Part shown: piece after piece, positions 1 through 64,000 of the stretch
Layout of the letters: the number at the start of each line of letters is the position of its first letter
Numbering within the stretch: position 1 is the stretch's first letter
Assembly (NCBI GenBank): GCA_963665655.1
Contig: OY762429.1
Location: 112,492 to 176,491, forward strand
Source: Terriglobia bacterium
Lineage (GTDB): Bacteria > Acidobacteriota > Terriglobia > Versatilivoradales > Versatilivoraceae
Reading direction: 5' to 3'
Length of the DNA stretch: 64,000 nucleotides
Program-made: the position numbers and the translations under genes
Notes under the pieces: model-generated
Told to the model about the DNA's origin: nothing
Databases searched by the model: none
The model's input: the letters and a program-made list of their open reading frames with translations, nothing else

Positions 1-1004
1 TCTACCAGGCCCTGGAATCGGCCCAATTGGCCCAGCCCGGGGCAAGCAACATCGTCGACGTGGTGGCCTGTCCGGGAACCGACACCTGCAAGCTGGGGAT
101 CTCTTCATCGAGGGGGCTTGCCGCCGAGCTCCAGCGGCGGCTGGCCGACAAGGGCGCGGAGTTGGATCAATCCATCCAGGATCTGCACATCAAGGTCAGC
201 GGCTGCTTCAACAGTTGCGGGCAGCATCACATCGCGGACCTGGGATTTTATGGAGTGAGCCGAAAGGTCGGCGGTTACGCCGTTCCCCATTTTCAGGTGG
301 TGCTGGGAGGCCAGTGGACGCAGAATGCCGGCTCCTACGGCCTGCCCATCGTGGCCATTCCCTCCAAGAATGTTCCCGAGGCGGTTTCCCGCCTGGGAGA
401 GCGCTACGTCAGCGATCGCGTCCAGGGAGAAAGCTTTCAGGACTTCGTCAAGCGCACCGGGAAGCTGCAGGTCCGAAAGCTGTTGGAGGATCTGGCCAAG
501 GTTCCGGGCTATGAAGCCGACAGCTCCTACTTCAGCGACTGGGGAGACCCCCGAGAATACAGCATCAGCGACATCGGTAAGGGCGAGTGCGCCGGCGAGG
601 TGGTCACAGCGGTGGAGTTCGACCTGGCGGCAGCCGAGCGTCAGGTCTTCGAGGCCCAGGTATTCGGCGAGGGGGGAGACTTCCAGAAGGCGGGCCGGAC
701 CGCCTACGGAGCCATGCTCCATGCAGCCAGGGGACTGATTAAATTGGAGTTCCTGGATGTAGCCGATGATCCGGACGAGATCGTGGCCCAGTTCCGCACC
801 CGGTATTTCGACACCGGGAAGATCTTCGACCCCTTTGCCGGTCCCAAGTTCGCCAATTACCTCTTCGCCGCCCACCGAAGTTCGGGCAACGGCCACACGC
901 CGGAATCTTCCAGGCGGCTGATCGAGGAAGCCCAACTCTTTATCGAGGCCTGCCACGGCTGTTTCAACCGCATGGGTCTGACTCCCAGCGCCGCCACCGC
1001 TTGA
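1..1004 (+). CDS. Sulfite/nitrite reductase hemoprotein (siroheme + 4Fe-4S domain), 5'-truncated by window edge, with ~150-aa C-terminal extension
   Basis: Reading frame continues from window start (frame of ORF 27..1004). CPGTDTCKLG and SGCFNSCGQHHIADLGF cysteine-cluster motifs are typical of the NiR/SiR beta-subunit family. C-terminal extension not recognised. Confidence 0.7.
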   Translation, partial: YQALESAQLAQPGASNIVDVVACPGTDTCKLGISSSRGLAAELQRRLADKGAELDQSIQDLHIKVSGCFNSCGQHHIADLGFYGVSRKVGGYAVPHFQVVLGGQWTQNAGSYGLPIVAIPSKNVPEAVSRLGERYVSDRVQGESFQDFVKRTGKLQVRKLLEDLAKVPGYEADSSYFSDWGDPREYSISDIGKGECAGEVVTAVEFDLAAAERQVFEAQVFGEGGDFQKAGRTAYGAMLHAARGLIKLEFLDVADDPDEIVAQFRTRYFDTGKIFDPFAGPKFANYLFAAHRSSGNGHTPESSRRLIEEAQLFIEACHGCFNRMGLTPSAATA

Positions 1005-1018
1005 CCCGCATTGCTCAC

Positions 1019-1597
1019 ATGGAAATCCAACACATCAACCTGAAGCTGCACCTGGAGCATTCGGGCGCGGTTGACCTGGAACCCTTGATCCCGATCTTTC
1101 ACGACTGGGTGCGAGAGCAGAGCTGCGAGGAAACCCTGGTGGATGTGGCCGACTACCGCCACGTGCCCGCCGGACCCGGCATTCTCCTGGTGGGCCACGA
1201 AGCCGATTTCAGCCTCGACTGGGGCGGCAACCGCCTTGGGGTCCTCTACAATCGCAAGGCAAGATTGGGAGGCGAAAACCATGACCGCTTTCGCCAGGCC
1301 TTGCGGGCAGTGCTGACGACCTGCAGCAAATTGGAGGAAGATGGCCGCCTGGATGGGAAGCTCGGCTTCGAGAGCCGGGCCTTCGAGCTTGGCGTCAACG
1401 ATCGACTGCTGGCTCCCAACAACCGGGAGACCTACGCTTCGCTGAGCCCCGAGATCGGCTTTTTTTGCGATGGATTGTTCGGTCGAAACAACTATGCGGT
1501 GACCCACCAGGCCGACCCGCGCCGGCGTTTCTCAGTGCTGGTGGAAACGCCTCGCCCCATGGACCGCGCCGGCTTGCTGAAGGCCCTGTCGCCGTAG
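1019..1597 (+). CDS. Hypothetical protein (~190 aa), function unknown
   Basis: ORF 1001..1597 whose start overlaps the upstream stop; ATG at 1019. Codon usage consistent with the high-GC host. No recognisable motif. Confidence 0.45.
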   Translation: MEIQHINLKLHLEHSGAVDLEPLIPIFHDWVREQSCEETLVDVADYRHVPAGPGILLVGHEADFSLDWGGNRLGVLYNRKARLGGENHDRFRQALRAVLTTCSKLEEDGRLDGKLGFESRAFELGVNDRLLAPNNRETYASLSPEIGFFCDGLFGRNNYAVTHQADPRRRFSVLVETPRPMDRAGLLKALSP

Positions 1598-1618
1598 CGC
1601 CGTCCCCGGGCGGGCTCG

Positions 1619-2701
1619 TCACTGGACCGCGCCCCCCAACTCCCTGGCAGCTTCCGCAATCACCGCTTCCAATCCATCCAGAGAGTCGTCGTTTCTGCTC
1701 TTGTAGAGACTCTCCAACTGAGCCCTGGCAGACTCGACCACCTGAGCGGGGGTGTCGTCCTTCAACACGATGACCTTGGCCAGGGCGGTGATGGCCTTGT
1801 CCCTCCAGGAAGCGAACTGAGCCTCCTTTTCCTCCTTGGCCGCGGGTTCGGGGTTTTCCTTCTGGTCCCATTCAGCCAGCTCCCGGCTGACGGCCAGCGC
1901 CTGATAGTAGTAGGCGATCCCCAACCTGTAGAAGTCGACACTCTCGCCCCGGTCCAGCGCCGTTGATTTCTCGTATTCCTCGATGGCACTCGGATAGTCC
2001 TTGCCGTTGAAGTGGATCAAGCCCAGGGCGGCATGAACCCGGGCCGGCAGGTGTGTTTTTTGTCGGACCCATTGAGCCACTGTCATCGTCGACGGTTTCG
2101 GCCCACTGACAATAGCCTCGACCCGACGCTGGGCCCGGCGGGCAATTTCAAGAGCCCTGTCCAATTGCCGGGCGCGGCCCGTCTCATCCTCGGGCAGGAA
2201 CCTGGGAAGCACCATCGAGAGCGTGAGAAGGGTCGGCAGATGGCGGGGCTCCACCGCCAGCAGCCTCTCGGCCGCCTCGATGGTCTTGCGCGGATCGTTG
2301 AGCTGCTGGTAGCCGCGGATCATCCGCTGAAGCATGAATATCCTGGGCGCCTTGCCGGCCTCGGGAAACTCCTGCAACGCCCTCTCTCCCGCTGAAACCA
2401 CCCTCGCATGGTTGCCCAGCGCGTCATGGGCCTGAATCTCCAATTGATAGGCCCCGAGGAGGTAGTCGGACTCGGGAAAGTCGGCGATGAACTTGCCGGC
2501 CAGCATTGCCTTTCGGCGCATATCCTTCTCGTTGTACAGTTGGGTGTAGGCGTCGAATTCCGCTCTGGTCTTGGGCCGGGGAGCATCCTGCTTCTGCTGG
2601 GCGAGGGTGGAGGCGGAGGCAAGCAAACCCGTTAGCAGCACAACCGGTAGCGGTCGGGCAAGATCCGTCAGGCGACCGATTCTGCTTGAGAGCTTTGCCA
2701 C
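1619..2701 (-). CDS. Secreted TPR-repeat protein
   Basis: ORF 1619..2776. Likely GTG start at 2701 preceded by a GGAGGGG SD, giving an N-terminal signal peptide (AKLSSRIGRLTDLARPLPVVLLTGLLASASTLAQQ). Helical TPR-like repeats through the body. Confidence 0.6.
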   Translation of the reverse strand: MAKLSSRIGRLTDLARPLPVVLLTGLLASASTLAQQKQDAPRPKTRAEFDAYTQLYNEKDMRRKAMLAGKFIADFPESDYLLGAYQLEIQAHDALGNHARVVSAGERALQEFPEAGKAPRIFMLQRMIRGYQQLNDPRKTIEAAERLLAVEPRHLPTLLTLSMVLPRFLPEDETGRARQLDRALEIARRAQRRVEAIVSGPKPSTMTVAQWVRQKTHLPARVHAALGLIHFNGKDYPSAIEEYEKSTALDRGESVDFYRLGIAYYYQALAVSRELAEWDQKENPEPAAKEEKEAQFASWRDKAITALAKVIVLKDDTPAQVVESARAQLESLYKSRNDDSLDGLEAVIAEAARELGGAVQ

Positions 2702-2898
2702 GTTTCCCCTCCTTTGGGACGACCGCGCTCGGTCCGTGAGGTTCCGCGCCAAGGCGTTGTCGCCGAGACCTGTCATTACGGCCGTTGAGGGCTCGGGTCT
2801 ACGGCATCAGGCTTTGGGAAGGTTTTAACCCAATTTTCCCACCTTTGCAAGAGTGGGATGTGCGTCCCATCTCCCTCCCCGGTTACCGGGGTTATTGA

Positions 2899-2923
2899 CA
2901 TCGATGCGCAGGATGCACAGGAT
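2899..2923 (+). repeat. Solo family-B TIR fragment (CATCGATGCGCAGGATGCACAGGAT) upstream of thrC
   Basis: Near-identical to the termini of the B1/B2 elements. No internal part present. Confidence 0.4.
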
Positions 2924-2953
2924 TCATTCGTGGTTCTTCCCGCCTCTTCCTGG

Positions 2954-4189
2954 ATGCGGCAGATGGAGTATACTGACTGCCGGTCCGATCCATCCTCCCC
3001 GCGGGAGTTGTTTCCGGTGAACCCCTTTGTGCTCCATCTGGAATGCAGCGCCTGCGCCGAAATCCACTCGCCGCGACAGCTGATCAATCTCTGTCCGTGC
3101 GGGAACCCCCTGCTGGTCCGCTACGACCTTGCCGCACTCCAGGCGAAGCTTCCCCGGCAGCTCCCGGGGGATCGACCTCAAACCATGTGGAGGTACCGGG
3201 AACTGTTGCCTGCGGGAAATTCGCAAGTCAGGATCAGCCTGGGCGAGGGTGGCACTCCGTTGATCGACGCCGCAAGACTGGCTTCCGGCCTGGGGTTGTC
3301 GCGCCTTTGGATCAAGGAGGAGGGCTCCAATCCCACGGGTTCCTTCAAGGCCCGCGGGTTATCGGCGGCGGTCACCATGGCCAAGGCCCTGGGTGCTGAA
3401 AGGCTGGCCATTCCATCGGCCGGAAATGCCGGTGGAGCACTGGCAGCCTATGCCGCCCAAGCCGGGCTGCAAGCCCACGTTTTCATGCCTAGAGACGTCC
3501 CACCCGCCAACCGCATCGAGTGCGAAACCCTGGGAGCCCAGGTCCACCTGGTGGACGGCCTCATCACCGATTGCGGCCGACTGGCGGCCCGGGAAGCCAG
3601 GGCCAACGGCTGGTTCGACGTCGCCACCCTGAAGGAGCCCTACCGGATCGAAGGCAAAAAGACGCTGGGTCTGGAACTGGCCGAGCAACTCCATTGGCGC
3701 CTGCCCGACGTCATCATTTATCCTACCGGAGGAGGGACGGGGCTGGTGGGAATGTGGAAGGCCTTCGATGAAATGCGGCAGCTGGGCTGGATCGATTCCA
3801 GGCAGCCCAAAATGGTAAGCGTTCAGGCCGTCGGATGTGCTCCGGTGGTAAAGGCGTTCGAGCAAGGCAAGGCGAGATGCGAGCCCTGGTCCCCCGCGGC
3901 CACTCTCGCGGCCGGATTGCGGGTGCCGCAAGCCATCGGTGATTTCCTGATCCTGGAGATCCTGCGCCGAAGCGGGGGTACGGCGGTGGCGGTAACCGAC
4001 GAAGACATGCTGGCCGAGGCCAGATCCATGGGACGAGCGGAGGGCCTGTTCGTCTGTCCGGAAGGCGGAGCCGCCCTGGCCGCTCTGAAGAAGCTGATCC
4101 GATCGGGTTTTGTCCGGCCTTCCGACGAAGTCGTCCTCTTCAATACCGGATCGGGGTTGAAGTACCTGCATCTGTTCGAAGCTTCATAG
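2954..4189 (+). CDS. thrC: Threonine synthase (PLP-dependent, with N-terminal zinc-ribbon)
   Basis: GSFKARG PLP-lysine motif, GGTPL motif, and N-terminal CxxC...CxC ribbon (LECSACAE...LCPCG). Start uncertain (ATG 2954 or GTG 3017); the ORF-track start at 2858 lies inside a repeat fragment. Confidence 0.85.
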   Translation: MRQMEYTDCRSDPSSPRELFPVNPFVLHLECSACAEIHSPRQLINLCPCGNPLLVRYDLAALQAKLPRQLPGDRPQTMWRYRELLPAGNSQVRISLGEGGTPLIDAARLASGLGLSRLWIKEEGSNPTGSFKARGLSAAVTMAKALGAERLAIPSAGNAGGALAAYAAQAGLQAHVFMPRDVPPANRIECETLGAQVHLVDGLITDCGRLAAREARANGWFDVATLKEPYRIEGKKTLGLELAEQLHWRLPDVIIYPTGGGTGLVGMWKAFDEMRQLGWIDSRQPKMVSVQAVGCAPVVKAFEQGKARCEPWSPAATLAAGLRVPQAIGDFLILEILRRSGGTAVAVTDEDMLAEARSMGRAEGLFVCPEGGAALAALKKLIRSGFVRPSDEVVLFNTGSGLKYLHLFEAS

Positions 4190-4242
4190 CTCCGGTGGGC
4201 GCCGCCCCGATTGCCAGGCCAAGGCCGCTCGGAACGCATTCC

Positions 4243-5445
4243 ATGACCGACCGACTCTACTATTCGGACAGCTACCTGACCGAGTTCGAAGCCCAGGTTG
4301 TTCAGGGGGAACAGGCAGGGAAGTTGTTTGAAGTGAGGCTGGATCGAACGGCCTTCTATCCCACCTCCGGCGGCCAGCCCCACGATCTGGGGTCCATCGC
4401 GGGACATCCTGTCGTCGAAGTGGATGATGGACCCGATGGGACCATCATCCATCGACTGGAGCACCGGCTCCCCCCGGACAGGGTCCGGTGCCGGATCCAT
4501 TGGCCCAGGCGATTCGACCACATGCAGCAGCACACGGGCCAGCATATCCTTTCGCAGTCCTTTATCCGAGTCGCTTCACTCGCCACCGTCGGCTTTCATC
4601 TCGGTACGGGATACTCCACCATTGATCTCGAAGCCGCCGAGGTCGACCTGGATGCTTGGCGCGCGGCCGAAAGTCTGGCCAACTCGATCGTCTACCAGAA
4701 CCGGAGCGTCACCCCGCGGCTGGTGCCTCCGGATGAGGCTGCCGGACTCCACTTGCGAAAGCCAAGCCGGCGGGAAGGAATCCTGAGAGTGGTCACCATC
4801 GAGGACTTCGATGTTTCAGCCTGCGGCGGCACCCATGTGAGGCAAACCGGGGAAATCGGTGGGATATTCATCAATCGGGTTGAGCGGGTGAACCGCCGGA
4901 CTCGCATTGAATTCGTTTGCGGAGTGCGTTCACTCCACTCCTATCGCCGCCGCTCTGAAGGCCTGGGTCGAATCGCCAAGGGACTCTCGGTTGCCCCTCA
5001 GGATGCCCCCGATCGAGTGGAAAGGCAGACACAGGAAATGAAAGCCCTGCGCAAGCGCTTGAAGGCAAAAGACGAATGCCTGGCAGGGCTGCTGGCCCAA
5101 GACCTTTTCGACCAGGCGCCCTCCACCCAGGGCGTCCGAATCGTGAAGCATCAATTTGAAGGAGAGGAGAGCGGCTTCCTCACCCTGTTGGCCCAACGCC
5201 TTCTGGCCTGCGGTCCTTGCTGGGTGGTGCTCGGCAACGGAGGAGAGCACGCGCAACTCCTCCTGGCCCGGAGCGAGTCTCTCGCCGGCGACCTTCGCCC
5301 GGTGATGAAAGAGTGCAGCCTCATGGTATCGGGAAGGGGAGGGGGCTCGCCTGCCCTGGTTCAGGGCGGCGGGAGCGACCCCGGTCAACTCCGCAACGCC
5401 CTGGATTGCGCGGCGCAGCGAGTCCTGGCTCTGGTGAATGGTTGA
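4243..5445 (+). CDS. AlaX-like alanyl-tRNA editing protein (tRNA_SAD domain)
   Basis: HxxxH (HMQQHTGQH) and CxxxH (CGGTHV) zinc motifs of the AlaRS/ThrRS editing domain. ATG at 4243. Confidence 0.75.
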   Translation: MTDRLYYSDSYLTEFEAQVVQGEQAGKLFEVRLDRTAFYPTSGGQPHDLGSIAGHPVVEVDDGPDGTIIHRLEHRLPPDRVRCRIHWPRRFDHMQQHTGQHILSQSFIRVASLATVGFHLGTGYSTIDLEAAEVDLDAWRAAESLANSIVYQNRSVTPRLVPPDEAAGLHLRKPSRREGILRVVTIEDFDVSACGGTHVRQTGEIGGIFINRVERVNRRTRIEFVCGVRSLHSYRRRSEGLGRIAKGLSVAPQDAPDRVERQTQEMKALRKRLKAKDECLAGLLAQDLFDQAPSTQGVRIVKHQFEGEESGFLTLLAQRLLACGPCWVVLGNGGEHAQLLLARSESLAGDLRPVMKECSLMVSGRGGGSPALVQGGGSDPGQLRNALDCAAQRVLALVNG

Positions 5446-5523
5446 GCGCACACGCATGCAGGGAGGGCTTGCATCAGCGCCGCCAAGCCTGTTCTGCTAT
5501 AATTATTCGCCCTCTGGCAGGAA

Positions 5524-8484
5524 ATGAACCGCATGGATCTGGACCCCACCCACCTCCAAACGATCGCTAAAGATTCCGGAGCCTCACCCAGGCAGGTTGC
5601 CTCCACCCTGGACCTGCTGGAAAAGCGGCCGGCCATCCCCTTCATTGCCAGGTACCGCAAGGAAGTCACGGGAAACCTGGACGAGCCCAGGATTCGCCGC
5701 ATTGCAGAATGCCGCGGCCGATATCGGGCGTTGCTGAAGCGACGGCGGGTGATTCTGGCCAGGATTGAAGACCAGGGCAAGCTCACCCAGGAACTCAAGG
5801 ACCGGATTCTGGCCTGCAACGACAGGATCAGGCTGGAGGATCTCTACGCTCCTTTCAAGCGCAAGGAAAGCAAGGAAGCCTCCGCCGCCAGAGAGAAGGG
5901 ACTGGAGCCGCTGGCCGAAAAACTGTGGGAACAGGAAGCCGGGGAATTCTCCGTCGAGGCCGTTGCCGAAGCGTTTCTCTCGGAGGAAAAGGCCGTTGCC
6001 ACCAGTGAAGAGGCCATTGAGGGCGCCCTGGCTATTGCGGCCCGGCGGGTAGCGGATGACGCAGCCATTCGAGGGGCTCTCAGGGCGCTGATGGCGTCGG
6101 ATGGGATGCTGGTATCCAAGGTCGTTGAAGGACACGAGGGAGAAAAGAGCAAATACGAAGGCTTCTACGACTACCGCGAGGAAATTTCCCGGATCCCCTT
6201 TCACCGCATGTCGGCGCTGCGACGCGGCGCCAAGGAAGGATTTCTGACCCTTGAAATCGAATTGGACGACCCCAAAGCGCTGCAGTTGATCAGGGACAAG
6301 CTGATCCGCCAGACCGATTCCCCCTGCGTTCCCCATCTGGAGAAAGCCATCCGGAATGCCTACTTCCACTCCTTGAAACCCCTGCTCCAGTCCGAAGTCC
6401 GATCCAATTTGAAGGAAAAATCCGACAACGAAGCACTAAAACTGATTCAGGCCAATCTTGCCAATTTGCTGTTGGCGCCCCCGGTGGGGTCGGTTCCGGT
6501 CATCGGAATCGATCCCGCAGCCCGGCCGGCCTGCAGGATAGCGGTCATCGACGGAAACGGGGGCTATCGCGAGCACGCCACCTTCGCTCCCGGCTTGCCG
6601 CGGAAAAACAGCGACCGGGCCGAGGCGATCCTCTACCGGCTCATCCAGCGCCACGGAACCCATGCCATCGCCATCGGCAACGGAGTCGGCTCACGGGAAA
6701 CCGAGCGTTTCATCAAGAGTTTTCTGACCAAGTATCATTCCGGGCACTCCTTCGATCTCTCTCTGGTCCGCGGCAATGCACCCAAGTCCGAGTCGCCGTC
6801 CAAGAAGGAGGAGAAGGTCAACGGCCAGGCTGCAAGCGAGGCTCCCGCCCCGGGAGGAGAAAGCCGGCCTCCGGCAACCGAGCCTCCGGAGAAGCCCGAT
6901 CTCCCCCGGGAAGATTCGCTTTCAGCCTCCGGCGGGAAGGATTCCGGGGCGGTGTCGGACCCGGTCCTGCACAACGGCAGAGCGGAAATCGACTCGGGAA
7001 GTGTCCCGGCCGACTCAGTGTCCGAGAAGGACTCCGCCGCCACGGACTCGACAGCGGCCGAGAGTGCGGCCGGTGCCGACCACGAAAGCAGCCGCCGGGA
7101 TGGCGAGACGGTTTCCAAGAGCCCGGTTGACAATGGCGCTCCCCTGCCGGCCGAAGCAGCACCCGCTGAGACGGAAACTCAGCAGGCTTCCCAGGAGTTG
7201 GAGCCGTCCCGGCGACAGACGATCTTCTCCGCCATCGTCCACAAGGGCGGAACGGCAGCCTATGCGAGCTCGGAGGCAGCGCGAAGGGAATTCCCCAAGC
7301 TGGACCTGGGCGTTCGTGGAGCCATTTCCATCGCACGGCGAATGCAGGACCCGTTGGCCGAATTGGCAAGGATTCAACCCAGGGCCATCCTGTCGGGTGC
7401 CGGCCCGCTCGAGGTTGACCCGAAGCGTCTCAAGCGGAAACTGAATGGAACGGTGGAGTCCTGCATCAACCAGGTGGGGGTGGATGTGAACGCGGCGCCG
7501 GCGGAATTGCTGGCTCACGTCGCCGGGTTGAATACCAGGTTGGCCCGAAGCATCGTCGAATACCGCCGGCAGCACGGTCCCTTCTCCTCACGCGCCCAAC
7601 TGATGGAGGTTCCAGGCTTTACCGAAACCAGCTTTGAGCAGGCCGCCGGATTCCTGCGGGTTCCCGAGAGCAAGCAGCCCCTGGACCGAACGGCCGTTCA
7701 TCCCGAGTGTTACAGCCTGGTGGAGGAGATGGCTGGGTCGGTGCAGGCAACCGTGGCTGAACTGATGGATAATCCCGAGAAACTCAAGGCACTGGATCTG
7801 AACCAGTTATCCAATGATCGGTTCGGACTGCCGACGCTGCAGGACATCAGAAGGGAACTGGGCCGCCGCGGGCGAGACCGCCGCAAAGCCTTTGTTCCAC
7901 CCTCGTTTCGCACGGACGTCAAGGAACTGTCGGATCTGCAAAAGGGGATGTTGGTCGAGGGCACGGTGAGCAACGTGACCAGCTTCGGGGCGTTCGTGGA
8001 TATCGGAGTGCAACAAGAGGGGCTGGTGCATATTTCCGAACTCTCCAGTCGTTTCGTGCAGGACGCAAGCCAGGCGGTCCACGTCGGCCAGGTGGTCAAG
8101 TTGAAGGTCATTGGAGTGGACACCGACACCAACAGGATTTCACTCTCGATCAAGGCCCTGCGGGTCAGGGAAAACTCCAGAAAGCGCAAGAAAAAAACGC
8201 CGCTCAAGACAGACTCCCGTTCATCCACACCCAAACCCAGGCAGGCATCGACCGACGGAAAGGGCAACCATCAGGAACGGCAACGCTCGGGCAAGCCGGA
8301 ACGGAAGTCTGTCGGCCGCAAGGGACGTCATGGGAAGAAGCGCCAGGCTGCCGCAGTCAAGTCCGCAGCCGTCCGGCGCAACCGGCCCAAAGAGCCTGAA
8401 GAGCAAGTTCTTCCGGACACCTCCAATCTTTCCTTTTCGGAGAAGATTCGCCTCCTGCAGGAAAAGTTCAGCGGGATCCGCTAG
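5524..8484 (+). CDS. tex: Transcription accessory protein Tex (YqgF/RNaseH-like, HhH, S1 domains) with a large low-complexity insertion and a basic C-terminal tail
   Basis: N-terminal Tex signature (IARYRKEVTG...), YqgF-like region (VIGIDPA..IAVIDGNG), C-terminal S1 domain (GMLVEGTVSNVTSFGAFVDIG). ~130-aa S/P/E/A-rich insertion and ~140-aa K/R-rich tail. Confidence 0.85.
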   Translation: MNRMDLDPTHLQTIAKDSGASPRQVASTLDLLEKRPAIPFIARYRKEVTGNLDEPRIRRIAECRGRYRALLKRRRVILARIEDQGKLTQELKDRILACNDRIRLEDLYAPFKRKESKEASAAREKGLEPLAEKLWEQEAGEFSVEAVAEAFLSEEKAVATSEEAIEGALAIAARRVADDAAIRGALRALMASDGMLVSKVVEGHEGEKSKYEGFYDYREEISRIPFHRMSALRRGAKEGFLTLEIELDDPKALQLIRDKLIRQTDSPCVPHLEKAIRNAYFHSLKPLLQSEVRSNLKEKSDNEALKLIQANLANLLLAPPVGSVPVIGIDPAARPACRIAVIDGNGGYREHATFAPGLPRKNSDRAEAILYRLIQRHGTHAIAIGNGVGSRETERFIKSFLTKYHSGHSFDLSLVRGNAPKSESPSKKEEKVNGQAASEAPAPGGESRPPATEPPEKPDLPREDSLSASGGKDSGAVSDPVLHNGRAEIDSGSVPADSVSEKDSAATDSTAAESAAGADHESSRRDGETVSKSPVDNGAPLPAEAAPAETETQQASQELEPSRRQTIFSAIVHKGGTAAYASSEAARREFPKLDLGVRGAISIARRMQDPLAELARIQPRAILSGAGPLEVDPKRLKRKLNGTVESCINQVGVDVNAAPAELLAHVAGLNTRLARSIVEYRRQHGPFSSRAQLMEVPGFTETSFEQAAGFLRVPESKQPLDRTAVHPECYSLVEEMAGSVQATVAELMDNPEKLKALDLNQLSNDRFGLPTLQDIRRELGRRGRDRRKAFVPPSFRTDVKELSDLQKGMLVEGTVSNVTSFGAFVDIGVQQEGLVHISELSSRFVQDASQAVHVGQVVKLKVIGVDTDTNRISLSIKALRVRENSRKRKKKTPLKTDSRSSTPKPRQASTDGKGNHQERQRSGKPERKSVGRKGRHGKKRQAAAVKSAAVRRNRPKEPEEQVLPDTSNLSFSEKIRLLQEKFSGIR

Positions 8485-8490
8485 CCCGCG

Positions 8491-11400
8491 TTGCTTCCGG
8501 TGAGCACGCACATCAGAAGACACTATTGCGCCTTGCTCCTTCTGCTCGCCGCGATCCTGCCGGCAGCCTCTGCCCAGGATTCCCCGGCCGAGGGGAGCGC
8601 CTCGCCGCTTTTCCATGTCTCCTTCGAGAGGAGAGTACTGGCCGACCAGGCTGAGGGAGACGCCGCTCCCCTGGGCAACCGGGGAGTGAGCATTGCCAGG
8701 CGCGGCCGGCAGGGAAGAGCCCTTTTTCTGGATTGGGGAGCCCTGCTCAGCTTTGCCGCAGCCGGCAACGTCTACCCCGAACAGGGAACGCTGTCCTTTT
8801 GGTGGCAACTGGACGAGCCCCCCGGCAAGACTCCCTTTTCCATCATTCGAATCAGCACCCGGCAGCTTCATTCCCCCCAACACCTCTTCGCTCACCTCTT
8901 CTGGACAGGCCGGACCCTGGCATTGCGGCTCTACGACCGGGACTCCCAAGTCCTGGAGACGGATGCCGGAATCGATTCCGGCGTCGTTGCCGGTCGCTGG
9001 ATCTTTTTGGCCTTTACCTGGCATGAGCTGGAAGGACTGCGCTTTTACATGGACGGCCGGGAAGTCGGCAACCGCCTCGGGCAATTTCATTTTGGCAGGT
9101 GGCTGGACCAGATCGGCATTCACACCCAGGCGCTGACCCCCTATTACCGGAAGAGCAACGAGAGACGGGCCTATGTGGACGAATTCCGGATTTTTGCGGA
9201 AGCCTTGAGTCCCCCAGCGATTGCAAACCTGTCCGAGCTCGGCGCCGGTCGTGCCGGCCGGCACCCTTCGGCAAAGAAGGTCGACGAGGAATTGCGTTCC
9301 GGCCACTGGGCCGACCGTTTCGGGTGGAACAATCCGGAGGCCACCCTGGCGCTGGCCGCCCCGATCTCCATTCGCCCGGTAAGAATCGTGTCCGCCCGGG
9401 ACGTCAAGCGGGCCTCGCCGGCAGCCGCGGATGGTTTCTCCGAGAGCTCGTGGCCCCCGGCGATGAAGGGATACCCACAAGAGGGAAGGACCCTGCGGCT
9501 CGAGGTCCCGCGGGAGGCCTTCAACCGCCTTAGCCTGCGGGGCAATCTGAAAGGGAAGATCCATGGAAGCGACGGAAGCCGGCGGCGGTTGCTTTGGGAC
9601 CTTGCTTCGGAAAGGGCGAGTGAGACCGCCAAACCTCTGAACGGACCCTTGTCCATGTCCCGGATCGAAGTGGAAAGAGAGTCCGGGCAGCTTCGAGAAC
9701 TCTCGCTGCTGTCGACCCGGGACGCCCCTGAGAACGGGACCGAAAGCGCCGAAAGCGGATGGCTGACCCTTCGACTGCTGCCCGTGGAACTGGCGGCCAG
9801 CCTTCCGGGCCAATCCGCCCGCCAGGTCAGATCCTTCTTCGGGCGGCGAACCGATCTGCGTACGGCCTATCTTTCCCGGGATCGGGAGGCCTGGGTGGCT
9901 GTCCCCGAAGAAAGCTATCAGGCGCCGTCCGCCCCGCTGCAAACACCCGCCACCCAAGGCTTTCGACACATTTTTCTGCCCCCCTTCCTGAGCCACACGG
10001 TTGTGAAGGCCATCCGTATCCGTCTGGACGGGGCCGGGCAGGACACCTCGGTGGAGTCCAGGGTGCGATGGACGGTCAAGGACCCCATCCTTCCCCAGCG
10101 GGATGTGGTTTCCCTGGATTTCCGATGGTCGGGGGAAGAGTCGGCCGAAATGGAGCTCGATCTCGGCGATTGCTTTCTCCCCGCCGGACAGCCCCTCTGG
10201 ATGACCGTTGCCAGTGACCGAATCGACTTTGCCCGAAAGCATTTCGAGAATGCGGAGATCGAGATGCGCACCGTGACAGAGTGGCGACTGCCCGGCAAGC
10301 AAGCCCAGCCTGCCGACCTGTTTGCCGACCGCACCCTGTTGATCCGCCAGGGCCTGCGCAAGCTGACCCGACGATTGGACTGGATGTCCATGGACCTTGC
10401 CTCGGCCCGCCGGAATTTCAGCAGCGTTGACGAGACCTTCCGGTTGGTGGAAGGGTTGTTGCAATCCCGACCCAGGGATCCAATGGGACTATCCTTCAAG
10501 GGACTGCTCCAGCCCGATTCGATCCCTCCCGAATATCGGGAGAAACCTCCCTCGGCCCCCGCATTCCCCCAATGGGCCGTCCAACAGAAGCGGCTGGTGG
10601 ACCACTTCCGGCACATTGCCCACTGGTGGATAGAAAACCGGCAACTCCAGAGCGGCGCCTTCGGGGGCGGACTTCGGGGCGACACCCGGCTGGCTGCCCA
10701 CTGGCCGGGGATAGCACTCATGGATGGTCCGGCTCCCCGGCTCAAGCAATCCCTGGTCTCCCTGATCGAAGCCCGTTTGCGCGACGGGACTCTGGAAATG
10801 GGTTTGAACCGCCAGGTCCGGCCCGTCCGACAGGCCTATCAGGCCGGCCTGAACCTGGCTCCGATGCTGGCCCTGCTGGATTACGGCAACCCCCGCTGGA
10901 TCGAAACGCTGATGGAGACCTCCCGTCACCTGGATCGCCTCACCGCCGCCAACCCTGCGGGTCACCGCCACTTTCAATCCTCGCGGGTCAGCGCTACGGA
11001 ATCGGTCCGGCAGGGAATCTTCGCCCGGGAAGAGGCCTGGAGCTCTCTCCTGTGGCACTCGGCCCTCACGCTGGCCGATTACAATCGCAACCCAACGCTG
11101 GTGGATCAGTTGAAGGAGTATGCCGCGGCCCGGCTGGAGCACTGGAAGAAGGACCGCTATCCGAAACTGACCCTGGCCATCCATTTTCCTACCGACGAGG
11201 CCCTGAGCCGAGGACTGCCCGGTCGTCCTTTGTTGGACCTGATGTGGGGAGTCTTCCGGGTGACCGGCAACCCGGCATACCTGTGGACCTTGAGCACACT
11301 GGTGAAGGCCGGCCATACGGAGGCCGCCCAGACAAGCTCGGCGCGCTGGCAATCGTTCTTGCCGGAGGCTGCCGAGGTCCGTCCCTTTCTGAAGCTGCTC

Positions 11401-12303
11401 CCCAGGCTGAACCTCTGGAACCGCCATCTGCACTTCAGTGAGGCGGCGCTGCTGGCGCGCCAATATGCCTACGAGGCGACCGGCAGAAAGGACTATCTGC
11501 TCGACTACCAGGCAGCGCTTCTCAAGCACCTGGAACAGAACCGGATTCTCTATACCGAGGCGGAACTGAGCCCGGCCGGCGTCTTTATTCCCCACCGGGC
11601 CACCCAGCGGGCCCGCCTGGGTGGAATCGCCCATGCGGACCAACAGATTTACGCGGGACACGCGCTGAGCTGGGAAAACACTCGCGGGCAGGTGGCCGCT
11701 CTGGTCTCCCAGGCCAGGCCTGATGCTCTGGAAGTCTCCGTCTTCAACCTGGGCGAGGCCTTGCAGGACGTCCGGATGCGGGTGTGGCAGTTGGAAAACG
11801 GCACCTACGAAGTGACTGAAGGGCTGGATCTCAATGACGACGGCCAGGTCGACCTCGGCCTCAACCGCAGGATTCTAAGGCTGAAGCGTCACAGTTCCAT
11901 TCCCTTGACTCTGCGCGGGGGGAAGTCGACCATCATCAAAGTCAAGCAGAAAGAGAAGGGAACTCCGGTCTGGCAGCTTCCCGACCTGGCCCTGGGCTCG
12001 CAGGATTTTCGATACGAGGCTGACGGAGACCGCGGGGAAGTGACGATTCACAACCTGGGCTCGGCCCCTTCGCAACCCTTCAGGCTGCAGATCCGAAATG
12101 CCAGGGGGGACGTGATTCTTGAACGCCGAATCCCCTCGCTGCCGGCTCCCCTGGACCTTCACCCGAAAACCACTGTTGTCCCGCTCAGCGGATTGCGGGC
12201 TGCCGGCAGCAGCCCGAGACTGCACCTGCAGTTGTTGACCGGCCCCGAAGCGGAAGAGATCACCTCGCGGAACAATTCCCTGTGGGTGGATCTGCCCCGC
12301 TGA
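8491..12303 (+). CDS. Large secreted protein (1270 aa) with N-terminal concanavalin/LamG-like domain; possible polysaccharide-active enzyme
   Basis: Signal peptide (LLLLLAAILPAASAQD). LamG-like segment (GRWIFLAFTWHELEGLRFYMDGREVGN). Long helical middle region. Starts 7 nt after the tex stop. Function not assignable from sequence alone. Confidence 0.65.
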   Translation: MLPVSTHIRRHYCALLLLLAAILPAASAQDSPAEGSASPLFHVSFERRVLADQAEGDAAPLGNRGVSIARRGRQGRALFLDWGALLSFAAAGNVYPEQGTLSFWWQLDEPPGKTPFSIIRISTRQLHSPQHLFAHLFWTGRTLALRLYDRDSQVLETDAGIDSGVVAGRWIFLAFTWHELEGLRFYMDGREVGNRLGQFHFGRWLDQIGIHTQALTPYYRKSNERRAYVDEFRIFAEALSPPAIANLSELGAGRAGRHPSAKKVDEELRSGHWADRFGWNNPEATLALAAPISIRPVRIVSARDVKRASPAAADGFSESSWPPAMKGYPQEGRTLRLEVPREAFNRLSLRGNLKGKIHGSDGSRRRLLWDLASERASETAKPLNGPLSMSRIEVERESGQLRELSLLSTRDAPENGTESAESGWLTLRLLPVELAASLPGQSARQVRSFFGRRTDLRTAYLSRDREAWVAVPEESYQAPSAPLQTPATQGFRHIFLPPFLSHTVVKAIRIRLDGAGQDTSVESRVRWTVKDPILPQRDVVSLDFRWSGEESAEMELDLGDCFLPAGQPLWMTVASDRIDFARKHFENAEIEMRTVTEWRLPGKQAQPADLFADRTLLIRQGLRKLTRRLDWMSMDLASARRNFSSVDETFRLVEGLLQSRPRDPMGLSFKGLLQPDSIPPEYREKPPSAPAFPQWAVQQKRLVDHFRHIAHWWIENRQLQSGAFGGGLRGDTRLAAHWPGIALMDGPAPRLKQSLVSLIEARLRDGTLEMGLNRQVRPVRQAYQAGLNLAPMLALLDYGNPRWIETLMETSRHLDRLTAANPAGHRHFQSSRVSATESVRQGIFAREEAWSSLLWHSALTLADYNRNPTLVDQLKEYAAARLEHWKKDRYPKLTLAIHFPTDEALSRGLPGRPLLDLMWGVFRVTGNPAYLWTLSTLVKAGHTEAAQTSSARWQSFLPEAAEVRPFLKLLPRLNLWNRHLHFSEAALLARQYAYEATGRKDYLLDYQAALLKHLEQNRILYTEAELSPAGVFIPHRATQRARLGGIAHADQQIYAGHALSWENTRGQVAALVSQARPDALEVSVFNLGEALQDVRMRVWQLENGTYEVTEGLDLNDDGQVDLGLNRRILRLKRHSSIPLTLRGGKSTIIKVKQKEKGTPVWQLPDLALGSQDFRYEADGDRGEVTIHNLGSAPSQPFRLQIRNARGDVILERRIPSLPAPLDLHPKTTVVPLSGLRAAGSSPRLHLQLLTGPEAEEITSRNNSLWVDLPR

Positions 12304-12371
12304 CATGCCCTCACGCGGGTCGCGCCGCAAACGGTTGGGGAAACCGGAGAGCCGCGTCTCAGACCAGCAAG

Positions 12372-12492
12372 GGTTGATTTGTCGATTTTGGATTGTGGGT
12401 TGGATTTTGGACTTGCGCACGGTCAGTGGTCAGTTGTCGTGACTGGTGTCCTGTAACAGAATCCACAATCTGCAATCAAATTCTGGATTCTT
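12372..12492 (+). repeat. Family D degenerate repeat immediately 5' of MITE A1 (approximate bounds)
   Basis: TTGATTTGTCGATTTTGGATTGTGGGTTGGATTTTGG...GGTCAGTGGTCAG...CCACAATCTGCAATCAAATTCTGGATTC. Similar to 31195-31300 and partly to 22700-22870. Confidence 0.4.
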
Positions 12493-12874
12493 GAGCCTTT
12501 GGCAAAATTCCGCAGACAAGGGTATTGTGGATCGGGAGAGGGGACACGGAGTGATAGGGGCAGGTTGGCTCTGTGCCTGAATGGCCACAAAAGGCACAAA
12601 AGCTGGAATCGCCAAGTCTCAAATCTCATTCAGGAATCAGGATTTCCAGAACGCGGTTCTCCGTCGAAAGGCCACAAAAGGCACAAAAACGGGATTGGGC
12701 AAGACTGGGGCCTGATTTTGTGCCTTTTGTGCTTTTTGTGGTTGAGCCGTTCACCCCATTCACTTGGCAGCGGCAGCCTTCCCAGGAGAAGCCAGGGGAG
12801 AGGTGACTCGCGGGGCAAGTCCGCTCTTCTGTTGTTTTACGGAGATGCTCGATTCCGAATTTTGCAAAAGGCTC
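12493..12874 (+). repeat. Family A MITE-like element (copy A1), ~380 bp, 18-nt terminal inverted repeats GAGCCTTTGGCAAAATTC / GAATTTTGCAAAAGGCTC
   Basis: Carries four GGCCACAAAAGGCACAAAA-type boxes in both orientations. Full copy at 57394-57769 (inverted), internal fragment at 28396-28500. No transposase ORF. Confidence 0.7.
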
Positions 12875-12924
12875 TCTTGACTGATCCGTCAATGTTGTCC
12901 CGACCCAAGAGCTCTGAAAGGCCC

Positions 12925-13344
12925 ATGGAAGCCGGATACCTGATCCTTGACCACCCCGCCGACCTGGGGATCGAAGCTCGCGGCAAGACTCTGGCGGAGG
13001 CATTTGAACAGGGTGCTTACGGACTCGCCTCAGTGATTCTCGACCCGGCTTCCGTCCGGCCGGTGGAATCCATGCCGGTCAGGATCGAGGCGGGAGACCG
13101 CCAGCAACTTCTGGTCAGGTGGTTGACCGAGGTGCTCTACCTCTACGACGGATTGAAATTCGCCCCACGACACTTCAAGATTGAGCGGTCGTCGTCCCGT
13201 TTCCTGGAGGCGCAGGTTCGAGGAGAGCCGTTCGATCCCGGGCGCCATACCGTCCGGCTGGACGTCAAGGCGATCACCTACCACCAGCTCGTGATCCGCA
13301 GGCGCGGGTCGGGCTATTGGTTGCAGGTGTTCCTCGACATCTGA
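12925..13344 (+). CDS. Archease (RtcB cofactor family), 140 aa
   Basis: MEAGYLILDHPADLGIEARGKTLAEAFEQGAYGL...RLDVKAITYHQLVI matches archease-family conserved blocks. The ORF-track N-terminal extension (from 12499) is translated MITE repeat sequence and is rejected. Confidence 0.7.
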   Translation: MEAGYLILDHPADLGIEARGKTLAEAFEQGAYGLASVILDPASVRPVESMPVRIEAGDRQQLLVRWLTEVLYLYDGLKFAPRHFKIERSSSRFLEAQVRGEPFDPGRHTVRLDVKAITYHQLVIRRRGSGYWLQVFLDI

Positions 13345-13435
13345 CAAGGCGAGCTGGACCCTGGCGACAACGATGTTGTTGCAATCGTCCCGCGAGTACC
13401 GGGGTGAAATGGCAGGGCAGGGAAGCCATTGAGGT

Positions 13436-13894
13436 TTGACCGTGCGCATTACCTTTCTGTGCCGGCGCTGCTATCGAGAATGCCATGCTCGGCCGCAGGA
13501 GAAGAGTGCCCCCCCGGTCTGCCGATCCTGCGGCTCCGTGCAGCCCCTGCGGTTCACCCGGGAGCACCTCGAGGGGAACCGCGTCGACCGCTGCGCGGTC
13601 TGCGGCCAGGAGGACTTTTACGTGCGGGAGGAGCCACGGAAGTTGATGGGCCTGGTCTATCTGCTGCTGGGGCTGGGATTGGCTTACTGGACTTACGGGA
13701 TCAGCCTGGTTCCGGGCCTGCTGGGCTTTGACCGGTACTTCCGAAAGTATCCCAAGTTGACCATCTGCTACCATTGCTACGCGAAGTACCGGGACTGCCG
13801 CCCGTCCCCCGAGCACAAGGAATACGATTTGGCATTCGCCGAACGACTGGAAAAGGAAATCCGCAACGATCGGACCCTGCGCGATTTTTCCTGA
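13436..13894 (+). CDS. Cysteine-rich zinc-ribbon membrane protein (hypothetical)
   Basis: Three CxxC pairs (CRRC, CRSC, CAVC) N-terminal of one predicted TM helix (LMGLVYLLLGLGLAYWTYGISLVPGLLGF), then a CYHCY...C cluster. TTG/GTG start. Confidence 0.45.
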   Translation: MTVRITFLCRRCYRECHARPQEKSAPPVCRSCGSVQPLRFTREHLEGNRVDRCAVCGQEDFYVREEPRKLMGLVYLLLGLGLAYWTYGISLVPGLLGFDRYFRKYPKLTICYHCYAKYRDCRPSPEHKEYDLAFAERLEKEIRNDRTLRDFS

Positions 13895-13923
13895 ATGATG
13901 AACCGTTTTCCGGAAGACCGATC

Positions 13924-14145
13924 GTGACCGTCTTGTTGGAGCTCATTCGAATCTGCTGGACCTTCCGCGACCGGCGCTGGTATCGCCGCTATCCCTTTCT
14001 GCCGATCCCGCCCAGCGACTACCTTCGATGGCGAATGGAGACGAACTACGGAGACCAGAGCCTCAGCAACCTGAAATGGAAGGACATCTCGGCCTACGCC
14101 CGCTGGCGCCGGGAACTGCGGTTGCGCGGTCACGACGGGGAATGA
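13924..14145 (+). CDS. Small Arg/Trp-rich hypothetical ORF (74 aa, GTG start)
   Basis: In-frame GTG 30 nt after the preceding stop. Protein VTVLLELIRICWTFRDRRWYRRYPF.... No homology recognised; may be spurious. Confidence 0.25.
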   Translation: MTVLLELIRICWTFRDRRWYRRYPFLPIPPSDYLRWRMETNYGDQSLSNLKWKDISAYARWRRELRLRGHDGE

Positions 14146-14165
14146 TCAAACGTTAAGGGAGAACG

Positions 14166-14345
14166 TTAGTCGATGGGGTCGGGTAGATCGAGACGGTGAT
14201 TCCGAGCCTCCCAGGCCTCGACCAGTGTCACCAGAACATCCAGGCGGTCGCCTTCGGGCGTGTTGCGCTCGGCCGTCATCAGGCCCTCGATTTCCTCGAG
14301 GGTGCGGCGATAGTCCCGTTCGGTCTTGATCGGTACGATTTCCAT
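14166..14345 (-). pseudogene. HigA-like antitoxin N-terminal domain only (59 aa); C-terminal HTH missing, probable remnant
   Basis: MEIVPIKTERDYRRTLEEIEGLMTAERNTPEGDRLDVLVTLVEAWEARNHRLDLPDPID matches the conserved N-terminal block of COG5499/HigA-family antitoxins. Stop follows immediately. No HigB-like partner found. Confidence 0.4.
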
Positions 14346-14626
14346 GACCCGGTCCTCAAATCGTTTGCGCGTCAATGGCTTCGTACATTCGGTGCGTTCC
14401 GATGAATTGCGCCAGTTTTGTTCGTGAAGTTCCCACCGATTCCCTTCTATCTGGCCGCGCCTGCGCTCCATACAAGGGGACGACTCTTGCCGGATGAAGC
14501 GGGGGTGGATCCAAGGAGGGCGGGCCTGCATTGCCTCCAGTCAGGATCGGCGTTATACTGGTTTTTCCACGTGAGCACAGCTCTCATCGCTTGCCGGGTA
14601 TGCGCCCGGCGGCAGGTTGAAGTCCC

Positions 14627-15673
14627 ATGACCGACGACGCCTTGCAAACCTATCATCTCCTCCGGGACAAGCTGCACGACGTCCTGCCCGATTTCGAAAT
14701 CCGGGCCAAGGCCGAATTGGCCTGCCGCATCAACCAGTTGAAGAGCGACCTGGGCGCCGTGATCCTGGGGCACAACTACATGGAGCCCGGGCTGTACCAT
14801 TCAGTGCCCGATTTCACCGGAGACTCCCTGGAGTTGAGCCGCCTGGCCGCCACCGCCGACGGCGATCCCATCGTTTTCTGCGGAGTCCGCTTCATGGCGG
14901 AGACCGCCAAGATCCTGAGCCCGGAGAAGACGGTGCTGATCCCCTCGCTGGAGGCGGGCTGTTCCCTGGCAGCCAGCATCACCGCCGAGGATGTCCGGGA
15001 GCTGCGCGAGCGTTTTCCAGGCGTTCCGGTGGTGACCTACGTCAACACCTACGCCGACATCAAGGCCGAAAGCGACGTCTGCTGCACTTCCAGCAACGCC
15101 CTGGCGGTCATTGAATCGTTCAAGACCGAGACCGTCATCTTTCTTCCCGACGAATACCTGGCCAGAAACGTGGCTCGCGAAAGCGGCAAACACATCATTT
15201 TTCCCACCGACAGGCCCATTCCCAGGGAAAAGCAGGATCCTCACATGGACTACCAGATCCTCGGCTGGCACGGCAAGTGCGAGGTTCACGAGAAGTTCAA
15301 CGTGGAGGATATCGAGAACGTGCGCCGGCAGTTTCCCGACGTGGTGGTGCTGGCTCACCCCGAGTGCAGCCCGGAAGTGGTCGAGGCAGCCGATTTTTCG
15401 GGAAGCACCTCGGCCATGATTCGCTTTGTGGAACAGGCTCGGTCCCCCCGCTATCTCCTGCTGACCGAATGCAGCATGGCAGACAACGTCTCGGCCGAAA
15501 ACCCCGACAAGGAAATGCTCCGCTTGTGCAGTGTTCGCTGCCCCCACATGAATCAGATCACCCTGCAGGATACCCTCGATTCACTCCTCCAGAACCGATA
15601 TGTGGTGGATGTCCCGGAGGAAATCCGTCTGAAAGCCAAGCGGGCGGTGGACCGGATGCTGGAGATCCATTGA
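14627..15673 (+). CDS. nadA: Quinolinate synthase A
   Basis: Full-length NadA signature with conserved cysteines (FCGVRFMAETAKIL, TSSNA, VLAHPEC). Confidence 0.9.
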   Translation: MTDDALQTYHLLRDKLHDVLPDFEIRAKAELACRINQLKSDLGAVILGHNYMEPGLYHSVPDFTGDSLELSRLAATADGDPIVFCGVRFMAETAKILSPEKTVLIPSLEAGCSLAASITAEDVRELRERFPGVPVVTYVNTYADIKAESDVCCTSSNALAVIESFKTETVIFLPDEYLARNVARESGKHIIFPTDRPIPREKQDPHMDYQILGWHGKCEVHEKFNVEDIENVRRQFPDVVVLAHPECSPEVVEAADFSGSTSAMIRFVEQARSPRYLLLTECSMADNVSAENPDKEMLRLCSVRCPHMNQITLQDTLDSLLQNRYVVDVPEEIRLKAKRAVDRMLEIH

Positions 15674-16659
15674 GCTCCCCTCCCGGACTCTCTCCGGGAA
15701 CCCCCATTCTGCTTACCGGCGGCGCCGGGTTCATCGGCTCCCACTTGGCGGCGCGCCTGATCGGGGCCGGCGCCCGGGTCACCGTCCTGGACGACCTCAA
15801 CGACGCCTACTCCACCCATCGCAAGCGAGAGAACCTGCGGCAGGTGTCCGAGCAGGGAAGCTTCGACTTCCTCCAGGTGGACATCGCAAACACGGACGAG
15901 CTGCAATCGGCCCTGTCCGGAAAATCCTACGAGATCCTCATCCACCTGGCGGCGAGAACGGGCGTTCGGTCTTCCCTGGACTGCCCCCTGTTGTACGAAC
16001 GGGTCAACCTTCAGGGCACCTTGGGCCTGCTGGAACTGGCTCGCCGGGGAATGTGCCGGAAGTTCATCTTCGGGTCTTCCAGCTCGGTCTACGGCAGGAC
16101 CAGCCAAGTGCCCTTTTCGGAAGAGGAGAACCGACTCCAACCCCTGTCGCCCTATGGGGTCACCAAGCTGGCCGGCGAGAAGCTCTGCTGCTGCTTCGCC
16201 CACCTCTACGGGCTGGAGGTCACGTGTCTTCGCTTTTTTTCGGTTTACGGCCCCCGGCAGCGTCCCGACCTGGTGATTCACAAGTTCGCACGGGCCATCG
16301 AGGAGAGCCGCCCCCTCGCACTCTTTGGAGACGGCAGCTCGCGGCGTGACTACACCTATGTCGACGACATCGTGGACGGAATCGCGGCCGCCCTGCCACT
16401 GAACTTCCGCTTCGAGGTATTCAATCTCGGCAGCGGCAACCCGACCCCCCTGAAAAGGATGGTTCAACTTCTGGAGAGCGTACTGGGCAAGCCGGCTCTT
16501 CTCCGCATGCAGGAGCCTCAACCCGCCGACATGCCCTTCACCCACGCCGACCTGGGCAAGGCGTCCAGGGTGCTGGGCTACGCTCCCAAGGTCCCCCTTG
16601 AAGAGGGTCTGGTCCGCTTCGCGGACTGGTTTCGGCACACGCCCCAACCAGTGAGCTGA
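15670..16659 (+). CDS. NAD-dependent epimerase/dehydratase (UDP-sugar 4-epimerase-like)
   Basis: TTG start overlapping the nadA stop (TTGA). GGAGFIGSHL Rossmann motif, YGVTK catalytic YxxxK. The ORF-track N-terminal extension overlapping nadA is rejected. Confidence 0.8.
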   Translation: MSSPPGLSPGTPILLTGGAGFIGSHLAARLIGAGARVTVLDDLNDAYSTHRKRENLRQVSEQGSFDFLQVDIANTDELQSALSGKSYEILIHLAARTGVRSSLDCPLLYERVNLQGTLGLLELARRGMCRKFIFGSSSSVYGRTSQVPFSEEENRLQPLSPYGVTKLAGEKLCCCFAHLYGLEVTCLRFFSVYGPRQRPDLVIHKFARAIEESRPLALFGDGSSRRDYTYVDDIVDGIAAALPLNFRFEVFNLGSGNPTPLKRMVQLLESVLGKPALLRMQEPQPADMPFTHADLGKASRVLGYAPKVPLEEGLVRFADWFRHTPQPVS

Positions 16660-16809
16660 CGCGATTTTCTCAGAAACGACTCCGACCCCCGCCCTTCCGC
16701 GCGGATCATCCGAGAGTAGAACGTCGAAAAAGCCTGCTACGTTGCGTTCGCCTTTATCATTCATCCCGTTGACTTTCTCAGGCGTGTGGAGACGAATCGA
16801 CAACTTCCG

Positions 16810-17238
16810 TCAATTCTCTGTAGCCTCCCAGGGATCAACAACGTCGACTCCAGTGCCGCTGAAATGCCGCACGTTGCGCGTGACCAGAACCGCACCACGG
16901 GAGCGGCATATGGCCGCGATCTGGCATTCAGCCTCACCGATCGGCCGACCCGATTGGCGGCGCTCGGCCGCGATCTCCGCGTAGGCTCGGGCTGCGGTGC
17001 TGTCGAACGGGAGAATCCGCTCTCTGAAACCCTGGTCGAGCCAACGGGTCATGGCGGCCTCCAGCGCGTTTCGTCGCTTGCCTGCTGGCATGATTGCGAC
17101 ACCGTAGCGCAATTCCGCTTCGCTCACTGCCGTGAGGTACATGTCCTGTGCGTCGCGTTCGGCAATCCAGGCCGCCACGGCCGGCGTCGGCTCCGGACGC
17201 ATGAGTTCGGACGCCACATTCGTGTCTATGACTAACAT
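16810..17238 (-). CDS. vapC: PIN-domain toxin VapC (FitB-like)
   Basis: MLVIDTNVASELMRP...FDSTAARAYAEI...TRNVRHF matches PIN/VapC signatures. Lower GC than flanks. Confidence 0.85.
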   Translation of the reverse strand: MLVIDTNVASELMRPEPTPAVAAWIAERDAQDMYLTAVSEAELRYGVAIMPAGKRRNALEAAMTRWLDQGFRERILPFDSTAARAYAEIAAERRQSGRPIGEAECQIAAICRSRGAVLVTRNVRHFSGTGVDVVDPWEATEN

Positions 17239-17247
17239 GCCAGCCGC

Positions 17248-17493
17248 TCAGGAGAAATCCGGAGGCTCGCGCATCGGACCACGCGGGGGAAGTTCGAGTT
17301 CAACGCCGCCAAGGGGCGCAAAGCACTCGCGGGTGAACTTCGCCAAATTCCGGGGACCGGTTTGCCCTCCATTCACGGCGTCGCGCAGGATGATTCGCAC
17401 CTCTTCCTCCATCGAACGGTGATGCTCGGCGGCGCGCACGCGAAGCCCCGTCTTCACGTCGTCGTCGAGATTTCGGATCGTGATGCTTGCCAT
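17248..17493 (-). CDS. vapB: Antitoxin VapB (FitA / plasmid-stability-protein-like)
   Basis: MASITIRNLDDDVKTGLRVRAAEHHRSMEEEVRIILRDAV is typical of FitA/StbC antitoxins. GGGAGG SD upstream. 10-nt gap to vapC. Confidence 0.75.
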   Translation of the reverse strand: MASITIRNLDDDVKTGLRVRAAEHHRSMEEEVRIILRDAVNGGQTGPRNLAKFTRECFAPLGGVELELPPRGPMREPPDFS

Positions 17494-17749
17494 TGTCGCA
17501 CCTCCCTGTTTGGAACAAGCCTATACGACGATTGCGTTGCAATCAAGGCCGTCTCCACTGCATCCATGCCGGAACATCGCAACGCACAGGAGCATTCGGT
17601 CCAGGTCCATCAACCAGGAATCCTGTATATCCTGTTCATCCATGTTCATTATGCAGTTGAATCAGGGGTGGACCATTCGAGGGTGAAACCGGGGACATTG
17701 ATGGCGTATCGGGAGCAGGGAAACGTTCCGGTTCCCCTCACCGTCTTTC

Positions 17750-17785
17750 TTCGTGTGTCTTCGTGGTCCTTCGTGCCCCTTCGTG
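17750..17785 (+). promoter_or_regulatory. Four phased direct repeats TTCGTG-N4 (exact 10-bp period), candidate operator
   Basis: TTCGTGtgtcTTCGTGgtccTTCGTGccccTTCGTG seen at 17750, 17760, 17770, 17780. Lies ~260 nt upstream of vapB on the minus strand. Confidence 0.4.
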
Positions 17786-17842
17786 GGTAGCTCTTCCTAC
17801 CCCGTCGCATGCGGCACGAAACCGGTTGGTTTCAGTCACGGG

Positions 17843-19177
17843 TCAAAGGTGCTTGGCGAACACCAGGCCTTCCATGAGCTTGGGGTGAAAGTGGGTGGTT
17901 TTCTGGGGCAGCAGGTCTCCGGCCTCGACCACGGCCTCAACCTGCTTCATGGGTGTGGGATTCATTAGAATGACGCATTGGCAGGAGCCGTCCGCCGCCT
18001 TCAGAACCGCCTCGCGGGCCTCGCTGACATACTCCACAAAGTTTCCCTGGGCCAGTTCGCGCTCCCCGAGGTTGAGTGTCCGGTCCAATATCGCCACCTG
18101 AAGGATGGACACATCCAACTGGCGCCAGGTCTCGGACTTGTCTGCCGGCCAAGCCAGGTTCTTCGCCCTCTCGCCACGGAACGTCAGCAGGGCCAACCGG
18201 TTCAGACCGGGCAGATAGACTCCCATGGCCGCATGCCCCGCGGTCTGCTGTTTTCGCATGCGTTGCAGCAACTCCTCCAGCCTTTCCTGCGGAACGCCGC
18301 CGGCGACCTCGGTCGCTTCAATCGAAAAGAACAACTCCAGTTGCTGCAGAAAGCGGGACGGCTCAAACCCTTCCAGGTGTCTCAGGATGCGATGGATGGG
18401 CAGGATGCAGATTGCCGGAGACTCCTGTCGAACAAAGCTGAAGAGCTTGAATCGATAGTTTTCCCAAGCCGGGTCCTCGGACCGATGCCTCGTGGCCTCC
18501 CGGCTGAACTCCACCGCCACTTCGTATCGATGGTGGCCATCGGCGATGATTACGGGCTTGTCCTGCATGGCCCGCCGGATTCGAGCGATCACCGCCGGGT
18601 CCGATACCTGCCACAACCGATTCGACATCCTGTCCGGACCGGCTGCCGTCATGGCGGGATGAGGTCCGATCGCCTCATCCAGGAGGGCCTCGATCTCTCC
18701 CTCCGGGTCCGAGTAGAGGACAAAGATGATTCCCGAGTCGACCCGAGTGGAGCGCAGCAGCTCCAGGCGATCCTGCTTGGGCCTGGTCATGGTCCGCTCA
18801 TGGGGCCGCACGATGCCCTGGGAGTAATCGGTCACTTCGCCCAGAGCCACGAACCCCTTGCGGGTTACGCCAGGCCCCCCAACCAGGGGGAAGTCCTGGT
18901 AGTAGGGATAAATGCCGGGCCGATCGTCCTGCAGGAAGACCGATTCCTGCATCCATCGATCCAACAAGGCCTTGGAGCGGGTATATCGATTCCAGGACGG
19001 GGAATCCTCACGGGTCTCCGGGTTCATGATAAGATGAGCGATGTTAAAGGGATGCCGCTGGTGGAACCGGTCGTCTCGGGAGCCCTTGAACTGGTCGTAG
19101 GGCAGGGAGATCACGTCGTCCAGGTTGGCAATACGGTTGGGATTGTAGCGGTAACCCCGAAACGGCAATATTCGCAT
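17843..19177 (-). CDS. DUF1015 family protein
   Basis: MRILPFRGYRYNP... N-terminus and overall ~445-aa length fit the DUF1015 family. ORF-track upstream extension not used. Confidence 0.7.
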   Translation of the reverse strand: MRILPFRGYRYNPNRIANLDDVISLPYDQFKGSRDDRFHQRHPFNIAHLIMNPETREDSPSWNRYTRSKALLDRWMQESVFLQDDRPGIYPYYQDFPLVGGPGVTRKGFVALGEVTDYSQGIVRPHERTMTRPKQDRLELLRSTRVDSGIIFVLYSDPEGEIEALLDEAIGPHPAMTAAGPDRMSNRLWQVSDPAVIARIRRAMQDKPVIIADGHHRYEVAVEFSREATRHRSEDPAWENYRFKLFSFVRQESPAICILPIHRILRHLEGFEPSRFLQQLELFFSIEATEVAGGVPQERLEELLQRMRKQQTAGHAAMGVYLPGLNRLALLTFRGERAKNLAWPADKSETWRQLDVSILQVAILDRTLNLGERELAQGNFVEYVSEAREAVLKAADGSCQCVILMNPTPMKQVEAVVEAGDLLPQKTTHFHPKLMEGLVFAKHL

Positions 19178-19350
19178 CAGACTGCTCCTTCCGGCGCCAA
19201 AATCGCATTCGATGGACTTTTCTCGGCGACCCATTGCAGGGCAACCCATTGTCGAGCAACGGATTCCGCTTTGTCAACGGAACCCGTAATTCGGCCGGCT
19301 CCCTGCGGGAAGCGCCGCATTCTCTCGTTTCCCGGGATCGAAGGGGAGTG

Positions 19351-20253
19351 ATGTCACGGGTCCGACTCGCCGGAGGCCGAATCAATATGCTTCCAAGGCC
19401 AGACCCCGTGGTCGCCTACCAGGGCGAGCCGGGGGCATACAGCGAGATCGCCTCCCGTCGCTTTTTCCCAAGCATCGACCGCCTGATTCCCTGCGAGACT
19501 TTTGACCTGGTGTTTCAGAGCGTCCAGAGGGAAGAGGCGACGTTCGGGGTCGTTCCCATAGAAAACTCGCTGGCCGGCAGCATCCACCAGAACTACGATC
19601 TTCTGCTGCGCCACCGGCTCACGATCATTGGAGAGCTGAAGCTCCGCATCCTGCACCACCTGATCGCCAACCCGGGGGTCGGACTTTCTCGAGTCCGCCG
19701 CGTCTTTTCCCACCCGCAGGCGCTCATGCAGTGCCGCAGAAACACCGCCCGGCTGGGCAGGCTGGAAATCATCCCGACCTACGACACCGCCGGCAGCGTC
19801 AAGAAAATCAAGGAAGAGAAAATCCTTGACGGCGCCGCCATCGCGAGCGACCTGGCTGCCCGTTTATACGGCATGACCATCCTGCGAGAAAATCTTCAGG
19901 ACGACTTCGCCAACTTCACCCGGTTCCTCTTGCTGGCCAAGGGCCGCCACAGAGTGCCTGATGCCAACAAGACTTCGATTGTTTTTTCCATCCAGAATAT
20001 TCCCGGGGCCCTTTTTCGTTCGATGAGCGTCTTCGCCTTGCGGGACATCGACCTCTACAAGATCGAGTCCCGTCCCTTGCACGGCAAACCCTGGGAATAC
20101 CTGTTCTACGTCGACTTCGCCGGCAGCCTGGAAGACAGGCCCTGCAAGAGGGCCATGACCCATCTGAGAGAATTGGCCGGGTACTTGAAGATTCTGGGTT
20201 CCTATCCCCGGGACGACTCCGACTTGGATCCTCAAGAGCCCGCCGGGAATTGA
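19351..20253 (+). CDS. pheA: Prephenate dehydratase (PDT + ACT domains)
   Basis: VAYQGEPGAYSE start block, ESRP motif (IESRPLHGKPWEYLFYVD) of the ACT region. ATG at 19351 with AAGGGGAG SD. Confidence 0.85.
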   Translation: MSRVRLAGGRINMLPRPDPVVAYQGEPGAYSEIASRRFFPSIDRLIPCETFDLVFQSVQREEATFGVVPIENSLAGSIHQNYDLLLRHRLTIIGELKLRILHHLIANPGVGLSRVRRVFSHPQALMQCRRNTARLGRLEIIPTYDTAGSVKKIKEEKILDGAAIASDLAARLYGMTILRENLQDDFANFTRFLLLAKGRHRVPDANKTSIVFSIQNIPGALFRSMSVFALRDIDLYKIESRPLHGKPWEYLFYVDFAGSLEDRPCKRAMTHLRELAGYLKILGSYPRDDSDLDPQEPAGN

Positions 20254-20261
20254 CGACTGCC

Positions 20262-20885
20262 ATGGACAAACGGGTCAGCGGCATCATCCTGGCCGCGGGC
20301 AGATCGCAGCGCATGGGGCGGCCCAAGGCCTTGCTGCCCATCTTCGGCGCCACCTTCCTGGAACATATCGTCTGCCAGATTCGGGCCTCCCGGCTGGTCG
20401 AGGTGAAGATCGTGCTGGGTCACCGGCCGGAAACCATTCTGGAACGTCTGCCGGACCTGAAGCCGGCTACCGTCATCAACTCCCGCTACCGGGAAGGACA
20501 ACTCTCCTCTCTGCAAACCGGCATCCGGGCTCTCGATCCCGAAACCTGCGACGGCTTGATGCTCTTCCTGGTCGACCATCCCCTGGTCGACCCCACCCTG
20601 ATCGACGCGCTGCTGGAATGCTTCAGCCAGGGAGGCCATCCCATCGTGATTCCTTCCTTTCAGAGGAAGCGAGGACATCCGGTCCTGTTCGCCAGGGAAC
20701 TGTTTCCCGAGCTGCTTGCCGCCAGTCCGGACGAAGGGGCCGTTGCCGTGGTCAGGCAGCATCGCCGGGAGATCCGCCACCTGGAATGGCCATCGGATGA
20801 GATCCTTGTCGACGTAGACACCCCGGAAGCCTACCAACGCTGGATCCAGCCGCGCACGACGGGTGTTCCGTCCCGGCAACGCTGA
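20262..20885 (+). CDS. MobA/MocA-like molybdenum-cofactor nucleotidyltransferase
   Basis: GIILAAGRSQRMGRPKALLP motif. Overlaps the pheA stop, so probably co-transcribed. Confidence 0.7.
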   Translation: MDKRVSGIILAAGRSQRMGRPKALLPIFGATFLEHIVCQIRASRLVEVKIVLGHRPETILERLPDLKPATVINSRYREGQLSSLQTGIRALDPETCDGLMLFLVDHPLVDPTLIDALLECFSQGGHPIVIPSFQRKRGHPVLFARELFPELLAASPDEGAVAVVRQHRREIRHLEWPSDEILVDVDTPEAYQRWIQPRTTGVPSRQR

Positions 20886-20887
20886 AG

Positions 20888-20968
20888 ATTCCAAACAAAG
20901 CACTGCAAGATGTTAAAGACCAACACTTTTCTACCCTATGCTCAGCGGCCCGGTGAGAAATGCGGGTC
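20888..20968 (+). repeat. Family C repeat (core GGTGAGAAATGCGGG with ~60-nt conserved 5' part), copy C1
   Basis: ~85% identical to 57957-58042. Core recurs at 48268-48300(rc), 50886-50912(rc), 57797-57822(rc), 59275-59305 and degenerate at 29025-29043. Confidence 0.55.
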
Positions 20969-20987
20969 AAGAGCACACTGCCGCAGC

Positions 20988-22631
20988 TTGTTCCGATGGC
21001 TGCTGCCCGGCCTCTTCCTGGGGCTCCTGCTACCCGGCCAACTCGAGTCCGTTTCCTTTGAGAAGATCTCCCGCGGGTTGAAGTCGATTCGCCAGGAACG
21101 CATCCGGGCCAGGCTGAAATTTCTGTCCTCCTCCCATTTCAAGGGACGCGCGACCGGCAGCCCCGAGGCCGAGCTCACCGCGGCCTACATCGCCAGCGTC
21201 TTCGAGGCCAATGGCCTGCTCCCGGCTCCCCATTCCACCGACTTCACACATTCCTTCGGGATCATGCGGGCGCTTCCGCGAAATTCCGGTCGGTTGGAAT
21301 TCACCGACACCGGCGGCTCGGTGGTTTCCCTCGAGAGTGGCGACGACTTCCTGCCGGCTTCCTGGGGACCGGATGCATCGGTTCGAGGCAAGCAAGCCGT
21401 CTTCGTGGGATACGGGCTGACGGCGCCCCATCTCGACTATGACGATTTCCAGGGAATCGAGCTTCGGGACAGAGTCGCGATCATGCTCAGTGGAGGCCCC
21501 CCCGACATTGCCTTTCGCCGGGTTGGAACGATCGACTACTCCGACCCCGTGGAGAAATCGCTTCAGGCAGAATCCCGGGGCGCGTGCGGCGTGGTGCTCA
21601 TCCTGGCGGCCGGGGACGAGCTTCCCTCCCCGGGTTCCGACTTTCGCCACGCCAGGGCCCACCTGTCGGAGCGTTTGGATTCCCTCTCCATTCCGGTGGT
21701 GAGAATGACGTTCGCCGCCGGAGAACGCCTCCTGCGTCAAGCCGGCGGACCCGAAGCCTCGTCCCCGTCCCTCGGACTGCTACAGGACGGAATCGACCGA
21801 GCAGGACGACCGCGGAGCTTCCCCCTGCAGGGGCGGATGCGGATGCAAGTCTCCTATCGAAGGCGACAGTTCCAGGGATACAACGTGATGGGGCATATTC
21901 CGGGGTCGGACCCCGTTCTCAAGAACGAGTTCATTGTCCTGGGAGCCCATCACGATCACATGGGCGTGGATGAGAGGGGCAGGATCTTCCATGGCGCCGA
22001 CGACAACGCCTCCGGCATCACGGCGCTGCTGGAGCTCTCCGAGGCCTTCCACGATAACCCGGCCAAACCCCGGAGAAGCATACTGCTGGCGGCCTGGGGC
22101 GCGGAAGAACTCGGACTGCTGGGCTCGCGACACTACGTGAGGGCGCCGCCGGTCCCACTCCTGGAGACGGTGGCCATGCTCCAGATGGACATGATCGGCC
22201 GGAACGCCCAGCATGCGGCCAATCTCGTGGGCGAACTCCCCGGTCAAAGGGCTGAGGACAATCAAAACTCGCTGAACATCTTCGGAGCGTCGGTTGCGCC
22301 CATGCTTCGGGAAATCATCGAGCGCAGCAACGCCAGGGCGGGACTGGACCTGAGATTTCCCACGGAAGCCGCATCCATGGACCTGATGCGCCGCAGCGAC
22401 CACTGGCCTTTCCTGAAACAGGGCACTCCCGCGCTATTCCTGTTCACCGGCTTCCATCCCGACTATCATCGGGCCACCGATACGGCGAACAAGATCAACT
22501 TCAGCAAGCTGGAGAAAATCCTGAAACTGGTCTACCTGGCGGTTTGGGAGGTGGGCGAGGCGCGCCGCCGTCCGCAGTTGGACCCGGGGGTTTTCGGGAG
22601 GCTGACCCACCGCGGCCCGGCCGGCGATTGA
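20988..22631 (+). CDS. M28-family aminopeptidase (PA + peptidase M28 domains), secreted
   Basis: HHDHMG...DDNASG...EELGLLGS zinc-ligand blocks of M28 peptidases. The ORF-track ATG (20910) lies inside repeat C1. In-frame TTG at 20988 gives a short signal-like N-terminus; start uncertain. Confidence 0.75.
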   Translation: MFRWLLPGLFLGLLLPGQLESVSFEKISRGLKSIRQERIRARLKFLSSSHFKGRATGSPEAELTAAYIASVFEANGLLPAPHSTDFTHSFGIMRALPRNSGRLEFTDTGGSVVSLESGDDFLPASWGPDASVRGKQAVFVGYGLTAPHLDYDDFQGIELRDRVAIMLSGGPPDIAFRRVGTIDYSDPVEKSLQAESRGACGVVLILAAGDELPSPGSDFRHARAHLSERLDSLSIPVVRMTFAAGERLLRQAGGPEASSPSLGLLQDGIDRAGRPRSFPLQGRMRMQVSYRRRQFQGYNVMGHIPGSDPVLKNEFIVLGAHHDHMGVDERGRIFHGADDNASGITALLELSEAFHDNPAKPRRSILLAAWGAEELGLLGSRHYVRAPPVPLLETVAMLQMDMIGRNAQHAANLVGELPGQRAEDNQNSLNIFGASVAPMLREIIERSNARAGLDLRFPTEAASMDLMRRSDHWPFLKQGTPALFLFTGFHPDYHRATDTANKINFSKLEKILKLVYLAVWEVGEARRRPQLDPGVFGRLTHRGPAGD

Positions 22632-22699
22632 CTCGCCAGAAACACCCCTGGATCACCCTGCATCAGCGGTCCCGTCCCATGGAACGGCAGCGCGACCAG

Positions 22700-22870
22700 G
22701 TGAAAAGTGGATAGTGATTGGATCCCTGCGTTGAGCATCTTGTGGGTCTCGGCGCAGTCGTTCAAAAAGTGTTACCACGTCATCAGGCACTTGCTTGCCA
22801 TCAGGACTGACCACTGGCCACCGACCACTGATCACTCACCACTTGTCGTATCGGTTGTCCCGAACCTGCG
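22700..22870 (+). repeat. Family D-like degenerate repeat (CAGTGGTC-rich), approximate bounds
   Basis: Shares CAGTGGTC/GACCACTG-rich and ATTGGATCC-type segments with 12372-12492 and 31195-31300. Confidence 0.3.
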
Positions 22871-22876
22871 GCCGGC

Positions 22877-24046
22877 TCATGCGTCGAAGACTGCCGAAGC
22901 GGCCTCCACGCCGCTGCCTGGAGCCAGTTGGAACCCGTCCTGCCTGAGTATGCGTTCCAGGGCATTCAGCAACATCAGCACGTTGTTCGCGTGGGAGGAG
23001 GTGCCCATCAACCCCACCCGCCAGATCCTGTCCTTCAGCGGTCCCAACCCGCCGCCGATCTCAATGCCGAAATCGCTCAACAGCCGGGAACGCACGGCGG
23101 CATCCGATATTCCATCGGGCACGCGGACCGTATTCAAGACCCATAGACGGTCTTCCGGTTGGACCAGCATCTCCAACCCCATGGCCTCCACGCCGGCTAC
23201 CAGCGCTCGATGATTCAGGTGATGGCGATCGAAACGGTTCCGGAGCCCTTCCTCAACCACCAGGCGCAGGGACTCCCGCAGCGCATAGTTCATGGACACC
23301 GGAGCCGTGTGGTGGTAGGTGCGGTCGTCACCCCAGTACTTTTCAACCATGGTCAGGTCCAGATACCAGCTCTGCACCTTGGTTTTCCTCTGACGAATCC
23401 TCTCCACGGCCCGGTCCGAGACCGTAATGGGAGCCAGTCCGGGAGGGCAGCTCAAGCACTTCTGGGTCCCGCTGTAGGCGAAATCGACCCCATGTCGATC
23501 GATTTCCACCGGATGGCCGCCCAGCGAGGTGACGCAGTCCAGCAGCAGCAGGGTTTCGGGGAAATCGTTCAACACCTCTCGCAGCTTGGCCGGCGGGGTC
23601 AAGACTCCGGTGGAGGTCTCGGCCTGGACAGCCGCCAGAATCCGGGGACGGGTTCGTTGCAAGGCTTGCCGGACTTTCTCCATGTCGAGGCCGCGGCCCC
23701 ATTCGGCTTCCACCCGGGTCAGCTTCCCGCCGCAGCGGGTCACGATATCGCTCATCCGCTCGCCGAAGACTCCGTTCACACACACCACTACCGGGTCTCC
23801 GGGCTCGACCAGGTTCACGAAAGCGGCCTCCATTCCGGCGCTTCCGGTGGCGGAAATGGGAATGGTCAAGCGATTGCGGGTCTCGAAAACCGCCCGCAGC
23901 AACTGCTGGATCTCATCCATGACCCCCAGGAAGGCGGGGTCCAAGTGGCCCACCAGCGGGGCGGAAAGCGCCCTGAGCACGCGGGGGTCCACGTCGCTGG
24001 GACCGGGTCCCATCAGGATGCGCTTGGGGGGATTGAACTCGTTCAT
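22877..24046 (-). CDS. Class V aminotransferase (alanine-glyoxylate / serine-pyruvate aminotransferase)
   Basis: Full-length AGXT-family protein ([10 protein letters not shown]..., [15 protein letters not shown]-lysine region). Confidence 0.8.
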
Positions 24047-24126
24047 GGCGTTCCTTTCTTCACGGGTATCGACCGTTCAGGAGTCGTCAATGGGGTCAAT
24101 GGAGGGCGGGGAAGGCCTGGTGTCGA

Positions 24127-25317
24127 CTACGCCGGGATGATCCCCAGCCGGCGGCCGACTCTGGCGAGAGCCTCCAGGGCGAACTCCAGTTGTTTCCGGG
24201 TATGGGCGGAGGTCACGATGGTGCGAATGCGAGACTTCTCCTCCGGCACGGTGGGATACCCGATGCCTTGAGCGAACACACCCTCCTCGAAAAGCCGGTC
24301 CGAAAACGTCATGGCCAGCTCTCCCTGGCCGACGATAATGGGGGTGATGGGCGTTTCGCTGGCGCCGGTGTCGAAACCCAGGCGAGCCAAGCCCGCCTTG
24401 AAGAAACGGGTGTTGTCCCACAAGCGTTCGATCAGGGCCGGCTCCTCTTCCAGGACCTCGAAGGCCGCCAGGCAGGAGGCCGCCACCGCCGGAGGATGGG
24501 AGGTGGAAAAAAGAAAGGGCCGGGCGCGATGGTACAGATATTCAATCAGCGCGCGACTCCCGCAGACATACCCGCCCAGAGATCCCACGGCTTTGGAAAG
24601 CGTGCCCACCTGAATGTCCACCCGGCCGTGCAACCCGAAGTGGTCCACCGTGCCGCGACCGCAATGGCCCATGACCCCGCTGGCGTGCGCATCGTCCACC
24701 ATCATCATGGCGCCGTACTGTTCCGCCAATTCCACGATTTGCGGAAGCGGGGCCACGTCGCCATCCATTGAGAACACGCCGTCGGTGACCACCAGTTTCC
24801 TGCCGGGCAGCGACTGAACCTCGGCCAGAATGTCTTCCAATGCCCGGGTATCCTTGTGGGGAAAAACTCGGATCTGCGCGCGCGACAGCCGGCAGCCGTC
24901 GATGATGCTGGCATGGTTGAGCTCGTCCGAGATGATCAGGTCTCCCTTGCCCAGGATCGAAGATACCGTGCCGGCGTTGGCGGTGAACCCCGATTGAAAG
25001 ACCACGCTGGCCTCCACCTGCTTGAACCGGGCAATCTTTTCCTCCAGCTCCATGTGAACCCGCATGGTTCCCGCGATGGTTCTGACCGCGCCCGACCCCA
25101 CACCGAACCGCCGCAGGGCCCGAGCGGAGGCTTCCATGAGCCGGGGGTGGGTGTTCAGTCCCAGGTAGTTATTGGAGGAAAGGTTCACCACCGACCGTCC
25201 ATCGAATTGAGCCTGTGGCAGTTGTTGTCCTTCCAGAATCTTGAGAGCCCGGTACAGCTTCCTGCGTTTCAGACTCTCCAGTTCTCCAGCCAGAAAGTCA
25301 TCCAGAAGGGTTGCCAT
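24127..25317 (-). CDS. kbl: 2-amino-3-ketobutyrate CoA ligase (glycine C-acetyltransferase)
   Basis: Alpha-oxoamine synthase family (NNYLGL, DDAHASG, GTLSKA PLP-lysine). ATG at 25317 (MATLLDD). Confidence 0.85.
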   Translation of the reverse strand: MATLLDDFLAGELESLKRRKLYRALKILEGQQLPQAQFDGRSVVNLSSNNYLGLNTHPRLMEASARALRRFGVGSGAVRTIAGTMRVHMELEEKIARFKQVEASVVFQSGFTANAGTVSSILGKGDLIISDELNHASIIDGCRLSRAQIRVFPHKDTRALEDILAEVQSLPGRKLVVTDGVFSMDGDVAPLPQIVELAEQYGAMMMVDDAHASGVMGHCGRGTVDHFGLHGRVDIQVGTLSKAVGSLGGYVCGSRALIEYLYHRARPFLFSTSHPPAVAASCLAAFEVLEEEPALIERLWDNTRFFKAGLARLGFDTGASETPITPIIVGQGELAMTFSDRLFEEGVFAQGIGYPTVPEEKSRIRTIVTSAHTRKQLEFALEALARVGRRLGIIPA

Positions 25318-25481
25318 GATGCGTTTTCCACTTCGACGGGAGATTCTCTTCGACCCCGAAGGCAATGCCGCCCGCGGGGCCGCGTGGAGCAGAGTCCACG
25401 ATCTTCAGAGAATCATAACACAGGGAAGCGAGCCCGCTTCCCGTGCCGCAGCGGCTGAAACAACAACAGAAAAGAGGAATC

Positions 25482-25498
25482 CACGAAGTCACACGAAG
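25482..25498 (-). promoter_or_regulatory. Two phased direct repeats CACGAAG (10-bp period); reverse complement matches the 17750 motif
   Basis: CACGAAGtcaCACGAAG. Its reverse complement CTTCGTGtgaCTTCGTG is near-identical to CTTCGTGtgtCTTCGTG at 17749. ~170 nt upstream of kbl. Confidence 0.35.
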
Positions 25499-25730
25499 GA
25501 CCAGAAAGGCCACCAAGGGGGACGGCTCTGCCGCATCGGCACAGGCTGAGGCCTGGCAACCGGGCGTGCGCCGGATCGAGGGGCAAGAGTGATGGAAGGA
25601 GGACCACCCGGGAGCGCGGGCGTCCCGCCCGCCCCAGTCCGGGCGCAGCCCGGGCCGACCGAGACAACCCCGCATGGAGCGGGACACGGCCAAGTGCTGC
25701 CGCCGCTTCGCGGCTCGGGGGGTGCACCCA

Positions 25731-25802
25731 GGGGACGTTGTTGAATTCCTGGAATTCAGAAACCGCTGATCCAATTTATTCCAGTAGTTCAACAACGTCC
25801 CC
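25731..25802 (+). repeat. Palindromic element E1 (GGGGACGTTGTTGAATTCCTGGAAT ... ATTCCAGTAGTTCAACAACGTCCCC)
   Basis: ~24-nt inverted arms around a 22-nt spacer. A second copy (27780-27822) in the same orientation bounds the far side of the low-GC cassette. Confidence 0.7.
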
Positions 25803-26109
25803 TACTCTTCCTCCCACCTGCCAAACTGGTACAGTCCCTGGAATCGGGCGCATGTTGTCGTGCGAAAGCAATCCTCGCTATCATGAATCGACCGTCCGAG
25901 TCGGGGGACTTGGTGATGTCGAGGATGCTTTTGCCCTGGAGGTCCATGTCGAAGATGCGTTGGACCATTGCTCGGCAGGCGGGTCGAGCCCCAGCTTGGG
26001 GCGCTTCTTCGCCCCGCTCTGGACATGGACCCGCTTGTATCCGTAGGGAGCGTAGGCCGACATCCAGAAGCCGCGGGAAGCAATCTACGGAGTCGACAGC
26101 CTTGCCATA

Positions 26110-26298
26110 GTGAACCCGGAGCTACTGGTGGAATGGGACGCGCTAACGCCGCCGGCGCGGCGAGAGCTGAACGCGGCGGTGTTCGACGCCATCGGCCTGA
26201 CCGTCGACGAGCGCGAGGCGGTGTACGCAGGAGTGACGAAGTTGATGGAGAATCGGCGGCCGCGCATAAGGGCAAGCAAGGAGGCAGAAAGATGTTAA
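26110..26298 (+). pseudogene. Remnant 3' end of a DNA methyltransferase-like gene (62 codons)
   Basis: C-terminal block LNAAVFDAIGLTVDEREAVYAGV resembles the ...V.DLYGLT.EE...V motif that ends many N6-adenine MTases (type I HsdM / type IIG / PglX). Upstream region is high-GC but has no long ORF. Its stop overlaps the downstream start (ATGTTAA). Confidence 0.3.
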
Positions 26299-27617
26299 TT
26301 GCCGCACTGCGAGAAGCCCTCGAACACACGACAATTACAGCAGAAGAAAGGATGGAACCTGCGGAAGCAAAGGTCCTACGAAGACAACTAGGAATGGGCA
26401 CAGACCTGACACCAGCAAACTATCGTCGCATATTGGATCTTGAGGAATACCTACCAAATTTCTCAGTCGACATCATTGCGTGGTACAGAATAAACACGCA
26501 GGAGCCGCAAATGGCAAAACTGTCGTCCGAGATCGCCAAACTCCTTGGGATCAAGGAAGGACAGCATATTTTCTCGTGCACATGCGTGCTAATGGGTGGG
26601 CAACCCGCAATAGACGCCACGCACGTAGCAGAAAAAATGATACTGGCAGCCATCAAGTTTGGACCGGAAAAGGCGGAAGCTCTCCTCAACTCAAGAATGT
26701 CAGACCAAACCGTTTCGGTTAATCATTTGCTTCTGGCAGAAGGAGTTACGGTAGCGGAAGAACTCAAAATCGGAAACGACATAAAGATTGTCCCCATCAG
26801 CGAGAAAAACAAGTACATTCTGCCGTTCGACATCCGACATCAATACATCAACCGCCATCGATTTGTTCCGTTCCATAGCAATCTCGAACAATCGGCCATC
26901 ATCATCACTGAGCATTCTCTGACGCCTGCGTTCAAAGTAGTGGAAGAAGGCTACGAAGAAAGCGAGCCGTGGCCTATGGGTGTAATACACACAATCGAAG
27001 AAGATGACGTGAACGCTCCAGAAAGGGCAACGACATCCATTTTGTCGCTTGTCATCAACTCACCCGTGATCGCTATGCGGTCATGGATTTACACCGACCC
27101 TTACGAACCTTTCCGCATAGACAGGGGAAGCCGCGCAGCGGCAAGTTTCCTAGGTGGAAGGCGTGCATATCAATCAGTACAAGCTGGCTTGGATGACCTT
27201 GCGAAATTCCAAGAAATACGAGAAAAACTGCTGTCTGAACCGAACATAGAGAAGAAGCTGAAAACCCCTATCAGATACTGGGTCAAATCCAGAATGGCAG
27301 GCCCTAGCGTTGACGGGGCGATCTACCTCGGCATAGCAATGGAGACCCTTTTCCTCGACAATTCCAGGACGGAGCTGTCATATCGCATGCAAGTTAGAGC
27401 CGCCAAGCTAATAGGCGGGAACATGTCGCAACGCGAGCTAACGAAGAAGCTAGTGAAGAACACATACTCGGTTCGCTCCAGAGCGGCGCATGAAGGCGCA
27501 ATGAAAACCGAGGATCAAGAAGCTATAGAGAAGGGACAAGGTCTGATACGCGATGCTATTCTGAAAATAATCGAGTCGGGTACATACCCCGACTGGAACC
27601 GCTTGGATCTGGAGTGA
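26292..27617 (+). CDS. Uncharacterised 441-aa protein with C-terminal HEPN-like R-x4-H motif; candidate abortive-infection/defence protein (AIPR/Abi-like context)
   Basis: AAGGAGG SD 7 nt before ATG 26292. GC ~48% versus ~65% in flanks. RSRAAHEG motif at 27472-27495 in a predicted all-helical C-terminal region. No Walker A, no PD-(D/E)xK recognised. Confidence 0.7.
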   Translation: MLIAALREALEHTTITAEERMEPAEAKVLRRQLGMGTDLTPANYRRILDLEEYLPNFSVDIIAWYRINTQEPQMAKLSSEIAKLLGIKEGQHIFSCTCVLMGGQPAIDATHVAEKMILAAIKFGPEKAEALLNSRMSDQTVSVNHLLLAEGVTVAEELKIGNDIKIVPISEKNKYILPFDIRHQYINRHRFVPFHSNLEQSAIIITEHSLTPAFKVVEEGYEESEPWPMGVIHTIEEDDVNAPERATTSILSLVINSPVIAMRSWIYTDPYEPFRIDRGSRAAASFLGGRRAYQSVQAGLDDLAKFQEIREKLLSEPNIEKKLKTPIRYWVKSRMAGPSVDGAIYLGIAMETLFLDNSRTELSYRMQVRAAKLIGGNMSQRELTKKLVKNTYSVRSRAAHEGAMKTEDQEAIEKGQGLIRDAILKIIESGTYPDWNRLDLE

Positions 27618-27779
27618 ACTATCCATGACCATCCTCCATACCTACAGCGACCTCAAGTTCACCAAACGCCTGCGCCACGTCCTGGTCTAGGCCCACGGCG
27701 CCCCTCACGGGCCTTACGGCAAGCCTGTCGGGACTGAGCGGAAACACCAACTACACCTACAAGGCGTATTCGGACACCA

Positions 27780-27822
27780 GGGGACGTTGTTGAATTACTG
27801 GAATAACTTGTGCAACGTCCCC
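27780..27822 (+). repeat. Palindromic element E2 (shorter copy of E1)
   Basis: GGGGACGTTGTTGAATTACTGGAATAACTTGTGCAACGTCCCC. First 26 nt nearly identical to E1. Confidence 0.6.
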
Positions 27823-28238
27823 ATTTCCAGTCAGTCAGAAAATCCTATCCTCTGGCAGCGTCGTGATTTCAGGGAGAGCGGCGTAGCCGCGCCAGCACTT
27901 GGCCCCGGGCGTAAGCCCGGGGTCGTATGGGTCCTGCACTGCCCTAGCCGCGTAGGCGGCTACTCGAGAGCCGGGTCTCCAAAACACACGGCCTCCCCAA
28001 AAACCATCGGTTCCCCGGCACCGTTGCCGTTCGATCCAAGTGATGGAGATGGTCAGGCTGTGCCGGTCTATGGTGCGGGCGGGACGCCCGCGCTCCCGGG
28101 TGGCTTCATCCCATGACCGGGCCACGCCAAGGGGACGAAATTGCAGGAGCATTCCGGGGCCGGCTTTTGTTGACGGAGTGTTGGGCATAGCGGGCGTAGG
28201 AGACGGGGCAGATCAATCGAGAAGGACCAACAACTGAA

Positions 28239-28379
28239 CATCGATGCACAGGATAACCAGGACGGGACGCTCCTGCACGAGAAGTTGACTTCGGCGATGA
28301 TCCGGTTCGGGATTGCGGATGCCCAGGAACAGAGGCCAGTCGTTTCCAGAAAAAATCCTGTGCATCCTGTGCATCGATG
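28239..28379 (+). repeat. Family B palindromic MITE-like element, copy B1 (TIR CATCGATGCACAGGAT)
   Basis: Starts CATCGATGCACAGGATAACCAGGACGGGACGCT..., ends ...ATCCTGTGCATCCTGTGCATCGATG. ~85% identical to 50956-51105. Confidence 0.65.
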
Positions 28380-28395
28380 TGAATAAAAATCGAAA

Positions 28396-28500
28396 AGGCC
28401 ACAAGAGGCACAAGAACGGGATTGGACAAGACTGGAGCCTTTTTTGTGCTTTTTGTGCCTTTTGTGGTTGAGTCGTTTGCCCATTCTCCAGGCAGCAGGA
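28396..28500 (+). repeat. Family A MITE, internal fragment (copy A2) abutting B1
   Basis: GGCCACAAGAGGCACAAGAACGGGATTGG...TTTTGTGCTTTTTGTGCCTTTTGTGGTTGAG matches the middle of 12493-12874. Confidence 0.5.
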
Positions 28501-28582
28501 GCTTCCCCAGCCGTTTTCCCTCGAATGATCCGCACGACGGGGCGCGATTCCGGCCAGCCGGCGTCCCTGGGCGAAAGGCGGG

Positions 28583-28939
28583 CTACAGTCCCAGCAGGCG
28601 CGTCAACCAGGCGAAAAACACTCCGGCCGGAACCAGGGTCCCCACTGCGACCACACAAGCCAAAACGGAACTACCCGTTCTTTTCAGGGTCAGAAACGCC
28701 AGCAGCAGTTGGCAGGCGGCGATTCCCAGGGTGGCCACCGTGCCCGCCACGGCGCCATGGGCGCACCAGGGACAATCGGGAGGTCCGGGGCGATGGATAT
28801 CGCAGTGAGCGGCGGCTCCGTCCCAAAGCCAGGTGCAGCCGCACCCGAAGGCCATGCCGCAGAAAGGAATCAGCAGAAGGCCCAGACTGGCCAGGACGGT
28901 CAAGACGACCATCCATTGCGCTCTGTTGAAAGACCTCAT
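28583..28939 (-). CDS. Small cysteine-rich integral membrane protein (DUF2752-like?)
   Basis: Three predicted TM helices and a CGCTW...HCD...CPWCAHG cysteine cluster. Family assignment tentative. Confidence 0.45.
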   Translation of the reverse strand: MRSFNRAQWMVVLTVLASLGLLLIPFCGMAFGCGCTWLWDGAAAHCDIHRPGPPDCPWCAHGAVAGTVATLGIAACQLLLAFLTLKRTGSSVLACVVAVGTLVPAGVFFAWLTRLLGL

Positions 28940-29043
28940 GAGAAAAGGGCAGGGAAGCGTGCCGGCAGGTCGGGAGTGAAAGGAGGAAGAGACGGTCCGG
29001 CCGGCAATCCCGGCACGGACCGCCTCTTGGCGAAAATGCGGGC

Positions 29044-30684
<1,641 letters not shown>

Positions 30685-30756
30685 TCATCCAAAATGGGCC
30701 TGCCGGCCCGAAAATTTCCTGCCGAGGCTGCCTTGCTGCTGCCGGTCCAGCCGTTC

Positions 30757-31050
30757 TCACTCGGACTCCAGGATCGCCAGGACATCCTCTTCCTTCATGA
30801 TGAGGTACTCCTCGCCATCCAGTGTCACCTCGGAGCCGGAATACTTGCCGAACAGAATGCGGTCTCCGGCCTTCAGCGTCATTTCCAATCGCTTGCCGTT
30901 CTCCAGAACCTTGCCATTGCCGGCAGCCTTGACGATGCCTTCCTGGGGCTTCTCCTTGGCCGTATCCGGAATGATCAGGCCACCTCTGACCGTTTCCTCC
31001 GCCTCGGTCCGCTGAACGAGGATGCGATCCTGCAGGGGTCTAAGACTCAT
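30757..31050 (-). CDS. groS: Co-chaperonin GroES
   Basis: [12 protein letters not shown]...[16 protein letters not shown] matches the canonical GroES. Confidence 0.95.
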
Positions 31051-31090
31051 AGGGTTTTCTCCTTACATATAAATGGTTTACAGGCAATCA

Positions 31091-31117
31091 TTAGCACTCT
31101 TTTCTCTTGAGTGCCAA
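31091..31117 (-). promoter_or_regulatory. CIRCE element (HrcA operator) upstream of groES
   Basis: TTAGCACTC-N9-GAGTGCCAA inverted repeat. One mismatch to consensus TTAGCACTC-N9-GAGTGCTAA. 40 nt upstream of the groES start. Confidence 0.8.
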
Positions 31118-31194
31118 GTTCTCCTCTTTATAATGACGCCCCTCCATGGTTGTCAAGGATAATCTGGCGAGGTGCACCTCAAACCAGCAGGCCA

Positions 31195-31300
31195 TGCATT
31201 GTGGATTGCTGATTTTTGATTGTAGATTCTGGAATCGAGTCACCGTCCGTTGTCAGGACTCACCAATCAACAATCAGAAATCTACAATCCAAAATTCCCT
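31195..31300 (+). repeat. Family D degenerate repeat (approximate bounds)
   Basis: GCATTGTGGATTGCTGATTTTTGATTGTAGATTCTGGAATCG...CAATCAGAAATCTACAATCCAAAATTC is ~70% similar to 12372-12492. Confidence 0.4.
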
Positions 31301-31309
31301 GGTTTCAGC

Positions 31310-32812
31310 TCACGAATCCCGGTCGCCCGACTCATCCGTCTTCCACCGCAGCACTGGGCGCCGGGCCGCCTGGACTTCATCCAGACGGCTCACTCGGGTG
31401 GAATGGGGAGCCTGTTTGAGGAGGTCGGGATCGGTATCGGCCTCCTCGGCGATGCACCTCATGGCGTGGATAAACTGATCCAGCTCCTGCCGGCTCTCGG
31501 TTTCGGAAGGCTCGATCATGAGGGCCCCCTGCACAATCAGGGGAAAAGCGACGGTGGGTGGGTGGAAGCCGTAATCCATCAGGCGTTTGGCAAGATCCAT
31601 CACCGTAAGGCCGTTCCGGGTCTGCCGTCTGCTTGAGAACACCACTTCATGAAGTATGGGTTCGTCGTAGGGCAGGTCATAGACATCGCGCAAATGGTGC
31701 TTGATGTAGTTGGCATTCAGAATGGCCACTTGGCTGGCCTGCCTGAGCCCTTCGGCCCCGTTGGCCAGGATATAGGCCAGCGCCCGCACCAGCGTCAGGA
31801 AGTTCCCGTAGAAGGCCTTGACCTTGCCGACGGAATCGGGACGGTCATAGTTCAGAGTGTAACGCCTGTCTTCCCCTCGCTCCACGGTCGGAACCGGCAG
31901 AAAGGGTTCCAGCACCTGCTTGACCGCCACGGGTCCGGCCCCGGGACCTCCGCCGCCGTGCGGCGTGGAAAAGGTCTTGTGCAGATTGATGTGCAGGACA
32001 TCCACTCCAAAGCTTCCCGGCCGGGTAATCCCCATCAAGGCATTGAGGTTGGCCCCATCCATGTAGACCAGTCCGCCCCTGTCGTGCACGATCCGGGCAA
32101 TGCTCACGATATCCTGCTCGAAGATGCCCAGCGTATTGGGGTTGGTCAACATCAGGGCCGCCACCTCGTCGTTCATGGCCCGTTCCAGCCCGTTGAGATC
32201 AATGCAGCCACGGCTATCCGACTTCAGCGATTGAACCTCGTACCCGGCAATGACCGCGCTGGCGGGATTGGTTCCATGGGCGGAGTCGGGGATCAGAACT
32301 TTCCGCCGGGGATTTCCCCGTGAGCTCAGGCAGGCACGGATCATCAGGATGCCCGTCAACTCTCCGCTGGCTCCGGCCGGGGGTTGCAGGCTGACCGCGT
32401 CCATGCCGCTGATCTCGGCCAGGCAATCCGCCAGGAGCCCGAGAACCTCCAGGCTGCCCTGCACCAGCGACTCGGGACTCAGAGGATGAGACTCGGCCAG
32501 TCCCTTCATGGCGGCGACCCGTTCGTTGAGGCGGGGGTTGTACTTCATGGTGCAGGAGCCCAGTGGATACATGCCGGCATCGATGCTGTAGTTCCAGCCG
32601 CTGAGGCGGGTGAAGTGCCGCACCACGTCCACCTCGCTGACCTCCGGGAAACCGGGGATCGACTCCCTCAGGTTGTCGGCTCCCAATGCGGCGCCCAGAT
32701 CGACCGGCGGGACATCCAGGCGAGGAAGGTCGTAGCCCGTCCTGCCCGGGGAACTCCGCTCGAAAATCAACCCCTCGTTCAGGTTGAGGTGCCTGCCGGT
32801 TCTAGCCCGCAT
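31310..32812 (-). CDS. gcvPB: Glycine dehydrogenase (decarboxylating) subunit 2
   Basis: Full-length GcvPB (LIFERSSPGR..., NLHKTFSTPHGGGGPG PLP-lysine region). Confidence 0.9.
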   Translation of the reverse strand: MRARTGRHLNLNEGLIFERSSPGRTGYDLPRLDVPPVDLGAALGADNLRESIPGFPEVSEVDVVRHFTRLSGWNYSIDAGMYPLGSCTMKYNPRLNERVAAMKGLAESHPLSPESLVQGSLEVLGLLADCLAEISGMDAVSLQPPAGASGELTGILMIRACLSSRGNPRRKVLIPDSAHGTNPASAVIAGYEVQSLKSDSRGCIDLNGLERAMNDEVAALMLTNPNTLGIFEQDIVSIARIVHDRGGLVYMDGANLNALMGITRPGSFGVDVLHINLHKTFSTPHGGGGPGAGPVAVKQVLEPFLPVPTVERGEDRRYTLNYDRPDSVGKVKAFYGNFLTLVRALAYILANGAEGLRQASQVAILNANYIKHHLRDVYDLPYDEPILHEVVFSSRRQTRNGLTVMDLAKRLMDYGFHPPTVAFPLIVQGALMIEPSETESRQELDQFIHAMRCIAEEADTDPDLLKQAPHSTRVSRLDEVQAARRPVLRWKTDESGDRDS

Positions 32813-32939
32813 TGCTCACCAGGTCGCCAGATTCAAAAAGAAAAGTCATTTATTTTCAGAACCTTGTTGGTCTGATTGGGATGTTCTGCATGAAACCACT
32901 GTGCTCGTTGGGGCGCCGGAATGAAGCGATGGACCGGCA

Positions 32940-34277
32940 TCAAGCCGCGGCCTTGACCAGTTCCACCAGGCGATCGATATCCTCTCGGCTCTTGGTTTCC
33001 GTAATCGATACCAGCAGGGCATTCTCGAGCCGGGGATCATAGCGCCCCAGTGGCAGACCGGGAACCACGCCGGCCTTGTGAAATCTCTCCTCCACCTCGG
33101 TGTAAGGGCGGTTCAACCGAAGCACGAACTCATTGAATCGAGGGCCCTCGAACAGGATCTCGACAGGAAGCTTTCTCAGGGCGGCCAGCCCATACTGGAC
33201 TTTGGCAACGTTCTGGATGGCCAACTCCCGGAGGCCCTTCCGACCGAGCAGGGAACAGAACAGGGTCACCATCAGCGCCGTCAGGTTCTGATTGGTGCAG
33301 ATGTTGGAGGTGGCTTTTTCCCGCCGGATGTGCTGTTCCCGGGTCGCAAGAGTCAACACATATCCGCGTTGCCCGTGCCTGTCCACGGTCTGACCCACCA
33401 GGCGGCCCGGCAAGTTCCGGACGAACTTCTCTCGCGTCGCCAGAAAACCCACGTGGGGCCCTCCGAAACCGGGCGAGATTCCCATGGACTGAGCTTCGCC
33501 GCACACGATATCGGCCCCGGCCGAGCCGGGAGATCGCACGATCCCCAGCGAGAGCAGCTCCGCGATGTTGACCACCAGCAACACGCCCTTCTGGCGGCAC
33601 AGATCGGCCAGGATGTCCAGGGGTTCCAGGTTGCCCAGAAAATTCGGCGACTGCACCACCAGCGCGCCGACATCCTCTCCCAGTCGGGTCTCCAGCTCCG
33701 CCGGATCGATGCGCCCGTCACCTCCGTGGTCCACCGTTTGAATCGTCAAGTCCTGGTGACGGGTGACCGTCTCCACGACTGTCCGGTATTCCGGATGGAC
33801 CGTTCTGGCCACCAGGACCCGCCCTCGATGCGAGATGCGCCTTGCCATCAGAACCGCCTCCGCCAGAGCAGAGCTTCCGTCGTACATGGAAGCATTGGAG
33901 ATCTCCATCCCGGTGAGCTGGCACATGAAGGTTTGAAACTCGAAGACGGCCTGCAAGGTCCCCTGGCTGATTTCGGCCTGATAGGGTGTATAGGAGGTCA
34001 GAAACTCCCCCCGGGAACAGAGGCTGTCGATCACCAGGGGGATGAAATGCTGGTTTACCCCGGCGCCCAGAAAGGAAAGCATACGGGGTGCGTTTCCGGC
34101 TTCCAGCTCGCCGAATCGAGCCAGCAGTTCCGGTTCGCTCAGGGCAGGGGGAAGATCGAGCGGGGAGCGGAGACGGATGGCCTCCGGGATGGAGGTGAGC
34201 AGGTCCTCCACCGAATGCAGGCCCAAGGCCTTCAGCATCAGACCCTGCTGCTCCGAGGAGGTCGAAAGGTATCTCAT
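32940..34277 (-). CDS. gcvPA: Glycine dehydrogenase (decarboxylating) subunit 1
   Basis: Full-length GcvPA (FLGAGVNQHFIP, SYTPYQAEISQGTLQA). Confidence 0.9.
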   Translation of the reverse strand: MRYLSTSSEQQGLMLKALGLHSVEDLLTSIPEAIRLRSPLDLPPALSEPELLARFGELEAGNAPRMLSFLGAGVNQHFIPLVIDSLCSRGEFLTSYTPYQAEISQGTLQAVFEFQTFMCQLTGMEISNASMYDGSSALAEAVLMARRISHRGRVLVARTVHPEYRTVVETVTRHQDLTIQTVDHGGDGRIDPAELETRLGEDVGALVVQSPNFLGNLEPLDILADLCRQKGVLLVVNIAELLSLGIVRSPGSAGADIVCGEAQSMGISPGFGGPHVGFLATREKFVRNLPGRLVGQTVDRHGQRGYVLTLATREQHIRREKATSNICTNQNLTALMVTLFCSLLGRKGLRELAIQNVAKVQYGLAALRKLPVEILFEGPRFNEFVLRLNRPYTEVEERFHKAGVVPGLPLGRYDPRLENALLVSITETKSREDIDRLVELVKAAA

Positions 34278-34675
34278 CTGGCCTGGCCGGTGGATTCCTC
34301 CTCGACATATTTTCGGTATTGATCGGCGGTGAGAAGATTGTCGAGGTCACTGGAGTCGACCAACCTGATCCTGACAAACCAGGCTTCTCCGTAGGGGTCC
34401 TGGTTGACCAGTTCGGGAGACGAACCCAGGTTCGAATTGACGGCCGACACCTCTCCAGCCACGGGAGCGTAGACTTCGGATACGGCTTTCACGGATTCCA
34501 CATTTGCCAGAACCTCATCCACGGCAAAGACCTGGCCGATCTCGGGCAACTCGACGAAAACCACGTCCCCCAACTCCTTCTGGGCGTGATCGGTGATGCC
34601 CATGGTTCCGCCATCTCCGTCGACTCGAATCCATTCGTGCTGTTTGCTGTATCGACAGTCCTCGGGAAGTTTCAT
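34274..34675 (-). CDS. gcvH: Glycine cleavage system H protein
   Basis: Lipoyl-lysine motif ESVKAVSEVYAP. Overlaps the gcvPA start by 4 nt. Confidence 0.9.
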   Translation of the reverse strand: MKLPEDCRYSKQHEWIRVDGDGGTMGITDHAQKELGDVVFVELPEIGQVFAVDEVLANVESVKAVSEVYAPVAGEVSAVNSNLGSSPELVNQDPYGEAWFVRIRLVDSSDLDNLLTADQYRKYVEEESTGQAR

Positions 34676-34709
34676 GGGGGATCTCCGGGTCTTGGCCAGG
34701 GCAGGCCGG

Positions 34710-35810
34710 TCAACGCTTGGGTCTCCGATAGAACGGGGTCTTCACCACTTCGGCGGGAACCAGGCGTTTTCTGACCTGTATATCCAGCCGGTTGCCCAGG
34801 AAGGCCTCACCTTCATTCACATAGGCCAGTCCGATGTTTTTTCGGAGAAAGGGAGCGGGGCTGCCGCTGGTGACCCAACCGATCTTCCGGCCGTTTCTGA
34901 GCACATCATAGCCGTCCCGGCCGATTCCCGGCCCCTGCATCTGGAATCCAACCAGCTTCCTTTGCACTCCCGCCTCGAGTTGAGCGGCAAGGGCGGTCTT
35001 TCCCGTGAATTCGGGCTTGTCCATGCGGACCATCCATCCCAATCCCGCTTCCCAGGGCGTTACGTCCTCGTCGATCTCGTGGCCGTAGAGCGCCATTTTG
35101 GCCTCCAGGCGCAGGGTATTGCGCGCGCCCAGCCCTGCCGGGAGCATCTCCCGGGACTGTCCCGATCGGCTCAGGGCCTCCCAAACGGCCTCGGCAGCGG
35201 CGGGTGGAAAGTAAATTTCAAAGCCGTCTTCTCCGGTGTATCCGGTGCGCGCAATCAGGCCCGCAACGCCCTGGATACGCCCGGGCCGAAACCGGTAGTA
35301 GCCGATTTCAGACAGATCCAGATCGACCAGAGGCTGGAGGACCGGCTCGGACTCGGGACCTTGAACGGCCAACTGCGCGTATTGATGGCTGACGTCGGTG
35401 ACCCGGGCCCCCGATCGGTTCTGCCGGCAAATATGGCGATAGTCCCTGCCGGTGTTTCCGGCATTGACACAAAGGAGAAAGCGGCTTTCTTCCAGCCGAT
35501 GGACCAGAATGTCGTCCACAAACGTCCCCTGCTCGGTGAGCAGGGCGGAGTACTGGATCTGACCGAATTGGAGGCGTCCGGCATCGTTGCAGGTGACCTG
35601 CTGCACCAGAGTCAGGCCGCCGGGCCCGTCGATCTCGATCTCTCCCATGTGGCTGACGTCGAACAGACCTACCCTCGTCCGCACAGCCAGATGCTCCCGC
35701 ACGATTCCGGAGTATTCGATGGGCATTTCCCAGCCGCCAAATGCGCCCATCCTGGCTCCCAAGCTTCGGTGCAACGGGTGTAGGGGAGTCTTCTTCAGGG
35801 GAGACGTCAT
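34710..35810 (-). CDS. gcvT: Aminomethyltransferase (glycine cleavage T protein)
   Basis: TPLHPLHRSLGARMGAFGGWEMPIEYSGI...GLFDVSHMG matches the GcvT N-terminus. ATG at 35810. Confidence 0.85.
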   Translation of the reverse strand: MTSPLKKTPLHPLHRSLGARMGAFGGWEMPIEYSGIVREHLAVRTRVGLFDVSHMGEIEIDGPGGLTLVQQVTCNDAGRLQFGQIQYSALLTEQGTFVDDILVHRLEESRFLLCVNAGNTGRDYRHICRQNRSGARVTDVSHQYAQLAVQGPESEPVLQPLVDLDLSEIGYYRFRPGRIQGVAGLIARTGYTGEDGFEIYFPPAAAEAVWEALSRSGQSREMLPAGLGARNTLRLEAKMALYGHEIDEDVTPWEAGLGWMVRMDKPEFTGKTALAAQLEAGVQRKLVGFQMQGPGIGRDGYDVLRNGRKIGWVTSGSPAPFLRKNIGLAYVNEGEAFLGNRLDIQVRKRLVPAEVVKTPFYRRPKR

Positions 35811-35970
35811 CGGCTGCCGGAATTGGAAGCTGGCATCAAGCGTGGCAAAGTAACACACCCGCCAGGAGGCGTCAAGCCAATCGCCCGGCCGCTCCGGAGG
35901 CGTTCAGACCGGCCTCGGGACCGGGCCGAATCCGGGCAAGTGCAGACCGTTCCGGCCTGCTGCCCGCAGG

Positions 35971-35986
35971 GCTTCCGGGTTTGTTA
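35971..35986 (+). promoter_or_regulatory. Possible extended -10 promoter (TTGTTATAAT) for the fad operon
   Basis: GGGTTTGTTATAATCACCGG ~80 nt upstream of the fadD ATG. Inference from sequence only. Confidence 0.3.
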
Positions 35987-36066
35987 TAATCACCGGAATT
36001 CCCGGCTTGGGAAAGAATGCCGGGCATGGTCCCCAACTTCGGGAACGGGAACACGCGAGGGAACCC

Positions 36067-37872
36067 ATGACACCACAAACGATCGTTGACCTCTTCGAGG
36101 AGGCCGTAACCCACAAGAGCCGGCCCGACGCCTTGCTGGTCAAACGCGACGGCGACTTTCGCCCGCTGTCCTCGGCCGACGTCCGCAGCCAGGTCCAGGG
36201 CCTGGTTGCCGGATTGGCGAACCTGGGAGCAGAGCCGGGGGACCGAATCGCCCTCTTGTCGGAAAACAGGCCCGAATGGCTGGTTTCGGACATCGCCATC
36301 CTTTCCGCCGGCGCCATCAACGTTCCCGTCTATCCGACGCTGCCCTCGAACCAGATCGAGGGCCTCCTCAACGACGCCGGCGTCAAGATCATCATCCTGT
36401 CCACCGCGGAACAACTGGAGAAGATTCGGGAAATCGAGTCGAAGATTCCCAGTCTGCAAGCCACGGTGGTCATGGACCTGGAAGAAGCTGAATCGGACAG
36501 CCTGAGGAGCTTCAACAGCCTGCGGGACCAGGGTCTGCAGGCCCGGCAGCAAGACCCGGACGGAACTCTGAAGGTTCGTCATGGCATCGGTCCGCAAGAC
36601 GTGGCCACCATCATCTACACCTCCGGCACCACCGGGCCGCCCAAGGGAGTCATGCTGTCTCATGCCAACATCGTGGCCAACGTCCTGGAGCTCAGCCGGG
36701 TATTCGACTTCGATCACAGGGACAGGGTCCTTTCCCTGCTGCCGCTCAGCCATATTTTCGAACGGGTGGCGCACTACCTCATGTTCTATTGCGGGGTGAG
36801 CATCGCCTACGCCGAAAGCATCGAAAAGGTCCCGGTCAACATGCAGGAGGTCCAGCCCACGGTGGTGGCTTGCGTCCCCAGGTTCTTCGAGAAGCTCCAC
36901 GACCGCGTCTCGGAATCCAGGCAGCTCAGCACCGGCCTGAAACGCGCGCTGAGTGATTGGGCCTTCGGGGTAGGGGAGCGCCATACCCGTCACATTCTGC
37001 GGGGGACCACCCCACCCCCCGGCCTGGCGTTCCAACGCTTCCTCGCCTCCAAGATCGTGTTCGCCAAGCTGCAGCAGCGCCTTGGAGGCCGGCTGCGTTT
37101 CTTCATCTCGGGAGGCGCCCCACTCGACCCCAGACTGGCCGAGTTCTTCCTCAGCGCCGGGATCCTGATCCTGGAGGGCTACGGCCTCACCGAAACCTCA
37201 CCGGTAATCGCCGTCAATCAGCCCAACCGCTTCAAGTTCGGAACGGTGGGGCCGCCTCTGCCCGGCCTGGAAGTGCGAATCGCCGAAGACGGCGAGGTCC
37301 TGACCCGGGGGCCGTCTGTGATGCTCGGCTATTACAACAGGCCCGAGGAAACTCGAGAAGCGATCCGGGAAGGGTGGTTCCATACCGGGGACATCGGGAA
37401 TCTGGACGCGAGCGGATTCCTGAAGATCACCGATCGCAAGAAGGACCTGATTGTCACGGCCGGCGGGAAGAATGTCGCTCCCCAGCCGATCGAGAGACTT
37501 CTCAAAGCCAGCCCGGTTCTGCTCAATGCCGTTGTCTTGGGGGACAAGCGCCCCTACCTGTGCGCCCTGGTGGTCCCCAACCCGGAGGCAGTCACCGACC
37601 ATGCGCGGGAACGGGGACTGTCCTTTGGAAGCTACGGGGAACTCCTGCAAAGCCCTCGAATCGGAGAGTTCCTCATGAACGCGGTCGAAAAATCAACCGT
37701 TGGATTGGCCTCTTTCGAAACGGTGAAAAAGGTCATCCCGGTAGAAAAGGACTTCACCATCGAGGACGGAGAACTGACTCCTACTCTCAAGGTCAAGCGC
37801 CGAGTTGTCGAGAAAAGGTTTAATAATGAGATCGAGGCTCTCTACGCGGAGAGCCCGTCCAAACCGGAGTGA
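36067..37872 (+). CDS. Long-chain-fatty-acid--CoA ligase (AMP-dependent synthetase)
   Basis: IIYTSGTTGPPKGVMLSH AMP-binding motif. ATG at 36067 (MTPQTIVDLFEE). Confidence 0.8.
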   Translation: MTPQTIVDLFEEAVTHKSRPDALLVKRDGDFRPLSSADVRSQVQGLVAGLANLGAEPGDRIALLSENRPEWLVSDIAILSAGAINVPVYPTLPSNQIEGLLNDAGVKIIILSTAEQLEKIREIESKIPSLQATVVMDLEEAESDSLRSFNSLRDQGLQARQQDPDGTLKVRHGIGPQDVATIIYTSGTTGPPKGVMLSHANIVANVLELSRVFDFDHRDRVLSLLPLSHIFERVAHYLMFYCGVSIAYAESIEKVPVNMQEVQPTVVACVPRFFEKLHDRVSESRQLSTGLKRALSDWAFGVGERHTRHILRGTTPPPGLAFQRFLASKIVFAKLQQRLGGRLRFFISGGAPLDPRLAEFFLSAGILILEGYGLTETSPVIAVNQPNRFKFGTVGPPLPGLEVRIAEDGEVLTRGPSVMLGYYNRPEETREAIREGWFHTGDIGNLDASGFLKITDRKKDLIVTAGGKNVAPQPIERLLKASPVLLNAVVLGDKRPYLCALVVPNPEAVTDHARERGLSFGSYGELLQSPRIGEFLMNAVEKSTVGLASFETVKKVIPVEKDFTIEDGELTPTLKVKRRVVEKRFNNEIEALYAESPSKPE

Positions 37873-37887
37873 CTGACCGCCACGCCT

Positions 37888-40284
37888 ATGAAGAAGAGGA
37901 TTGAACGGGTGGCGGTGGTCGGCGCAGGGGTGATGGGTGCGGCCATTGCCGCCCACCTGGTCAACGCCCGCTTTTCGGTCTGCCTGCTGGACATCCCTCC
38001 TTCGGATCCGACTCCCGAGACGGAATCCGGGGGAGGGTGGGCGTCCGACCCCCAATTCCGGCAGCGGCTGGTGCAACAGGGACTGCGCCGGGCGGAACGA
38101 ACCAAGCCTCCGGCCTTCTTTCTTCCCGAGGACTCCCGGCGTGTTCAAGCAGGGAATTTGCAGGACCACCGATCCTGGCTGGGAGAGGTGGACTGGATCA
38201 TTGAAGCCGTCTCGGAAGACTTTGACGTCAAGGCCCGCCTGCTCAAGGACCTCGATCGCATTCGCCGGTCGGGATCGATCGTCAGTTCCAACACCTCCGG
38301 GATCTCGGTCAGCCGCCTGGCCGCGGGGCTGAGCGACGACTTTCGGCGACACTGGCTGGGAACCCATTTCTTCAACCCGCCTCGCTACCTCAAGCTTCTG
38401 GAACTGATTCCCACCCCGGAAACCCTGGAGTCCGTGGTCGAGACCATCAGCCATCTCGGCCACTATCGCCTGGGCAAGGGCATCGTGGTCGCCAAGGACA
38501 CTCCCAACTTCGTGGCCAACCGGGTCGGCGCCTTTTCCCTCCAGCGACTCCTTCGCCTGGTGTTGGACGAAGGGTACGGAATAGACGAGGTCGACCTGTT
38601 GACCGGCAGGCTGATCGGGCGCCCCAAGAGCGCCACCTTTCGCACGCTGGACATCGTCGGCCTCGACACCTTTGCACGGGTTACCGCCAACCTCCTTGAA
38701 AACGCGCCCGGCGACGAGCACCGCCAACTGTTCGAGATCCCGGACATCATCCGGAGGCTGATTGAGCAAGACCGGCTGGGAGCCAAGAGCGGACAAGGCT
38801 TCTACCGAAAGTCGCCGGGCGGGGAAATCCTGGTCCTGGACCCCGAGTCCCTGGAATATCGCTCCCGTCGCAGGGCCGAGTATCCCTCGCTGGCGGAGGT
38901 CAAGGCCATCCCGGACACCTCGCAACGGTTGAGGGCGCTGATTCGATCCGACGACCGAGCCGGACAACTGGTCTGGAAGACGCTCAGCGGAGAGTTGGTT
39001 TACGCCGCCAATCGAATTCCGGAGATTTCGGACGACATCGTCACCATCGACAATGCCATGAAGTGGGGTTTCAATTGGGAGATGGGACCGTTCGAGACCT
39101 GGGATGCCTTGGGTGTCGAAGCGGTGGCGGCGCGCCTGGAGTCCGAGGGAAGAACGGTGCCGGAATTGGCGCGGATGGTCTTGGAAACACCCGGAAAGAG
39201 CTTTTACCGGCGGAGCCGGGGAACCGTTTCCTACTTCGATCGCCCCTCGCGGAACTATCTCCGACTCGCCCTTCCGGACGGAGCGGTCCTGCTGTCTTCT
39301 CTCAGGGAACGGAAGGGAGGAGTCGTTCGCAGGAGTCCCCGGGCCAGCCTGATCGACCTTGGCGACGGTGTTCTCTGTCTCGAGTTCCACGCCAAGATGA
39401 ATACCATTGGGGACGACACCCTTCAAATGACACGAGACGCGCTTCAGGTGGTGCGCTCCGACTTTGCCGGCATGGTGATCGGCAACCAGGGCGCCAACTT
39501 TTCCGCCGGAGCCGACCTGGTGGAAATCCTGCGCAAGGCCCGGGGACGGAAATGGAAGGCAATCGACAGCATGATTCGGCTGTTTCAATCAGCCAACATG
39601 GAGATCAAGTATTCCCCCTGTCCGGTGGTCGTCGCTCCTTTCGGGCTCACCCTGGGAGGCGGGTGCGAAATCGCCTTGCACGCTTCGGCCGTGCAGGCCT
39701 CGGCTGAAACCTACATGGGCCTGGTCGAGTTGGGCGTGGGCCTGATTCCGGCAGCGGGAGGCACCAAGGAAATGGTGTTGCGGAGCCTGGAAAGGTCCGG
39801 GCCCGGGCAGGAGCTCCTTCCGTGTCTGCGCACATCCTTCGAGACCATCGCCACGGCAAAGGTGTCCAGCAGCGGTCTGGAGGCCCGATCTCTGGGCTTC
39901 ATTCGCTCCGGAGACACCATTACCATGAACCCCGACCGCCTGATCGCCGACGCCAAGCGGAGAGTCCTGACCCTGGTCCGGCAAGGCTTTCGGAAACCCG
40001 ATCCGCCGCTGTCGGTGCCCGCGCTGGGCCGTCCGGCGCTTTCCACCCTCAAGATCGGCATGCACCAGTTGCTGCGGGGAGCCTACATCAGCCCCTACGA
40101 CTACCAGTTGGGAAGCAAACTGGCCCATATTCTCTGCGGCGGCGACGGCAGCAGCCCCAAGAACGTCAACGAGCAGCATTTTCTGGATCTGGAAAGAGAG
40201 ACCTTTCTGAGCGTCTGTGGAGAACCCAAGTCGCAGGACCGGATCCAACACATGCTGGAGAGAGGCAAGCCGCTTAGAAACTGA
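37888..40284 (+). CDS. Bifunctional 3-hydroxyacyl-CoA dehydrogenase / enoyl-CoA hydratase (FadN-like order: 3HCDH N-terminal, crotonase C-terminal)
   Basis: [17 protein letters not shown]-binding Rossmann at the N-terminus. Crotonase-fold region in the C-terminal half. 798 aa. Confidence 0.85.
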
Positions 40285-40307
40285 GCGGAACCACTGAGAA
40301 CGGACCC

Positions 40308-41525
40308 ATGCAAGAGGCTGTGATCGTCAGCGCCGTCAGGACTCCCGTCGGGAAGGCCAGGAAAGGCGCGCTGAGACATGCCCGACCCGACGACCTGGCT
40401 GCCGCGGCCATCTCGGAAGCCGTCCGGCGCGCTCCCGGATTGAAGCCCGGCCAGATCGAGGACATCATCCTGGGGTGCGCCATGCCGGAGGCGGAGCAGG
40501 GAATGAACGTGGCCCGTATCGCCGGACTGAGGGCCGGCCTGCCGGTCGAAGTCCCGGCTGTCACCGTCAACCGCTTCTGCGCCTCGGGCCTCCAGTCCAT
40601 CGCCTTCGCCGCCGAGAGAATCCGGTGCGGCTCGGCCGACGTCATCCTGGCCGGAGGGACGGAAAGCATGAGCCTGGTCCCCATGGCCGGGCGCCATTTC
40701 TCACCCAACCCCGAGCTGGTGGATTCCTACCCGGACGTCTACCTCAACATGGGACTGACGGCCGAAAACCTGGCCCGCAAGTACGACATCTCCCGCGAGC
40801 AGCAGGACCGCTTTGCCCTCCAAAGCCACCGCAAGGCGCTCCAGGCCATGCGGGACGGACGCTTTCAGGCTGAAATCGTTCCGCTGGAGCTGCCGCTGGA
40901 TGGCCTTGGCCGAGCCGCACCGGATTCTCCCGGCGGCCGAGGGAATGGAAAGGAAGAGAAGGCGGCAGTCCGCTCCCGTTTCGATCGGGACGAGGGTCCA
41001 CGGAAGGACACCAGCCTGCAAGCCCTGGCCCAACTAAGACCCGCCTTCCACGCCTGGGGCTCCGTGACTGCCGGAAACTCCTCGCCCATGAGTGACGGCG
41101 CTGCCGCGGTGTTGCTGGCCTCCGGGGAAAGGGCCAGGGATCGGGGCTGGAAGATCCTGGGACGGTTCGTCTCCTTCGCCACTGCCGGAGTGGCTCCCGA
41201 GGAGATGGGTCTCGGCCCCGTCCTGGCCATTCCCAAGGCGCTGAAGCAGGCGGGTCTCGACCTCCGCCACCTCGGTCTGATTGAATTGAATGAAGCCTTT
41301 GCGGCCCAAGCGCTGGCGGTCATTCGCCAATCCGGCCTGGATCCCGACCGGGTCAACGTCGCCGGAGGCGCCATCGCCCTGGGGCACCCCCTGGGCTGCA
41401 CCGGCGCCAAGCTGACGGCAACCCTGCTTGGCGAGATGCGCCGGCGCCAGGTTCAGTTCGGAATGGTCACCCTCTGCGTCGGGGGCGGCATGGGCGCCGC
41501 CGGAATCCTGGAGCTGGTCGATTGA
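40308..41525 (+). CDS. Acetyl-CoA C-acyltransferase (3-ketoacyl-CoA thiolase) with ~45-aa insertion
   Basis: [11 protein letters not shown] active-site Cys block, [16 protein letters not shown]. Low-complexity insert [22 protein letters not shown].... Confidence 0.9.
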
Positions 41526-41594
41526 CCGGCGCCGAATCCCGATTCCGCTACCGAATGGTCCGATGGGTGTTGGCCGTATGAGGCGCCCGAATAG

Positions 41595-42977
<1,383 letters not shown>

Positions 42978-43021
42978 CGATAACCGACTTGCATTTGCCA
43001 TCTGCGCTCACCACCCGGTTC

Positions 43022-45838
43022 TCATGATTCTTTGGCTGCTCGGGCAAGCGCCCGCAGGATTTCGTCGAGGACCGAATCCAGCCTTGGGCCCAGATCTTCG
43101 GCCAAGAACCTCAACACCACATATCCATGTTCCTGCAGCAGGGCATCCTTGCGACGGTCTCGCCGGTACGCTTCACGGTCTCCCAGGTGTTGCGACCCAT
43201 CCAGTTCGATCACCAGTCGTGAAGCCGGGTCCAGAAAGTCGACCTCCATGTGGCCTTCCTGACAAAACGGAATCGGCAATTGGGCGTTCAACCGGAATCG
43301 ATCTCTGGTTTCGGGCAGGCTTTGCAGGCGGCGCAACAGGAAGGCTTCGCTGGCGCTGCGCACGCGCGGGGTGTCTGGCTCGGCCGAGGGTAACGGAGCG
43401 GTGATGGTGCTGAAGAGTTCGGCGAGGGGTTCGTCAACTCCATCGCGTAGCAGACGCCGCACGCTTGCCGCATACTGGTGTTTCCAATGCCCACCGGCGG
43501 GAAGCTGGACGCTGGCAGGCCAGCCGGGAGCAGCACTGGCAGGCAGCGAAATGGAATAGCCGGCTGCCTCGTAGGCGCGACAGCGTCGGTCGAACATGCG
43601 CGACAGCATCGGAACATCGAGATCAGCGTAGTCGTAGACGCGGACCTCACGCTTGTGTTCGTGAGGACGATGCAGACGTCCGACGTACTGGGAGATGGTT
43701 CCGCGCCAGGACACGGGCATGGTGAGGAACAAGCTATCGAGCCGCGGGTTGTCGAACCCCTCCCCAATGAGCCGGCCCGTGGCCAGCAATACCCGCCCCG
43801 GGACCGACTCGGCAGCCCGAGCCAGAGCGGATTTGAGCGCCCTGTTTCCCATCCCACCTTGCAGACATACAACGTCGAGACCTTTGGCCTGGAGCCCTCC
43901 GGCAAGGGTCTGCAAGTGGTTGACTCGTTCCGTTAATACCAGTGGCGCACGGCCGTTTTGGACGTTCTCGACAACATCGGAGCAGATCGCCAGATTCCGG
44001 CTGTCGTCCCTTATCAACTGATCGCAAACGCGTTGGAACTCGATGCGTGCGTCGCCTTCCGGCTCGCCTTGCATTCGGAATGAGGTTGGTCGGGCCAGCA
44101 CGTCGTGGGAAAAGGGCCTTTTTGCAGCCTGACATTTGGCATCCACGCGGTGCCGTACGGGACCGCACTGCATGAACACAATCGGCTGGTGGCCATCCTT
44201 TCGCACCACGGTTGCCGAAAGTCCAGTGAGGTACTTGGCTTTTGCGCGGCTGACCGCCAGTTCGAAGCTGAAAGCGGGGACATGATGACATTCATCGACA
44301 ATCACGTATCCGTAATCGGCAATACGGTCGTCGACCACGCCTTTTCTGGTCAAGCTCTGAATCAGGGCAACATCGATCTTGCCAGTGAGTTTCTTGCGGC
44401 CACCCCCCAAACGCCCAATATCGCTTTCTGCGAGGTCAAGTAATTCGCCCAATCGGGTGACCCATTGTTCCAACAGTTGTTTTCGATGAACGAGAATCAG
44501 CGTGTTGACGCCTCGTTGAGCGATCAGCCACGCGGCCAGGACCGTTTTTCCGAACGCGGTCGTGGCCGCCAAGACTCCGGTGTCATGGGCCAGCATGGCG
44601 TTCGCTGCCGTCTCCTGCTCAGGGCGCAGGATGCCTTGGAAGGACACCGCAAGGCGTAAACCTGGGTAGCGTCGGTCCTGAATCGAAAGCTCGATCCCAA
44701 AACCGCGGAGAAGCGCTTCCACCTCTTCCAGACAGCCCCGAGGAAGCTCAATGAATCCAGCTCCATCCTCTGCGCAGGCCACGATCCTCGGCTTGCCGTA
44801 GGTTGGCAACCGCATGGCCTGAGCACGATAAAACTCTGGATTCTGGAACGCCGCCAGCCGCAACAGGCGTGTGACGATGCTCGGAGGCAAATCCGCTTTG
44901 GGGATGTAGACTCGGTCAGCGAGTACGATCTCCAAATTGTCGGGAACCGGTGCGGTTACGGACGGTTCAATGAGCCTACGGGACGGCGGTGCGTTCCACG
45001 GCGCGGCGGCAAACAGATCGTCATCGAGAGTGACGGTCCTGACGCCCAACACGCGCCCTTTCTTCTCCGCTGATTCGACCAGGGACTCCGCCTGCTTTGA
45101 AGTGATTCGGCCGAGTTGCGAAAGATGTGCCCACTGATCGGCAAACGGATTCAAGTCCGCATCGACAAATACGCTATTGCCGGCCTTCCGTGGCTCGCGC
45201 TGCAGCGGCAAAGCGATCAAGTTGCCGAATCCGGCACGTGGCAACGTATCTTGACTCGGAAAGAAACGGTCGTAAGAGCGAAAGCCGAGATCGGGCCGGT
45301 CATCCATGGCTTCAGTGAGAAGCATCGCCCCCAAACGGCGCGCCAAACCTGCCGGTACAGCCTCGTCGAAGAACAGCCAAATGTGTCCGCCGTTTCCCGA
45401 CCTCGAACGTTCGAGCGTGGCGGGGACTCCCCGCCTGGCACAGATTTCCAGATAGGCTGCTACGTCATCACTCCATCGCTCGCCGTCAAAGTCTACCGCC
45501 AGAAAGCGACAGCTTTCGTCGAGCAACATGGGATAGACGCCCATGGTGAACGCCTTGCCGTTATCGTCTGCGCCAGACAGGTGCCAGCGCACGACCTGGT
45601 CGGTGACCGGGAGGAACTGCCGGTTGTGACAGTCAGCGCACTTGATCTTCGGCTTTTCGCACACACCCGGTCGCCACTCGTTGGAACATGCTGGCGCATA
45701 ACCCGACCTACCGGATGTCAAGCTCTCGAATCGGCGCGGATAGATGTCCTCACGTCCCCGAAACAGCGAGCGAAACAGGGCGATCTTGCTTGCGGCGCTG
45801 GAGCGGCGACTGACAAGAGCGACGTCGTTCATGGTCAT
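43022..45838 (-). CDS. 938-aa fusion: AEP/PrimPol-like N-terminal domain + SF2 DEAH-box helicase + C-terminal DUF559 (Vsr-like PD-(D/E)xK) nuclease domain
   Basis: N-terminus has AEP motifs I (FLAVDFDGE), II (SRSGNGGHIWLFFD), III-like (RAGFGNLIALP). Helicase has Walker A (TAFGKTVLAAW) and DEAH box (VIVDECHH). C-terminus has a DUF559 signature (VDFLDPASRLVIELDGSQHL...RRDRRKDALLQEHGYVVLRF). Starts 16 nt after the lptFG stop. Confidence 0.8.
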   Translation of the reverse strand: MTMNDVALVSRRSSAASKIALFRSLFRGREDIYPRRFESLTSGRSGYAPACSNEWRPGVCEKPKIKCADCHNRQFLPVTDQVVRWHLSGADDNGKAFTMGVYPMLLDESCRFLAVDFDGERWSDDVAAYLEICARRGVPATLERSRSGNGGHIWLFFDEAVPAGLARRLGAMLLTEAMDDRPDLGFRSYDRFFPSQDTLPRAGFGNLIALPLQREPRKAGNSVFVDADLNPFADQWAHLSQLGRITSKQAESLVESAEKKGRVLGVRTVTLDDDLFAAAPWNAPPSRRLIEPSVTAPVPDNLEIVLADRVYIPKADLPPSIVTRLLRLAAFQNPEFYRAQAMRLPTYGKPRIVACAEDGAGFIELPRGCLEEVEALLRGFGIELSIQDRRYPGLRLAVSFQGILRPEQETAANAMLAHDTGVLAATTAFGKTVLAAWLIAQRGVNTLILVHRKQLLEQWVTRLGELLDLAESDIGRLGGGRKKLTGKIDVALIQSLTRKGVVDDRIADYGYVIVDECHHVPAFSFELAVSRAKAKYLTGLSATVVRKDGHQPIVFMQCGPVRHRVDAKCQAAKRPFSHDVLARPTSFRMQGEPEGDARIEFQRVCDQLIRDDSRNLAICSDVVENVQNGRAPLVLTERVNHLQTLAGGLQAKGLDVVCLQGGMGNRALKSALARAAESVPGRVLLATGRLIGEGFDNPRLDSLFLTMPVSWRGTISQYVGRLHRPHEHKREVRVYDYADLDVPMLSRMFDRRCRAYEAAGYSISLPASAAPGWPASVQLPAGGHWKHQYAASVRRLLRDGVDEPLAELFSTITAPLPSAEPDTPRVRSASEAFLLRRLQSLPETRDRFRLNAQLPIPFCQEGHMEVDFLDPASRLVIELDGSQHLGDREAYRRDRRKDALLQEHGYVVLRFLAEDLGPRLDSVLDEILRALARAAKES

Positions 45839-45853
45839 GACCAGGTGTCCAGC

Positions 45854-48196
45854 CTACGTCCGAACGTTAAATAGCAGATAGACGCCTCCGGCCCCGAAAA
45901 CCAGGTTGGGAGCCCAGGCGGCCAATAGCGGCTCCAGCTTGCCCGCGCTCCCGATCTGCTCGAAGAACCCCTGCAAAACCCAGTAGCTGATTCCGACCAC
46001 GATGCTGAGTCCGATGCCGTAGAGCGAACCTCGCCGGCCCGTCGAAAAAGCAAAGGGAATCGCAATCATGGCCATGGTCAAACTCACCAGCGGAAAGGAC
46101 AGCTTGCTGTGCCGGGCTACCTTCAGCCGCACCACGTCGAACCCGCTCCGACTCAAATCGTCAATGGTGCTCCCCAATTCCCAATAGCTCATTTTGGACG
46201 ACTGACGCACTTCCTTCTTGAAGTAGTCGGGTCGCTCTCCAATGGACCCGATCAGTTCGCGGTCGATCGCCAGAAACTGGGCCTGCCGGGGCCGGTCGTG
46301 GCTGAAACCCTGAGCCCAGCCCTCCTCGAATACCCATCCGGATCGATTCCGGTCCCACGACGCTTTCTCGGCAAAGACCATCCGGGTCACCGCAAGCGTC
46401 CGCGGATCGAAGTCAAACACCGAAATCCGATTGAAGACGTTCTGCTCGTCGTCAAAATAGTTGTAGTGGAAGATGCGGTTTCGTTCGCCCATCATCCACT
46501 TGCGGGTGGGGCGTTTGGTCTGAGGATTGCGCCCCTTGATGACACGCCTCAAGTCGTCCTGCTTCTGGTTGGCGGAGGGGAGGATGTATTCCTGCAGCAT
46601 GAAGGAGCCGGTGCTCAACAAGAGTGCGGTCACCAGTACCGGGAAAGACAGTCGATAAAGACTGATTCCGGAGGACTTCATGGCCACGATCTGCGAGGTT
46701 CGGGTCAGGAGGCTGAAGCTCACCAGCGCGGCTACCAGGACGCTGAACGGGATCATCTGCACCAGGATATGCGGAATCAGGTATAGAAAGTAATCGAACA
46801 CGACCCAGCCGGAAATGCCTTGCCCGACGATGTCGCTGAGCAGTTCAAAGAAGGTAAACAGCACGAAGAGCACGATGAAGGCGGAAAGCACCAGGACGAA
46901 GAACTTCAGGAAGCCGCTGAGGATGTACTTGTCCAGCGTCCATCCGGCAGGGAAGCGCAAGATTCCGCCCCTCGGGGCCCGGTGGCTCCGGACGGGAGCA
47001 TCGGACCTGATGGCGTTCTTGTGAAGTCTCCCGGCTGCGCTCCAGAGAGCGTTGACCAGAGGACGAAACAGCCTCCCCCAGGAAAACTGTCTCTCCGAGG
47101 TCAGCAAGAGAAACAGTCCCAACGCCAGAAACACCAGGTTCGCCAGCCAGGGACCCAGGAAGGCCGGGATATGACCGCTTTCGGCAAAGGCCAGACCCTG
47201 GGAAAACAGAATGAAATAGACCAGGAAGATGATCAGGCTGATGACGAATCCGAAGGACTTGCCGCTCCTCCTGGTGACAACGCCCAGAGGAAGCCCGAGA
47301 ATGGCAAACACAAAGACGGCCAGAGGAAGCGCCAGTCGACGATTGAGCTCAATGACCGCCTTTCTGCGGTGGAGGTCGCTGCCGGTCGAGGCCTCGGAGA
47401 AAGCCTCGCCGTGGAGCTCGAGCGTGTCCATCTCGGCAATGGTCTTGTCCTTGGGAGCACCCGCGGAGGCACCCATGGCCTTGACAAGGGGAACCGTAGC
47501 CTGTTCAAAGGAAGTGACCCGCACGGTGCCTTCTTTTCCCGGCACCACCTCGTAAGTCGCACCCCGTTGAAGGTTGAGCTGCAGCTCACGCCGGCCCAGG
47601 TGGTTGATCAATCCACCCTGGCGGGAAAAGGTGGTCTTGGGCCAGTTGGCCCCGGTGACCTCGGCAAGGAAAATACCTTTCCAGGAGCGCCGGTCGGGGG
47701 CTGCATCCATGACGTAGACCACCCGACCGGGAAACCGCTCTTCGAAAACGCCTCTCCGGACCACGGTGTTGAGCGACTTGAGCGCAACTTCATCCTTGAT
47801 CAGTGTCAAGCGGTGAGTGGCTCTGGGAGACCACAAGTTGGAATTCAACAGGGCCAGCGTGCCCACCACCGCCGAAAAGACCAGAACCGGCCACAGCAGA
47901 TTTCTGAGACCGATTCCGGAAGATCGCATGGCGGTAATTTCACTGTCGGCCGAAAGGCGCCCGAAACAGATCAGAATGCCCAACAGGACCGACATGGGAA
48001 TGGAAAAGGTCAGCACCTTGGGCAGGATGCACAGGAAGAGCAAACCGGCCTCCTGCAAGGTGATGTTCTCTTGAACCAGGGTCTCCATCAGCCGACTGGA
48101 CACTTCGTTGGTCAGCAGGACAGCGCTGAATACCAGGGTGCCCAGACCGAAGGAGCCGATGATTTCCAGCAATATCGACTGTCGGAGAATTCTCAT
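45854..48196 (-). CDS. Fused LptF-LptG lipopolysaccharide export permease (two YjgP/YjgQ domains in one ~780-aa polypeptide)
   Basis: Two consecutive permease modules (MRILRQSILLEIIGSF... and LDKYILSGFLKFFVLVL...), each ~6 TM, in one uninterrupted ORF. ATG at 48196. Confidence 0.8.
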   Translation of the reverse strand: MRILRQSILLEIIGSFGLGTLVFSAVLLTNEVSSRLMETLVQENITLQEAGLLFLCILPKVLTFSIPMSVLLGILICFGRLSADSEITAMRSSGIGLRNLLWPVLVFSAVVGTLALLNSNLWSPRATHRLTLIKDEVALKSLNTVVRRGVFEERFPGRVVYVMDAAPDRRSWKGIFLAEVTGANWPKTTFSRQGGLINHLGRRELQLNLQRGATYEVVPGKEGTVRVTSFEQATVPLVKAMGASAGAPKDKTIAEMDTLELHGEAFSEASTGSDLHRRKAVIELNRRLALPLAVFVFAILGLPLGVVTRRSGKSFGFVISLIIFLVYFILFSQGLAFAESGHIPAFLGPWLANLVFLALGLFLLLTSERQFSWGRLFRPLVNALWSAAGRLHKNAIRSDAPVRSHRAPRGGILRFPAGWTLDKYILSGFLKFFVLVLSAFIVLFVLFTFFELLSDIVGQGISGWVVFDYFLYLIPHILVQMIPFSVLVAALVSFSLLTRTSQIVAMKSSGISLYRLSFPVLVTALLLSTGSFMLQEYILPSANQKQDDLRRVIKGRNPQTKRPTRKWMMGERNRIFHYNYFDDEQNVFNRISVFDFDPRTLAVTRMVFAEKASWDRNRSGWVFEEGWAQGFSHDRPRQAQFLAIDRELIGSIGERPDYFKKEVRQSSKMSYWELGSTIDDLSRSGFDVVRLKVARHSKLSFPLVSLTMAMIAIPFAFSTGRRGSLYGIGLSIVVGISYWVLQGFFEQIGSAGKLEPLLAAWAPNLVFGAGGVYLLFNVRT

Positions 48197-48549
48197 TGGG
48201 GACCGCCGGCCATTGATTTCATTCTCATCGGCATGCCTGCCAGGTTCCTTTACCCGCCACCATGCCCATTTTAGCCGCATTTCTCACCAGCTCGCCGGTG
48301 GCATGATGAAAACCTGTTGATCCGCGACGGGGAACCGAGGAGCACCCAACCGACCCGCAGATTCGCGTGGCTTATTTTAAAGTTTACATAATATACCTTA
48401 TCGGAAGTCGAGTTCGGACCGCTGGGATCGCCCCTGCTTCCGGACGCCTGTCTCTCGGCCGCGGCAAATTGGTTGCAACCGTTCCACTGGGACTCGATAT
48501 ATAATGGCCACCCGGTCGGGATTCATTGGAACATGGAGACAGCCAAAGC

Positions 48550-48686
48550 ATGAAAGCCCTGATTCTAACGGCGCACGCAATCAATAACATTCCTCACAGT
48601 CATTTCGAATGGGTCCTGGCAGCCGGGCTGGTGTTGGCCTATTGGGTGTTCCGATGCATTCAATCCAAGGGCTTCCGGGACCGTTA
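48550..48686 (+). CDS. Possible small membrane protein (45 aa) upstream of kefB-like gene
   Basis: ATG 48550, protein MKALILTAHAINNIPHSHFEWVLAAGLVLAYWVFRCIQSKGFRDR, one hydrophobic helix. Weak evidence. Confidence 0.25.
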
Positions 48687-48908
48687 GCGGCTCCATCCCG
48701 TTCCAGGCCGGGAACGACCTTGCCCGCGGCTCTCCAGGCCATGGGCTCCCACCGCGGTCGGCTCAATCAGCCGGAATCAGTCTCCTGGTGCGCCTTCGTG
48801 GTTATCCTTTTCCCCTTCGTTGCCTTTCGGTATTAGGGTATTCGGGGCTCTGCTCCATGCCGCGCTTTCCGGCCGCCGGCCTGCAATTTTTGAATTTCTT
48901 CTTGGACC

Positions 48909-50885
48909 ATGGATGAAATAGACCTCGCAAACGTTCTTTTGCTTCTGGGATCCGCCGTCCTGGTCGTCACGGTATTCAGGCGGCTGGAGCTTCCGACGGC
49001 GCCCGGATACATCCTGGTGGGAATGCTCTTGGGGCCCGCTGCTTTTGGCTTGTTTTCCTCAACCGGCGAAACCAGTTTTCTGGCGGAGTTTGGGGTCGTC
49101 TTCCTGCTCTTTACGCTGGGACTTGAGTTCTCCTTGCCCCGAATGGTCGCCATGCGCTGGCAAATGATCGGCCTTGGAGGCGCCCAGGTTCTGGTGACCA
49201 CGTTACTTGCCGCAACGGTTGGCTCTTGGGCAGGCGTCCCGCTCCCCTCCGCGGTCATTCTGGGCGGAGCCGTGGCCATGTCTTCGACCGTGATCGTGAT
49301 CAAGCAGCTTCGCGAACAACTGGAGCTGGACCAGAGCCACGGCCGTTGCGCGGTGGCGACGCTCCTGTTTCAGGACATGGCGGTCATCGCCTTTCTCATG
49401 CTGATCTCCATGGCCGGCCAGGGGGATCGGCTGCTGCCCGTCCAGATTCTGTTGGCCCTGGCGGAAGCCGTGGCAGCTCTGGTCATTGTTCTGGCAGTGG
49501 GCCATCGGTTGCTGCGGCCTCTCTTGCACGAGGTCGCCCACAGGCGCAGCCCCGAACTCTTTACCTTGACCTTGCTGCTGATCGTATTGGGCGCGGCATG
49601 GTTCATGCATGCCGTCGGCATGTCGCTTGCCGTGGGTGGTTTCCTTGCCGGCCTGATGCTTTCGGAGACCGAATACCGGCACCAGGTTGAAGCCGACATC
49701 CGACCCTTTCGGGACGTCCTGCTGGGATTGTTTTTCATCGTCATCGGTACCCGGCTGGATTTTCTGGTGCTGGCCGACCAGATCGCCTCGGTGAGCTTGC
49801 TGGTGTTGGCTCTAGTAATTTGCAAAGGATTGATTATATGCATTTTAGCTCGTTTTTTCCTTGGCGGTTGGCATGCCTCGCTGCGCGCCGGGCTGGTTCT
49901 GGCCCAGGGAGGCGAATTCGGCATCGCGCTCCTGGCGCTGGCACTGCAGGAGAATGTGCTGGACCCGGCCGTCGCCCAGTTGCTGCTGGCGGGCATCGTC
50001 GTCAGCATGGTCCTGAGCTCCCTGCTGATTCGCCATAACCGGACCCTTTCGGGATGGCTGATTTCCGGAGAAGATCCCGAGGCACATCAGTTGGCGCTTC
50101 AACGAGTTGGCACCAAGGCCGTAGCCAAACGGAGGCACGCCATCATTTGCGGCTACGGCAGGGTGGGCCAGAACCTGGCCCGAATCCTCGAGCAGGAGGG
50201 TTTCGAATATATCGCCCTGGATCTGGATGCCTATCGTGTACGAACCGCCAGGCAGGCCGGTGATCCGGTCAACTTCGGGGATGCGTCTCAACGCGATGTC
50301 CTGGAAAGCGTCGGCCTCGCCAATGCCAGCGTGGTTGTCATCAGCTTCTCCGACAGCCTGGGCGCCCTCAAAGTCGTCAAGACGGCAAAGGAGCTGCGCG
50401 CGGACGTGCCCATCCTGGTTCGCACGCGCGACGACACGGAACTGAACAGCCTTCAGAATGCCGGCGCCACCGAAATCGTCCCGGACTCCCTGGAAGCCGC
50501 GCTCATGTTGGCGTCCCACCTGTTGCTTCTGCTGGACATGCCCATCTCTCGGATTGTGCACAAGGTCGCCAGAATCAGGGGCCAGCGCTACCGCATGCTC
50601 CGGAGCGTCTTTCCCAGGGAAGACGCCGAAGTGCTGGACGAGTCCCATGCATTCCGGGAGCAATTGCAGACGCTGACCCTTCCGGAAGGAGCTGCCGCGG
50701 TGGGTCGTTCCCTGGCCGAACTGCGCCTGCCCGATGCGGGAATCCTGGTCACCGCAATTCGCCGGCAAGGCATCGTCGGACGGCAACCGAACGCGGACAC
50801 GGTGTTGAAGCATGACGATGTTCTGGTGCTCTACGGGACTCCGGAATCCCTGGAACGGGCGGAAACCCTCCTGCTCAGCGGCTGA
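48909..50885 (+). CDS. CPA2-family cation:proton antiporter with TrkA-N/TrkA-C (RCK) domains (KefB/KefC-like)
   Basis: Na_H exchanger membrane domain, ICGYGRVGQNLARIL Rossmann (TrkA-N), and a C-terminal TrkA-C. Confidence 0.85.
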   Translation: MDEIDLANVLLLLGSAVLVVTVFRRLELPTAPGYILVGMLLGPAAFGLFSSTGETSFLAEFGVVFLLFTLGLEFSLPRMVAMRWQMIGLGGAQVLVTTLLAATVGSWAGVPLPSAVILGGAVAMSSTVIVIKQLREQLELDQSHGRCAVATLLFQDMAVIAFLMLISMAGQGDRLLPVQILLALAEAVAALVIVLAVGHRLLRPLLHEVAHRRSPELFTLTLLLIVLGAAWFMHAVGMSLAVGGFLAGLMLSETEYRHQVEADIRPFRDVLLGLFFIVIGTRLDFLVLADQIASVSLLVLALVICKGLIICILARFFLGGWHASLRAGLVLAQGGEFGIALLALALQENVLDPAVAQLLLAGIVVSMVLSSLLIRHNRTLSGWLISGEDPEAHQLALQRVGTKAVAKRRHAIICGYGRVGQNLARILEQEGFEYIALDLDAYRVRTARQAGDPVNFGDASQRDVLESVGLANASVVVISFSDSLGALKVVKTAKELRADVPILVRTRDDTELNSLQNAGATEIVPDSLEAALMLASHLLLLLDMPISRIVHKVARIRGQRYRMLRSVFPREDAEVLDESHAFREQLQTLTLPEGAAAVGRSLAELRLPDAGILVTAIRRQGIVGRQPNADTVLKHDDVLVLYGTPESLERAETLLLSG

Positions 50886-50955
50886 GATGCTTGACCCGCA
50901 TTTCTCGCCAGAATGTCATTCCCGATTGCGAATTTTGCAAAAGGCTCACAATAAA

Positions 50956-51105
50956 CATGGATGGACAGGATGCACAGGATAACCAGGACGGGACGCTGCT
51001 GCACGAGAAGCCGGCTCCGGCAATGATCGTGTGCGGACCTGCGGATGCTCAGGATTACAAGCTGGCCGTTTCAAGAAAAAATCCTGTGCATCCTGTGCAT
51101 CCATG
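50956..51105 (+). repeat. Family B palindromic MITE-like element, copy B2
   Basis: CATGGATGGACAGGATGCACAGGATAACCAGGACGGGACGCTGCTGCACGAGAAG...ATCCTGTGCATCCTGTGCATCCATG. Flanked on both sides by solo family-A TIRs (50918-50943, 51148-51166). Confidence 0.65.
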
Positions 51106-51204
51106 TGAATCAAAACCTGTTCCGAGCGTCCATAAAACCGTTGGCTTTGGAATTTTGCAAAAGGCTCACTGTGATAGCCTATTCAACCGATCGCTGTATG
51201 AGGG

Positions 51205-52113
51205 GTGGAAATGGAGACCAGAAGACTGGGCAAAACCGACATGGAGGTCAGTATCCTCGGTTTCGGGGGCGCCGAGATCGGCCTGGAGGGTCCGGGGGCT
51301 TCCTTGAATACGGTGACACGCCTGCTCAATGCCGCGTTGGACGAAGGATTGAACCTGATCGATACCGGCGAGTGCTACGGAGCCAGCGAGGAGCTGATCG
51401 GACGGGCCGTTTCGGGACGCCGCCGGGACTACTTCCTGTTCACCAAGTGCGGCCATCCGGAGGGAATGCCGGGAGAAGACTGGCGGCCGGATTCGCTGCT
51501 CGGCAGCATCCAGCGCAGCCTGCGGCGACTGCGGACCGACTGCCTGGACCTGATCCAACTGCACACGTGTTCAGAAGACGAACTGCTCAAGGGAACGGTC
51601 ATCGATACCTTGCAGCGTGCACGCGAGCGGGGCTATTGCCGCTACATCGGTTACAGCGGCGACAGCCGGGCGGCCTATTACGCGGTGCAATGCCAAGCCT
51701 TCGATTGCTTGCAGACTTCCATCAGCATTGCCGATCAGGAAGCGATGGATCTGGCCCTTCCCCTGGCCCTTGAACAGCACCTCGGCGTGATCGCCAAGCG
51801 GCCTCTGGCCAATGCTGCCTGGAGAACCGGTCGGAAGCCGGTGAATTCCTATCACCACACCTACTGGGATCGCCTCCAGCGGTTGGACTATCCCTTTATC
51901 AAGGATGAGCTGCAGACTTCGATTTCGACGGCGCTGCGCTTCACCTTGAGCGCCCCCGGCGTGCACACGGCCATCGTGGGTACGCTGACGCCCGGGAGGT
52001 GGAGGCAGAACGCCACCCTGCTCGAAGCCGGTCCCCTGCCCTCCCGTCAATTCGATGCCATCCGCCAGCGTTGGAGCGAAGTGGCGGAAGCAACCTGGAT
52101 CGGACAGACCTGA
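51205..52113 (+). CDS. Aldo/keto reductase
   Basis: LGFGGAEIG, DTGECYG and other AKR-family blocks. Confidence 0.85.
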   Translation: MEMETRRLGKTDMEVSILGFGGAEIGLEGPGASLNTVTRLLNAALDEGLNLIDTGECYGASEELIGRAVSGRRRDYFLFTKCGHPEGMPGEDWRPDSLLGSIQRSLRRLRTDCLDLIQLHTCSEDELLKGTVIDTLQRARERGYCRYIGYSGDSRAAYYAVQCQAFDCLQTSISIADQEAMDLALPLALEQHLGVIAKRPLANAAWRTGRKPVNSYHHTYWDRLQRLDYPFIKDELQTSISTALRFTLSAPGVHTAIVGTLTPGRWRQNATLLEAGPLPSRQFDAIRQRWSEVAEATWIGQT

Positions 52114-52128
52114 CTTCAAGGAGAGAGG

Positions 52129-52929
52129 ATGCGACTCAAGGATAAGGTAGCGGTAGTGACCGGAGCCTCCGGTGGCCTGGGAGCCGGCATCTGCGAGGCC
52201 TTTGCCGCCGAGGGTGCGGACTGCGTGGTGGTCTATCGCAGCGACCGGGCGGAAGCGGAGAAGACGGCGTCCAAGGTGACCGGCCTGGGGCGCCGGGCCG
52301 AAGTCGTGAGCACCGACGTCTCGGATGAAGCCCAGGTCACGCAGTTGTTCGCAGCCACCCACGACCTGTTCGGCCGTCTCGATATTCTGGTCGCCAACGC
52401 GGGGATCGGAGTTTCCAGACCCCTGCTCGATTCCACCCTCGAGGATTTCGAGCGGGTCATTCGGACCAATTTGATCGGCACCTACCTGACAGTCAGAGAA
52501 GGAGCCCGGCTGATGGCCGGGCGAGGAGGCGGCAAGATCGTGACCATGTCTTCCGTCCATGGACTCGGCGGCACCCACCAGGGATCACTCTATGAAGCCA
52601 CCAAGGCCGGCATCATCAACTTTACCCGGGGGGCTGCTTTCGATTTGTCCGAATGGAATATCCAGATCAATTGCATTGCTCCGGGAGCCGTCCCGGTTCC
52701 CAAGGATCCTCCACCAGCCGCAGACTCGGCGCTCTACAAGGCCTGGATGCAGTACACCCCGCTAGGCCGATTCGGAACGCCCCACGACGTAGCCCGGACG
52801 GCAGTGTTCCTGGCCAGTCCCGATACCGACTGGATCACCGGCCAGGTGATTTCGGTCGATGGCGGCATTACCGCCGGTCCGCTGATTCCCTCTTTCAACC
52901 ACTATGGCCCCAAGCCCAAAATGGATTGA
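52129..52929 (+). CDS. SDR-family oxidoreductase
   Basis: TGASGGLG Rossmann, NAG, catalytic YxxxK (YEATKAG). Confidence 0.85.
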   Translation: MRLKDKVAVVTGASGGLGAGICEAFAAEGADCVVVYRSDRAEAEKTASKVTGLGRRAEVVSTDVSDEAQVTQLFAATHDLFGRLDILVANAGIGVSRPLLDSTLEDFERVIRTNLIGTYLTVREGARLMAGRGGGKIVTMSSVHGLGGTHQGSLYEATKAGIINFTRGAAFDLSEWNIQINCIAPGAVPVPKDPPPAADSALYKAWMQYTPLGRFGTPHDVARTAVFLASPDTDWITGQVISVDGGITAGPLIPSFNHYGPKPKMD

Positions 52930-52934
52930 GCCCG

Positions 52935-54227
52935 ATGCGAAACTGGAAATCACTGGTTACCCTGGAGGACTGGTGGGCCGTCTGGATTGGACTGCTGGCG
53001 TTGGGGGCGGTGTTTCTGGGAGTGGTTTCGGCGGTTCCCAAAATTCCCAAGTGGTCGACACTCGGTGACGTCCCGGCCGCGGTACCGGGGGCGCCGTTGC
53101 TGCTCCTGATGATCGGGCTTGGAGGGTTGTCCGTCCTGGCGGTGGGCGCCATCCACAGGCAGGCCGGTCGTTTCGCGGTCGGATTCCCTGTCCTGTTCTG
53201 CCTGGCCGCGCTCAGCTTTCTCGTCGCCGGGAACCGAACCCTGGCCGCTTACGGCCTCAGCTACGCCCTGTGGGCGCTCCTGGTCGGACTGGCCTGGAGC
53301 AATCTGCTGGGAGTTCCCTCATGGCTGAAACCGGCGGTACGCTCGGAACTGTTCATCAAGACCGGCCTGGTGATTCTGGGCGCAGAGATCGTATTCGGCA
53401 ACATCCTCACCCTTGGCCGGTACGGGGTCATGGTGGCCTGGGGAGTGACTCCGATTATTCTGGTCTCCATGTTCTGGTTTGGTTACCGGCGACTGAAGCT
53501 GGCGCCGTCCTTCACCGTAACCATCGCCGCGGCTACGTCGGTCTGTGGGGTCTCCGCGGCCATTGCCGCGGCCGGCGCCAGCAAGGCCAAGAAGGAGGAA
53601 TTGACGCTGGCCGTGGCCATGACCTTGATCTTCACGGTGCTCATGATGGTCTTCATGCCCCTGGTCTCCCGCTGGTTGGACCTGGACAGGATTGTAGCCG
53701 GCGCCTGGCTGGGTGGGACCATCGACTCCACCGGCGCGGTGGTTGCCGCCGGACAGATGTTGGGAGATCAAGCCATGCAGACGGCCGCGGTGATCAAGAT
53801 GATTCAAAACGCTTCCATCGGCCTGGTAGCCCTCTTGATCGCCCTCTACTGGGTCACACGAGTGGAGCCGACCGAGGGCAGGCGTCCCCGAGCGATTGAG
53901 ATCTGGAATCGGTTCCCCAAATTCGTGATGGGTTTCATCGCGACCTCCTGCGTGGTATCGCTCGTGTTGGTCCCCCTGCTGGGAACCGAGTCGGTTGGCC
54001 AGTCCCTGCAGACCTCCAAGGCGATTCGCACCTGGTTGTTCTGCCTGGCGTTCCTTTGCATCGGACTTGAATCCGACTTTCGCGCGCTGGCGCGGCAGAT
54101 GGCCGGGGGACGACCGCTGCTGCTCTACTGGTCCGGTCAGACGCTGAACATTGCGCTTACCCTGCTGGCAGCTTGGCTGGTCTTCTCCGGGATCCTCTTC
54201 CCGAAAATCGTTCTTCAAACTCCCTAG
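52935..54227 (+). CDS. YeiH/UPF0324-family putative sulfate exporter (integral membrane)
   Basis: ~430 aa, ~10 TM helices, typical YeiH-like layout. ATG at 52935; ORF-track upstream extension rejected. Confidence 0.7.
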   Translation: MRNWKSLVTLEDWWAVWIGLLALGAVFLGVVSAVPKIPKWSTLGDVPAAVPGAPLLLLMIGLGGLSVLAVGAIHRQAGRFAVGFPVLFCLAALSFLVAGNRTLAAYGLSYALWALLVGLAWSNLLGVPSWLKPAVRSELFIKTGLVILGAEIVFGNILTLGRYGVMVAWGVTPIILVSMFWFGYRRLKLAPSFTVTIAAATSVCGVSAAIAAAGASKAKKEELTLAVAMTLIFTVLMMVFMPLVSRWLDLDRIVAGAWLGGTIDSTGAVVAAGQMLGDQAMQTAAVIKMIQNASIGLVALLIALYWVTRVEPTEGRRPRAIEIWNRFPKFVMGFIATSCVVSLVLVPLLGTESVGQSLQTSKAIRTWLFCLAFLCIGLESDFRALARQMAGGRPLLLYWSGQTLNIALTLLAAWLVFSGILFPKIVLQTP

Positions 54228-54640
54228 CCCGGCGCCGGCCGACCAAAGGAAGCGAAGGAATTCGGGGTTTCCCAGAGCCTGACTTCGGCAACCTGCAACC
54301 CCTGCGCATGCGCATAGTCATAGATGACCTTGGCGATGTTTTCGGCTGTGGGGTTGGCGTCCATCAGGTAACAGGGTTGCCGATGCTGGCGAAGCACGGC
54401 GACCAGGGGATCCTCCCGATGCAGGAGCATCTTGTGATCCAGTTCGGCGTCGATCCAGGTCTTGATCACCTTGTTGATATCGCCGAAATCCACGACCATG
54501 CCCCGGTGGTCCAAATGGTTGCTGACAACCTCCACTTCAACTCTGCCGTTGTGGCCGTGGAGATAACGGCATTTCCCCTCATAGTTGAGCAGGCGATGGC
54601 CGTAGCAAAAATCGATGTGCTTGGTGACTCGGTGTGAAAT
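54224..54640 (-). CDS. queD: 6-carboxy-5,6,7,8-tetrahydropterin synthase QueD (PTPS family); non-canonical ATT start or frameshifted
   Basis: KHIDFCYGHRLLNYEGKCRYLHGHNGRVEVEV...LDHRGMVVDFGD matches QueD blocks. The first in-frame ATG (54535) is mid-domain. Reading upstream in frame reaches ATT at 54638-54640, 4 nt after a GGGAGGAGGG SD. No ATG/GTG/TTG lies in frame. An ATG 80 nt further upstream is in another frame. Confidence 0.7.
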   Translation of the reverse strand: MSHRVTKHIDFCYGHRLLNYEGKCRYLHGHNGRVEVEVVSNHLDHRGMVVDFGDINKVIKTWIDAELDHKMLLHREDPLVAVLRQHRQPCYLMDANPTAENIAKVIYDYAHAQGLQVAEVRLWETPNSFASFGRPAPG

Positions 54641-54783
54641 AGACCCTCCTCCCTCGTTGAACCCGAACCGGCCGGGCCCCTGGAACGGCTGAAGTCCCCT
54701 GAGCCGATCATAGCAAATTTCTCTGGCCGCCGGCGCTCGGGATCATTCCCCTGCCAGGCAGGAGCAACCGGCGATTCAAAACG

Positions 54784-57378
54784 ATGGCGCACACTCCACT
54801 GCTGTTGCCGACGGCAGCATTCTGTCTCGGTCTTGCCGCTCATTCCCGGGTCGCCAACTCGGCGGAATCCCTATGGGCCGCCGGCGCTCTCACGCTGTGC
54901 CTCTCATGGATTCTCTGGAGCAGGAAAAGAGCCTGGAGTTGCTGGATCGTCGTGCTCCTGGCTTTTGGCTTGTCCGGAATGGGCTGGAAAGCCATCCACG
55001 AACTCCAGTTCGGCGGCAACCACCTTCGGACTTTGGTCCGATCCGACGCACTGGACCTGACGGCTCCCTGTCGGGTGAGGGGGCGGTGCGTCCGTGTCTC
55101 GGACGGAAAGTCCGGGGGTATCCACCTGGAAGTGGAAGTTCAACACCTGGCAAACCGGTTCGACAGCTTTGAGACCCGGGGAAAGATTCGCCTTCACCTC
55201 TTCCCCCCGGACGTTTCCTTCAACACCTGGCCACCCGCACAGGCCGGCGATCAGGTCGAGATCCTCGCCTACCTGCGAAGACCGGAGAATTTCAACAATC
55301 CGGGACAGTTCGACTATCGGTCCTACCTGGAGCTGCGCGGCATCTTTCTGACCGGCAACCTGAAGGATCCACTCCTGCTGACCCGTCGCCCGCGGCAAAC
55401 GGAATTCTCCTGGCAGGACCTTGCCCACCAAATGCGGCAAGGCTGTATTCGCGCACTGGATGCCCTCCCCGCATCCGAGCCGGCCAGGGCCGTTCTGAAA
55501 GCCGTACTGCTCGGAGATGACAGTGACCTTGCGGAGGAAACCAGGTCCCGTTTTCGATTGAACGGCCTCTATCACGTGCTGGTCGTCTCGGGACTGCATG
55601 TGGGAATGATGATTGCCATGGTCTTTGCCCTGCTCAAGCAAATGAGGCTTCCGCGCTGGTTGGCCCTGACCTTGACCATGGGGTCGATCGTCCTTTACAA
55701 CCTCCTGGCCGAGGGACAGGTCGCCATTGACCGGGCTTCGATCATGGGTTGCCTGTTTCTGACCAGTCTCTATTTCGACCGGGACCGCAACCTGCTCCAC
55801 TCCCTTTGCCTGGCGGCCTGGTGGGTCCTGCTCAAAGATCCCGGATGGTTGGACGACTCGGGGTTCCAACTCTCATTCTCGGCCGCCCTGGCGATCGCCG
55901 TGGTGGGACTTCCCCTGCTGCGCCGCACCACTCAACCCTGCAAGGAAGCTCTCCGGTCTTTGGAATCCATCCATCTGGATCGCAACTTTTCCCCTCGACT
56001 GGCCGCCTGGCGGGTCGCCTTGAGACTCCGCGGCTCGAGGCTGGCGGAGTCCTTGGGCATTCCGCGATCGACCGTCCTCCTCGGTCTGATGGTCTGGCCC
56101 TACAGGCTCCTCCTGGGACTTCTGGACATTGTCCTGGTTTCCGTTGCCATTCAGGCCGTGCTCCTGGTTCCCCTGATGGTCTATTTTCACCGGGTGGTGC
56201 TGCCGGTCATTTTCCTCAATATGCTGGTCATTCCCCTGGTCGGCATGATCATTCCGGTTGGATTTTCCTATCTGGCCTGGGCCAGTCTATTCCCGCAGGC
56301 CTCCTGGGCGCTCGGTTGGGTCTGCGGACTGCTGGCCGAATGCCTGCTGAGCCTCAACCGCACCTTTTCCGAAATCCCCTGGCTCGGATTTTCCCTGCCC
56401 CAGGTTCCCCTGGGCTGGGTGCTGGCCTATTACGGCTCCCTGGCCCTGTGGGTGGCCGTTGGAGTTCCCCGACTCCTGAGGCTGTTGGGCGGCTCCATCT
56501 GGATCGCTTCCCTGGCGGTCCTGCTGGCGGGGGCGCCGGGAGCCAAATCGGGATCGCGCGAGTTGGACCTGGCTTTTCTGGATGTGCGGCAGGGAGACTG
56601 CCTCCTGGTAAGCTGGCCGAACGACAGGCACCTTCTGGTCGACGCCGGTGGCAGTTGGTCCGGGACCGGCCACCGATCCGAAATCGGGGCGACGGCTTTT
56701 GATGTTGGAGAGCAGGTGGTTGCGCCCTATCTCTGGAGCCGGGGTGTCCGATCGTTGGAAGCGGTGGTCCTGACCCACGCTCACCAGGATCATATGGGGG
56801 GGCTGGACTTCATTCTGGACAACTTCGAGGTCAAGGAGTTCTGGCTCGGAGACAGCATTGTTGTGCCCGATTTGCGTGATCTGCTCCAGAAAGCGTCGGC
56901 CCGCGGCCTCGATATCAGAGTATTCCAGGCCGGGGACACCCTCAATCTTCATGGCTCCGGATTGGAATTCCTCAACCCCGGCTGCGGTCCTGCCGACGAA
57001 AATATCAACAACGACTCCCTTGTTCTGAGAATGACCTATGGCCGGCGGTCTTTTCTGTTGACCGGTGATATCGAGGAGCCTGCGGAGGAATGCCTCGCAG
57101 CGCTTGGACCCCGCCTCCAATCGGACGTCTTGAAGGTGGCCCACCACGGCAGCGGGACCTCGACCTCTTCACGCTTTTTGAATCAAGTGAATCCGGTGGT
57201 TGCCGTAATTTCGGCCGGCAAGGTCAACCCGTTTGGCCATCCTCACCCTGAAGTGGTCAGGCGTTTGCAGACCTTCCCCTTGCAGCTTCTCCGCACCGAC
57301 CGACAGGGGGCCGTCACCGTCAGCACCGACGGATACTACCTGCGCACGGCCACCTACCTGAAGGAGGCGGGACAGTAG
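54784..57378 (+). CDS. comEC: ComEC/Rec2 DNA-internalisation competence protein (DUF4131 + competence + metallo-beta-lactamase domains)
   Basis: Polytopic membrane region. C-terminal HAHQDH metallo-beta-lactamase motif (VVLTHAHQDHMGG). Confidence 0.85.
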   Translation: MAHTPLLLPTAAFCLGLAAHSRVANSAESLWAAGALTLCLSWILWSRKRAWSCWIVVLLAFGLSGMGWKAIHELQFGGNHLRTLVRSDALDLTAPCRVRGRCVRVSDGKSGGIHLEVEVQHLANRFDSFETRGKIRLHLFPPDVSFNTWPPAQAGDQVEILAYLRRPENFNNPGQFDYRSYLELRGIFLTGNLKDPLLLTRRPRQTEFSWQDLAHQMRQGCIRALDALPASEPARAVLKAVLLGDDSDLAEETRSRFRLNGLYHVLVVSGLHVGMMIAMVFALLKQMRLPRWLALTLTMGSIVLYNLLAEGQVAIDRASIMGCLFLTSLYFDRDRNLLHSLCLAAWWVLLKDPGWLDDSGFQLSFSAALAIAVVGLPLLRRTTQPCKEALRSLESIHLDRNFSPRLAAWRVALRLRGSRLAESLGIPRSTVLLGLMVWPYRLLLGLLDIVLVSVAIQAVLLVPLMVYFHRVVLPVIFLNMLVIPLVGMIIPVGFSYLAWASLFPQASWALGWVCGLLAECLLSLNRTFSEIPWLGFSLPQVPLGWVLAYYGSLALWVAVGVPRLLRLLGGSIWIASLAVLLAGAPGAKSGSRELDLAFLDVRQGDCLLVSWPNDRHLLVDAGGSWSGTGHRSEIGATAFDVGEQVVAPYLWSRGVRSLEAVVLTHAHQDHMGGLDFILDNFEVKEFWLGDSIVVPDLRDLLQKASARGLDIRVFQAGDTLNLHGSGLEFLNPGCGPADENINNDSLVLRMTYGRRSFLLTGDIEEPAEECLAALGPRLQSDVLKVAHHGSGTSTSSRFLNQVNPVVAVISAGKVNPFGHPHPEVVRRLQTFPLQLLRTDRQGAVTVSTDGYYLRTATYLKEAGQ

Positions 57379-57393
57379 AAAACTCTTTTGGGG

Positions 57394-57769
57394 GAGCCTT
57401 TTGCAAAATTCGGAATCGAGCATCTCCATAAAACAACAGAAGAGCGGACTTGCCTCGCGAGTCACCTCTCCCCCGGCTCCTCCTGGGAAGGCTGCCAGGT
57501 GAATGGGGTGAACGGCTCAACCACAAAAAGCACAAAAGGCACAAAATCAGGCCCCAGTCTTACCCAATCCCGTTTTTGTGCCTCTTGTGGCCGTTCGAAG
57601 GAGAACCGCGTTCTGGAAATCCTGATTCCTGAATGAGATTGGAGACCTGGCGATTCCAGCTATTGTGCCTCTTGTGGCCACTCAGGCACAGAGCGGCCCT
57701 GCCCCTGGAATTTCCTGTCCCCTCTCCCGATCCACTAAACCCTTGTCTGCGGAATTTTGCAAAAGGCTC
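57394..57769 (-). repeat. Family A MITE (copy A3, inverted relative to A1), TIR GAGCCTTTTGCAAAATTC
   Basis: ~90% identical to the reverse complement of 12493-12874, including the internal GGCCACAAAAGGCACAAAA boxes. Confidence 0.7.
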
Positions 57770-57956
57770 GGGGGATTGGTCCGAAACGTTTCCCGCCAGC
57801 CCGCATTTCTCACCAGGGGGCGTGATCATGGCGCGGGAATTTTCCCCTCAGCGCGTGCTCGGGAGCGAAGAGCGTCGCGGTCACTACGGTCGAGCGAGCA
57901 TGGATGGGCTGAGGGGAAAAGGACAAGCCAGGGCACGCCCAGCACGGTCTGTACGC

Positions 57957-58042
57957 TGAAGACTCCAAACAAAGCGCTGCAAGATGTTAAAGACAAACAC
58001 TTTTCTACCATAGGCTCAGCGGCCTGGTGAGAAATGCGGGCT
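57957..58042 (+). repeat. Family C repeat, copy C2
   Basis: CCAAACAAAGCGCTGCAAGATGTTAAAGACAAACACTTTTCTACCATAGGCTCAGCGGCCTGGTGAGAAATGCGGGCT. ~85% identical to 20888-20968. Confidence 0.55.
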
Positions 58043-58052
58043 GGCCTGTCCA

Positions 58053-59246
58053 TCAGTCGGACAGGAACTTCACCTCGCTGCCGAACTTGCGGTACTGCTT
58101 GAATTGGATGACATTCCGGGTGTGGAGTCTTGCGGTACGATTCTCCAGGAGGACCTCCGCTCGGACCGGAAGCCAGTGCTGCTGTCCCGCGATCTCCACC
58201 CGATCGTACTGGGTGGAACCCTCGGAGCGGGTAATGGGAAAAGTGTCTGGAATTCTGTAGGCCCGCTCCTTGATCTGGACGACCTGCAGCGAATCCGGGT
58301 CAATCCAGCATCGCCCCCGGTAGGGCGTGACCACGCCCAGTTCCGTGGTCCCTTCCTTGAAAATGATACTTCTCTTGGAGGTTTTCTTGGGCACGCGAAA
58401 ACCGACACGCACCGTGGGCGAGCCCCGGCTGTGGTCGATTCCCTCAAAGCGAAATTGGGTACCGGTTGCCGGGTCGAAGAGGTAGTTCAAGGAAGAGCCG
58501 AACTCACCGGTTGAGGTCGTCCCTTTCAGTGATTCCAGTGTGGCATCGGAGGCCGCCGTGCGATTTCCGACCGACACCAGCTTATAGTGCTCCTGCTTGT
58601 CGTAATAGGTAAGCTCAGCCACAAAATTATCCACCCTGACCCAACCGGTTTTCGGAAGTCGGCGAAGGTATCGCTGGGTGATCTGGGTGCAGATGAAATT
58701 CGGCAGGTTTTCGGTGTAGGCCATGGCGGTGCTGCGCACCTCTTCCAGGAATTGCGGCCAGGTTTCCCGGTCCGGCAATCCGGAGCGCACAGTCGTCGCG
58801 GCCGGCACAGTGGCGGCTGCCGCCGCCGGAGTTGCTGCCGCTTTGGGAGTCGCCACCGAACCCGTTGCCGAGGGCTCGGTCGCCGGCGGTTCGACAGGAG
58901 GTGGGATGAAGACCGGCGGCGGAGGCTCGACTCCCGGCGGCGGTCTCAGGACGGATTCAGGCGGTCCGGTTGAGCGCTGTTCCTCTACTGCCCGGATGAT
59001 GGCGGGATCGGCCTGGCGAGCTTTCAGTTCCTGCAGGAGGATGTCCTTGACACGAAATCCGATCCCCCTCTCCCGGATCAACTCCACCACCCGTTGCGAA
59101 GTCACCGCTCCGATGCGTGTCGTGGTGACCAGAGCCAGAAGCTCCTCCCGGCTGATCGGACCTTCGGCCGTCAAGAGGTTCAGGGGGACTCCGACCAGGA
59201 TGATCGGCAGCAGGCACCCCAATGCGCAGCGGGTCGAACGTGACAC
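58053..59246 (-). CDS. Secreted hypothetical protein with proline-rich linker
   Basis: Signal peptide (ALGCLLPIILVGVPLNLLTA). P/A/T-rich linker, then a C-terminal beta-rich domain. No family recognised. Confidence 0.55.
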   Translation of the reverse strand: MSRSTRCALGCLLPIILVGVPLNLLTAEGPISREELLALVTTTRIGAVTSQRVVELIRERGIGFRVKDILLQELKARQADPAIIRAVEEQRSTGPPESVLRPPPGVEPPPPVFIPPPVEPPATEPSATGSVATPKAAATPAAAAATVPAATTVRSGLPDRETWPQFLEEVRSTAMAYTENLPNFICTQITQRYLRRLPKTGWVRVDNFVAELTYYDKQEHYKLVSVGNRTAASDATLESLKGTTSTGEFGSSLNYLFDPATGTQFRFEGIDHSRGSPTVRVGFRVPKKTSKRSIIFKEGTTELGVVTPYRGRCWIDPDSLQVVQIKERAYRIPDTFPITRSEGSTQYDRVEIAGQQHWLPVRAEVLLENRTARLHTRNVIQFKQYRKFGSEVKFLSD

Positions 59247-59306
59247 GGTTGAAAAATGCGTTTCGCTATGTATGCAGCGGCCTGGCGAGAAATGCGGGCC
59301 AGGCGG

Positions 59307-60338
59307 CTACCTCCCGCGAATGCCGCTGCTGGCAGCGCCACGGCTCTGTTGGGCCCCTGAACCGGCAGAGATACTGCTGGTGGAGGTGGAAGTGGCTGCC
59401 GAAGATCGGTGCACGCTGGTTGTGGCGGGTGTATAGCTTGTGGAGCCCGCGTTGCTGAGGCTGGAACCGCGATACCCTCTGGATGCGTAGACGGGACCGT
59501 ACGACCGCCAGGTCGGGCAATAGTTGCCGTAGGCAAGACCGTAGGGAGACCTCAGCAGGGTGTGGAAGGGAATGAACGTGAACATCCGGGAAAACGGGTC
59601 GTAGATCCATCCCCCGTTCGACCTCAGGCCATACCTGGACAAGGCCGACCGAGACATCCACGAGGGAATTTTGGCATTGGCCGCGATCAATGCGACCGCC
59701 CGCTCTCGACTCCAGAGATCGATATCGTCGAAGGGCTCCTTCCCCACCTTGGCGAAGTGCAACCGCCTTTTCGCGGAACGGTTCAAATCAAAGGACTTGC
59801 CCGACTTCAGAACCGCGATCTTGGCCTGCTCCCGCATCCATCTCAGCTTTCCGGAATGGACCGTCACCCGAACCTCGCCCGCGGCGCCGACTTCAAAGCG
59901 ATACAACCCCTTCTTGAGGACTCTCAGATCTCCGGACGGCGTCAGGATATGAAGTTGGTGGACCTTGCGGCGCAGGCTCAGCGATTCCAGGATGGCCGTG
60001 CCTCTTTCCAGGGAAAACCGCATGTCTTCGAAACCGGTCGCCACAACCCGCACCCGGCTGTTTTCCGCCACCCGCAGGTAGGTTCCCGGGTTCAGCAGCA
60101 TTTCCACCCTCTGGTCCGCTTCCGTCTGCAGCACATCCCCCTTGACGAGCTGGTGCCGGGCCACGATCTCGCGTGGTTGGGAGATTTCGAGATTGCTTAC
60201 GGTAGGCTTACCTTCCACGTAGTTGATCATGCCCGACTTGGCCGAGATGAAGTACGCGGACGTTTCGGTAGCGTTCACCGCTCCAGTGCCGGCAAAAAAC
60301 AGGACGGCGAGCCCGAGGTAGGCTTTTGGTTGCAGCAT
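59307..60338 (-). CDS. Secreted FecR-domain-like protein with Gly/Ser/Tyr-rich C-terminal tail
   Basis: ATG at 60338 gives a signal peptide (MLQPKAYLGLAVLFFAGTGAVNA). VKGDVLQTEADQRVEMLLNPGTYLRVAENSRVRV resembles the FecR fold. ORF-track upstream extension rejected. Confidence 0.5.
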   Translation of the reverse strand: MLQPKAYLGLAVLFFAGTGAVNATETSAYFISAKSGMINYVEGKPTVSNLEISQPREIVARHQLVKGDVLQTEADQRVEMLLNPGTYLRVAENSRVRVVATGFEDMRFSLERGTAILESLSLRRKVHQLHILTPSGDLRVLKKGLYRFEVGAAGEVRVTVHSGKLRWMREQAKIAVLKSGKSFDLNRSAKRRLHFAKVGKEPFDDIDLWSRERAVALIAANAKIPSWMSRSALSRYGLRSNGGWIYDPFSRMFTFIPFHTLLRSPYGLAYGNYCPTWRSYGPVYASRGYRGSSLSNAGSTSYTPATTSVHRSSAATSTSTSSISAGSGAQQSRGAASSGIRGR

Positions 60339-60489
60339 GGTATCGCTCCTGGGTAGAACCTGCGGAATCGACAACGGTTTTTGTGCCTTTATGCCTTCGG
60401 ATAGATTTAGTTTAGACCAATTCCCCGGGCTAGTAAAGAAACATCGGCTTCCCGTCCAGGTGGCGAACCTTGGGACGATAGCTGATCGT

Positions 60490-63249
60490 TTACCCGCGTG
60501 CGGCTGCCCTGGCTTCCTCGGAAGTGTCGGCGGAGGGGTGAGCGAGCCTGATTGCCGCCTGGGCCGCAGCCAGACGGGCAATGGGAACACGAAACGGGGA
60601 GCAACTGACATAGTCCTGCTCCAGTTGATGGCAGAACTCGATGGTGGAGGGATCGCCTCCATGTTCGCCGCAGATCCCGATCTTGATTTCAGGTCGGGTG
60701 GCCCTGCCCTTGGCCACGGCAATCTTCATCAACTCTCCAACCCCGGCAATATCGAGGGACTGGAATGGATCCCTGGGATAAATATCCCGCTGCAGATAGG
60801 GCACCAGGAACCGGTCGGCATCATCGCGGCTCAAAGCCAGGGTGGTTTGAGTCAAGTCATTGGTTCCGAAGCTGAAGAAGTCCGCCGAACGCGCAATTTC
60901 ATCCGCGGTGAGAGCCCCCCTGGGCACTTCGATCATGGTGCCCACCTGATACTCGATCTCCAGTTTCCGGGAGTCCATCACCTGCCGGGCCACTTGACGC
61001 ACGATGCCGGCCTGATCGTCCAGTTCCTTGACGTTGCCGACCAGGGGGATCATGATCTCCGGCACGGCTTTCTTCCCTCGACCGATTACATTTGCGGCCG
61101 CCTCGAAGATCGCCTGCGCCTGCATCCGGGTGATTTCGGGATAGACGACCCCCAGGCGGCAACCGCGAAATCCAATCATGGGATTGAACTCGTGAAATGA
61201 ATCCACTTTCGCCTTGACCGCCTCAAAGGAAACACCCATGTCCGACGCCAACTGCCTCTGAGCCGGCGCCTCGTGAGGCAGAAATTCGTGGAGAGGCGGA
61301 TCAAGGGTTCGGATGGTGACCGGCCTGCCTTCCATCACTTCGAAAATGTGCTCGAAATCCTCCCGTTGGAGGGGCAAGAGTCTGGACAGGGCGCGTTCGC
61401 GCATTTCCGGGGTGGAAGCCAGAATCATTTCCCGCATCGGGCCGATCTCTCCCTCGCCGAAGAACATGTGCTCGGTTCGGCACAAACCGATGCCGCCTGC
61501 CCCGAACGCGACGGCAGCCGCTGCCTGGTCCGCCTGGTCCGCGTTGGCGCGGACCTCAAGGGTACGAACCCTGTCCGCCCATTCCATCAGTTTCCGATAT
61601 TGCCGGTAAACCTGGGCCTCCTTCTTGTCGGATATCCGGTGCAGGAGAACCTGTATGACCTCCGAATCTCGTGCCGCGATGGGCCCCTGGATCACCTCAC
61701 CGGTGGTTCCGTCCAATGACAGGAAGTCACCCTCCCGGATGACCCGTCCGTTGACCCGCATGTGGCGTTGAGAGTAATCGATGGCCAGGGCGCTGCAGCC
61801 GGCAACGCACACCTTGCCCATTTGCCTGGCGACCAGAGCCGCGTGGGAGGTCGTGCCTCCCCGAGCCGTCAGGATTCCCTCGGCCGCGTTCATTCCCTTG
61901 ATATCCTCGGGCGAGGTCTCGATGCGGGTCAGAATGACCCGTTCCCCACGACTCCTCCACTCTTCGGCATCGGGTGCGTTGAAGACGACTCGGCCGACGG
62001 CCGCGCCGGGGCCGGCGTTGAGACCCTTGGCCAGGAAGCGGCCCTGCTCGATGGCCGCCGATTTCTCCGCCGGATCGAAAACCGGCCGCAAGAGCTGGTT
62101 CAGTTGATCCGGTTCCACCCGCAAGAGCGCCTCATCGGGGGTGATCAGCTCTTCATCCACCATGTCGACGGCAATCCTGATAGCGGCAAATGCGGTCCGT
62201 TTCCCGACCCGACACTGCAACAGGTAAAACGTACCCTGCTGAATGGTGAACTCGATATCCAGCATGTCCCGATAGTGCTTCTCCAAAATCCTGCGCGCTC
62301 GATCCAACTGGCCATACAGCTCCGGCCTCTCGCGGGCCAATTCGGCAATGGAGGCGGGAGTCCGGGCCCCCGACACCACATCCTCCCCCTGAGCGTTTCC
62401 GAGATACTCCCCATAGAGCACATTTTCCCCGGTTGCCGCGTCCCTGGTGAAGGCCACGCCCGATCCGGAGTCGGATCCCATGTTCCCGAACACCATCGCC
62501 TGCACGTTTACGGCCGTTCCCCAACTGGACGGAATTCCGTTGAGCCTTCGATACTCTTCAGCACGCGGGTTCATCCAGGAGCCGAATACGGCTCCGATGG
62601 CGCCCCATAGCTGCTGACGGGGATCGTCGGGAAAGTCCACGCCCGCCCGCCGTCTGATCTCGCGCTTGAAAAGAGTCACCAGATCCTGAAGATCGGTCGT
62701 GGTCAATTCCGTATCCAGGACCAGTCCGCGCGCTTCCTTCTTCGCCTCGATCATGCGCTCGAAGGGATCGACTTCATCCTTTCGGGTCGGCTTCATCCCA
62801 AGCACGACGTTGCCGTACATTTGGACGAATCGCCGATAGGAATCCCAGGCAAACCTCGCATTGCCGGTTCGCAGGGCCAGTCCCTCCACCGTCCTGTCGT
62901 TCAAACCCAGGTTCAACACGGTGTCCATCATTCCAGGCATCGAGGCCCGGGCCCCTGACCGCACCGAAACCAGCAAGGGATTTTGGGCATCGCCGAACCG
63001 CATTTCCATGAGCGCTTCCATTTTATGGAGCGCTTGGGCAACCGCTTCAGGCAGACCGAGGGGATATTGCTCATTCTCCCTGTAGTAGTGGGCGCAGACC
63101 TCGGTCGAGATGGTGAATCCAGGGGGAACCGGCAGGCCGAGGTTGGTCATCTCCGCCAGATTGGCTCCCTTGCCGCCCAGCAGGTCCTTCATGTCGGCCC
63201 GCCCGTCGGCCTCGCCGTCGCCAAAAAAGTAAACCGCCTTTTCAGCCAT
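60490..63249 (-). CDS. ppdK: Pyruvate, phosphate dikinase
   Basis: Full-length PPDK ([13 protein letters not shown]-grasp, [15 protein letters not shown] phospho-histidine motif, C-terminal PEP-utilising domain). ATG at 63249. Confidence 0.9.
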
Positions 63250-63330
63250 TGTCACTCTCCGATTCAATCGCCACCAATCCAGTCCCGTTCCCTCTCGCAA
63301 CATGCCGGTCGACGCGCCGGCATCAGCCCA

Positions 63331-64000
63331 TCACGACGTCACCATCTCGGAAACGTCAGCCACCTTCAGAAACGTCTGCAGGAGAAATGCCAGCAGGGCA
63401 AGACGATTCCTCCGCACCCCCGGATCCTCATCCATCACCAGCACCCGGTCGAAGAAGGAGTCCACCGCGGGCCTCAGCGAGGCCATCATGCCCAGAGCCG
63501 CCTCGTGCCTCCCCTGGCGAAGAGCTCCCGAAATCCTTCGGTCGACCTTGACCACCTGGCTGTAGAGAAGGTTCTCCTCCGGAGTCGTAAACCGTGCCGG
63601 ATCGATGGCGCACGCCGTTCGAGGATCGATCTCGGCTTTCGACAGGATGTTCCTGATGCGCTTGAAACTGGTCGCCAGCGACTGAAAATCAGCGCTTTCG
63701 CGCATGCCGGCGATGGCGGCCAGGCGCTTCCGGATCTCCACCGGGTTATCCCAACACACCTCCAGCACCGCGTTGATTTCATCATGGCGAAACCCCTGCT
63801 CCCGAAAGAGGAAGCGCATCCGGTCCTTCAGGAAGTTCCGGAAAGTCAGGGAGGTTTCCTCCAGCGATCGATCGGCGAACCTGCGAACTCCCTCATAGGC
63901 CTTGCCCAGCATTCCTTCGCAGGAAAGGTCCAGCTCCTTCACCAGCAGGATACGGACCAACCCCATGGCCTGGCGGCGCAACCCCAGCGGGTCCCGCGAT
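63331..64000 (-). CDS. glyS: Glycyl-tRNA synthetase beta subunit, C-terminal part (5' end beyond window)
   Basis: C-terminal anticodon-binding region of GlyS. ORF runs off the window end. Confidence 0.85.
   Translation of the reverse strand, partial: SRDPLGLRRQAMGLVRILLVKELDLSCEGMLGKAYEGVRRFADRSLEETSLTFRNFLKDRMRFLFREQGFRHDEINAVLEVCWDNPVEIRKRLAAIAGMRESADFQSLATSFKRIRNILSKAEIDPRTACAIDPARFTTPEENLLYSQVVKVDRRISGALRQGRHEAALGMMASLRPAVDSFFDRVLVMDEDPGVRRNRLALLAFLLQTFLKVADVSEMVTS

Follow-up and report, generated by a model that had tools for sequence, protein, structure and literature searches.

How did a 382-bp repeat come to lie between a gene for a 1270-aa Laminin_G_3 protein and the archease gene of an uncultured soil acidobacterium? 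In the 64-kb stretch of DNA analysed here (the window), the original prediction had described two full copies of about 380 bp, inverted relative to each other, bounded by terminal inverted repeats (TIRs) of 18 nt and without an ORF, and had assigned them to a non-autonomous transposon family, here called family A. The window repeat is indeed a real small non-coding transposon (MITE), and the questions to be answered are where it came from, what moves it, and what it carries.

Two full copies and their insertion history

Allowing up to 3 mismatches, the 18-mer GAGCCTTTTGCAAAATTC has 6 sites in the window, against 0.04 expected from shuffled sequences (Table 1). It bounds two elements of 382 bp (copy 1) and 376 bp (copy 2), with 0-1 mismatches at both ends of both copies. 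By repeat search the copies are 92-96% complementary, in inverted orientation, and in a global alignment they are 94.4% identical over ungapped columns, with 12 gap columns. The divergence of about 6% implies that neither copy is of very recent date, and no frame stays open through both of them. The predicted sizes, orientation, terminal repeats and lack of an ORF are therefore all confirmed.

Table 1. Family A features in the window and the evidence on which each was placed
Feature	Position	Strand	Evidence or remark
GAGCCTTTTGCAAAATTC sites in the 64-kb window	12493 (+, 1 mismatch), 12857 (-), 57394 (+), 57752 (-), 50930 (-), 51150 (-)		
MITE copy 1, 382 bp	12493-12874	+	TIRs, repeat search, alignment
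MITE copy 2, 376 bp, inverted	57394-57769	-	TIRs, TSD, repeat search
Copy 1 left TIR, GAGCCTTTGGCAAAATTC	12493-12510	+	1 mismatch to consensus
Copy 1 right TIR	12857-12874	-	exact match to consensus
Copy 1 left TSD, TCTT	12489-12492	.	sequence reading; single TCTT in L108
Copy 1 right TSD, TCTT	12875-12878	.	sequence reading, TSD test
Copy 2 TSD, GGGG (CCCC on the other strand)	57390-57393 and 57770-57773		
Box hairpin of copy 1, tandem 9-mer arms GGCCACAAAAGGCACAAAAA ... TTTTGTGCCTTTTGTGCTTTTTGTGG	12670-12741	+	box scan, folding
Extra unpaired left-arm box, GGCCACAAAAGGCACAAAA	12583-12601	+	repeat search (family D5), box scan
Truncated composite MITE (earlier 'solo TIRs')	50912-51167	-	alignment to L097 and L100
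Composite outer left end, 62 nt	51106-51167		
Nested hairpin element D1, 150 bp	50956-51105		
Composite inner TIR plus 18 nt	50912-50947		
MITE-interior relic without TIRs: box hairpin plus ~33 nt	28394-28500	+	repeat search, box scan

Copy 1 begins 189 bp past the stop of the Laminin_G_3 gene and lies 50 bp upstream of the archease ATG at 12925, and copy 2 starts 15 bp beyond the stop codon of ComEC (54784-57378). Both neighbours had been named correctly; archease is identified by Pfam with E = 6.7e-39. It had also been suspected that the apparent N-terminal extension of archease is false, and this proved right: the 281-aa ORF from TTG 12499 is archease preceded by a spurious extension of 142 codons translated from copy 1, close archease orthologues all have 139 aa, and the real start is ATG 12925. 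A third MITE-like family, with inverted ends CCCGCATTTCTCACCAG, has a 242-bp copy at 57799-58040, 29 bp from copy 2. An 88-nt piece of it, 93% identical, is found at 20879-20966, and solo ends adjoin gene ends at 48275-48291 and 50895-50911.

In a metagenomic contig of a close relative (L108; archease 94% identical), the flanks of copy 1 are joined with a single TCTT. The junction, ...CAGGATTCTT/GACTGATCCGTCAATG..., equals the window flanks with one copy of the duplicated tetramer, and the longer uninterrupted run reads ...AATCTGCAATCGAATTCAGGATTCTT/GACTGATCCGTCAATGTTGTCCC... The site of copy 1 is thus exactly empty in L108. Excision of a DDE element would normally leave both copies of the target-site duplication (TSD), and the L108 state is most simply taken as ancestral; the insertion of copy 1 postdates the split from the L108 lineage. 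In distant orthologues the Laminin_G_3 gene and archease are separated by 53-54 bp only. In the nearest genome examined (ctg522443c), which has the same gene order and an aldo/keto reductase (AKR) gene 95% identical to that of the window, both insertion sites are empty. No empty site of copy 2 was found in syntenic relatives, because their ComEC spacer is unalignable: the distance from ComEC to the next gene is 103-104 bp in these relatives versus 674 bp in the window, and only the last ~40 nt can be aligned. Metagenome scans with the predicted empty site of copy 2 and with the 25-nt MITE-specific right end gave no match.

Could local or segmental duplication, or recombination of intergenic sequence, have produced the copies instead of transposition? 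The window holds just two full copies, and the rearranged fragments at 28.4 kb and 50.9 kb, described below, indicate that recombination and deletion act on these sequences. Such an origin is nevertheless barely credible, given that the boundaries are sharp at the TIRs, that the 4-bp TSD differs between the copies and their flanks are unrelated, that the L108 site is precisely empty, and that dozens of TSD-flanked relatives sit at unrelated sites in other genomes.

A dispersed family and its IS1182-type partner

When 185,579 species genomes were scanned for exact matches to the 18-mer, at least 105 loci were returned; the majority of the matches listed belong to Terriglobia, Bryobacterales and Ca. 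Versatilivorator MAGs. Simple arithmetic gives a chance expectation of about 17 exact matches in 596 Gb (both strands), and singleton matches in unrelated phyla were interpreted only where a relative of the insertion sequence (IS) described below was adjacent. The family is thus represented by two full and two partial copies in the window and by at least 105 TIR-bearing loci in related genomes. A scan of viral contigs gave one match, in a coding region and without a partner repeat, which was taken as chance.

The family-wide set comprised the elements in 105 loci and the window that are bounded by the 18-mer repeat with up to 3 mismatches. An exact 4-bp TSD flanks 34 of these 59 elements (69-1563 bp), compared with 0-2 of 59 at shifted positions; the remaining 25 include elements with a duplication of 5 bp, nested ones and others that have probably undergone rearrangement. 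A wider pairing of repeats in the loci yielded 35 TSD-flanked pairs spanning 75-1558 bp. Since 32 different tetramers occur among these 35, there is no target consensus.

At five loci (L007, L027, L037, L099 and L102), identical TIRs lie 1487 bp apart and enclose one ORF of 391 aa. These five IS copies are mutually 98.9-100% identical, and four of them have TSDs (TTGG, TTAT, GTAT and ATGT). A further copy of 1485 bp, with the TSD TATC, is present in ctg522443c (locus L119). The cognate transposase with matching TIRs that the original prediction had envisaged is therefore found in the 1485-1487-bp ISs of sister genomes; the 64-kb window itself contains no relative of it (tblastn with the partner transposase). 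The only one of the five near-identical copies without a TSD is at L037 4444-5930, and its mismatched flanks (ATTC vs AGTA) show the pattern expected from recombination between two IS copies.

The 391-aa transposase has the Pfam domains DDE_Tnp_1 (1.8e-18) and DUF772 (1.3e-9). The top NCBIfam IS model is IS1182 (NF033551) with 117.3 bits, below its cut-off of 270, and for no IS family does the protein reach the curated NCBIfam cut-off. In a tblastn search against plasmids, transposases named IS1182-family by PGAP are 44-54% identical to it, and the ISUnCu17 transposase is 47% identical over the full length (E = 9e-115). Its SRDSTAI, LMDSAYD and YRERSTVERVNGRLK have aligned counterparts in ISUnCu17 (SRD, MDxAY and Y-2-R-3-E-6-K conserved); by analogy with IS4/IS5-type enzymes, we take them to hold the catalytic D, D and YREK residues. 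The ISUnCu17 copy on the Aeromonas caviae plasmid NZ_AP026405.1 (L106 404-1886) is 1483 bp long, has the TSD ATGA on both sides, and ends in GAGCCTCTTGCAAAA and TTTTGCAAGAAGCTC. Like ISUnCu17, the acidobacterial IS has the TIR core GAGCCTnTTGCAAAA, a similar length (1485-1487 vs 1483 bp), a 4-bp TSD and a single transposase gene, although its TIR is longer (18-19 nt, ...AAAATTC). Because of this homology and the same TIR core, length and TSD, the partner is of the IS1182 type and not of the IS630/Tc1 type, and the acidobacterial IS is an ISUnCu17-like member of the IS1182 family.

Two kinds of partner had been suggested before, and they fared differently. An IS630/Tc1-mariner partner is rejected, as the duplicated target is not TA but 4 bp without any consensus; moreover, the transposase is of the DDE_Tnp_1/DUF772 type. 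The other suggestion, an IS5-like partner, came near, as the partner transposase is related to IS5-type DDE enzymes but closer to IS1182. Assignment to the IS5 family itself was also rejected, since three IS5 models all score below their NCBIfam cut-offs: IS5_4 with 70.9 bits (cut-off 140), IS5_3 with 48.6 (110) and IS5_2 with 47.8 (140).

Environmental assemblies contain a very large number of relatives of this transposase (7,974 proteins at E <= 1e-60). Many of them are on contigs of 1.45-1.55 kb comprising nothing but the IS, as is usual for multi-copy repeats at which assemblies break. On the 4,912,566-bp contig holding an AKR 100% identical to that of the window, none of the best 120 of the 7,974 relatives is listed.

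Comparison of the MITE with this IS provides the link between them. The left ~30 nt of copy 1 align with the left end of the IS and the right ~29 nt with its right end, so that the two have in common the 18-19-nt TIR and ~10-12 subterminal nt on each side. The MITE interior has no similarity to the IS, and the term 'deletion derivative' is therefore true of the ends only. The MITE is a non-coding derivative that has retained just the ends of a ~1.49-kb ISUnCu17-like IS, and it would be moved in trans by the single DDE transposase of this partner. The transposase, with its N-terminal DUF772 domain and a DDE_Tnp_1 domain with Y-2-R-3-E-6-K, would bind the terminal repeats and insert the element at a target cleaved with a stagger of 4 bp, the repair of which would produce the 4-bp duplication. 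This chemistry is borrowed from what is known of DDE enzymes, and the partner transposase is the presumed mover of the window copies. The prediction of a non-autonomous TIR transposon family is upheld by the 4-bp TSDs at both window copies and most relatives, the partner transposase, the further copies and the empty site of copy 1. Family A is very probably a MITE family mobilised, presumably in trans, by an ISUnCu17-like transposase of the IS1182 family.

Several known systems are comparable. ISUnCu17 itself differs from the window element in being autonomous and in belonging to Proteobacteria, whereas the window MITE is gene-less and retains ~30 nt per IS end. The IS1182-family member ISPse1 of Paracoccus seriniphilus, which was captured in a trap plasmid, is 1653 bp long with 16-bp inverted repeats and a 4-bp duplication (PMC3281130). 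Since it is functional, a 4-bp stagger is real in active IS1182 members (PMC3281130). ISPse1, compared here by description only, shares the 4-bp duplication with the window element but is autonomous and 1653 bp long. According to ISfinder, as quoted in PMC7335449, direct repeats of the IS1182 family range from 2 to 60 bp, and the partner IS, with a TIR of 18-19 nt and a TSD of 4 bp, is within the range of the family. In the archaeon Methanosarcina acetivorans, MITEs of 160-169 bp with inverted repeats are tabulated with ISMac2 (IS1182 family) as their putative partner, and one of the two ISMac2-linked MITE families is listed with a 4-bp direct repeat (PMC3852290). As far as they are described there, these MITEs are, like family A, short and non-coding, with inverted repeats from an IS1182-family IS; unlike it, they have an archaeal host and different ends, and their tabulated entry gives no internal 9-mer hairpin or passengers. 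In the literature searched we found nothing on ISUnCu17 or Versatilivorator, and two MITE surveys make no mention of family A.

The interior hairpin, passengers and rearranged copies

The interior of the MITE carries a box motif, TTTTGTGCCTTTTGTGG, with 11 sites in the window versus 0.09 expected (up to 3 mismatches). Each full copy has four boxes in both orientations, exactly as predicted, and three more are at 28399-28467. Facing boxes form a hairpin, CCACAAAAGGCACAAAA...TTTTGTGCCTTTTGTGG, in which each arm has 2-4 tandem 9-mers and the loop measures from 4 to >100 nt; its arms begin with CCACAAAA, and it occurs 35 times in the window and the sequences examined. Single-stranded box hairpins fold well (z = -3.6 to -4.8), that of copy 1 with a DNA folding energy of -19.1 kcal/mol (z = -4.0). 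The extra unpaired box of copy 1 belongs to an 87-bp partial tandem duplication absent from a 280-bp relative in L089.

Of the interior modules, only the box hairpin is conserved throughout the MITE family, and it is absent from the partner IS. In 27 distinct copies, the outer 17 bp of each arm hardly vary, mismatches occur regularly at the 9-mer boundaries, and there are no compensatory changes. No hairpin-less counterpart of the box-bearing MITE was found in the sequences examined. Independent mobility of the hairpin was rejected on these last two grounds, and for the same reasons the hairpin is treated as an integral part of the MITE. On a contig binned as Ca. Latescibacterota (L053, 911-1003), a family A end is accompanied by a 48-nt box hairpin identical to that of Ca. 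Versatilivorator; either the MITE has spread horizontally or the contig is mis-binned.

Other members of the family have a GC-rich hairpin (L012 and L027) or a GGGGACGTTGTTGAAT hairpin (L039 and L072) as cargo. The element in L012 is a 164-bp MITE of the L005 type plus a 138-bp GC hairpin element, which means that at least the GC-rich cargo is nested. Small hairpin elements nested in other family members indicate that the family also carries passengers.

One such passenger is found in the window. The original prediction had listed two solo TIRs near 51 kb. The repeats exist, but both belong to a single truncated composite MITE, as its outer and its inner end, with the exact 18-mers at 50930-50947 and 51150-51167 on the same strand, in direct orientation. 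When reverse-complemented, 50912-51167 is ~92% collinear with L097 78-333. Between the outer left end and the inner TIR are the hairpin element D1 and an 8-nt spacer, TTTATTRT. Since L100 has the same composite without D1, the latter is a nested insertion. The whole composites in L097 and L100 have 4-bp TSDs at their outer repeats (CTAG and AGGG), so the composite moves as one unit. The window composite ends after the inner repeat, where it abuts a solo end of another repeat family, and the rest is lost. In the syntenic loci L113 and L115 no element is present here (98-141 bp), and homology resumes exactly at 51168.

The internal fragment predicted at 28.4 kb exists as well, with its three box sites. 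Instead of a simple fragment, it is a piece of MITE interior without TIRs, to which another D1 copy (28239-28379) and 11 nt from the left arm of the composite are fused. Its hairpin still folds well (z = -3.6); we read it as a rearranged, immobile relic. D1 is a hairpin element of 140-150 bp whose ends are tandem 9-mers, CATGGATGCACAGGATGCACAGGAT; besides the copies at 28239-28379 and 50956-51105 there are solo arms at 2892-2932 and 17620-17640.

A 2.5-kb stretch (25604-28103) is bounded by a 33-nt inverted repeat, CCACCCGGGAGCGCGGGCGTCCCGCCCGCCCCA, with 97% complementarity, and has inner GGGGACGTTGTTGAATT.CTGGAAT hairpins at 25731-25803 and 27779-27824. It contains a low-GC ORF (48-50% versus 61-63% around, for ~26292-27617 within the ORF 25968-27617), which has no match in Pfam, NCBIfam or PADLOC. 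Still within the stretch, just past this ORF, is an Acido-Lenti-1 RNA (RF01687; 27877-27922, minus strand) with 46.3 bits against a gathering threshold of 37. The stretch looks like a foreign gene carried between repeat elements. Arrays of another 9-mer, CACGAAGG(N), are found at 17745-17790, 25472-25520 and L097 1-70, that is, at gene ends or beside MITEs in Versatilivorator. This suggests that small repeats of this lineage are commonly built from tandem 9-mers (CACGAAGG(N), CACAAAAGG and GCACAGGAT).

This mosaic of hairpin modules, together with several other hairpin repeat families in the window, recalls the modular make-up of BIMEs and raises the possibility of a REP/BIME-like palindromic mosaic, in which the hairpins are the active units and are spread by a RAYT (Y1, IS200/IS605-type) or by recombination. 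REP and BIME sequences are marked by short palindromic units, a GTAG or CGTC tag, an associated RAYT and no TSD; IS200/IS605-type elements generally make no target duplication. By contrast, family A has 18-nt TIRs identical to those of a DDE-type IS and 4-bp TSDs. In ~0.8 Mb of related loci every box hairpin is inside a TIR-bounded family A element, a hairpin-less counterpart was not found, and no Y1 transposase was detected in the window or the examined elements. The BIMEs and REP mosaics of enterobacteria and pseudomonads are, like family A, modular, hairpin-rich and intergenic, but as generally described (see also PMC3733652) they are linked to RAYT (Y1) and lack both a TSD and TIRs matching a DDE-type IS. 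As family A fails the REP/BIME features, the likeness is architectural only, and this explanation is most improbable.

Is the element instead kept for what it does in cis, as a terminator, promoter, small RNA or protein-binding array, with mobility being secondary? The hairpin arms are as conserved as the TIRs across genera, the element folds well (z = -4.1), and the copies are close to gene starts and ends. We nevertheless consider this very unlikely. Close relatives do without the element, their orthologous sites being empty; copies are found in either orientation, and the hairpins lack compensatory changes. The MITE has no Rfam match, whether at the gathering threshold or with E relaxed to 1. 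The original prediction had proposed that the element supplies promoters or terminators, but this finds no support from consensus scans: promoter-like and terminator-like sites in or near either copy are no commoner than in shuffled sequence. Both copies conserve a weak 5-bp stem followed by a T-rich tail (12810-12833), but it is not significant.

That the 9-mer hairpin is a selected module and not neutral filler, and lies behind the success of the MITE family, is a tentative idea that we regard as rather doubtful. The box unit GTGCCTTTT equals the TIR tip GAGCCTTTT at 8 of 9 positions. To judge from this resemblance, the hairpin might be an internal array of TIR-tip-like sites that recruits or titrates the IS1182-type transposase. 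Alternatively, it might be a host-factor or RNA hairpin that the MITE spreads next to genes. In a related reading, the family could be a shuttle for small hairpin elements (D1, the GC-rich and the GGGGACGTTGTTGAAT hairpins) within and between acidobacterial genomes.

Implications for Terriglobia genomes

With the insertion of copy 1, two genes that relatives keep 53-54 bp apart became separated by a further 386 bp of hairpin-rich DNA, which makes an effect on archease expression plausible, and natural strains with and without copy 1 exist. The repeat family breaks short-read assemblies, with many relatives on contigs of 1.2-1.6 kb, and masking family A would improve gene calls in Terriglobia MAGs. 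Its insertions are ready markers for strain typing. The understanding of how MITEs work is unchanged by family A. Its value lies in documenting, for an uncultured phylum that has been little studied, an IS1182-type IS together with MITEs that carry nested passengers.

Follow-up and report, generated by a model that had tools for sequence, protein, structure and literature searches.

A Probable Decayed Islet with a Putative HEPN Ribonuclease Gene in a Repeat-Filled Acidobacterial Spacer

The Expanded Spacer

The window (the whole 64-kb stretch of DNA analysed here) contains a gene order that is conserved in its relatives, groES-groEL-118aa-kbl-aminotransferase-M28. Between kbl (24127-25317, minus strand) and the gene for a 118-residue membrane protein (28583-28939, minus strand) lies a spacer of 3,265 nt. 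In the closest orthologous loci, L120, L121 and L122, the same genes stand on either side of only 78-79 nt, and the spacers of L120 and L122 contain no repeat whatsoever. Longer orthologous spacers occur in L123 (904 nt) and L124 (1407 nt), where they are made up of repeats only. By this comparison the region 25426-28582 (no strand assigned) is a strain-specific spacer expansion. Its foreign core of about 2 kb is surrounded by a nested mosaic to which at least four repeat families contribute, the Rfam Acido-Lenti-1 motif among them. When the spacer was compared with about 120 fetched related loci, everything outside 25825-27875 matched dispersed repeats; the core inside these limits matched only L001 and L004, over 26266-27707.

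An earlier reading of this DNA (the original prediction) described a foreign, partly decayed segment bracketed by two palindromes and inserted by means of them. The foreign and decayed character is borne out: the segment is absent from the orthologous loci, deviates in GC content and in GC at third codon positions (GC3), and consists of gene fragments around one intact gene of 441 codons. The proposed role of the palindromes fares differently, as discussed below.

Gene Fragments of the Foreign Core

The first part of the core, 25812-26291, has 62% GC. It holds an ORF of 62 codons (26110-26298, plus strand), publicly annotated as a 56-residue hypothetical protein, whose stop overlaps the ATG of the intact gene at 26292 (ATGTTAA), the ATG being preceded by AAGGAGG at 26278-26284. 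The ORF, the overlap and the AAGGAGG are all as originally described. Its GC3 of 0.78 is unlike that of the 441-codon gene downstream. The end of its translation, PARRELNAAVFDAIGLTVDEREAVYAGV up to the stop, aligns with the extreme C-terminus (PDRRELDRVIFEALGLTEEEQLEVYRAV up to the stop) of a 988-residue methyltransferase encoded by a Thermococcus plasmid, a TaqI/PglX-like N6A enzyme. This was one match in a plasmid search, with E = 0.1 and 42% identity over 48 residues, C-terminus to C-terminus. No match was found in Pfam or NCBIfam, and a word search of 5.8 billion proteins returned only the ORF itself. The catalytic (D/N)PP(Y/F) motif and the AdoMet-binding FxGxG motif do not occur in the six-frame translation of 25804-26300, as only about 60 C-terminal codons remain. 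The C-terminus of type III Mod, tried as an alternative counterpart, showed no resemblance. The weak similarity suggests that the ORF probably preserves the 3' end of a gene for an N6-adenine DNA methyltransferase. The restriction-modification (R-M) remnant proposed earlier is weakly supported: the alignment is congruent end to end with a methyltransferase C-terminus, but its E value is only 0.1 and it has no second database match beside it.

A further fragment, missed in the original prediction, lies on the minus strand at about 25852-26075. Read by tblastn with one frameshift corrected, it resembles the 'Recombinase' domain (PF07508) of a large serine integrase. Under the same assumption of one frameshift it matches 19 phage records at E values of 0.02-0.9, with 35-38% identity over about 60 residues; among the best-matching records listed, almost all are annotated as serine integrase or integrase. 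Three plasmid matches are annotated 'recombinase family protein', and Pfam gave no match. These weak but convergent similarities suggest a scrap of a serine-integrase pseudogene. The piece is internal, with both of its ends cut off, so that the junctions now seen at the core would not be original att sites. Taken together, the methyltransferase and integrase assignments, at E values of 0.02-0.9, are individually weak and appear convergent and congruent in position.

At the other end of the core, a short GC-rich scrap (27708-27778, plus strand) encodes in one frame the 'FN3-like' peptide PTAPLTGLTASLSGLSGNTNYTYKAYSD, immediately before the second palindrome, where it had been predicted. The only Pfam match of this peptide of about 30 residues is to Pur_ac_phosph_N, with E = 0.095, and the scrap matches none of the fetched loci.

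The Intact Gene and Its Predicted HEPN Domain

The one intact gene (26292-27617, plus strand) encodes a protein of 441 residues with an N-terminal alpha/beta region and a predicted C-terminal HEPN domain (approximately residues 300-441). Its GC content is 49.3% and its GC3 0.54, compared with 62-63% and 0.73-0.81 in six neighbouring genes. A composition profile confirms the contrast reported earlier between this gene and the 62% GC segment before it. The dN/dS ratio of 0.31-0.35 indicates that the gene is under purifying selection.

The domain assignment comes from an AF2 model built on a 95-sequence alignment (pLDDT 87.7, pTM 0.86), in which the C-terminal region takes the four-helix up-and-down HEPN fold. 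A previous model on a 4-sequence alignment was useless (pLDDT 38) and was replaced. The protein carries both sequence marks of the HEPN superfamily, an Rx4-6H motif (here R395-S-R-A-A-H400, Rx4H) and a conserved acidic residue in the first helix (E351). Across the 95 sequences E351, Y392, S396 and H400 never vary, while conservation of R395 exceeds 90%. The family is large, with 5,656 representatives at E <= 1e-3 and thousands of clusters at 50% identity, and one member carries the NCBI name 'HEPN domain-containing protein'. Single-sequence scans of Pfam, PADLOC and NCBIfam and a profile search of PDB sequences gave no match to the 441-residue protein, and the family scans yielded nothing usable for the small ORFs; Foldseek comparison of the model with PDB and BFVD gave no significant one, and the N-terminal 300 or so residues matched no known family. 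A Hammerhead_3 match inside the gene (21 bits, against a gathering threshold of 48.5) was judged to be chance.

Related loci of the family were gathered with an alignment of 14 sequences. At the DNA level, blastn detects a shared unit (26266-27707, plus strand) made up of the gene, about 26 nt upstream with the ribosome-binding site, and up to 90 nt downstream; it is 83-88% identical in the metagenomic loci L001, L004 and L143. Close homologues, with 79-83% amino acid identity, are found at other loci without flanking palindromes and mostly beside tRNA genes (L001, L143 and L145). Most of them are solitary genes. Relatives stand in other contexts too. A distant one in L127/L128 has the order type III Mod, family member, Res; a place beside a TOTE primase-helicase is also seen; and the relative P0004 has a plasmid- or ICE-like context. 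Integrases and a large serine recombinase are also among the neighbours.

Fold and motif make the protein a putative RNase of the abortive-infection or toxin type. It may act as a metal-independent endoribonuclease, either as a stand-alone module or as one linked to R-M, with the N-terminal two-thirds perhaps serving as a sensor or regulator. The suggestion that the cargo is defence-like gains support from the modelled HEPN fold, the conserved Rx4H motif, and the distant relative between mod and res. An association of HEPN genes with R-M systems is familiar from earlier work, which tied at least 16 clades of HEPN domains to them (Anantharaman et al. 2013, PMC3710099). The likeness to these RNases, for which PrrC is the paradigm, lies in the C-terminal HEPN fold with Rx4H, in the methyltransferase-like 3' end directly upstream with its overlapping stop and start, and in the distant family member between type III mod and res. 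Unlike PrrC-type proteins, the 441-residue protein has no ABC-ATPase N-terminal domain. The window also holds no intact R-M operon and no other intact partner gene; the R-M partner would be a remnant of about 60 codons with a different codon composition, and most close homologues of the gene are solitary. The gene found downstream of the Thermococcus methyltransferase was considered as a relative of the 441-residue family and discarded (hhalign probability 0.3%). The single-gene HEPN Abi proteins (ApeA, AbiV and the C-terminal domain of AbiA) offer another comparison. The protein does not match the PADLOC ApeA/Abi models, its motif is R-S-x-A-x-H where those proteins have R-N-x3-H, and its defence role is proposed from sequence and model.

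Palindromes and the Hairpin Repeat Family

The left palindrome (25730-25811, no strand), found by an inverted-repeat search, is a 72-nt hairpin doublet of the GGGGACGTTGTTGAATTNCTGGAAT repeat, of REPIN/TIR-dimer type, with a conserved TACTCTTCC flank. Its arms of 26 nt (25730-25755 and 25778-25803) are 92% complementary and enclose a loop of 22 nt, and it matches 10 loci at 79-86% identity. The right palindrome (27779-27822, no strand), recognised by a repeat search and by alignment with a single-hairpin composite at locus L073, is a truncated copy of this repeat that runs in the same direction as the left one and shares 27 of 28 nt with its left arm. It consists of the full 31-nt left arm and the last 10-12 nt of the right arm, with an outer stem of 10 bp. 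That two palindromes of the same orientation bracket the segment therefore holds. Exact matches to GGGGACGTTGTTGAA occur three times in the 64-kb window, all at the two palindromes; with up to three mismatches there are eight, where 1.9 are expected, and none of 100 shuffles reached eight.

The repeat is not peculiar to this locus. At least 183 matches to its arm of about 28 nt were found in at least 115 stretches, dispersed and mostly intergenic; among the matches listed, the stretches are nearly all from 'Ca. Versatilivorator', Terriglobia or Acidobacteria MAGs. The arms pair into inverted hairpin doublets, of which 24 have the canonical length of 116 nt; the 72-nt form is also present in relatives. 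Non-coding elements that share the arms vary in size (85, 116, 169, 211 and 293 nt). Tandem hairpins of the same orientation, 100-640 nt apart and without cargo, are common (L016, L018, L028, L046, L111 and L119). The two palindromes of the window are ordinary members of this genome-wide family, not cassette-specific sites.

In relatives, inverted arms of the repeat also flank units of about 1.35 kb that encode an IS200-like Y1 (HUH) transposase. Two such units, bounded by the arms and recognised by PF01797, lie at L038 2724-4078 and L112 4834-6174; the Y1_Tnp domain scores 30.3 bits against a cut-off of 23, and the encoded protein has a C-terminal HTH. Homologues of the transposase occur in 10 repeat-bearing loci, and several loci of one genome carry copies (e.g., L011, L066 and L112, with two each). 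The 64-kb window has no Y1 transposase, so it is through related genomes that the repeat is tied to the enzyme. A reading as IS630/Tc1-like MITEs, suggested by TA at the edges of full-length units, was dropped, since what these units encode is a Y1 transposase and the TA belongs to the inverted repeat.

Since the same arms flank Y1 transposase units in relatives, the family is assigned to the REPIN/RAYT type ('TIRtron/TIRYT'). Like those systems (Bertels and Rainey 2011, PMC3116915; Di Nocera et al. 2013, PMC3733652), it consists of high-copy intergenic doublets that form hairpins, its arms flank an IS200-like Y1/HUH transposase gene, and it clusters into mosaic repeat regions. TIRtrons/TIRYTs and TIR repeat families have already been described in Acidobacteria, with a motif GGGGWSAS reported for the TIRYT-associated TIRs (PMC3733652); the arm of the present family starts with GGGGAC, which is close to it. 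Classical REPs have a conserved 5' GTAG tag, whereas here GTA precedes only 29 of 183 arms (16%), with ATA before 44 and GCT before 28. The family therefore fits the 'TIR' class and not the GTAG-REP class. Two further differences are that the classical RAYT is single-copy and vertically inherited, in contrast to the multi-copy transposase in relatives of the window, and that the arms of about 28 nt are not themselves strongly palindromic. The hairpin repeats are presumably mobilised in trans.

The pairing of such repeats around an intact gene invites comparison with several kinds of mobile unit. MITE-flanked mobilisation units, of which integron mobilisation units are an example, carry their passenger segment between two copies of a miniature repeat. 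The window resembles them in this arrangement, and differs in the truncated right copy and in the lack of a target-site duplication outside the pair (CA... / ...AT; the outer flanks read CACCCA on the left and ATTTCC on the right). With no such duplication, and no other copy of the unit in the window or in the 120 or so loci, a composite or MITE-flanked transposon was rejected.

In the attC sites of integrons, R'' (RYYYAAC) stands 5' and R' (GTTRRRY) stands 3', and the sites form arrays of one orientation next to intI. An imperfect palindrome of 72 nt has an attC-like length, and it bounds an ORF without a promoter, as in a gene cassette. The arms, which carry GTTGTTG on the 5' side and CAACAAC on the 3' side, have the reverse of the attC layout. 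Moreover, the repeats are scattered genome-wide among housekeeping genes with no one-orientation array, their associated enzyme is a Y1 transposase rather than IntI, and the locus lies between kbl and groEL at a site that is empty in orthologues. An integron-like cassette is effectively refuted by these features.

Elements of the IS200/IS605 type have hairpins at both ends, on the same strand. The two direct palindromes match this arrangement, the repeat family has an IS200-like Y1 transposase as its cognate enzyme, and the arms tolerate inserts of varied size, as the 85- to 293-nt elements show. The palindromes might then be subterminal hairpins of a non-autonomous IS200/IS605-type element that captured a defence gene and moved in trans. 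This is very improbable. Neither the window nor the 120 or so related loci yielded a second hairpin-core-hairpin unit, the transposase units are bounded by single inverted arms and not by two direct hairpins, and much of the right hairpin is missing. Being pieced together from gene scraps, the cargo fits decay better than capture, and close homologues of the gene move without hairpin repeats. It is likewise improbable that the hairpins are functional ends, that an acidobacterial Y1 transposase (TIRYT/RAYT-like) mobilises hairpin-bounded cargo other than a transposase, that a REPIN-like element captured the HEPN defence gene, and that composites of Acido-Lenti-1 and hairpin are preferred landing pads.

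Other Repeats in the Spacer

Two more inverted-repeat pairs, missed in the original prediction, nest outside the palindromes (25604-25636 with 28071-28103, 33 nt at 97%; and 25688-25716 with 27876-27904). The first pair belongs to an outer 'A-type' dispersed repeat (no strand). Its left copy (25470-25656) has a TIR-like core, CCACCCGGGAGCGCGGGCGTCCCGCCCGC, at 25604-25636, and matches repeats in L031, L075 and L054 as well as the elements that fill the L123 and L124 spacers. The right copy (28017-28162, core 28071-28103), inverted with respect to the left, has matches at 10 loci. Further to the right, the region 28202-28491 contains a palindromic element with ACATCGATGCACAGGAT (28238-28380) and a CACAAAAGGCACAAAAG element (28393-28491), neither with a strand and both found by a repeat search; this region has copies elsewhere in the window and matches L024, L047, L098 and L054. 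The two flanks were also considered as one long inverted pair. They are not, the blocks being separate repeat families in variable order.

The Acido-Lenti-1 RNA motif (RF01687; Weinberg et al. 2010, PMC2864571) is present at 27877-27922 on the minus strand, where it scores 46.3 bits against a gathering threshold of 37 and has the two-hairpin structure of the RNA. A degenerate Acido-Lenti-1-like copy on the left (25670-25715, plus strand) scores 20 bits (E = 0.19), below the threshold; it forms the inverted partner of 27876-27904. In contrast to the described RNA, the right-hand copy sits within a dispersed DNA repeat (27875-28001) that matches L017, L039 and L073, and the motif recurs beside the hairpin repeat at other loci, also as inverted pairs. 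This setting suggests that Acido-Lenti-1 is here a repeat module rather than a stand-alone sRNA gene.

Acquisition of the Core

The original prediction held that the segment was inserted via the flanking repeats. As it was stated, this is not supported: the palindromes belong to a genome-wide family linked to a Y1 transposase, and the 441-codon gene occurs elsewhere, at 79-83% amino acid identity, without palindromes. An orthologous empty site with a single palindrome, which the prediction implied, was not found among the orthologous spacers: L120 and L122 are free of repeats, and L123 and L124 lack the hairpin family. For the intact gene, the very observation that the original prediction named as counting against it is made: the same content exists without the palindromes.

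Repeat-mediated entry of the core is the likeliest of the alternatives, although it is unlikely. The core would have entered by recombination in a hairpin, duplicating it on both sides, either through Campbell-type homologous recombination of a repeat-bearing circle or through a serine integrase using the palindrome as attB. The direct copies immediately bracket foreign DNA, and the integrase scrap adjoins the left palindrome. In addition, L073 has a single hairpin between two inverted Acido-Lenti-1 copies, and what lies to the left and right of it is colinear with what lies outside the left and right palindromes of the window, which makes it a paralogous 'empty site'. This colinearity is the expected product of repeat-mediated insertion, so to say that the core merely lodged between repeats may understate their role. 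Set against this is the orthologous comparison, in which a single-hairpin site is missing (L120 and L122 have no repeat, L123 and L124 other families). Cargo-free tandem hairpins are common, so that two copies could have been in place beforehand. The integrase fragment is truncated on the side that faces the hairpin, making that junction secondary; homologous genes elsewhere lack such repeats; and the right copy does not have the make-up of a simple half-site hybrid.

The preferred explanation, which as a whole is probable, is that the locus is a strain-specific islet of foreign cargo and repeat debris in a hypervariable intergenic spacer of a 'Ca. Versatilivorator'/Terriglobia-group acidobacterium. 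The core of about 2 kb would be what erosion has left of a larger element, acquired horizontally, that once had a serine integrase and a DNA methyltransferase. It most likely settled between or inside repeats that were already there, in a mosaic prone to recombination, and would afterwards have been trimmed by deletions. On this explanation the repeats are probably not a dedicated site for cassette recombination, and the locus is a fairly ordinary decayed genomic islet produced by known processes.

Implications

What looks like a cassette-capture system reduces to a pile-up of REPIN/TIRtron-type repeats with a decayed acquired islet, a result that mainly guards against over-interpretation. The orthologous spacers of 79, 904, 1407 and 3265 nt make up a clean natural time-course for the build-up of repeats in Acidobacteria. 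The Rfam 'sRNA' Acido-Lenti-1 seems to belong to a mosaic dispersed repeat as one of its modules, which would alter the reading of that Rfam family. The 441-residue protein anchors a large family for which Pfam, NCBIfam and PADLOC have no model. Because this unmodelled family combines a confidently modelled HEPN C-terminus and an unassigned N-terminal domain with contexts in islands, beside tRNA genes and within R-M loci, the protein is a plausible candidate for a new single-gene module of the abortive-infection or toxin type.

The HEPN Gene and Its Family

An intact, foreign gene for a HEPN-bearing protein lies in a mosaic of repeats that is missing from related genomes. This 441-aa gene (26292-27617, plus strand) has 49.3% GC and a GC3 of 0.54, compared with 62-63% and 0.73-0.81 in six neighbouring genes, and this check of composition confirmed the low-GC gene of the original prediction. 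The DNA that the window has in common with three related loci (L001, L004 and L143) extends just from 26266 to 27625 or 27707; the mobile unit is therefore the HEPN gene with its ribosome-binding site. The ATGTTAA stop/start overlap proposed for its start is present, with AAGGAGG 7 nt upstream, and conservation of this overlap suggests that the gene formerly lay downstream of another. Among three close homologues dN/dS is 0.31-0.35, so that the gene is functional now or was so recently.

A word-indexed protein search found enough shared words in three relatives only. An exhaustive HMMER profile search yielded 5,656 cluster representatives with E <= 1e-3, of which 176 had E <= 1e-30. No meaningful match was obtained for any of 95 family members in Pfam, NCBIfam, PADLOC or PDB sequences, and in the same collections the N-terminal ~300 residues of the HEPN protein have no recognised relative. 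The structures listed for the protein include (values in brackets) 2hsb (9.7), the HEPN toxin 7ae2 (9.0), Csm6 (8.9), AbiA (8.2), the sacsin HEPN domain (7.7) and AbiV (6.5). E351, Y392, S396 and H400 are invariant in the family and R395 is more than 90% conserved; R395 and H400 together form the Rx4H signature, which defines catalytic HEPN RNases (PMC3710099). Independently, NCBI has named a member of the P0004 protein cluster 'HEPN domain-containing protein'. The product would be a putative metal-independent RNase, acting as an abortive-infection or toxin module. A weak Hammerhead_3 match inside the gene (27034-27089, minus strand; 21 bits, gathering score 48.5; E = 0.38) is taken as chance.

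Relatives of the gene occur in several contexts. For example, in L127/L128 (3869-11275) a 479-aa member is found between the Mod (N6_N4_Mtase plus TypeIII_RM_meth) and Res (ResIII) genes of a type III restriction-modification (R-M) system, along with two small ORFs. Here the embedding resembles that of PrrC and the host system is of type III. Other members adjoin a TOTE primase-helicase (L133), are close to tyrosine and large serine recombinases, or lie within a relaxase-bearing element (L002). In three unrelated genomes a solitary HEPN-family gene, lower in GC than its surroundings, is located 230-400 nt from a tRNA: Ala-TGC in L001 (9542-9616), Ala-GGC in L143 (3597-3672) and Gly-GCC in L145 (7531-7605). 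This suggests that such genes are remnants of tRNA-targeting islands.

Gene Fragments Around the HEPN Gene

The high-GC stretch upstream of the gene had seemed nearly empty; its minus strand holds a further, overlooked gene scrap. This serine-integrase-like fragment (25852-26075, minus strand) contains one frameshift, reads ...YAPYGYKRVHVQSGAKKRPKLGLDPPAEQ / MVQRIFDMDLQGKSILDI... and is an internal piece, truncated at both sides. With tblastn it matched 19 phage records (E 0.02-0.9), nearly all of the best ones listed carrying the annotation serine integrase or integrase, as well as plasmid 'recombinase family' genes; a Pfam scan gave no match. The HEPN gene was probably brought in on a larger element that bore an integrase and was later worn down.

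A predicted 62-codon ORF is indeed present at 26110-26298 (plus strand), with a GC3 of 0.78, unlike the 0.54 of the HEPN gene downstream. Its reading as the end of a methyltransferase finds weak support in one alignment: the terminus PARRELNAAVFDAIGLTVDEREAVYAGV...* is 42% identical (E = 0.1) to the last 48 residues of a 988-aa, TaqI/PglX-like DNA methyltransferase of a Thermococcus plasmid, and the two C-termini coincide within one residue. Searches of Pfam, NCBIfam and 5.8 billion proteins added nothing to it. By analogy with the PrrC paradigm, the HEPN gene may at first have worked together with the methyltransferase of an R-M system. The FN3-like peptide proposed to lie directly before the second palindrome is likewise found in the sequence (27708-27778, plus strand).

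Hairpin Repeats and Their Transposase

Two palindromes in direct orientation flank the core, as predicted. The left one has arms of 26 nt (25730-25755 and 25778-25803), 92% complementary, with a 22-nt loop; the right copy (27779-27822) repeats 27 of 28 nt of the left arm, its second arm being reduced to the last 10-12 nt. The 64-kb window has three exact matches to GGGGACGTTGTTGAA, and all are at these palindromes. When up to 3 mismatches are allowed there are 8 matches in the window versus 1.9 expected, and 8 was attained in 0 of 100 shuffles. Two further repeat pairs, both inverted, nest around the palindromes and were overlooked in the original prediction: 25604-25636/28071-28103 (33 nt, 97%) and 25688-25716/27876-27904. 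In blastn comparisons with all fetched loci, 25470-25656, 25718-25824, 27875-28001, 28017-28162 and 28202-28391 each had matches among dispersed repeats elsewhere, and the only matches to 25825-27875 were two metagenomic homologues of the HEPN gene.

Longer repeats also occur in the window. Inverted copies 44.5 kb apart (12493-12874/57394-57769; 279 nt at 92% and 103 nt at 96%) are composed of the CACAAAAGGCACAAAAG and GAGCCTTTTGCAAAAGGCTC families, and the intervening 44 kb, including the locus studied, could be inverted between them. An 88-nt direct repeat with 93% identity (20879-20966 and 57953-58040) overlaps the beginning of an M28 peptidase ORF, including its predicted ATG (20910) and the codons next to it; the real start may be downstream, or the repeat may have supplied the 5' end.

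A scan of one genome per species with GGGGACGTTGTTGAANNNCTGG found at least 183 arm matches in at least 115 stretches. Nearly all the matches listed come from 'Ca. Versatilivorator/Versatilivoraceae', Terriglobia and other Acidobacteria MAGs. The commonest arrangements are a 116-nt doublet (24 cases among the matches listed) or a 72-nt hairpin as in the window; among the listed arms the same ends also bound elements of 85, 169, 211 and 293 nt, and about half have no partner inside 135 nt. Many unpaired arms are termini of ~1.35-kb units (e.g., L038 2724-4078 and L112 4834-6174) whose single ORF encodes an IS200-like Y1_Tnp domain (PF01797; 30.3 bits, cut-off 23) and a C-terminal HTH (L038 3089-4054; L112 4957-5823). 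Homologues of this transposase occur in 10 repeat-bearing loci, the others being L083, L045, L011, L066, L013, L110, L009 and L080, and none was found in the 64-kb window. Several copies appear truncated.

The hairpins and the Y1 transposase are of the REPIN/RAYT kind, more exactly the TIRtron/TIRYT variant. Di Nocera et al. described TIRtrons/TIRYTs, in which the acidobacterial transposases form a sharply delimited group and the TIRs have GGGGWSAS in common (PMC3733652). Unlike classical REP/RAYT systems, a GTAG tag is found on just 16% of the listed arms, and in contrast to the single-copy classical RAYT the transposase is multi-copy within related genomes (80-94% amino acid identity among copies). 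That core and hairpins form a cassette mobilisable by this Y1 transposase is highly improbable, and an integron-like cassette is scarcely credible.

The Acido-Lenti-1 Motif

Acido-Lenti-1, an 'sRNA' motif of Rfam, is located at 27877-27922 (minus strand, 46.3 bits), with a relic at 25670-25715 (plus strand, 20 bits). In 18 hairpin-bearing loci there are 9 matches over the gathering score, usually 50-350 nt from a hairpin. It is found in L018 (5770-5815, 6408-6453 and 7615-7660) and also in L017, L039, L046 and L111, some copies lying within tandem units. The motif acts like one building block of a dispersed, mosaic repeat; instead of an sRNA gene in its own right, it may be part of a mobile repeat. 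Tandem arrays (L119 5071-6141, L018 5770-7982 and L111 2158-2708; periods ~335, 493 and 638/1207 nt) mix A-type repeat, hairpin and Acido-Lenti-1 modules; amplification of the repeat families thus takes place in composite units.

Origin of the Core

Orthologous loci, reached through Kbl homologues of 90-93% identity, keep the order groES, groEL, 118-aa membrane gene, kbl, aminotransferase, M28 peptidase. Between kbl and the 118-aa gene the spacer measures 79 nt in L120 (9922-10000) and L121, 78 nt in L122 (9923-10000), 904 nt in L123 (9097-10000), 1407 nt in L124 (8594-10000) and 3,265 nt in the window (25318-28582); it lengthens stepwise in these close relatives through repeat-family accretion. 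Every insertion directly follows the 118-aa gene's stop codon. An empty site with a single palindrome, to be looked for according to the original prediction, did not appear in these loci: L120, L121 and L122 have no repeats in the spacer, and those of L123 and L124 are filled by A-type and ACATCGATGCACAGGAT-type repeats, with no cargo and no hairpin of the palindrome family.

The core most probably reached its present site by passive lodging followed by decay. Recombination mediated by the repeats, which would have placed the core between the hairpins, is an unlikely second. L073 has one hairpin with inverted Acido-Lenti-1 copies at either side (4099-4144, plus; 4509-4554, minus), and the sequences flanking this hairpin on both sides are colinear with those at the outer sides of the two hairpins in the window, as expected if recombination at a single hairpin had brought in the core together with another copy of the hairpin. 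However, L073 is paralogous rather than orthologous, cargo-less tandem hairpins in the same orientation are common among the loci listed, and the integrase scrap is truncated on the side facing the hairpin. Nor is there a target duplication at the outer ends of the palindrome pair or a second palindrome-core-palindrome unit in the window or the fetched loci, and close homologues of the HEPN gene lack such flanking repeats; the proposed insertion via the repeats is not supported. Passive lodging with decay is thus ranked ahead of repeat-mediated recombination, then the Y1-mobilisable and lastly the integron-like cassette. The original prediction is borne out in part: the decayed, horizontally acquired, defence-like cargo stands, the methyltransferase reading is weakly supported, and the repeat-driven mechanism of insertion is not supported.

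The locus is made up of known kinds of element, repeats of a REPIN/TIRtron family and a HEPN gene that either is associated with R-M or stands alone. Its value lies chiefly in the large unannotated HEPN family and in the new view of Acido-Lenti-1 as one module of a repeat.

Follow-up and report, generated by a model that had tools for sequence, protein, structure and literature searches.

The window, that is, the whole stretch of 64,000 nucleotides of Terriglobia DNA that was analysed, carries between the housekeeping genes kbl and groEL an intact gene whose protein combines an alpha/beta N-terminal domain with a predicted C-terminal HEPN domain (Table 1). The open frame as such extends over 25968..27617 on the forward strand, and from the ATG at 26292 it runs through 441 codons with zero internal stops. 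Because an AAGGAGG stands 8 nt upstream and the homologs of the 441-aa protein align starting at M1, this ATG was taken as the real start; the promoter search gave nothing above consensus-level matches. The GC content of the gene is 0.49 in comparison to 0.61 for the remaining window, and its GC3 is 0.54 in comparison to 0.76 to 0.81 for kbl and groEL, a composition that is foreign and that bears out the low-GC 441-aa protein of the preliminary description. A weak Hammerhead_3 match within the gene (21 bits in comparison to a gathering score of 48.5, E 0.42) was set aside as chance.

Table 1. Features of the HEPN gene and of the remnants and repeats around it (positions in the window)
Feature	Position	Strand	Remarks
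Inverted repeats, left arm	25589..25803	.	patchy, bracketing the islet; degraded Acido-Lenti-1 copy and 26-nt repeat hairpin
Degraded Acido-Lenti-1 copy	25670-25715	+	in left arm
26-nt repeat hairpin	25730-25755 / 25778-25803		in left arm
Large serine recombinase scrap	25891..26081	-	frameshifted; residues ~189-252 of 582, catalytic domain missing
Eco57I/MmeI-type N6-adenine DNA methyltransferase remnant	26056..26298	+	last ~80 codons; homology to methyltransferase extreme C-terminus
Shine-Dalgarno AAGGAGG	26278..26284	+	8 nt 5' of the HEPN gene ATG; by sequence
Intact HEPN gene, 441 aa	26292..27617	+	ORF and translation; alpha/beta N-terminal domain (aa 1-~290), C-terminal HEPN (aa ~300-441)
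HEPN domain, aa ~300-441	27189..27614	+	proposed H1 317-336, H2 340-354 (E351), insert helix 362-374, H3 378-401, H4 408-429
E351, invariant acidic residue	27342..27344	+	109/109; in the 'IDLGIAxExLYL' helix, predicted HEPN helix 2
Predicted catalytic motif R395-S-R-A-A-H400	27474..27491	+	family consensus Y-x2-R-S-x-A-V-H-x-G; R395 at 27474-27476, H400 at 27489-27491
Inverted repeats, right arm	27777..28117	.	26-nt repeat and Acido-Lenti-1 motif
26-nt repeat, right arm	27779-27804		
Acido-Lenti-1 RNA motif	27877-27922	-	46.3 bits, gathering score 37; in right arm

The stop codon of the methyltransferase stub at 26298 overlaps the start codon of the HEPN gene (ATGTTAA), which agrees with the translational coupling to a methyltransferase-like remnant proposed earlier, and the stub could be assigned to the C-terminus of an Eco57I/MmeI-type enzyme. 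The tail was recognised only via an intermediate, P0168, to which the stub shows 54% identity (tblastn, 9e-22). Over 48 aa the stub also aligns, with 42% identity, to the C-terminal end of a DNA methyltransferase of 989 aa from a Thermococcus plasmid, an enzyme with Eco57I, MmeI_Mtase and N6_Mtase domains. The GC content of the stub is host-like (0.645), and the NCBI annotation places within it a 56-aa ORF (26128-26298, coordinates by our own arithmetic). The tails of the Mod proteins from the Poribacteria loci described below do not match the stub, and the lost partner in the window was therefore not a type III Mod. The recombinase scrap matches by tblastn an ORF of locus L035 with Resolvase, Recombinase and Zn_ribbon_recom domains (62% over 34 aa, and 29% over 56 aa in a second frame). 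Neither of these two upstream fragments had a direct Pfam match or a plasmid match by tblastn.

Based on blastn and alignment boundaries, the DNA similarity of the window to homologous loci begins at 26266. Since the loci share just the gene and short flanks, an integron cassette was considered, and inspection of the boundaries revealed neither an attC-like site nor a GTTRRRY core. The convergent Acido-Lenti-1 RNA was considered as an RNA antitoxin, an idea that was dropped since the homologs in loci L001 and L002 have no such motif beside them. In general, the window gene is the only survivor in a decayed piece of mobile DNA and is not part of a live restriction-modification (R-M) locus.

The window copy and two homologs about 80% identical to it lie in three unrelated neighbourhoods, none of which contains R-M genes; the loci of these two closest homologs likewise show the gene among housekeeping genes with no methyltransferase nearby. 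The dN/dS was 0.31 to 0.35 (about 0.33) in all three pairwise comparisons between them, and 0.44 to 0.51 in the HEPN half, a level of only moderate constraint. The catalytic residues were all kept in the three proteins.

The preliminary description had claimed helical C-terminal ~150 residues with a HEPN-type R-x4-H motif and had proposed a search for the HEPN fold in residues ~300-441, and both points hold in the AF2 model of the window protein (pLDDT 88.7, pTM 0.87). The C-terminal ~140 residues are confidently modelled as all-helical and show the HEPN core feature, a four-helix up-down bundle of two alpha-hairpins in which an insert separates H2 from H3; the closest structural matches include HepT. 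R395-x4-H400 forms the C-terminal end of helix 378-401 and is followed by loop 402-407, which matches the placement of the motif in HEPN domains; as modelled, the C-terminal domain is a HEPN fold.

The bare motif by itself is no more than chance expectation in the window protein: it occurs three times (positions 7, 190 and 395), and shuffled versions of the protein contain a mean of 0.65 R-x4-H per protein, with a probability of 0.50 for at least one. Only R395/H400 is conserved. In the family alignment A4, which comprises 109 highly divergent sequences with ~22% identity, R395 was found in 108/109 sequences, and S396, H400 and Y392 in 109/109, the window version being VRSRAAHEG at residues 394-402. 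The residue after the motif arginine is typically N/D/H in the HEPN superfamily (PMC3710099), and S396 is polar, though not the commonest choice. A conserved acidic residue upstream in helix 2 is also a described HEPN feature (PMC3710099); E351 precedes the insert helix, and its +4 position is Leu in comparison to the typical HEPN E-x3-[KR]. The window clade has Tyr in place of the near-invariant R329 of the family, and an Arg at 328. The C-terminal part of phrog_28161 was matched over the HEPN region by 89 of the 109 family members (best E 1.6e-11), and by the window protein over aa 346-433 (E 1.3e-4).

In the AF2 model, the N-terminal 290 aa form a mixed alpha/beta region in which DSSP assigns 13 strands. 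As had been noted earlier for these ~290 aa, they belong to no recognisable family: no family model and no convincing solved structure matched them, Foldseek gave no significant match in PDB and BFVD, and the sole match in the PDB sequence-profile search was non-significant (E=0.3, type I HsdM N-terminal region). No ATPase domain match was obtained for the window protein or its 109 relatives and no P-loop was seen in the window sequence by inspection, which, together with zero Pfam and PADLOC matches at E<=1, upholds the earlier view that Walker and other familiar signatures are missing.

The exhaustive profile search showed that the family comprises 5,656 cluster representatives at 50% identity, and the family HMM scores the window protein at E=1.7e-92. 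The 109 relatives had no match in Pfam, NCBIfam or PADLOC (E<=0.01 for Pfam and PADLOC), and 10 diverse members had no family-model match even at E<=10. With all three collections empty, membership in AIPR, ApeA, PrrC/RloC, AbiD/F/J/U/V and PD-T4/T7 was rejected at the HMM level, and the suggested similarity to AIPR (PF10592) found no support in Pfam for either the window protein (E<=1) or the 109 relatives. Phage genome records and viral contigs contained no family member, the C-terminal match to phrog_28161 being the sole phage link, and two metagenome scans found no relatives. RefSeq already names family members 'HEPN domain-containing protein', so that with thousands of clusters on record the HEPN call is not new and the novelty claimed earlier holds only for the family-level picture.

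That picture is one of strong linkage to R-M loci and to defence or toxin-antitoxin islets. The figures for the R-M link come from a single Poribacteria-rich subfamily with 34 loci that are not fully independent: a type III Mod lies within 10 kb in 23/34 loci, and Mod and Res are both present in 20/34, where they typically flank the gene in tight, co-directional order with gaps of about 20 to 170 nt or an overlap. Toxin-antitoxin or defence islets house other members (with HicA, DUF433/DUF5615 and HipA as toxin-antitoxin neighbours); some members stand in mobile-element contexts, and many have no adjacent R-M genes. The type of methyltransferase partner varies by subfamily, type III Mod in one and Eco57I-type in another. 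No nucleotidyltransferase (MNT) gene is adjacent in the window or the homolog loci, and no conserved small antitoxin gene was found next to the gene, the neighbours varying between contexts. The R-M setting proposed earlier thus applies to the family, but in the window the partner is reduced to ~80 codons between kbl and groEL; similarly, homolog neighbourhoods do include R-M genes and defence islets, but the two closest homologs have no methyltransferase nearby.

Taken together, we consider that the window protein is probably a single-polypeptide conflict or defence effector, a latent, infection-triggered HEPN endoribonuclease kept behind its N-terminal domain. The C-terminal HEPN would most likely be a metal-independent endoribonuclease. 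Like other HEPN enzymes it would dimerise, with two R-x4-H motifs combining into one active site, and its substrates may be cellular RNAs (tRNA anticodon loops or mRNA), on which it would leave 2',3'-cyclic phosphate ends. The ~290-aa domain, for which we infer a sensor role, would hold the nuclease latent until an infection-linked cue appears, and release of the nuclease would lead to growth arrest or abortive infection. Across the family the module repeatedly follows a DNA methyltransferase gene directly, the clearest case being its position between type III Mod and Res, and this placement suggests a second line of defence after restriction. The window copy would have come on mobile DNA beside an Eco57I-type methyltransferase and a serine recombinase that both later decayed to scraps, and it probably works autonomously, because it stayed intact under selection while these two genes decayed. 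A wider proposal, which is tentative, is that this large family of defence RNases (>5,000 clusters) uses its new-fold N-terminal domain as a guard of R-M integrity (type III, type IIG; PrrC-like) or as a sensor of a new infection-derived ligand, with the window copy as its first recognisable member; if true, orphan copies like this one would show that the guard can persist and work after loss of its R-M partner.

The same placement could also mean that the protein is an obligate R-M guard in the strict sense of PrrC, silenced in a cognate methyltransferase/restriction complex and firing once the complex is disabled by an anti-restriction factor of a phage, in which case the window copy would be a decaying orphan, non-functional or constitutively silent. 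The tight co-directional Mod and Res order in 20/34 loci, the overlap of the window start codon with the methyltransferase stop and the published PrrC precedent (PMC3710099) are in line with this, but many family members have no adjacent R-M genes, the window clade shows purifying selection in three neighbourhoods that lack R-M genes, and the variation of the partner methyltransferase type between subfamilies argues against a specific protein-protein dependency, so that we regard a strict dependency as unlikely. The scraps and repeats all around the gene and its foreign composition would also fit a functionless leftover, the last undegraded gene of a dead island, which we hold to be most improbable given an intact 441-codon ORF with a strong Shine-Dalgarno sequence, the dN/dS of about 0.33 in three pairwise comparisons and the retained catalytic residues.

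HEPN domains are common toxins of toxin-antitoxin systems, and together with HepT among the closest structural matches, neighbours rich in HicA, DUF433/DUF5615 and HipA, and the mobile-element contexts of some members, this raises the question of a selfish addiction toxin that acts in post-segregational killing or stabilises its carrier element or R-M cassette and senses no phage, the antitoxin being the N-terminal domain or an unrecognised factor. Such a toxin seems quite unlikely, as there is no conserved adjacent small antitoxin or MNT partner and the window gene outlasts a decayed element, with nothing left to stabilise. It is very unlikely, finally, that the HEPN domain is a non-nucleolytic module for RNA or nucleotide binding or for regulation (as in MtlR and nucleotidyltransferase-associated HEPNs), for example in an accessory or regulatory R-M subunit: non-catalytic HEPNs typically lack R-x4-6-H (PMC3710099), but here the arginine, the next polar residue, the histidine and the upstream glutamate are essentially invariant across the 109 divergent sequences.

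HEPN ribonucleases recur as effectors in bacterial immunity (Cas13, Csm6, PrrC, ApeA, DARNA), and the open question for them is how each effector senses infection, with new biology lying in the sensor domains. The present family is abundant and is missing from Pfam, NCBIfam and PADLOC, its N-terminal fold is confidently predicted and has no solved counterpart, and its genomic signature, Mod - gene - Res in type III R-M operons, is unusually clear. The principle of 'restriction first, RNA suicide second', known experimentally mainly from type I-linked PrrC, would extend to type III and type IIG systems. The locus also shows, as a point for genome annotation, that a defence gene within a housekeeping neighbourhood can last longer than the mobile element it belonged to.

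Among the known systems, HepT of the HEPN-MNT systems is a ~130-aa stand-alone domain accompanied by an MNT antitoxin gene, while in the window protein a 290-aa domain is joined to the HEPN. The AbiA C-terminal domain, AbiV, AbiU2, AbiJ, AbiD/F and DARNA/PD-T7-3 have no PADLOC or Pfam model that matches the family, and AbiA (RT+HEPN) and DARNA (N-terminal HEPN, C-terminal helical domain) are both built unlike the window protein. The match to phrog_28161, a phage family of unknown function, is limited to the HEPN half. ApeA is a single-gene anti-phage system and tRNA anticodon nuclease, an autonomous abortive-infection effector with HepT as its nearest minimal HEPN relative and sometimes found inside R-M operons (PMC3710099; 10.64898/2026.01.26.701840). 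Its monomers form doughnut-shaped oligomers. As in the window protein, a non-catalytic N-terminal part (~300 aa in ApeA) precedes the C-terminal HEPN, and the catalytic R/H sit on helix 3. ApeA differs in its ~580 aa, three mostly helical domains and split, insertion-rich HEPN of ~250 aa, in comparison to the window protein with 441 aa, an N-terminal part that is alpha/beta and a HEPN that is compact (~140 aa); the window protein does not share the ApeA architecture. Pfam presumably holds an Apea-like HEPN model, and no ApeA match in Pfam or PADLOC was obtained for the window protein or its 109 relatives. PrrC/EcoprrI is a HEPN anticodon nuclease whose gene lies within an R-M operon, as a second-line defence latent behind restriction (PMC3710099). 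A subfamily of the present family has such a placement, while the window copy keeps only a methyltransferase stub. PrrC also carries an N-terminal ABC-ATPase and belongs to a type I (Ic) hsd locus, whereas the present family has no NTPase motif, has another N-terminal fold and lies between type III Mod and Res or after an Eco57I-type methyltransferase.

The frame, GC content and motif positions of the window were re-derived and agreed with the preliminary description of a 441-aa, low-GC gene product carrying VRSRAAHEG, and the ATG at 26292 is regarded as the true start since a Shine-Dalgarno sequence (AAGGAGG) lies 8 nt before it and alignment with homologs begins at Met1. The bare R-x4-H pattern is uninformative alone, because it occurs three times in the protein (positions 7, 190 and 395) and shuffled sequences contain a mean of 0.65 each, with P(>=1) = 0.50. 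It is conservation and structural position which distinguish R395/H400 from the other occurrences. In an alignment of 109 full-length family members, with mean identity of about 22% to the window protein, E351, Y392, S396 and H400 were invariant, R395 was present in 108 of the 109, R381, D341 and G402 were likewise near-invariant, and the motifs "IDLGIAxExLYL" and "YxxRSxAVHxG" were found as family signatures.

Canonical HEPN domains place R-x4-6-H where helix 3 ends, running into the H3-H4 loop, with the R followed by a polar residue and helix 2 bearing a conserved acidic one; H2 and H3 are often separated by an insert (PMC3710099). AlphaFold2, used with the 109-member alignment, gave a confident model (pLDDT 88.7, pTM 0.87) with a mixed alpha/beta part from residue 1 to about 290 and a C-terminal domain that is entirely helical, as had been predicted from the sequence. 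In this model E351 is in helix 340-354, an additional helix spans 362-374, and R395-S-x3-H400 terminates helix 378-401, followed by a loop and helix 408-429. The HEPN assignment is thus well supported, since the model matches the canonical features, with E351 as the putative helix 2 acidic residue (four positions on, Leu stands where K/R is typical), and the fold suspected earlier for the C-terminal residues was predicted with its motif in the expected position.

A word-indexed search returned only four relatives, at 100%, 83%, 79% and 25% identity; an exhaustive profile search raised this to 5,656 cluster representatives at E<=1e-3, of which 176 passed E<=1e-30, mostly of 430-480 aa and aligned across most of their length. 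Neither the window protein nor its 109 aligned relatives were matched by a Pfam, NCBIfam or PADLOC model, which at the HMM level excludes AIPR, to which similarity had been proposed, and likewise ApeA, PrrC and the named HEPN families of the Abi type. The sole match was phrog_28161 (function not assigned), and it was limited to the HEPN half. RefSeq already labels family members "HEPN domain-containing protein", and the RefSeq-named plasmid genes are considered genuine members based on their family HMM scores (three near-full-length genes with E between 1e-38 and 1e-49, and a 122-aa Aminobacter fragment with E 4e-26). At residues 49-111 (about 26436-26624) the family profile had a non-significant match (E 0.3) with the N-terminal part of the methyltransferase subunit of a type I restriction-modification (R-M) system (PDB 3lkd), which is curious beside the R-M linkage of the family but does not count as evidence. 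A weak Hammerhead_3 match within the coding region, at 27034-27089 (-), was judged to be chance, its 21 bits falling well short of the gathering score of 48.5 (E 0.42).

Features of the HEPN gene and its surroundings in the window
Feature	Position	Strand	Remarks
Open frame	25968..27617	+	ATG at 26292 gives 441 aa; no internal stops
VRSRAAHEG (residues 394-402)	R395 27474-27476; H400 27489-27491	+	from translation
Methyltransferase tail	26056-26298	+	encodes "...RELNAAVFDAIGLTVDEREAVYAGVTKLMENRR..."; its end overlaps the HEPN start codon (ATGTTAA)
Recombinase scrap	26081-25891	-	frameshifted; counterpart of residues ~189-252 in a large serine recombinase of 582 aa; catalytic domain missing
Patchy inverted repeats	25589-25803; 27777-28117		one on each side of the ~2-kb islet
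Acido-Lenti-1 motif (Rfam), left arm	25670-25715	+	degraded, 20 bits
Acido-Lenti-1 motif (Rfam), right arm	27877-27922	-	46.3 bits, above gathering score
26-nt repeat AGGGGACGTTGTTGAATTNCTGGAAT	25730-25755 (+); 25778-25803 (-); 27779-27804 (+)		exactly three copies in 64 kb, 0 expected
Copies of the 28243-28510 repeat	50969-51115; 12667-12785; 57491-57595; 2892-2924	both	

The HEPN gene is situated among housekeeping genes, named here from reading translations rather than from a family search: on the minus strand upstream are genes for an aminotransferase and a Kbl/BioF-like protein, and downstream are those for GroEL/GroES and GcvP. Its GC content is 49% in comparison to 61% in the rest of the window, and its GC3 is 0.54 in comparison to 0.76-0.81 for the flanking kbl and groEL. 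Since family genes were below their surroundings in GC in 17 of 18 loci examined, intact operons of the type III R-M genes Mod and Res included, low GC is a family trait and not peculiar to this copy. Two gene scraps lie directly upstream, both host-like in GC (0.61-0.65) unlike the HEPN gene. The "MTase-like remnant" of the preliminary description was borne out as a DNA methyltransferase remnant, based on 54% identity to the related protein P0168 and 42% over 48 aa to the extreme C-terminal end of a plasmid-encoded "DNA methyltransferase" from Thermococcus (989 aa). The Thermococcus protein contains Eco57I, MmeI_Mtase and N6_Mtase domains, and a Thermus relative adjoins a PLD-SNF2 helicase gene. 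On the P0168 contig (L050:692-1081 and 1577-2257) the relative of the tail is followed by a small 84-aa ORF and a TIR-domain gene (TIR_2, E 1.4e-17), another defence-type effector at a comparable downstream position, and different defence effectors may be swapped in behind such methyltransferases. The best match for the recombinase scrap is an intact 582-aa large serine recombinase directly after a family member in a Dehalococcoidia locus (L035:11587-13332), with an LRR protein beyond.

All copies of the 26-nt repeat are at the islet edges, as a hairpin on the left and one copy on the right, and may represent att or inversion sites of the dead serine recombinase or MITE-like element ends. The two Acido-Lenti-1 copies are inverted relative to each other and oriented toward the HEPN gene; the motif is missing beside the homologs in loci L001 and L002 and is thus not tied to the gene. 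To our knowledge, it has been reported from Acidobacteria and Lentisphaerae only, and its presence here points to a host among the Acidobacteria. The islet-groEL spacer (28243-28510) contains dispersed REP/MITE-like repeats of about 120-150 nt with 84-86% identity, and a 118-aa hydrophobic, Cys-rich ORF between islet and groEL (28583-28939, -) may encode a small membrane protein.

The 79% and 83% identical homologs, in loci L001 and L004, have different neighbourhoods, the former with an ABC transporter, DUF1800/DUF1501, a PLP decarboxylase and, some 390 nt upstream, a tRNA gene, and the latter with a tRNA fragment downstream. DNA similarity to the window covers only the gene, about 26 nt upstream and <=90 nt downstream, and pairwise dN/dS among the three undisrupted copies is 0.31-0.35 (N-terminal half 0.27-0.29, HEPN half 0.44-0.51), so the gene travels as a single unit which selection keeps without an R-M partner. 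Elsewhere family genes repeatedly follow DNA methyltransferase genes, and their contexts include defence and toxin-antitoxin loci and mobile DNA. The Poribacteria-rich subfamily was surveyed at 43 loci of species-representative genomes, including some Binatia, Dehalococcoidia, Gammaproteobacteria and Gemmatimonadaceae. The two nearest ORFs per side at 31 loci included 18 DNA methylases, of which 13 have the domain specific to type III Mod, as well as 9 ResIII proteins, and tblastn at 34 loci found Mod in 23, Res in 22 and both in 20, counts which exceed the number of independent events because these loci share phylogeny. The representative order is SDR, Mod, family gene, Res, PhyH, with Mod typically co-directional and ending about 20-170 nt before the family gene. 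Six Poribacteria loci (L008, L011, L014, L018, L022, L024; e.g. L011:11467-12192) have a conserved ~240-aa ORF between family gene and Res, with weak, sub-threshold resemblance to IS200/Y1 transposases. Other contexts were a recurrent islet of HicA, DUF433-DUF5615, DUF2335 and HTH-M78 peptidase + DUF4411, a Replic_Relax/HTH_17/RHH mobile element, and plasmids, where family genes adjoin integrases, HipA and a Wadjet-like JetABC cluster accompanied by an annotated Abi gene.

We consider it reasonably probable that the protein is a latent, infection-triggered HEPN RNase acting as a defence effector. Two HEPN domains would pair up into a composite RNase site that works independently of metal (PMC3710099) and may cleave tRNA or mRNA, as suggested by HEPN biology and the ApeA/DARNA preprints; the N-terminal domain would hold the nuclease back until an infection-linked signal, and its release would lead to growth arrest or abortive infection. 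By analogy with PrrC, the Mod-gene-Res order suggests a second line behind restriction. An obligate R-M guard is unlikely, and an autonomous, ApeA-like mode is more likely for the window copy, because the methyltransferase partner type varies across subfamilies, R-M genes are missing beside many members and solo copies are under purifying selection.

An addiction toxin, with toxin-antitoxin genes among the family contexts, is likewise unlikely beside the favoured infection-triggered effector. A non-catalytic role is very improbable, the predicted HEPN fold carrying a complete, invariant catalytic signature, and a dead remnant, which the scraps upstream are, is the least credible reading of a gene that is intact and under selection.

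The concept of R-M-embedded HEPN effectors has been known since 2013, and the HEPN call on this family is not new. What is new is the family definition (the invariant E / Y-x2-R-S-x-A-V-H-x-G signature plus a predicted ~290-aa N-terminal fold with no solved structural match), the size of the family, its type III Mod-Res embedding, and orphaned copies still under selection. The HEPN core of the model is structurally nearest to the minimal HepT toxins, with Csx1, AbiV and Las1 as lower-ranked matches. The window protein fails membership of both ApeA and PrrC (no model matches, other size and fold, no ATPase), but its R-M-linked relatives share the genomic logic of PrrC, and it is predicted to work most like ApeA, a single-gene system which likewise joins an N-terminal region to HEPN.

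Follow-up and report, generated by a model that had tools for sequence, protein, structure and literature searches.

Family B palindromic elements in a Terriglobia genome as probable gene-less remnants of a hairpin-flanked GxxExxY cassette

Introduction

Palindromic elements of ~140 bp, termed family B in an initial annotation, recur in a 64,000-nucleotide stretch of a Terriglobia bacterium genome (contig OY762429.1), hereafter the window. The question raised by this locus is what kind of element family B is and from what it descends. The initial annotation offered two readings, namely, MITEs or hairpin-forming REP/BIME-like elements acting as terminators or mRNA stabilisers. The Correia/NEMIS elements of Neisseria are ~100–155 bp long, with 26-bp terminal inverted repeats and a TA duplication. 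REP sequences are species-specific, self-complementary units with a GTAG head; REP and REPIN sequences are mobilised by RAYT (IS200-like Y1) transposases, and BIMEs are mosaics.

In this study, we found that the arms of conserved hairpins surround GxxExxY genes and that the same arms are abundant without a gene, both as hairpins and as deletion stubs. On balance, we favor the reading that family B consists of non-autonomous, internally deleted remnants of a GxxExxY cassette, which probably spread as selfish DNA. In the literature that could be searched, no description of the arm sequences, of GxxExxY cassettes, or of Versatilivorator was found.

Results

Elements and arms in the window

Family B is represented in the window by two complete elements, B1 and B2 (Table 1). 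They are 84% identical across 147 nt, in agreement with the ~85% first estimated, and both carry inverted arms, of 25 nt with 88% complementarity in B1 and of 26 nt with 96% in B2. As predicted by folding, both palindromes lie far below their shuffles (z = -4.0 for B1 and -6.4 for B2), and this stability comes through the arms only. All three loci listed initially, B1, B2, and the solo arm before thrC, were recovered, and a further degenerate arm was added to them. The added arm together with its upstream sequence shows no significant hairpin (z = 0.04), so the stretch 17574–17645 was dropped as a short hairpin copy. The solo arm before thrC directly adjoins a family-C arm fragment (2924–2936). 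Additionally, the 12-mer GATGCACAGGAT with up to two mismatches occurs at 21 sites in the window versus 5.4 expected, and none of 100 shuffles reached 21.

Table 1. Family B features in the window
Feature	Position	Strand	Remarks
B1, complete element	28238..28380	+ (gene-sense orientation)	143 nt; member of the 42-copy alignment
B1 left-flank extension	28210..28237	+	AGATCAATCGAGAAGGACCAACAACTGA; conserved
B1 5' arm	28238..28254	+	ACATCGATG head and single CACAGGAT unit
B1 interior, apparently parental-gene-derived	28255..28329	+	frame +0 profile match across copies
B1 degenerate third 9-mer	28255-28263		AACCAGGAC
B1 apparent remnant of first ~22 GxxExxY codons	within 28255..28329	+	translation ..GTLLHEKLTSAMIRFGIADAQE
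B1 degenerate direct arm unit	28318-28329		GATGCCCAGGAA; inside the interior
B1 loop, apparently left over from parental 3' hairpin	28330..28354	+	CAGAGGCCAGTCGTTTCCAGAAAAA; compared with 3' hairpins of full cassettes
B1 inverted 3' arm	28355..28380	-	ATCCTGTGCATCCTGTGCATCGATGT as + strand letters
B2, complete element	50955..51106	+	152 nt; between KefB-like gene and aldo-keto reductase gene
B2 5' arm	50955..50980	+	ACATGGATGGACAGGATGCACAGGAT; ATG kept; in-frame reading M D G Q D A Q D
B2 interior	50981..51055	+	degenerate 9-mer and apparent GxxExxY N-terminal remnant ..GTLLHEKPAPAMIVCGPADAQD
B2 degenerate direct arm unit	51044-51055		GATGCTCAGGAT
B2 inverted 3' arm	51081..51106	-	
Solo 5'-type arm	2898..2923	+	ACATCGATGCGCAGGATGCACAGGAT; ~40 nt upstream of probable thrC start
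Degenerate solo arm	17620..17645	-	ATCCTGTATATCCTGTTCATCCATGT as + strand letters

The arm is built of tandem 9-mers, with an ACATSGATG head followed by CAGGAT cores and 3-nt variable spacers. A doubled motif had been described in the terminal repeats of both elements. This was found in B2, whereas the left arm of B1 carries a single CACAGGAT unit, one 9-mer fewer than most copies, and reads ATC where the parental cassette has ATG. The ATG is lost in about half of the B copies (CATCGATG heads). Each of B1 and B2 also contains one extra degenerate direct arm unit. The internal sequence AACCAGGACGGGACGCTSCTGCACGAGAAG, noted as conserved, is indeed common to B1 (28255–28284) and B2 (50981–51010); in our reading, it consists of a third, degenerate 9-mer with the opening codons of a GxxExxY gene behind it. 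Two other families of the window, A (CACAAAAGG) and C (CACGAAKRA), share the architecture of the B arms.

The interior neither encodes a protein nor forms a conserved RNA

For the analysis of the element, we used 42 distinct full-length copies of 143–161 nt. Among 29 diverse copies, no codon periodicity was observed, with variabilities of 0.66, 0.70, and 0.68 at the three positions, and no frame was consistently open, the best being 45–62% open. No Pfam or NCBIfam match was obtained for the B reading frames. Family B is non-coding and no longer encodes anything. Open frames do run through B1 and B2 on both strands, and a few of the differences between the two look synonymous; against the equal variability at all codon positions, however, a small protein such as MDGQDAQDNQDGTLLHEK...NPVHPVHPC is a very improbable product.

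A role at the RNA level would make B a REP/BIME-like terminator or stabiliser, a protein-binding RNA, or an RNase III or translational-control stem inherited from the parental cassette; in the last variant, the start codon lies in the arm and the inverted arm could sequester it. The predicted stems are strong, the genes on either side of B2 are co-directional, and the solo arm is placed just upstream of thrC. Moreover, the purine-rich outer arm and ATG of full cassettes resemble a ribosome-binding site and start codon, and the hexamer cores, unlike the variable spacers, are conserved. However, RNAalifold on the copy alignment returned the arm stem only, with 0 compensatory base pairs, and among 95 arm pairs the CAGGAT hexamers are conserved in either orientation while mismatches are tolerated at the 3-nt spacers. 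No sigma-70-like promoter, intrinsic terminator, or U-tract was found at the three loci. Rfam 15 has no family for B and gave chance-level matches only, up to E 10. A structured RNA is ruled out by the fold confined to the arm stem, the lack of compensatory pairs, and the lack of an Rfam match. The sequence CAGGAUG corresponds to the CsrB repeat and the CsrA SELEX core. CsrA binds GGA motifs when these are unpaired, whereas the GGA motifs of B would be paired in a long perfect stem; in addition, families A and C of the window are mostly without GGA, and about half of the B copies lack the ATG. The terminator or stabiliser function first suggested was not borne out, nor are the arms self-palindromic in the manner of a REP unit, and we regard an RNA-level hairpin of any of these kinds as improbable.

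Other candidate sites were discarded by eye. DnaA-box and sigma-54 likenesses misfit in spacing or core positions, and the ends TTGAAC.. / ..GTGAAT or GTTAAT misfit the RYYYAAC / GTTRRRY cores of integron attC. The arrays seen are tandem copies of one unit, unlike attC arrays of distinct cassettes. Rfam places a match to Acido-Lenti-1 at 27877–27922, outside B1.

Full-length GxxExxY cassettes

Longer relatives with B arms encode a PDDEXK_3 / GxxExxY protein, and no DDE transposase was found between their arms. Of the eight hairpins whose loops exceed 300 nt, four (L121, L128, L145, and L184) enclose a PF13366 / TIGR04256 gene, as do three loci found by motif search (L117, L123, and L136). In all seven, the enclosed gene matches with E about 1e-40 and encodes ~125 residues. 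The cassette is arranged as a 5' arm with the ATG, the ORF, usually a direct arm with the stop codon, a short loop, and an inverted arm; in one variant, a short leader with a Shine-Dalgarno sequence is present and the direct arm is absent. The 5' arm contains the start codon and has a ACATGGATG head followed by CAGGAT cores with 3-nt spacers, and the pattern ACATSGATG-NN-CAGGATG-NN-CAGGAT is common to B and the gene-bearing cassettes. The gene of ~125 codons belongs to the GxxExxY / PDDEXK_3 nuclease family (PF13366 / TIGR04256, PD-(D/E)XK). PDDEXK_3 is listed as a family of unknown function that has been transferred repeatedly between divisions (PMC3424549).

A protein search with one cassette protein as the query retrieved 7160 relatives at E up to 1e-10, of which the best 120, 74–100% identical, were analysed. 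Among these best 120 of 7160, 109 start with M-D-x-Q-D-x-Q-D, the in-frame translation of the arm (ATG GAT nnn CAG GAT nnn CAG GAT). Similarly, the C-terminus falls inside the second, direct arm copy in at least 91 (..KHG-stop or ..NMDxQDxQD-stop), and the D..ExK catalytic motif is present in 113. The 12 of the 120 that carry taxon names come from Nitrospirota, Nitrospinota, Planctomycetota, Acidobacteriota, and Gamma- and Deltaproteobacteria. A search by sequence found no solved structural homologue of the GxxExxY protein, and the structure model of P0004 had a pLDDT of 46.5, too low for a fold search.

Several close relatives are found in type I restriction-modification operons, where they separate hsdR from hsdM/S and often have a PF05635 gene as a near neighbour; others lie downstream of an aminotransferase or methyltransferase gene. 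In L121, a near-duplicate (~31 nt) of the first ten hsdM codons precedes the cassette and ends ~7 nt 5' of the arm, while the intact hsdM starts 14 nt past the 3' arm. A 139-bp unit spans the gene 3' end, the hairpin, and the beginning of hsdM, and its copy number is 1, 4, or 6 in different samples of one population; in L246, the 5'-arm units are tandemly repeated. Furthermore, short hairpins of the same family occur in frame within hsdM in L232, L246, and L136, where they add about 25 residues at a variable loop; they are absent from the L242 and L121 orthologues. Collectively, the frequent position of the cassette between hsdR and hsdM and the hairpins inside hsdM suggest that these elements are connected with plasticity at type I restriction-modification loci. 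GxxExxY genes are also bracketed by tandem-9-mer arms of other sequence, namely, GCAGATTNC in L085 and CACAGAGGA in cultured Bacteroides finegoldii.

Family B as a probable remnant of the cassette

When read in phase with the arm, the B interior gives ..GTLLHEKLTSAMIRFGIADAQE, to be compared with ..TGLKHEQITKSVIGCAFEVINE in the cassettes. After trimming the arm-encoded N-terminus from the 120 proteins, we built a profile from them and compared it with six-frame translations of the 42 B interiors. The arm's own frame (+0) scored best in 35 of the 42, and profile positions 2–23 aligned to interior codons 5–26. All 1050 dinucleotide shuffles were exceeded by 31% of the copies, and their 99th percentile by 43%. 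A DNA profile of the B interior gave nothing significant against full cassettes in nhmmer, so the homology is detectable at the protein level only.

Intermediate forms were observed in Versatilivorator. L044 retains about 45 N-terminal codons, up to ELGSGF; in L012, 30 N-terminal codons and residues 79–130 remain, with frameshifts; and L100 and L056 keep the gene 3' end and the 3' hairpin. In L012, the segment missing from the short B elements is bounded precisely by two direct arm-like repeats, GGATGTCCAGGAA near codons 27–31 and ACGGATGTCGAGGAC beyond the stop. B itself retains both outer arms, about 22 N-terminal codons, the degenerate direct arm unit, and the loop. Judged by these alignments, the B interior is homologous to the 5' end of the gene, and the truncated forms constitute a deletion series. 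No intact GxxExxY gene with B-type arms was found in the window or in roughly 0.8 Mb of sampled genome loci.

These observations bear on the MITE reading, which stands in part. Family B is short, non-coding, and multi-copy and has inverted arms, and a classical MITE, mobilised in trans by the DDE transposase of an insertion sequence with the same terminal inverted repeats, would share its small size, high copy number, intergenic location, and T-K-A-A at both ends. However, the two flanks that read T-K-A-A are uncorrelated. No target-site duplication (TTAA / TGAA or TA) was found; the left and right tetranucleotides agree in 12 of 33 copies, which is at chance level and indicates no real duplication. 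A transposase gene was absent between B-type arms in every locus examined; the single IS630 transposase encountered, in L043, interrupts a B copy and has ends distinct from the B arms. In the sampled loci, no transposase or other enzyme family recurs near the arms, including any Y1 / RAYT-like gene, and the interior appears to derive from a nuclease gene rather than a transposase gene. Thus, neither the expected duplication nor a transposase-bearing parent was found in these loci, and a classical MITE is an explanation of low probability. Family B would instead be a MITE-like derivative whose parent is a nuclease cassette rather than an insertion sequence with a transposase.

Copy number and distribution of the arms

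To survey the arms, reference genomes, one per species, were scanned with the ATSGATGNNCAGGATGCACAGGAT pattern and matches were counted in eight-kb blocks. The additional copies foreseen in the initial annotation are plentiful, as the arm pattern matched in at least 106 blocks, and one Versatilivorator genome holds at least 44 arms across its 18 blocks. Among the matches listed, most blocks belong to Ca. Versatilivorator or other sponge-associated Acidobacteriota MAGs. Solo arms or short hairpins also occur in MAGs of Dehalococcoidia, Chloroflexota, Opitutales, Verrucomicrobiia, Burkholderiaceae, and Hydrogenedentota. In metagenomes, with a non-acidobacterial arm variant as the query, at least 120 stretches with arms were found, and their contig identifiers come from dozens of metagenome datasets. 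The hairpins built from these arms have loops of anywhere between 2 nt and more than 1 kb, with expansion of the 9-mer up to 7–8 times.

Phage was considered as a vector and rejected, as only 5 viral contigs carried arms. Two of them have hairpin-type repeats, and three have arm-like runs of acidic codons in apparently coding sequence. There was no GxxExxY match in cultured phage genomes, and plasmids gave only 7.

Locus plasticity and flanking sequences

Loci L052/L064 (OZ242296) and L098 are syntenic with the window at 82–90% DNA identity. The source of the window is thus closely related to them, being an acidobacterium of sponges near Ca. Versatilivorator. The spacer upstream of thrC measures 213 bp in the window, where it holds the solo arm and the family-C fragment, versus 714 bp in OZ242296, where it holds two complete B copies and an ISL3-like MITE end. 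At the B1 locus of L098, a B copy is present and a relB/dinJ-like gene replaces the 25604–28103 unit. The variation between orthologous sites that had been anticipated is thus seen as differing contents of both spacers; a clean pair of filled and empty sites was not found at the compared loci.

The left flank of B1 is itself repetitive. The extension AGATCAATCGAGAAGGACCAACAACTGA accompanies many B copies of other genomes, which indicates that B often travels within larger composite repeats. L047 carries three tandem copies of a 741-bp composite made up of a GC-rich MITE, B, and a family-C hairpin, and similar spacings of 735–829 bp occur in L031, L041, and L084. Additionally, many B copies have identical flanks of 30–75 nt on both sides.

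Such flanks and tandem composites, together with the sample-dependent number of 139-bp units and the absence of a target-site duplication, would suit passive decay, in which B copies are dead, immobile pseudogene stubs that owe their numbers to tandem or segmental duplication and to recombination of larger composite blocks where intergenic DNA is very rich in repeats. However, in at least 10 genomes B is found beside flanks of more than 10 unrelated types. Single arms and short hairpins are scattered over hundreds of unrelated settings across phyla, even in frame within hsdM. Moreover, the arms are far better conserved than the B interiors, which points to selection or conversion acting on the arms. 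We consider passive decay unlikely as the full account. Nevertheless, since long flanks are common to many B copies and these copies also form part of tandem or composite units, some of the B copy number could stem from block duplication rather than from mobility of B.

Discussion

In the reading that we favor, descent of family B from a GxxExxY cassette, the gene body would have been lost by deletion between the direct arm-like repeats GGATGTCCAGGAA and ACGGATGTCGAGGAC. The arms may be cis-acting sites, since conservation of their CAGGAT hexamers extends to both orientations and across phyla while the spacers are free, and the GxxExxY nuclease might act on them. Two routes of spread can be envisaged: arm-directed recombination or mobilisation, most plausibly by the GxxExxY nuclease in trans, and the duplication of composite repeat blocks, whether tandem or segmental. 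B would be selfish DNA in intergenic spacers, with no dedicated host function and with incidental effects on neighbouring genes. Because the closest full-length cassettes often lie inside type I restriction-modification operons, transfer of these operons was also considered, and it could explain part of the similarity of the proteins across phyla.

A broader proposal, held more tentatively, is that the hairpin-flanked GxxExxY cassette represents a previously unrecognised class of mobile element, whose nuclease would recognise tandem-9-mer arms and which would spawn gene-less hairpins and MITE-like stubs. The unit would be ~0.5 kb, and its arm 9-mers would consist of CAC/CAG and a purine-rich core with a variable spacer. 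Among B-type arms, the reading frame would be preserved by the 9-nt period, so that the arms can supply start and stop codons and be tolerated in coding sequence. The stubs would comprise family B of the window, probably also families A and C, and occur in most bacterial phyla. We see a substantial chance that the parent cassette is such a new class.

As compared with Correia/NEMIS-type MITEs, B is alike in its length (~145 bp), 26-nt inverted ends, non-coding interior, and dozens to hundreds of copies, as well as in its intergenic location, solo or truncated copies, and apparent origin by internal deletion of a longer coding element. In contrast, B has no target-site duplication, its ends are tandem 9-mers with variable spacers, one arm starts the parental ORF, and the parent encodes a PD-(D/E)XK GxxExxY protein instead of a DDE transposase. 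Family B is thus more than an ordinary MITE family by virtue of its parent. With REP/REPIN and BIME sequences, B shares the lack of target duplication, the formation of hairpins, very high abundance, and clustering in mosaics with other repeat modules within shared spacers, and for both REP/REPIN and B a single-copy enzyme is presumed to act in trans. However, the B arm is a direct run of 9-mers without a GTAG-headed palindrome, and no RAYT gene was seen in the sampled loci. The B arms are also near-identical across phyla, whereas REPs are species-specific.

The Rickettsia palindromic elements (RPEs), reportedly described by Ogata et al. in 2000, find a likeness in the hairpins of the B-arm family that sit in frame within protein-coding hsdM. 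RPEs are not known to have an associated nuclease gene or to occur outside Rickettsia, whereas the B-arm hairpins are found in many phyla and keep the frame by their 9-nt period.

With regard to what the cassette may mean, our results provide a testable hypothesis for the GxxExxY / PDDEXK_3 family, that of a nuclease serving its own cassette. If the new class is real, it would give a function to PF13366, a large family labelled 'function unknown', and would account for the unusual MDxQDxQD-type N-termini that thousands of database proteins carry. Our findings also explain a large part of the repeats carried by sponge-symbiont Acidobacteriota. For annotation, MDxQDxQD-type termini and small ORFs across gene-less hairpins should be read with caution, as they derive from repeat arms.

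The intervening sequences of 23S rRNA are hairpin-bounded and carry genes for four-helix-bundle proteins (PF05635). Like these sequences and free-standing homing-endonuclease genes, the cassette has a small nuclease-fold gene between or in conserved genes (hsdR|hsdM), is bounded by stems, and encodes very similar proteins in distant phyla. In contrast to both, its arms are also abundant without any gene, and cleavage by the GxxExxY protein is putative. As a separate observation, PF05635 genes lie in the same operons as GxxExxY cassettes.

GxxExxY cassettes and B-type arms in type I R-M operons

Among the matches listed, the closest full-length GxxExxY cassettes, the hairpin-arm-flanked nuclease genes proposed as the parent of family B, lie exactly between hsdR and hsdM/S (L232, L242, L246, L123, and L136; L-numbers denote loci from reference genomes or metagenomes). 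The same type I R-M operons often include a PF05635 gene (23S rRNA IVS/four-helix bundle). Additionally, the 5' end of hsdM in L121 is near-duplicated (~31 nt) upstream of the cassette, and the duplicate stops ~7 nt before the arm. The HsdM coding sequences of L232 (~3590-3680), L246, and L136 contain short in-frame hairpins of the B-arm family, reading ..NMDxQDGQD..SCxSCxSM.. in a variable loop of HsdM, whereas the orthologues in L242 and L121 are without the hairpin and otherwise >85% identical. These in-frame hairpins are reminiscent of Rickettsia palindromic elements.

Moreover, the regions around B-type arms undergo tandem amplification. A 139-bp unit (L232/L233/L234, 2880-3700) is present in 1, 4, or 6 copies depending on the sample, within one population; 118-bp 5'-arm units recur 3-4 times in L246 (2760-3000), and a composite unit of 741 bp occurs in 3 copies in L047 (700-2920). 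In the metagenomic locus L170, a 701-nt hairpin with the same arms as the GxxExxY cassettes contains, in place of a GxxExxY gene, a fragment of DUF1016_N, the N-terminal domain of a YhcG-like PD-(D/E)XK nuclease. In L139, the hairpin loop is interrupted by an inserted IS3 transposase.

Other repeats in the window

Hairpin families A and C share the arm architecture of family B; their arms are tandem units of CAC plus purines (CACAAAAGG; CACGAAKRA). C-type arms (TTAACCACGAATGAACACGAAT..) are also present in viral contigs, and in Bacteroides finegoldii (L264) a CACAGAGGA version brackets a GxxExxY gene.

Coordinates of features in the window
Feature	Position	Strand
Family A hairpins	12580-12631, 12667-12745, 28394-28470, 57520-57680	
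Family C hairpins	17747-17790, 25472-25508, 2924-2936	
2.5-kb unit between long inverted repeats	25604-28103	
ORF inside 2.5-kb unit	25968-27617	
Acido-Lenti-1 RNA motif	27877-27922	minus
~380-bp MITE, ISL3-like termini GAGCCTTTKGCAAAATTC	12493-12874, 57394-57769	
ISL3-like MITE, solo ends	50918-50947, 51129-51167	
ORF continuing into thrC	within the thrC region, 2899-4190	

The two ~380-bp MITE copies are inverted to each other with 44 kb between them and are 92-96% identical. Two solo ends of this MITE flank B2 in direct orientation, and the junction of such an end with a B element is seen again in other genomes (L005, L034, and L052).

The inverted repeats bounding the 2.5-kb unit include the Acido-Lenti-1 motif and a GC-rich end, CCACCCGGGAGCGCGGGCGTCCCGCCCGC, which also terminates a ~215-bp MITE in L047. 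The ORF inside the unit has no Pfam or PADLOC match. At L098, the ortholog of the B1 locus, the entire unit is missing, and a relB/dinJ-like gene occupies its place.

Finally, the ORF continuing into thrC includes the solo B arm in frame (IDAQDAQDSF...), most probably by chance, as a result of the frame being open upstream. Immediately 3' of the probable thrC start, GTATACTGACTGCCGGTCCGATCCAT is also conserved in OZ242296, a related Versatilivorator chromosome.
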